Below, one piece after another: positions 1 to 14,420 of a DNA stretch of 14,420 bases. Positions within the stretch are counted from its first letter, which is position 1. The number at the start of each line of letters is the position of its first letter. This DNA is from Planctomycetota bacterium (lineage in GTDB: Bacteria; Planctomycetota; SZUA-567; H5-PLA8): positions 1-14,420 of the forward strand of contig BTVV01000144.1 in the NCBI GenBank assembly GCA_045863855.1, in the 5' to 3' direction. The notes under the pieces were generated by a model that searched no databases, was not told the origin of the DNA, and was given only the letters and a program-made list of their open reading frames with translations. A program made the position numbers and the translations under genes.

Positions 1-601
1 GGCAAGACAATGTCTTGCCATTATCGGGTGAATACAGCGTTCCGGGGAAAGGGACGTTGCTGACACTGAAATGCACCAGGATGTGAGACCCTACCTTATA
101 CAGGTCGCGACTATGCTGTTGCTCCTTATGAATGGTCTTGATGGTCCAGGCTCCTTCGGAACTTTTACGGAAAAATTTCATCCCGCCGTTCATCTGGTCG
201 GTGCTGGTGACGTATAATTCGCCATCGAAGACACGCATGTGAGCCATGCATTCCTCGGGAAATTCAATGGGCTTTCCGGCGGCGTTTCGATCCACGGCAA
301 ATAGTTCGGTCTGGGTATCGAAATACAGCATATAATTGTTTATTCGGTTGTTAGTGCTACCGTGGCCAATGTAAATGCGCTCCTGGAAAATCTGCAGGTC
401 GTAAGTCCACTGCTTGCCGCTTGGTACAATCATGTTCCCCCCGGATTTCTCGACCTTGTTCCAGGTTTCGCCGTACAGGTCGGGGAGCGGCGTCGGGAAA
501 AATTCAACTTTCTCACTGACATCGATCCACTGGCTGGCGGCATGAGCCGGGACAGATATAGAAAAGCAAACCAGGCACAGGACGGTAACGGTTCGATGCA
601 T
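1..601 (-). CDS. Secreted hypothetical protein, probable beta-propeller with Asp-box (BNR-like) motif; 3' end runs off the window
   Basis: Hand translation from ATG at 601 (AAGGGGA upstream) is open to position 1: MHRTVTVLCLVCFSISVPAHAASQW...DLQIFQERIYIGHG...HMRVFDGELYVT...LYSPDNGKT. It has a signal peptide with AHA|A cleavage, repeated beta-blade-like segments and an SxDxGxT motif. It is absent from the ORF track because no stop codon falls in the window. Confidence 0.8.
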   Translation of the reverse strand, partial: MHRTVTVLCLVCFSISVPAHAASQWIDVSEKVEFFPTPLPDLYGETWNKVEKSGGNMIVPSGKQWTYDLQIFQERIYIGHGSTNNRINNYMLYFDTQTELFAVDRNAAGKPIEFPEECMAHMRVFDGELYVTSTDQMNGGMKFFRKSSEGAWTIKTIHKEQQHSRDLYKVGSHILVHFSVSNVPFPGTLYSPDNGKTLSC

Positions 602-706
602 TTGAGGGAATCCCCTTGAGCAGTTTACAGGTACTCCTACTTTAGGTGCGTAGTGTCGGTCAAGTTTGGCACGTTGGTTCCAGGTAAGGGCTTCAGGGCA
701 AAGTCA

Positions 707-3373
707 CTACTCAAACTTCAACACGCCGAAATCCTCTGGCGTATGAAACCCACCCGGGCCGTATACAAAGGTCCACATCTGGCGGCCGGGGCGCGAGCGG
801 CAGAAATTGGCCGCCCACAGGTCGCCTTTCTTGATGGGGTCATGGGTCAGGCTGCTGAGCGGAATCGCGGCTTCCATGATCCAGACGTGTTTGTCGATGG
901 TGGTCTTGACCTCCCAACCCGAATCCCACACTTCGGCGGGCTTGCCGCTGTATTTGTCCCAAGTGGCGCCCATGATGCCTGCGACGAGTTGGTAGTAATT
1001 CATCTGGTCGCCGCCAGGGGCGATGAACAATTCCACAGAAGGACCGTGCCAGATGCCGCCGGTATCGGCGCGGTCGTTTTTCTCGCGAGCCCACCACATG
1101 GGCGTGCCGTCGGCCTTGGTTGTCTTGATGGCCATTTCGTCACCCGAATGGCATTCGGCGGCGACGTACAGGAATTTGTCGTCGTAGCAGACGCGCACGC
1201 TGGTGCTGTCGGCATCGGGCACGGGCACACCCGTTTCAGGTCCCAGGTCCATCCACTTTTCGCCCAGCGCGACAAAACCGCCGGCCACCGGCGCCTTTTG
1301 CCAGCAGTCTTCGTCGAGTTTCCCATCCAGCGTCACCGGCTGTTCGGCGCGAATGGCCGTCAATTCGCGGTAGCCCGCCGCTTCCATGCGGCCTTGCTTC
1401 TTCATGCGCATGCCAATCGCGCCGGTTACGTCCTTCAGCATCGGATCCTTTTCCGGAAAAACCTCGGCCAGTGCCGCCAGCAGCGATTTCAACTTAGCGT
1501 TGACTTCTTTCAGCTCGGTGATTTTCTCCTCGCGGGTCATGCGCAGCGGGATGGTGCGGTGGCTTTCGTAGAACTGCACGAAATCGTACAGCCGCTTGTA
1601 CTGATCCGGGTTGCGCTTGCTCATTTCACGGCAAGCCAGCTTCAGCGCGCGTTCAGGATTGTAGGCCTCTGGGTTCCAGCTCTGGTCGCAGCGCGTGATG
1701 CGGTTTAGCGCGGTGCTATTTTCGCTGAAGATCCCCAGCAGGTGCTTGGCCAGTTCTGGACTGCGGCCTTCGCGGGGAATGGCAAAGTAGTCGCCGTGGC
1801 GCGCGTAGTTGTCGTATATCAGGCCCTTGCAGGCGGTCAGGCCAAAGCTTTCCATGTAACGCCGAATGCCGTCGGGCGAAAGGTCCTTGCTGAACACCTG
1901 GGGCCCGGTCCAGCACAGCGCGATGTCCTTGGGCAAGCCGCCCGCTTCCAGGATGGCCCTGGCCAGGTGACCGCCGGTAGGCGCGGCGTATTCCTGCGGA
2001 AGGTACCAGATGCGGCATCCGGGATCGATGGTCTTCGCGCGCTTATCCAGTTCGGTCAGGAAATAGACGATGGCCGGCCCGTACTTGGCAAAGCGTTCGG
2101 ACGTGTCAAACTCCGGTGGCGGCAGAAAGAAGTCTGGCAGCGCGGCGGCCAACAGTTCTCGATTGATCTTGACCGCCAAATTGCGCGAGATACCGGGTTG
2201 CATTCCCCCCCATTTGTCGGCAGGAACGCTGGTCTGGGCGAAACTTGCTGCATCGTACAAGTCAAACATCGCGGTGAGGGTACTAAAAACGTTGATCAGA
2301 TCATCTTCGTAGGTCCACCACTTGGCATTGCGATCGGTGGCCTTGGTCAGCAGTGCGCGATCTGCCTCGCTCATTCTGTCCCACAGTCGCTTTGCGGGTG
2401 ACGGCTCGGGCGCGGCGCCGGCCTTCACTACCAGATTCATCAGCGCCACCAAGTCTTTGATGTCGCCCTTGCCCAGGTTGTAGCCGCTGCGCAGCGATGC
2501 GCCGACGTCGTCGAATTTCACGCAGAAATCCTTGACCCCTGTCTTTTCAAAATGCGCGCGGAAGGCTTCACCCAGGCGATTAAGGTAGGCGTCGCTGCAA
2601 TCCAGACTGCCCCCGGGCGACCAGGTGGGAATGAACCAGCCGAAATTGCCCAATAGTTCGCCCGCCTGCTTGGACGGCGTACCCCAGCAGAAATTATCTT
2701 TGTATTGCGGCATGTAATTGCGCAGAGCCTTGCTGCCGCGCGCGGGGAAGGTCGGCCAGTCTTCCATCCACACGCCCGCGGTGTACGCCTGCTCGGCCTT
2801 GCGAATCAGCAATTGGCGCAGGGTCTGCACGGCCCAGAAATCGCCCGCCGGCTGGTTGCCGGCCAGGAGCGCGACGGCCTTTCCTTCGTGCCGCGTGATA
2901 ATCAGGCGGTAGCCTTCCTTGCCCAAACGGGCTGTGGTGTCAGGCGTGGTTTCGATGCCCAGCGCGTCCATAACGGTACCGCACAGTGGATTGCGCGCGG
3001 GATCGCCCACCATGACCACCAGGTCGGCGTCGCCGCCCGCGGGCCAGGCGTCGGCGGCCATGGGTTTAACGTCGGGGAACAGCTTGGCCAGGTCGCGCAG
3101 CGTCGAGGCGTGCGGATACTCCTTGGGGATGACCACGGCAGCCTTGTGAAATTCCAGCAGTTTGCCGGCGTACTGGACATGCCGCGGCGTCGGGATCACC
3201 GCCATTTCAAGGTTGTCGCTCATGTACGGCGCCACTACGGTGTCGATGGCCACGCCATCGGTCCAGCCAGCGGACACTTTGGCCGGCGCAAGGTCGGCTG
3301 CGCCAAGCCGAAGACCCACACAGAAACCGCAGACCATTAGCACGAGGCAGATGCGAAGAAGCCCTTTGATCAT
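707..3373 (-). CDS. Secreted GH84-like (beta-N-acetylglucosaminidase/O-GlcNAcase-type) glycoside hydrolase with GH20b-like N-domain, ~128-aa insertion and C-terminal CBM9-like domain
   Basis: 888 aa with a Sec-type N-terminus. GH20 domain-2-like segment VIPTP...EGYRL...GDFWAVQTLRQL...DWPTFPARG. GH84-type motifs KFDD (DD at 2507-2512), PQEY, WTGPQV, YDNY. C-terminal LDGKLDEDCW...YDDKFLYV...WIMEAAIP...NFCR is CBM9/DOMON-like. Confidence 0.75.
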   Translation of the reverse strand: MIKGLLRICLVLMVCGFCVGLRLGAADLAPAKVSAGWTDGVAIDTVVAPYMSDNLEMAVIPTPRHVQYAGKLLEFHKAAVVIPKEYPHASTLRDLAKLFPDVKPMAADAWPAGGDADLVVMVGDPARNPLCGTVMDALGIETTPDTTARLGKEGYRLIITRHEGKAVALLAGNQPAGDFWAVQTLRQLLIRKAEQAYTAGVWMEDWPTFPARGSKALRNYMPQYKDNFCWGTPSKQAGELLGNFGWFIPTWSPGGSLDCSDAYLNRLGEAFRAHFEKTGVKDFCVKFDDVGASLRSGYNLGKGDIKDLVALMNLVVKAGAAPEPSPAKRLWDRMSEADRALLTKATDRNAKWWTYEDDLINVFSTLTAMFDLYDAASFAQTSVPADKWGGMQPGISRNLAVKINRELLAAALPDFFLPPPEFDTSERFAKYGPAIVYFLTELDKRAKTIDPGCRIWYLPQEYAAPTGGHLARAILEAGGLPKDIALCWTGPQVFSKDLSPDGIRRYMESFGLTACKGLIYDNYARHGDYFAIPREGRSPELAKHLLGIFSENSTALNRITRCDQSWNPEAYNPERALKLACREMSKRNPDQYKRLYDFVQFYESHRTIPLRMTREEKITELKEVNAKLKSLLAALAEVFPEKDPMLKDVTGAIGMRMKKQGRMEAAGYRELTAIRAEQPVTLDGKLDEDCWQKAPVAGGFVALGEKWMDLGPETGVPVPDADSTSVRVCYDDKFLYVAAECHSGDEMAIKTTKADGTPMWWAREKNDRADTGGIWHGPSVELFIAPGGDQMNYYQLVAGIMGATWDKYSGKPAEVWDSGWEVKTTIDKHVWIMEAAIPLSSLTHDPIKKGDLWAANFCRSRPGRQMWTFVYGPGGFHTPEDFGVLKFE

Positions 3374-3402
3374 CGGGATGCTCCAGAAAGTTGAGGTCGG
3401 TG

Positions 3403-5703
3403 TTACTCGAACGTCAGGTCGCCGCAGTATTCACCCTTGAAGAGGTCCTTGGTGGATGCCAGGGGCGACCAGCTGGACAGTTCCATGCCCTTCTCGCTTT
3501 TGACGACGCGATTGCGAATGACATTGAACCCCCACGTGCGACCGGGGGCCGGTTTGTACTGCGCGTCCAGCGATTGCAGTGGCAATTTGAATTCAGCCAC
3601 CCAGTGGTCGGGGTAAGTTGCGACCTTGACTTCGAAGTTTTGTAGATGCTTGTGGCCGAAATCGTAGCTGCTGGCCTGGCCGTGGGTGGTGGTGCAGAGG
3701 AATCCGGCCCGCGATTTTTCGCCGGTGTGGTCGATGCTGAGCTGGATGAAATCGCCGTGCTGGACCTTCCATCCTGTCTTTTCGGTGTAGGGCTTGACTT
3801 CCTTGATCTTGGGCTCGTCCAAGCGCAGGCCGACGTAAAGGAACTGGTCATCGTACAGGACGCGTGCCACGGTGGCGGGCGTAGTCTTTTCGGTAAACGA
3901 GCCTTTAGTGATAAATCCGTCCAGTGCCGGTGCTTTTTCCCAGGCCGCTTCGTCCAGTTTACCGTCCAGTACAATGGTTCCGTCTAGGCGCGCGGCCTTG
4001 CCCTTTCGCATGTGGCGCTGATTTTCGACGATTTTTCGGAATGTGGCGATGCGCGCGGAGGCGGTCTTTTCAATTTCGCTCGCCAGTTTCTGGTCGGTCA
4101 AATGGGCCTTGAGCAACGGCACTTGTTTGGCAAAGAAAGCCTCTTCGTCATCGACCAGTTTGCTCAACTCGTCTGGTGTACGCTGCGCCTGGTCAGGCAC
4201 GATGGTGCGCGAATTATGCGTGCGCTTCCATTCCATGCAGGCCAGCAGTGGCGCATAGGCCGCCTTGCCTCCAAAGCGGCGTGCCCATTCACGGGCGGCC
4301 AGTTTGTTGCTCAGTTCCGGACTGTAGGCCTTCGGGTTCCAGGCCCAATCCAGGCCGGATAGGAACGCGACATATGAGGCGCGGTCGTGATTGCTACACA
4401 TCATGTGAATGTCGGTGATCTCGGCTAGGTTGGCTTCGGCCGGCGGCTGCGGGCCGGTTTCGGCGCAGGTGCTGGGCACTCCTATGGGCCAGTTGTAATA
4501 GAACAGCGCAGGCCGGCGGCCAAACGAATCGCCGTAGGCTTTGGCCTTGGCAAGATTCATGCCGTGGGAAGTGACGCCGTGGCCGGTCCAGCACAGCAGC
4601 AGATCTTCGGGCAGGCCGGCTTCTCGCGCGCTCACGACGTTAGGCTCGTCACGGATGTTCGTGCCGTGGTATTCGTGCGGACACCAATACACCGGCGCCT
4701 GGGGGGCCTTGGCGCGCACGGCTTCGCGAAAGGTCTTGAGCATGTCGGCGTGAGCCTTCCAGTATGAGTCGTACACCTTCGCATAGGAACTGTGCAGTCC
4801 GGTGGGCTGGTCGTCAAAGCTCAGGACGAAATGCCTGGCACCCGCATCGGCCCAGAAGGCGAAGGTGGAAGTGATGTTGTTCTTGAGCGTCTCGGCCGCC
4901 GAATCGCCGCCCACGCCCTTGCTCAGCGCCGTGCCCGGGTTGAAGCTCACCGCTGTTTCGCCAAAGCAATCCGTGTAGGCCTTGATTGCTGTGGCCTTCT
5001 TCTGAGCGCTGCTTGAATCTCCCTGGACGGTGCCGGTGTAGGTCCAGCCGAAATTCAGTTTCAACGGTGCGTACAGGCTCGCGTACTCGGCGGACAGACC
5101 CTTGATGCCGCGCAGTTTGAAGGCCGGGCCGTCCCGTACTTCGGCTTCGCGAACCCACACCGCGCCGTCGTCGTGGTGGCGGGATACCTGCCGCGCCGTT
5201 TGCACCGCGTAGTAGTCACCGGCGGCTTCCAGCCCGGCCAGCAGCACCACCAGCAGGTTGCCTTCGCGCGCGGTCTTGAACAGATACGACTGATCGGGAT
5301 GCCGGCCCCAGGCTTCGGGCTCGAAGGTCAGCTTGGCTTTATCTACCCATTGCCGGGCCACGCCGTTGCGCGAGGGCCCGCCCACCAACACGGCGGTGCC
5401 AACTTCAGGTAGCGCGCCCACCACCATTGGCGGTTCCGCCAGATGCAGCCATTCGGTCACAGCCTTTGCCACCCGCGGGTCGATCTTGCCGTCGGATACC
5501 AGCACGGGCTTCTCTACTTTCCATGCATGGCTGCCCATCTGCGCACTAAAAGGTGTGGGATAAATGGTGCCGTCCAGCGTGGGATCGCCAGTGGTGTCCG
5601 TTACAGCCTGCGCGGCGGGACCTTCCTCCAGACCCCAGGCTCTGCAGCCCAGGATCCAGGCGGCCAGGGCCAAGGCGAGAAATCGGCGGCGGTTGAGCGT
5701 CAT
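3403..5703 (-). CDS. Secreted (putative Tat) GH84-like glycoside hydrolase with GH20b-like N-domain and C-terminal CBM9-like domain; paralog of 707..3373
   Basis: 766 aa; AGGAG RBS upstream; NRRRFL twin-arginine signal. IYPTP...GDYYAVQTARQ...DGPAFKLRG, then motifs SFDD (4810-4815), CPHEY, WTGHGV, YNWP. C-terminal LDGKLDEAAW...YDDQFLYV...WGFNVIR. Confidence 0.78.
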   Translation of the reverse strand: MTLNRRRFLALALAAWILGCRAWGLEEGPAAQAVTDTTGDPTLDGTIYPTPFSAQMGSHAWKVEKPVLVSDGKIDPRVAKAVTEWLHLAEPPMVVGALPEVGTAVLVGGPSRNGVARQWVDKAKLTFEPEAWGRHPDQSYLFKTAREGNLLVVLLAGLEAAGDYYAVQTARQVSRHHDDGAVWVREAEVRDGPAFKLRGIKGLSAEYASLYAPLKLNFGWTYTGTVQGDSSSAQKKATAIKAYTDCFGETAVSFNPGTALSKGVGGDSAAETLKNNITSTFAFWADAGARHFVLSFDDQPTGLHSSYAKVYDSYWKAHADMLKTFREAVRAKAPQAPVYWCPHEYHGTNIRDEPNVVSAREAGLPEDLLLCWTGHGVTSHGMNLAKAKAYGDSFGRRPALFYYNWPIGVPSTCAETGPQPPAEANLAEITDIHMMCSNHDRASYVAFLSGLDWAWNPKAYSPELSNKLAAREWARRFGGKAAYAPLLACMEWKRTHNSRTIVPDQAQRTPDELSKLVDDEEAFFAKQVPLLKAHLTDQKLASEIEKTASARIATFRKIVENQRHMRKGKAARLDGTIVLDGKLDEAAWEKAPALDGFITKGSFTEKTTPATVARVLYDDQFLYVGLRLDEPKIKEVKPYTEKTGWKVQHGDFIQLSIDHTGEKSRAGFLCTTTHGQASSYDFGHKHLQNFEVKVATYPDHWVAEFKLPLQSLDAQYKPAPGRTWGFNVIRNRVVKSEKGMELSSWSPLASTKDLFKGEYCGDLTFE

Positions 5704-5738
5704 TAGGTACTCCTGAAAGGTCCATCACCAGGACTGCG

Positions 5739-5819
5739 TACACCTGTGGTACAATATGGAATCAAGGAAGTATACAATTTTGTAGAATTTAATTGTACCA
5801 TCATCCTTAAGGTGTATAC
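5739..5819. promoter_or_regulatory. Divergent promoter/operator region with nested inverted repeats (putative GntR operators)
   Basis: AT-rich gap between divergent genes. Inverted pairs TACACCT(5739-5745)/AGGTGTA(5810-5816), TGGTACAAT(5747-5755)/ATTGTACCA(5792-5800) and TACAA-TT-TTGTA(5773-5784). GTAC/GTATAC cores match GntR-family box style. Confidence 0.55.
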
Positions 5820-5861
5820 GTGTAGATGAGTCAACCATTTGCACATAAGTAGGGCAGGCGA

Positions 5862-6998
5862 ATGACCGAACAGCAGGCCCCCGGGCAGATCATACACGCA
5901 AAACTTCTGGATCGCATTCGCAACGGCACCTATGGCGAACGGCTGCCGACCATGCGCGCGCTGGCCGGCGAGTTCCAGGTCAATCTCAAGACCATCCAGA
6001 AGGTCATTGGCCGCCTGCGCGACGAGGGCTTGGTTTTAGCGCGGCAAGGGTCGGCCGTTTATGTGCGTTTGCCGGGCGAACGCACGAGCCTAAAGCGAAA
6101 ACCGCGACGCGGGCGGCCGACCGATCTGACCGGGACTAAGATCGGCTTCGTCTGCGACGGCTACGGGCGAGTGACGGGCGCGGGGCCGCATCCGTACTTT
6201 AGTGAGTTGCTGCGCGGCGCGATGGAAGCGGCGGCCGACGAGGGGCTAGATCTGAGCTTCCTGCCAACGCCGGGCTGGGGACACCTGGGTGAAGACGAGG
6301 CTTTTTTCAGGCAGCGAGTACTGGAGGCGGGGCTGCGTGGGGTGATTTCGCTGACGCCGACAGCCCGCGAGGTGGAACGGTACGTGGCGAACGGGATCCG
6401 GTTTGTGATCTGCGGGGACCATGTGAAGTTGCCTCCGATGTTGGCGAGCGCGCGAGTGCCGCGGTTGTTCCATCCCTGGGACGAAGCGGTGGGCGAAGGG
6501 GCTCGGCGGTTGATCGCGGCGCGGCACCGTCGGATCGCGTTCCTGGGACGCAAGGGGCTGGCGGGGTTCGAGGCGGCATTAGGCGCGTATGGGCTGGAGG
6601 TGCCGGCGGCATGGCGGCAGCGCGCGGCAGCGGACGCGGAGGAGACGGGGTACGTGGGTGCGCAGCGCTTGCTGGACGAACCCATCCCGCCGACGGCAAT
6701 GCTGGTGACGGACGATTTCACGTGCCGAGGCGTGCTGATGGCGCTTTTGGAGCGGCGGATCGAGACGCCGGGGTCGCTCTCGCTGCTGACCTTGGCGAAC
6801 GCGGCTTCAGACCTGCATCTGTTGCGCCCTGTGAGCACGCTGGAAGTGGACGGACGGCGTGAAGGCTGGCGGTACGTGCGGGTGCTGGCGCGTGAGCTGC
6901 GGCGCGGGCCGAAGGCTCCGTCGGAGCGGGACCGCTGGCCGCTGCCGCCGCGCTTCACAGATCGTGGCTCAATCGGGCCGCCGGGAGGCGAGGCATGA
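5862..6998 (+). CDS. GntR-family transcriptional regulator with LacI-type sugar-binding domain (AraR-like architecture)
   Basis: N-terminal wHTH RLPTMRALAGEFQVNLKTIQKVIGRLRDEGLVLARQGSAVYV. C-terminal periplasmic-binding-like fold (YFSELLRG...HRRIAFLG...PPTAMLVTDD...PGSLSL...STLEVD). Confidence 0.9.
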   Translation: MTEQQAPGQIIHAKLLDRIRNGTYGERLPTMRALAGEFQVNLKTIQKVIGRLRDEGLVLARQGSAVYVRLPGERTSLKRKPRRGRPTDLTGTKIGFVCDGYGRVTGAGPHPYFSELLRGAMEAAADEGLDLSFLPTPGWGHLGEDEAFFRQRVLEAGLRGVISLTPTAREVERYVANGIRFVICGDHVKLPPMLASARVPRLFHPWDEAVGEGARRLIAARHRRIAFLGRKGLAGFEAALGAYGLEVPAAWRQRAAADAEETGYVGAQRLLDEPIPPTAMLVTDDFTCRGVLMALLERRIETPGSLSLLTLANAASDLHLLRPVSTLEVDGRREGWRYVRVLARELRRGPKAPSERDRWPLPPRFTDRGSIGPPGGEA

Positions 6999-9382
6999 GT
7001 CCGGACGTGATGTTGGCGCCGCACGCGGCGGCGGCGTTGCCGGAGCCTTGGGCGGTGCTGACGGCGGCGGATACGGGCGGGATGCATTGGGCATCGAACG
7101 CGGCGGGCTTTGAGGCTCGCCCGCGGGACGCACGGACTCTGGAACTTCGCGGCGAGTTTCCTGCGGGACTGGTGCGCTTTGATCTGGAAGGGCGCGCCGG
7201 GGCATTTGATGCGGGAAGCCTGACGCTGAAGCTGCGATTCGGCGCTGGGCACGGGCCGCATCCGCATGACGAGGCGGCCCCGCCGACGGGGCCATGGGAC
7301 TACATCAACGGAGATTTTGTGGTTCCGCGGTTTGGCCTGGAAGTGGACGGGATCGCGCATCCGGAATGCGTATGGCTGGATCTGCCGGGAGCAGCGGACC
7401 TTGAGGCCGGACGGGCTCGGAGCAGCTTCGCTCTTCGTTTTTCTTCGAGCGGGCCGCGGACGATCGCACTTGCGTTCGCCCGGCCTCGTTCGGATGACAT
7501 GCGGCTGGACTGTGCGACTTGGGCGTCGATTCGGATCGGGCGGGACGAGCGGGACGATTCGCTTCGATCGGGCGTGGACTTGCTGCCGGAAATGCGAGGC
7601 GTTCATCCGCGAATGTGGCTGACGGCAGCGGATGCGGAGCGGTTGCGCCAGGAGATCGGTTCGGGAGGCATTCGAGAGGCGTGGTGGCGCCGATTTCTTG
7701 GTAGCGAAGCGGCCAGTGCGCCGCTGGGATTGGCACTGCGGGCGCTTCTGGCGCGCGACTCGAAGGCGCGCGAGGCGGCGCTGGCGGTCGGCGATGCGCT
7801 GTGCGATGCGGAGCACTGGGGAACCGGCCAGCCCGGCCACATGGGCTGCGACAACGACATCCGCGCCGGGGAGCATCTCTTCTTACTTTCGCTGCTATGC
7901 GACTGGCTGCGCCCGGAAGGCGCCCGGGCGGCGCGCTGGCGGGCCAAGCTCATCCATCACGCGCGGCTGGTGTTTCGCTTTGCGCTCCTACAGCGCAGTT
8001 ACCTGCCGACCGGGTACCTCCAGAATCACTTCAGCGCGACGTACATGGGACTGGGTGCGGCGGGGTTGCTTGGGTGCGATGACGCGGACCTGAAAGAGGA
8101 AGCGCAAGATTGGCTGAACTTCGCCGCGAACGAGTTTCGGCGGCGGAACGCGCTCTGGACGCCGGACGGATCGGGCTGCGGTCTGGACGTGAGCTACGGA
8201 TTGGATTTCCACGTGCGCTTCGCAGAAGCGATTCGGAGTGCGTGCGGTTTGGATGTGCTGGACGGTCCGCACTACCGCGCACTGCCGGACTATTGGCTGC
8301 ACCGGCTGATCCCTTCTGGGCTGGGTGGTTACCGTGGCATCTTGTGGGTGCTGGCGCGGCGAACGGAGCACGCGGCGCTTCAGGCGCATCTGGCCCGCGC
8401 GGTGCGGGAAAGCGCGACCTTATCGGCGGAGGAATTGATTTGGGGCGACCCACGGTACGCAGCCCCGATGGAGTTGCCGCTCACGCGGATTTTCGAGGAC
8501 TCGGGCGAAGCGTACCTGCACGCCGAACCGCAAGGGCGTCGGGCGCACGAAACTTGGCTGAGCTTTCAGGCAGGCGTGCCATTCGGGAAGACGCATAACG
8601 CACGACTGACGCGGTACAACTTCGCGCACTTCATGCCAAGCCGGGGCGAGGTGTTGCTGCGGCATCGCGGGCGGACGATCCTGGGAGACGGGGGCCGCAG
8701 CTACCGGAAGCTCACGTCGCTACACGATGTCCTGACCTTTGACGAGACAGGTCAGTTCGGGGACGGCTTTGTCTGGATGCCCAAACCGCGGGCGGAGCAG
8801 TGCGGGACGCTTGGCCATGCAGCGGAAGCAGGGCGCGCGACGGCGCTGGAGGCGGAACTGTCCGGAGCGTATCCGCGCGTGCGCGGGCTGGAACGGTACA
8901 CGCGGCGAGTGCTCTTCCTGCGCGACGAGGTTGCGCCGCTGGCGGTGATCGTAGACCGTGTGCGTTTCGGCGCGGAAGCCGATGCTCGAACGCTTCACTG
9001 GCGCTTCCACGCACCGGAAGCGGAGGTTCTTAACGAACCGATTCGCGCCGCTCGGATCGGCGAAGGCGAAGAGCGGTTCCTATTGCGCGCCTTGGCTCCG
9101 GGCGCGGAGTCGCTGCGCGAAACATGCGGCCAGACCGAGGTGGTGGTGCAGTATACGTGGCGCGGCGCCTTCCAACGCCAAGTCGCGTGGAGTTGGCCGC
9201 GCGACGGCGCGCGGGAGGCGCTCGGTCTATTTGTGCTATTCCCCGAAGCGCACGCTTGGCGCGTGGAGGCGTTGGAGGAAGGCTGGCGGTTGAGTAGCGC
9301 AAGGGCCGTGCTGAATCTCGACCTTGCTGACGCCGGTATGGCGCTTTCGTTGCGCGATTCGACTTACTCATGGCGAGTGTAG
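6995..9382 (+). CDS. DUF4962 / heparinase II/III-like polysaccharide (oligosaccharide) lyase homolog
   Basis: 795 aa; ATGA overlap with the regulator stop and GGAGG/GAGG RBS. HPRMWLTAAD start of a helical toroid, QNH motif, PDGS..SYG, FEDSG, and a C-terminal beta-sandwich (TSLHDVLTFD...GQFG, YTRRVLFL...IVDRV...LHWRFH). No evident signal peptide. Confidence 0.7.
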   Translation: MSPDVMLAPHAAAALPEPWAVLTAADTGGMHWASNAAGFEARPRDARTLELRGEFPAGLVRFDLEGRAGAFDAGSLTLKLRFGAGHGPHPHDEAAPPTGPWDYINGDFVVPRFGLEVDGIAHPECVWLDLPGAADLEAGRARSSFALRFSSSGPRTIALAFARPRSDDMRLDCATWASIRIGRDERDDSLRSGVDLLPEMRGVHPRMWLTAADAERLRQEIGSGGIREAWWRRFLGSEAASAPLGLALRALLARDSKAREAALAVGDALCDAEHWGTGQPGHMGCDNDIRAGEHLFLLSLLCDWLRPEGARAARWRAKLIHHARLVFRFALLQRSYLPTGYLQNHFSATYMGLGAAGLLGCDDADLKEEAQDWLNFAANEFRRRNALWTPDGSGCGLDVSYGLDFHVRFAEAIRSACGLDVLDGPHYRALPDYWLHRLIPSGLGGYRGILWVLARRTEHAALQAHLARAVRESATLSAEELIWGDPRYAAPMELPLTRIFEDSGEAYLHAEPQGRRAHETWLSFQAGVPFGKTHNARLTRYNFAHFMPSRGEVLLRHRGRTILGDGGRSYRKLTSLHDVLTFDETGQFGDGFVWMPKPRAEQCGTLGHAAEAGRATALEAELSGAYPRVRGLERYTRRVLFLRDEVAPLAVIVDRVRFGAEADARTLHWRFHAPEAEVLNEPIRAARIGEGEERFLLRALAPGAESLRETCGQTEVVVQYTWRGAFQRQVAWSWPRDGAREALGLFVLFPEAHAWRVEALEEGWRLSSARAVLNLDLADAGMALSLRDSTYSWRV

Positions 9383-9419
9383 GGTTTCATTTGCGGGTTT
9401 CTGCGACCAAACTATGACA

Positions 9420-9573
9420 TGAATCTTGGAAACAGGTCCATTCTAGATGCGAGAAAGGGGTAGATTTTGGAATCGAGGAGGGATAGCAGATGAAGATGAA
9501 ACGGTTTACAGAAGCGCAGGTTGCCATTGCCCTTCAGCAGTCAAAAATGTTCCTAGCCCTGCTATCACTTTGA
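9420..9573 (+). pseudogene. IS3-family (IS407-like) relic: left end plus first ~17 codons of transposase OrfA
   Basis: TGAATCTT... start at 9420 (IS3-type 5'-TG end), GAGGAGGG RBS, and ATG at 9490 giving MKMKRFTEAQVAIALQQ, which resembles OrfA N-termini (MKxxRFTExQIxxAL). Unrelated sequence follows, with a stop at 9571-9573. Confidence 0.6.
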
Positions 9574-9720
9574 AAGGAGAGCGTACCTTTGTCGTCTTCC
9601 TACGCAAAAGCTCATCGCGTGGCGGTACAGGGGATGAAGGTACGGTCGAAGAAAAACAAAAGAGTAGAGTTGAAGGGGAATCGGGTTTGGTGTCTTCCGT
9701 GCAGATTGTTGCAAAGCAGT

Positions 9721-9751
9721 GCAACCCCTTCCGCCAAGGAACCGCCAAAGA
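9721..9751 (+). repeat. Direct repeat copy 1, putative integrase arm-type sites (CCGCCAA x2)
   Basis: GCAACCCCTTCCGCCAAGGAACCGCCAAAGA; 28/31 identical to 9975-10005; CCGCCAA units 11 bp apart. Confidence 0.85.
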
Positions 9752-9807
9752 AATTGAAGTGGTTTCTGCAACCTTTTGTAGTGATAGCGCTTAACAATAT
9801 GTGTCCT

Positions 9808-9857
9808 TCGGCTTCCCAAGCCGAAGGTCGAGGGTTCGAATCCCTTCGCCCGCTCCA
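9808..9857 (+). tRNA. 3' fragment of tRNA-Gly(CCC) serving as att core (not an intact tRNA)
   Basis: Anticodon arm TCGGC-TTCCCAA-GCCGA (CCC at 9815-9817), variable loop AGGTC, T arm GAGGG-TTCGAAT-CCCTT, acceptor 3' strand CGCCCGC, discriminator T, CCA. No D arm or 5' acceptor strand (GCGGGCG) upstream. Confidence 0.92.
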
Positions 9858-9974
9858 AGGCAAATCAGCGCAGTTCGTTGCAAACGCGCGCACGTCCAAG
9901 CAATACGAACGACCTCTGCTACATACTCGATTTCCGCGTTCAGTGCAATCCATTGCTAACAAGTGCCCGCGAAG

Positions 9975-10005
9975 GCAACCTCTTCCGCCAAGGGGCCGCC
10001 AAAGA
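9975..10005 (+). repeat. Direct repeat copy 2, putative integrase arm-type sites (CCGCCAA x2)
   Basis: GCAACCTCTTCCGCCAAGGGGCCGCCAAAGA; 28/31 identical to 9721-9751. Confidence 0.85.
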
Positions 10006-10107
10006 GTCTGGCCCTATCCCAACCTAGGTCCGCGCGGAAATACGCGCCCACGTGGGCCCGGACGCGCGGGAAGCGCCAACTGTGTATAAGTCGAGATTGC
10101 GTATTTC

Positions 10108-10143
10108 TTGCATACAGTGGCAAGTGTACATACGATTATGCAA
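10108..10143 (+). promoter_or_regulatory. Putative sigma70 promoter for the nuclease gene, bracketed by an inverted repeat
   Basis: TTGCAT(10108-10113)-N17-TACGAT(10131-10136); inverted repeat TTGCATA(10108-10114)/TATGCAA(10137-10143). Confidence 0.45.
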
Positions 10144-10278
10144 AATCAGCATTAGGCACCTGTGCGTGAAACGTCTATTGCGACAGATCATTGACCAAAA
10201 CTGGTACCCACGTAAAACTGCGCTTTGCGAAGCGCAATGACTCGTACAAGTAGATTGGACAAGTGTACGGAGGTAGTC

Positions 10279-11493
10279 GTGAAGCTATTTTTTGAGGGCG
10301 AGCTTCGAGTCCTGCTTGAAAAGTCAGCCGTAAAACTAAAACACGAGATCGACACAGAACCCGAAGGCAAGCTCCTAGGCGTCAATGAACCAGATTACAT
10401 TAGGTACTTAGTTGCAAAGTACCGAATAGAGCCGCTGGCATTTGATTGGAATGCAAAGACAACCAGCACGCGGGAGGAACTAATTGAAGCCGGGCGCTTC
10501 CCATTCAACTTTGGTGTGACACGAGGAGGGAACTATCCCAAACAGGTTATCACCATACATATTCCATTCTCGGGGGACGAGCGACTCCTTGCTTTACGCG
10601 CCTCTACCTTCACGATGAGCTCTGTTGATGTGGAGTTTCGCGCGGGAGAAATCTGTTTTGACATTATCAATTGGCAGAACGACGCGGCACTGATTCTCAA
10701 AGAGGCGAATCAAACGATTGACCACATAAAGAGTCTTGTCGAGTACACCAATAGGGATGTGGTGAGCTACAATTCGGGTCTCGAGGGAAACGCCAGGGCG
10801 CACTTTGCAGGCCGGAAGAGCGAGCTCTTAAAAAGATCCTCTGTACTTATGCAATTGGGGATTCCCATTAAGCGTAGCTCGTCTGTCCCGCATGCATTCA
10901 CTATTCCTTTGGAAAAGAAGCCAGCATTGGTATCCAAACCTCCTACATCCACTTCTGCATATTCTCCTGAGCCTACGCTCGACAATACGACCTACCATCA
11001 GATCTTGACTGTCTGCAGGGACTTGGGGCGAGAGATGGAGCGGCACCCCAGTTTGTTCGCAGACAAGGGGGAAGAGGCATTACGAGACTGCTTCATTTTG
11101 ATGCTGTCCCCGCATTTCCAAGGAGGTGTTACTGGAGAAACCTTTAACAAACAAGGTAAGACGGATATTCTGATCCGGTACGATGGGAAGAACGCCTTTA
11201 TTGCGGAGTGCAAATTCTGGGGAGGAGGGAAGCAGCATTCTGCTACTATTGATCAAATCCTCTCATACTTAACTTGGCGCGATTCCAAGGCGGCCATTCT
11301 CTATTTTGTGCGAAATTTGAATTTGGACCCCGTGTTTGCCCAAATCAAGGGGAGTACTCCCGGCCACTCTTCGTTCGCAGAACATATCGGCAACCCAGAA
11401 GATGGATGGTTTAACTACCGATTGTATCTCCCCAACGACAAGACGCGTAATGTTTACTTGGCCATACTATGCTTTCACTTCCCCCAAACCTAA
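10279..11493 (+). CDS. Hypothetical protein with C-terminal PD-(D/E)XK restriction-endonuclease-like domain; candidate defence protein
   Basis: Part of ORF 10225..11493; likely start GTG 10279 after GGAGG (10269-10273), 404 aa. EEALRD...GETFNKQGKTDILIR...FIAECKFW gives an E...D-x(n)-ExK nuclease motif, followed by DQILSYL. Visibly lower GC than the flanks. Confidence 0.75.
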   Translation: MKLFFEGELRVLLEKSAVKLKHEIDTEPEGKLLGVNEPDYIRYLVAKYRIEPLAFDWNAKTTSTREELIEAGRFPFNFGVTRGGNYPKQVITIHIPFSGDERLLALRASTFTMSSVDVEFRAGEICFDIINWQNDAALILKEANQTIDHIKSLVEYTNRDVVSYNSGLEGNARAHFAGRKSELLKRSSVLMQLGIPIKRSSSVPHAFTIPLEKKPALVSKPPTSTSAYSPEPTLDNTTYHQILTVCRDLGREMERHPSLFADKGEEALRDCFILMLSPHFQGGVTGETFNKQGKTDILIRYDGKNAFIAECKFWGGGKQHSATIDQILSYLTWRDSKAAILYFVRNLNLDPVFAQIKGSTPGHSSFAEHIGNPEDGWFNYRLYLPNDKTRNVYLAILCFHFPQT

Positions 11494-11541
11494 CGCATCA
11501 ATCTCTCGTCGGTACACTTTGCGATTAGCCCAGCGCTAATA

Positions 11542-12798
11542 CTACGCAATGTCTGGTGTGGAATCTGAAGGCGAGTCCTTAACGTCTGGTACTATGCTGA
11601 ATTTTGGAAGCCGTTTCACCGCCTCGCGCATACGATCCTTGTCGGCGTGCACGTAGATGCCCAGCGTCAACTCCGGCGAACTATGGCGCATAAGGGCCTG
11701 AACGGTCTTGATATCGACGCCGGCGGCGATCAGGCGCGTACCGTAGGTATGGCGCAGGGCGTGAAGGTCCACCACCCGGCCCGCGGCGTCCTTCTTGGGA
11801 ATCTGAGCGCAATTCAAGTCGTCGTCGAAGCACCTTAGCGCGCGATCCGAGATGCCCACGACGGGGTCCTTCTCTTCAGGCTTCTTCTCTTCGCGCCACG
11901 CCTTGAGCGCCTCCGCGAGTCCGGGGGCCAGCGGTAGCGTCTGGCGTTTGCCGTTCTTGTTGCCGACCCATTCGGGCCGGGTGGTAAGCGTCCCTGCTTC
12001 CAGATCGAGGTCGCCCCAGGCAAGTGCGCGGACCTCGCCCTTGCGCAGGCCGGTCTCGAGCATCAGGCGGTACGCGAGTGCCATCCGTCGGCCTTCCTGC
12101 GCCAGATGGGCCTGGACCGGCAGCGGGATATCGGGATCCTTGAAGGCGCCGTCCTTTTGGGGCCGGTTCTGGTAGACGTGGACCTTGCGCCGGTACGGTC
12201 CGGTCAGGGCCACCTGAAGGAGCGTCGCGATCTCCTCCTCGGATAGCGCGCGTCGCAGGCGCTTCTTCTCCAGATCTGGCCGGTTGGGTATGCAATCGAG
12301 CGGGTTGTAGGGGATACGCCGTACGCTTACGGCCCAGTTGAGCATGCCCTTCACGGCTTGGAGGTAACCGTTCTGGCTGCGCGCCGACAGGTTCTTCTCG
12401 TTGGCCAGTTCCTGGAGCGCGCCTTCGACGGCCTCGGGCGATAGTTGGCGAAGGTAGACGGCCTTGGTGAGCCTGAGCATGTCGCGTAGGCGTTGACCAA
12501 CGATGACGGCTTGCTTGGCGGAAACATGGGGCGCTCGAGCGGTGAGGTAGTCCTTCACCAGACTCTCGCACAGCATCTCGGCGAAGCGCTGTACCGGCAG
12601 CCCGTTCTTCTCGGCCAGGACGTCGGACTCGGCTTTACGCAGGGCGTCTTGCGCCTGCTCCTTCGAGACTCCGGCCTTACGCCGGATCCAGCGGCCCGAG
12701 GCGTCCCCAAATTCGATGTACCACGCCTCGGTGACCTTCTCGACGCGCGTGCCGTCGGCTTTGGTCCACGCGTACTTCGGTTTGAACACACGGCCCAT
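11542..12798 (-). CDS. Tyrosine recombinase / phage-type integrase
   Basis: 418 aa; AAAGGAGG RBS. N-terminal arm-binding-like beta domain (WYIEFGDASGRWIRRK), core-binding domain, and catalytic residues R (TGLRKGE), K (NKNG), HALRH, MRHS, Y (LGIYVH). Confidence 0.96.
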   Translation of the reverse strand: MGRVFKPKYAWTKADGTRVEKVTEAWYIEFGDASGRWIRRKAGVSKEQAQDALRKAESDVLAEKNGLPVQRFAEMLCESLVKDYLTARAPHVSAKQAVIVGQRLRDMLRLTKAVYLRQLSPEAVEGALQELANEKNLSARSQNGYLQAVKGMLNWAVSVRRIPYNPLDCIPNRPDLEKKRLRRALSEEEIATLLQVALTGPYRRKVHVYQNRPQKDGAFKDPDIPLPVQAHLAQEGRRMALAYRLMLETGLRKGEVRALAWGDLDLEAGTLTTRPEWVGNKNGKRQTLPLAPGLAEALKAWREEKKPEEKDPVVGISDRALRCFDDDLNCAQIPKKDAAGRVVDLHALRHTYGTRLIAAGVDIKTVQALMRHSSPELTLGIYVHADKDRMREAVKRLPKFSIVPDVKDSPSDSTPDIA

Positions 12799-12853
12799 AG
12801 GAATGGCCTCCTTTCAGACACAGTGAGCCTCGACTGGGGCAACAATCAAGGCT

Positions 12854-13141
12854 TTACTGGCGTCGATTCCGTCGGGGCTGCGCCTGAGACCATTGCTGAA
12901 AGGTGGCGGTGGGCGGGCACCCCATGCGAACCCAGGCTTGGAGGTCTGCGGGAATGAAGCGTGGTGCTTTGCCGATGCGGACGTGCGGGATGCTGCCGGG
13001 TGCATTGGGCTTGCAGGTTAGTGCCGCATACACCCAGCGTGGGGATCGCTTTAAGAAGTGGGCACAGGCTTTGACATCCCAAAGGGCCGCGATGTTCTGC
13101 TGCTGGGCATGCGGGACAGATGTATGCTCTGAGATCACCAT
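12854..13141 (-). CDS. Excisionase-like helix-turn-helix protein (HTH_17/AlpA-like), probable recombination directionality factor
   Basis: Likely start ATG 13141 after GGAG (95 aa). LWDVKACAHFLKRSPRWVY...IPHVRIGKAPRFIPADLQAWV matches the Xis-type wHTH pattern. Directly upstream of the integrase. Confidence 0.8.
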   Translation of the reverse strand: MVISEHTSVPHAQQQNIAALWDVKACAHFLKRSPRWVYAALTCKPNAPGSIPHVRIGKAPRFIPADLQAWVRMGCPPTATFQQWSQAQPRRNRRQ

Positions 13142-13182
13142 GGGGTCTCCGTTTAAGAGGGGAAAGGGAACCGGTGGCAAGG

Positions 13183-13698
13183 TTATGCCTGGAAGCCACA
13201 GGCCACGAAGGTCTCCCGAATGCGTTCGATGGTGAGGGCGATCTGGTCGCGCGAGACGTCCCAGTCCTTGGCGATCTGCGATTGGGGGGTTTGCCGTGCC
13301 AGCGCTTGGCAGACGGCGCGTTCGAACCCGCTGAGCCGCGCCATGACCTCCTGCATCTCGAGCCGCAGCGTACAGGCATGAAGTTCGTGACAGGGTTCGG
13401 CGGCGCCTTCGCCATTCCTGGAAGCCAGGACGGTTTGGCGATGGCGAGTCAACGCTTGCACTTGGCGTTTTCGAGCGCGCAGGAAACCGGAAATGCGGCG
13501 GTCAATGAGCGCGATGAACGCGGTTCGCTCACTTGCGCCAGATGGGTGATGGGGATCGTAATAAAAGTCCAAGAGTCTGGGGACAAGATCCTGGGTTAGA
13601 TCCTCCCGGTCTTGTGGGCTCAGCCGTTTGAGGTGGGCGCGTTCCCGAATGAGGCCGAGTTTCCAGGGTTCGACGAGTCCAGCGTATGAATTGCGCAT
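13183..13698 (-). CDS. Sigma-70 ECF-like RNA polymerase sigma factor-type protein
   Basis: Likely start ATG 13698 after AAAGGA (171 aa). Region-2-like DREDLTQDL...YDP...ASERTAFIALIDRRISGFLR and region-4-like VMARLSGFERAVCQAL...QSQIAKDWDVSRDQIALTIERIR. Confidence 0.7.
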   Translation of the reverse strand: MRNSYAGLVEPWKLGLIRERAHLKRLSPQDREDLTQDLVPRLLDFYYDPHHPSGASERTAFIALIDRRISGFLRARKRQVQALTRHRQTVLASRNGEGAAEPCHELHACTLRLEMQEVMARLSGFERAVCQALARQTPQSQIAKDWDVSRDQIALTIERIRETFVACGFQA

Positions 13699-13773
13699 AC
13701 CGGTATCCTTTCGCCTCGCGGGCGCAGAGGCGCTCCGATCCATTCGGAGCACGGATCCAGTAAAGCGCGTGAA

Positions 13774-13872
13774 CAGGCTCAAATCTGTAGGGCTCAAAAT
13801 GACATTTGGGCCAGGCTCACACCGTCATAATGACAGAAAAATGACTTTCGGAATGTCACCGCAATGAGCCTG
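13774..13872. promoter_or_regulatory. Repeat-rich divergent control region
   Basis: GGCTCA at 13776, 13791 and 13814, with inverted TGAGCCTG at 13865. AATGAC at 13798, 13829 and 13840. GTCAT-A-ATGAC palindrome 13824-13834. TGACATT(13800)/AATGTCA(13852) inverted pair. Confidence 0.5.
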
Positions 13873-13984
13873 TCGAGCGGCGAATAACCCTGCGTAGGCC
13901 GGCACGCCCGGTCTGGAAACGCAGGGAGATAGAGCCGATGGGTCTCAACGTTTCGGGCTCACGCCTCCGCAGGGAGGGCCGCCC

Positions 13985-14420
13985 ATGATCGCCACCGCCA
14001 CGCCTGATTTTCTGCACCGCGAGCCGGAGGCCGTATACCGCAAGAAGGCCAAGGATTACCTCAACAGCCACGCGTTGGCCGATTTCCGTAAGTGCCCGCT
14101 GCTCTACCACAAGAAGCAACTGGGCCTGATCGCCGACGAAGACAGCTCGGCCTTCGTGATGGGCCGCGCGGCGCATACGCTGATCCTGGAAGGCCGTACG
14201 GTCTTCGAGTCCACCTACGCCATCGGCGGCCCCCTCAACGAGCGGACCGGTAAGCCCTTCGGCACCGCCACCAAGGCCTGGGCGGAATGGGCCGAAGCCC
14301 AGGGCCGGCCCGTGCTCTCTCACGAACAGCTGGCCTTGGTCCAGGCGATGGCTGCCGGCGTCGCCGGGCATGCCGACGCCAAGGCGCTATTGGCCGACGG
14401 GATGCCCGAAGGCGTGGTGC
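13985..14420 (+). CDS. DUF3799-like PD-(D/E)XK exonuclease (RecE/ExoVIII-like phage recombination nuclease), 3'-truncated by the window
   Basis: GGGAGGG RBS; open frame from ATG 13985 to the edge: MIATATPDFLHREPEAVYRKKAKDYLNSHALADFRKCPLLY...AFVMGRAAHTLILEG...GKPFGTATKAWAEW...EGVV. The YLxSxxL...P..Y and GxAAHxLILE motifs are typical of this family's N-terminus. Absent from the ORF track. Confidence 0.8.
   Translation, partial: MIATATPDFLHREPEAVYRKKAKDYLNSHALADFRKCPLLYHKKQLGLIADEDSSAFVMGRAAHTLILEGRTVFESTYAIGGPLNERTGKPFGTATKAWAEWAEAQGRPVLSHEQLALVQAMAAGVAGHADAKALLADGMPEGVV

Follow-up and report, generated by a model that had tools for sequence, protein, structure and literature searches.

Tandem arrays of integrative elements with an attP site inside the array have been documented in several reports (PMC2297512, PMC4383910, PMC5704250, PMC5812530). 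The Islander survey counts 125 tandems among 3919 islands, with 2083 anticodon-centred and 159 carrying a 5′ fragment (PMC4383910). For SGI1, an attP junction can stem from either an excised circle or a tandem, and in that case it was a tandem (PMC2297512). Hybrids form between sibling elements of the SXT/R391 group (PMC5812530), and composite excision patterns are predicted for accretion through chimeric attI sites (PMC5704250). In the literature searched, which comprised main texts outside subscription papers, we found no account of the integrase family or the CCGCCAA motif described below, and no att-site study of a planctomycete.

The window analyzed here, 14,420 bp in length, is the entire contig C144 of a planctomycete genome (G000; 6.9 Mb in 287 contigs, 94% complete). 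It ends inside genes, and no terminal repeats of 21, 31 or 55 bases were found in it. Within the window, the 3′ half of a tRNA-Gly(CCC) gene is flanked by two CCGCCAA pairs and adjoins an intact tyrosine integrase gene. We conclude that this site is probably the internal seam of a tandem array, in which two sibling tyrosine-integrase islands occupy one tRNA-Gly(CCC) gene. As a feature it is a real, well-preserved seam of a known kind, both tandem tRNA islands and chimeric internal att sites being already established.

The tRNA 3′ half (9810–9862, plus strand) runs to the CCA at 9857 and five bases beyond, and its 53 bp are identical to the empty attB of a genome of the same genus, G002. This block of identity holds a 7-bp overlap between inverted core sites, with a dyad symmetrical at 8/8 positions. 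The predicted strand-exchange region is the core at 9805–9827 (plus strand), an 8-bp inverted repeat enclosing the 7-bp anticodon loop at 9813–9819 (CCTTCGGC / TTCCCAA / GCCGAAGG); its symmetry is 9/10 if extended, versus 5/8 in the intact host tRNA of G002. On either side lies a copy of a 31-bp direct repeat (28/31 identical). The left copy (9721–9751, plus strand) holds a CCGCCAA pair at 9731–9748, 82 bp before the loop, and the right copy (9975–10005, plus strand) holds another at 9985–10002, 172 bp after the loop start, a distance that recurs at other tRNA targets. Judged by position and conservation, the two copies are likely the integrase arm-type sites of the P and P′ arms, respectively. 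The arrangement CCGCCAA-N3/4-CCGCCAA occurs twice in the window, and any match occurs in 0 of 200 shuffles. Next to the left pair is a ladder of TGCA words in 10-bp steps (9700–9723, plus strand; −31, −21 and −11 from the pair), which we propose as candidate excisionase sites, and a second TGCA-like ladder (9944–9977, plus strand) stands at −41, −21 and −11 from the right pair. The dyad, the repeat and the lack of a terminator after the CCA had all been read from the letters in the initial annotation and are present as described: no terminator-like sites were found in 9600–10300, and ARAGORN detected no tRNA gene in the window. Over 9300–10300, the sole Rfam match was a weak one to a tmRNA T-arm, short of the cut-off. 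IHF-like sites fitted their consensus only with two mismatches, so they are not claimed.

The integrase gene (11542–12798, minus strand; 418 aa; PF00589, E 5.6e-24) is intact, and alignment identifies a complete catalytic set (R252, K281, H346, R349, H372 and Y382). The modeled protein has three parts, and its top VIA match is full-length lambda Int (Z 19.0, rmsd 12.1, 319 residues). The N-terminal part, predicted to comprise a β-sheet and a helix, was matched only weakly by VIA to lambda Int N (Z 4.0, rmsd 2.3, 50 residues), the HPI arm domain (Z 3.6, rmsd 2.1, 51 residues) and Tn916 Int N (Z 3.5, rmsd 1.6, 45 residues), none of which stands above unrelated rows; a Foldseek search with this part gave no match at E 0.001. 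Pfam Arm-DNA-bind_4 is detected in 3 of 6 integrase relatives (best E 0.0065) and was not found in the window's own integrase. Among 8 of 265 matches listed, the closest annotated phage integrases are 23–27% identical, and an integrase-based scan of genome contigs for related loci gave one irrelevant locus among the matches listed. The source labels of integrase homologues indicate Planctomycetota. A small helix-turn-helix ORF adjoins the integrase gene (12854–13180, minus strand; HTH_17, E 0.0087, below the family cut-off) and is a candidate excisionase, with paralogues beside the integrase genes of contigs C240 and C173. Further along, the island backbone includes a sigma-70/ECF-like ORF (13183–13797, minus strand; TIGR02937, E 1.3e-07, below the cut-off), followed by the start of a PD-(D/E)XK/DUF3799-like gene (13985–14420, plus strand; weak Pfam matches), which is cut by the contig end and has an 88% amino-acid paralogue at the end of contig C265. 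Between the right arm and the integrase gene sits a low-GC cargo ORF of 404–422 aa (10225–11493, plus strand), for which no Pfam or NCBIfam family was found; its product falls into unnamed Atlas clusters (score 0.98) and belongs to a widespread unnamed family. The top structural look-alike of this product is auto-named as an Mrr-like restriction nuclease, below the naming bar. Arms, core and integrase together support the attP-like anatomy first proposed for this stretch.

The CCGCCAA pair was then followed beyond the window. Across 17 genomes of the family it occurs 40 times, versus 6 for the reversed control, and tRNA sequence lies within 300 bp at 23 of 38 pair sites, compared with 12 of 200 random places and 15 of 200 single heptamers; the compared genomes are kin, and these counts are not independent. 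The unpublished genome G017 is used for none of the claims made here. The other 15 of 38 sites have no tRNA match within 300 bp, and some of them are at contig ends. These counts link the repeat to att sites. Offsets were taken from 24 sites looked up first, with L074 left out of the count: the loop starts 79–84 bp after the pair at 14 left-arm sites, with a further Ala site at 82, and 171–180 bp before the pair at 6 right-arm sites, with Ala, Val and a second Arg tRNA at 170–172. The same fixed spacing, with pairs about 82 bp ahead of the loop and 172 bp beyond it, is kept at seven isoacceptors (Gly-CCC, Arg-CCT, Arg-TCT, Pro-TGG, Met-CAT, Ala-GGC and Val-GAC). TGCA-like words stand at −11, −21, −31 and −41 from the pair at 19, 14, 14 and 9 of the 24 sites, respectively, and at any other offset in at most 2. 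An extended form of the motif was detected in 11 of 301 genomes across the phylum; ten new loci were examined, six with tRNA sequence nearby and four without. A two-arm junction around a tRNA half also occurs at G011:C117, where the half is inverted, and 3 of 4 two-arm matches in metagenomes surround a tRNA half, one of them beside an integrase 57% identical over 90 residues. The fourth (L126) is a duplicated coding stretch and was dropped. The core pattern had 0 matches in metagenome contigs, and viral contigs gave 0 for both the arm-core and the two-arm patterns.

Because they stand at fixed distances from the anticodon loop at seven tRNA genes, the CCGCCAA repeats are likely to be docking (arm-type) sites of the integrase. 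The motif predicted by the initial annotation thereby gains comparative support from tRNA linkage and fixed offsets, with the caveat that excisionase sites are likewise direct repeats one turn apart; directionality factors bind such repeats (PMC7498355, PMC11963761). We infer that the strict CCGCCAA pair serves the integrase and the loose TGCA ladder the HTH protein, an assignment that could be reversed. A 38-kb island at the same tRNA-Gly(CCC) in G001 (L031 4808–5060, L033 4938–5100) carries a TGGTGTTC pair and an integrase 44% identical to that of the window; motif and integrase therefore change together there. Past the far junction of that island, the start of its right arm recurs as a short copy.

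What these arms signify in G000 can be read against G002, where an intact tRNA-Gly(CCC) joins the sequence of G000 C160:1–6305 directly to that of C129 from 2161 onward, forming an empty attB. Since this empty site joins both flanks, all insertions at tRNA-Gly(CCC) in G000 lie between C160 and C129. G000 holds two left arms with a tRNA half (C144 and C129) and two right arms with integrases (C144 and C240). On C129, the second left arm and the same tRNA half are followed by host genes, marking attR. C240 starts with the second right arm, and its integrase is identical to that of the window over residues 1–328 and 95% identical overall in amino acids; both Gly integrases are full length with their catalytic residues. 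Each Gly sibling thus has its own integrase and tRNA fragment, one of the features by which Islander defines a tandem array, another being contiguity at one tRNA locus. Backbone genes are also paired in G000, on C265 and on C275 and C279 (95% nucleotide identity). The inventory of arms and integrases, together with the empty site in G002, supports the earlier suggestion that two sibling elements lie in tandem and share arm sites.

The other half of that suggestion, an assembled circle excised from a single resident element, fails on the arms themselves, because the arms of such a circle would be identical to those at attL and attR. The left arm of the window matches that of C129 at 125/134 over the aligned part and 45/123 further out, and its right arm is about 96% identical to that of C240, with a different gene in place of the 10225–11493 ORF beside the integrase gene. 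A circle could still be proposed if C144 were an episome that never integrated, or were excised from an array ordered C144 then C240, and we consider this quite improbable. In its favor, the geometry of the junction is that of a full attP, one integrated island plus one circle would also account for two left and two right arms, and the G002 sibling island carries an NrS-1-like primase-helicase gene, so replication might be possible. However, an assembler would seldom favor the path of a rare excised form, and public-run depth offers a weak argument in the same direction: in run X1, which may be the source sample, contig pieces to the left and right of the seam show depth values of 10.5 versus 7.9 and 10.1, similar to each other and to the sibling alleles with no excess, depth not being a copy number.

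The same runs bear on whether the assembler joined the left arm to the wrong right arm across the tRNA half, the true partner of the seam being the C240 island. The break in C240 coincides with the start of its similarity to the window (9963), the 74 bp at 9789–9862 are identical in C129, and no contig piece bridging the seam was found among 32 of 313 pieces listed. In favor of the tandem reading, both sibling types are seen in contigs of the runs covered (X1–X4): C129-type arm letters in X1 and X4, and C240-type integrase letters in X1–X4. X4 covers the window from 10 to 9758 almost throughout and has zero depth at 10583–11544 and 13469–13949; these gaps would fit seam sides that come from different elements, missing cover being in itself no evidence. 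We regard a mis-join as very unlikely: the exact repeat in common with C129 is only 74 bp, which should fall below the usual read size, and however the assembled ends are paired, one or more two-arm junctions remain, so that the feature itself persists.

On the preferred reading, that of an internal seam, exactly such a junction would result if an island already in place received another at its attL or attR. Read from the left, the seam would consist of the right end of one island, with its left arm; the displaced 3′ half of the tRNA; and the left end of the island that follows, with its right arm, integrase and candidate excisionase, so that left arm, core and right arm together would rebuild an attP-like site inside the chromosome. 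The catalytic and core-binding domains of the integrase would cut on both sides of the 7-bp loop within the dyad. The N-terminal domain of the integrase would contact the CCGCCAA pairs, one 82 bp ahead of the loop and one 172 bp beyond it, and the small HTH protein would occupy the 10-bp TGCA ladders and determine direction. As the two integrases are identical over residues 1–328, either is predicted to act on both islands. The order we infer for the whole array is C160 (tRNA 5′ half and a third island), a gap, the C240 island, the seam, the C144 island and the attR of C129, the most economical order in which each assembled piece appears a single time. The host flanks C160 and C129 are adjacent in G002 and the G000 contigs are unlinked, with no contig-end overlaps or links found that join C144 to C240, C129 or C160. 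The lack of links and of a bridging piece among those listed counts against the array, as do the weak arm-domain matches of the integrase N-terminus and the 15 pair sites with no tRNA sequence nearby.

The third island is of another kind. On C160 (L021, 6260–6400), the tRNA-Gly(CCC) 5′ half leads into an unrelated island, which contains a capsid gene and three GGCATACTC words. It splits the same anticodon loop and has only about 12 bp around the loop in common with the 3′ side. Its other end is unassembled, and the tRNA may have been destroyed or restored with a new 5′ half. No second cluster of its arm words was found in G000, and beyond the tRNA half it had no match in 60 other genomes. An island-borne tRNA-Gly(CCC) was not found in G000, nor did ARAGORN or a pattern search detect an intact one; since completeness is 94% and tRNAs often go unassembled, this is not taken as absence. 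An array of 26 tRNA genes at G000:C1 23667–28178 includes Gly-TCC and Gly-GCC, without Gly-CCC.

To the left of the seam, the window carries a sugar-use accessory cluster (1–9382), identified by Pfam, with two NAGidase/CBM9 proteins, a GntR-type regulator and a 795-aa protein, and this cluster is probably cargo at the right end of the upstream island. The stretch 1–9600 was not found in G003, G005 or G010, has only one 40-bp match in G002 (itself 94% complete), and has a 66% identical copy at another locus in G001. The 795-aa protein (6995–9382) is without a Pfam family and is 56% identical to a protein of the G001 sugar cluster. Synteny of the cluster with C181 was tested and is unsupported. 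The arm that follows is a mosaic. Its outer part (9598–9720, plus strand) is of the tRNA-Arg-element type, being identical to four Arg-type arms at 93–106 of 123 positions versus 45 and 48 of 123 for two Gly-type arms. The inner left arm matches Gly-type arms at 52 and 54 of 61 positions versus 23–30 of 61 for Arg-type arms. The switch from Arg-type to Gly-type lies within the 31-bp repeat, which suggests that sibling families recombined there. Short repeats at 9598–9650 and 9540–9552 have further copies in G000, within intergenic patches, and numerous copies in G002; the 9598–9650 repeat has copies away from att sites.

Left arms with part of a tRNA also turn up alone. Eleven left-arm sites were examined, and seven keep only 7–12 bases of tRNA identity past the loop. 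Short half-sites of this kind are found at L025 5681–5790 (G000:C13), L026, L028 and L029 (G002), L034 (G001) and L049 (G003); several lie in intergenic patches that vary between genomes, and one is duplicated head to tail at 111 bp. Left-arm half-sites occupy ordinary intergenic spots in G002 and G001, away from tRNA, and an arm alone is therefore no proof of a place in the tRNA array. At L016 15700–15960 (G002:C1:1625723), a Gly left arm keeps the full tRNA 3′ half with one loop base changed, 66 kb from the empty tRNA-Gly(CCC) of G002 and on the opposite strand.

These half-sites raise the possibility that the C144 island entered an orphan left-arm half-site in a variable intergenic patch beside the sugar cluster, outside the tRNA array altogether. 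The arm at L016 would be a precedent, as would the Arg left arm with its 3′ half that sits between host genes in G002, and the same patch repeats precede the mosaic arm of the window. We nevertheless hold this origin to be unlikely: it needs a third left arm with a tRNA half and a non-host flank, and only two copies are assembled, and in G000 the gene found after the G001 sugar cluster adjoins a different neighbor.

Sibling islands at tRNA-Arg place the Gly pair in a wider family. In G000 itself, a tRNA-Arg(CCT) sibling with the same arm pair (L024 1329–2711, G000:C173) has an integrase gene that keeps only its first ~85 codons. The G002 tRNA-Arg sibling encodes a PD-(D/E)XK nuclease, an AAA protein, a RecD-like helicase, an NrS-1-like primase-helicase and a ParB-methylase, and no conjugation or virion genes were found among the 11 backbone-side ORFs scanned in it. 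On account of this lack among the scanned ORFs, we describe the elements as integrative islands that carry a phage-like replication module and assign none of the labels ICE, IME or prophage. The label CIME, for elements that lost their integration gene and kept their att sites, is ruled out by the full-length Gly integrases with catalytic residues.

Tentatively, the arms and integrases also allow a broader reading, on which this family of planctomycete integrases switches tRNA targets through module swapping, keeping its arm code and N-terminal domain and exchanging its core parts. The CCGCCAA pair, the TGCA ladder, the fixed 82/172-bp geometry and one N-terminal domain would be kept, and the inner arm, the core and the core-binding domain would be exchanged by recombination at the arm repeat and the 5′ end of the integrase gene. 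The window would be a fresh product, with its Arg-type outer and Gly-type inner arm, and stray half-sites cut 7–12 bases past the loop would seed new chromosomal landing pads. The Gly and G002 Arg integrases are identical at 61/65 N-terminal, 49/115 core-binding and 130/238 catalytic positions. Against this reading, other integrases of the family match at only 29–32 of 65 N-terminal residues, at least one of them (L037) beside the same pair.

As a seam the site is textbook; its value lies in the test set that it provides, comprising an intact integrase, a complete attP-like site, the empty attB of a relative, and an arm motif predicted to keep its spacing at seven tRNA targets. Should the family indeed have one arm code and swap its core specificity, these islands would be a natural panel for how lambda-type integrases change their targets, and could supply integration tools for use in planctomycetes. 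The case also illustrates that an attP-like junction on a contig from a metagenome bin may wrongly be read as a sign of active excision.

The locus resembles the tandem tRNA islands of Islander, with a tyrosine integrase, an anticodon-centred site, a displaced 3′ tRNA fragment and an attP of ~250 bp, each member having its own integrase and fragment; unlike those, the array here is pieced together from a fragmented assembly and the empty site of a relative, and a third island leaves its 5′ half at the same loop (PMC4383910). This third island, on C160, recalls tRNA-dependent lysogeny in having ~12 bp in common around the loop and a broken tRNA at that end, but its other end is unassembled and no island-borne tRNA-Gly(CCC) accompanies it among the contigs (PMC10865867). 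With ICEMlSym R7A IntS/RdfS and phage 186 Apl, the site has in common paired direct repeats on both arms, 10-bp ladders, an integrase modeled in three parts and a small HTH_17-like neighbor, whereas the sequences of the CCGCCAA pair and the TGCA ladder differ and are candidate sites only (PMC11963761, PMC7498355). The proposed chromosomal attP-type junction resembles a circle junction and would have siblings at one site, as in the SGI1 and SXT/R391 tandems; in contrast to both, the target is a tRNA anticodon loop, the siblings combine the same integrase with different cargo, and no conjugation genes were seen among the backbone ORFs scanned here (PMC2297512, PMC5812530). The mosaic arm parallels the hybrids that SXT/R391 siblings form by recombination (PMC5812530). 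Finally, as in ICE/IME/CIME accretion, a chimeric internal attI would be built from the right end of one element and the left end of another, but where the review describes decayed partners or distant integrases, both integrases here are intact and nearly identical (PMC5704250).
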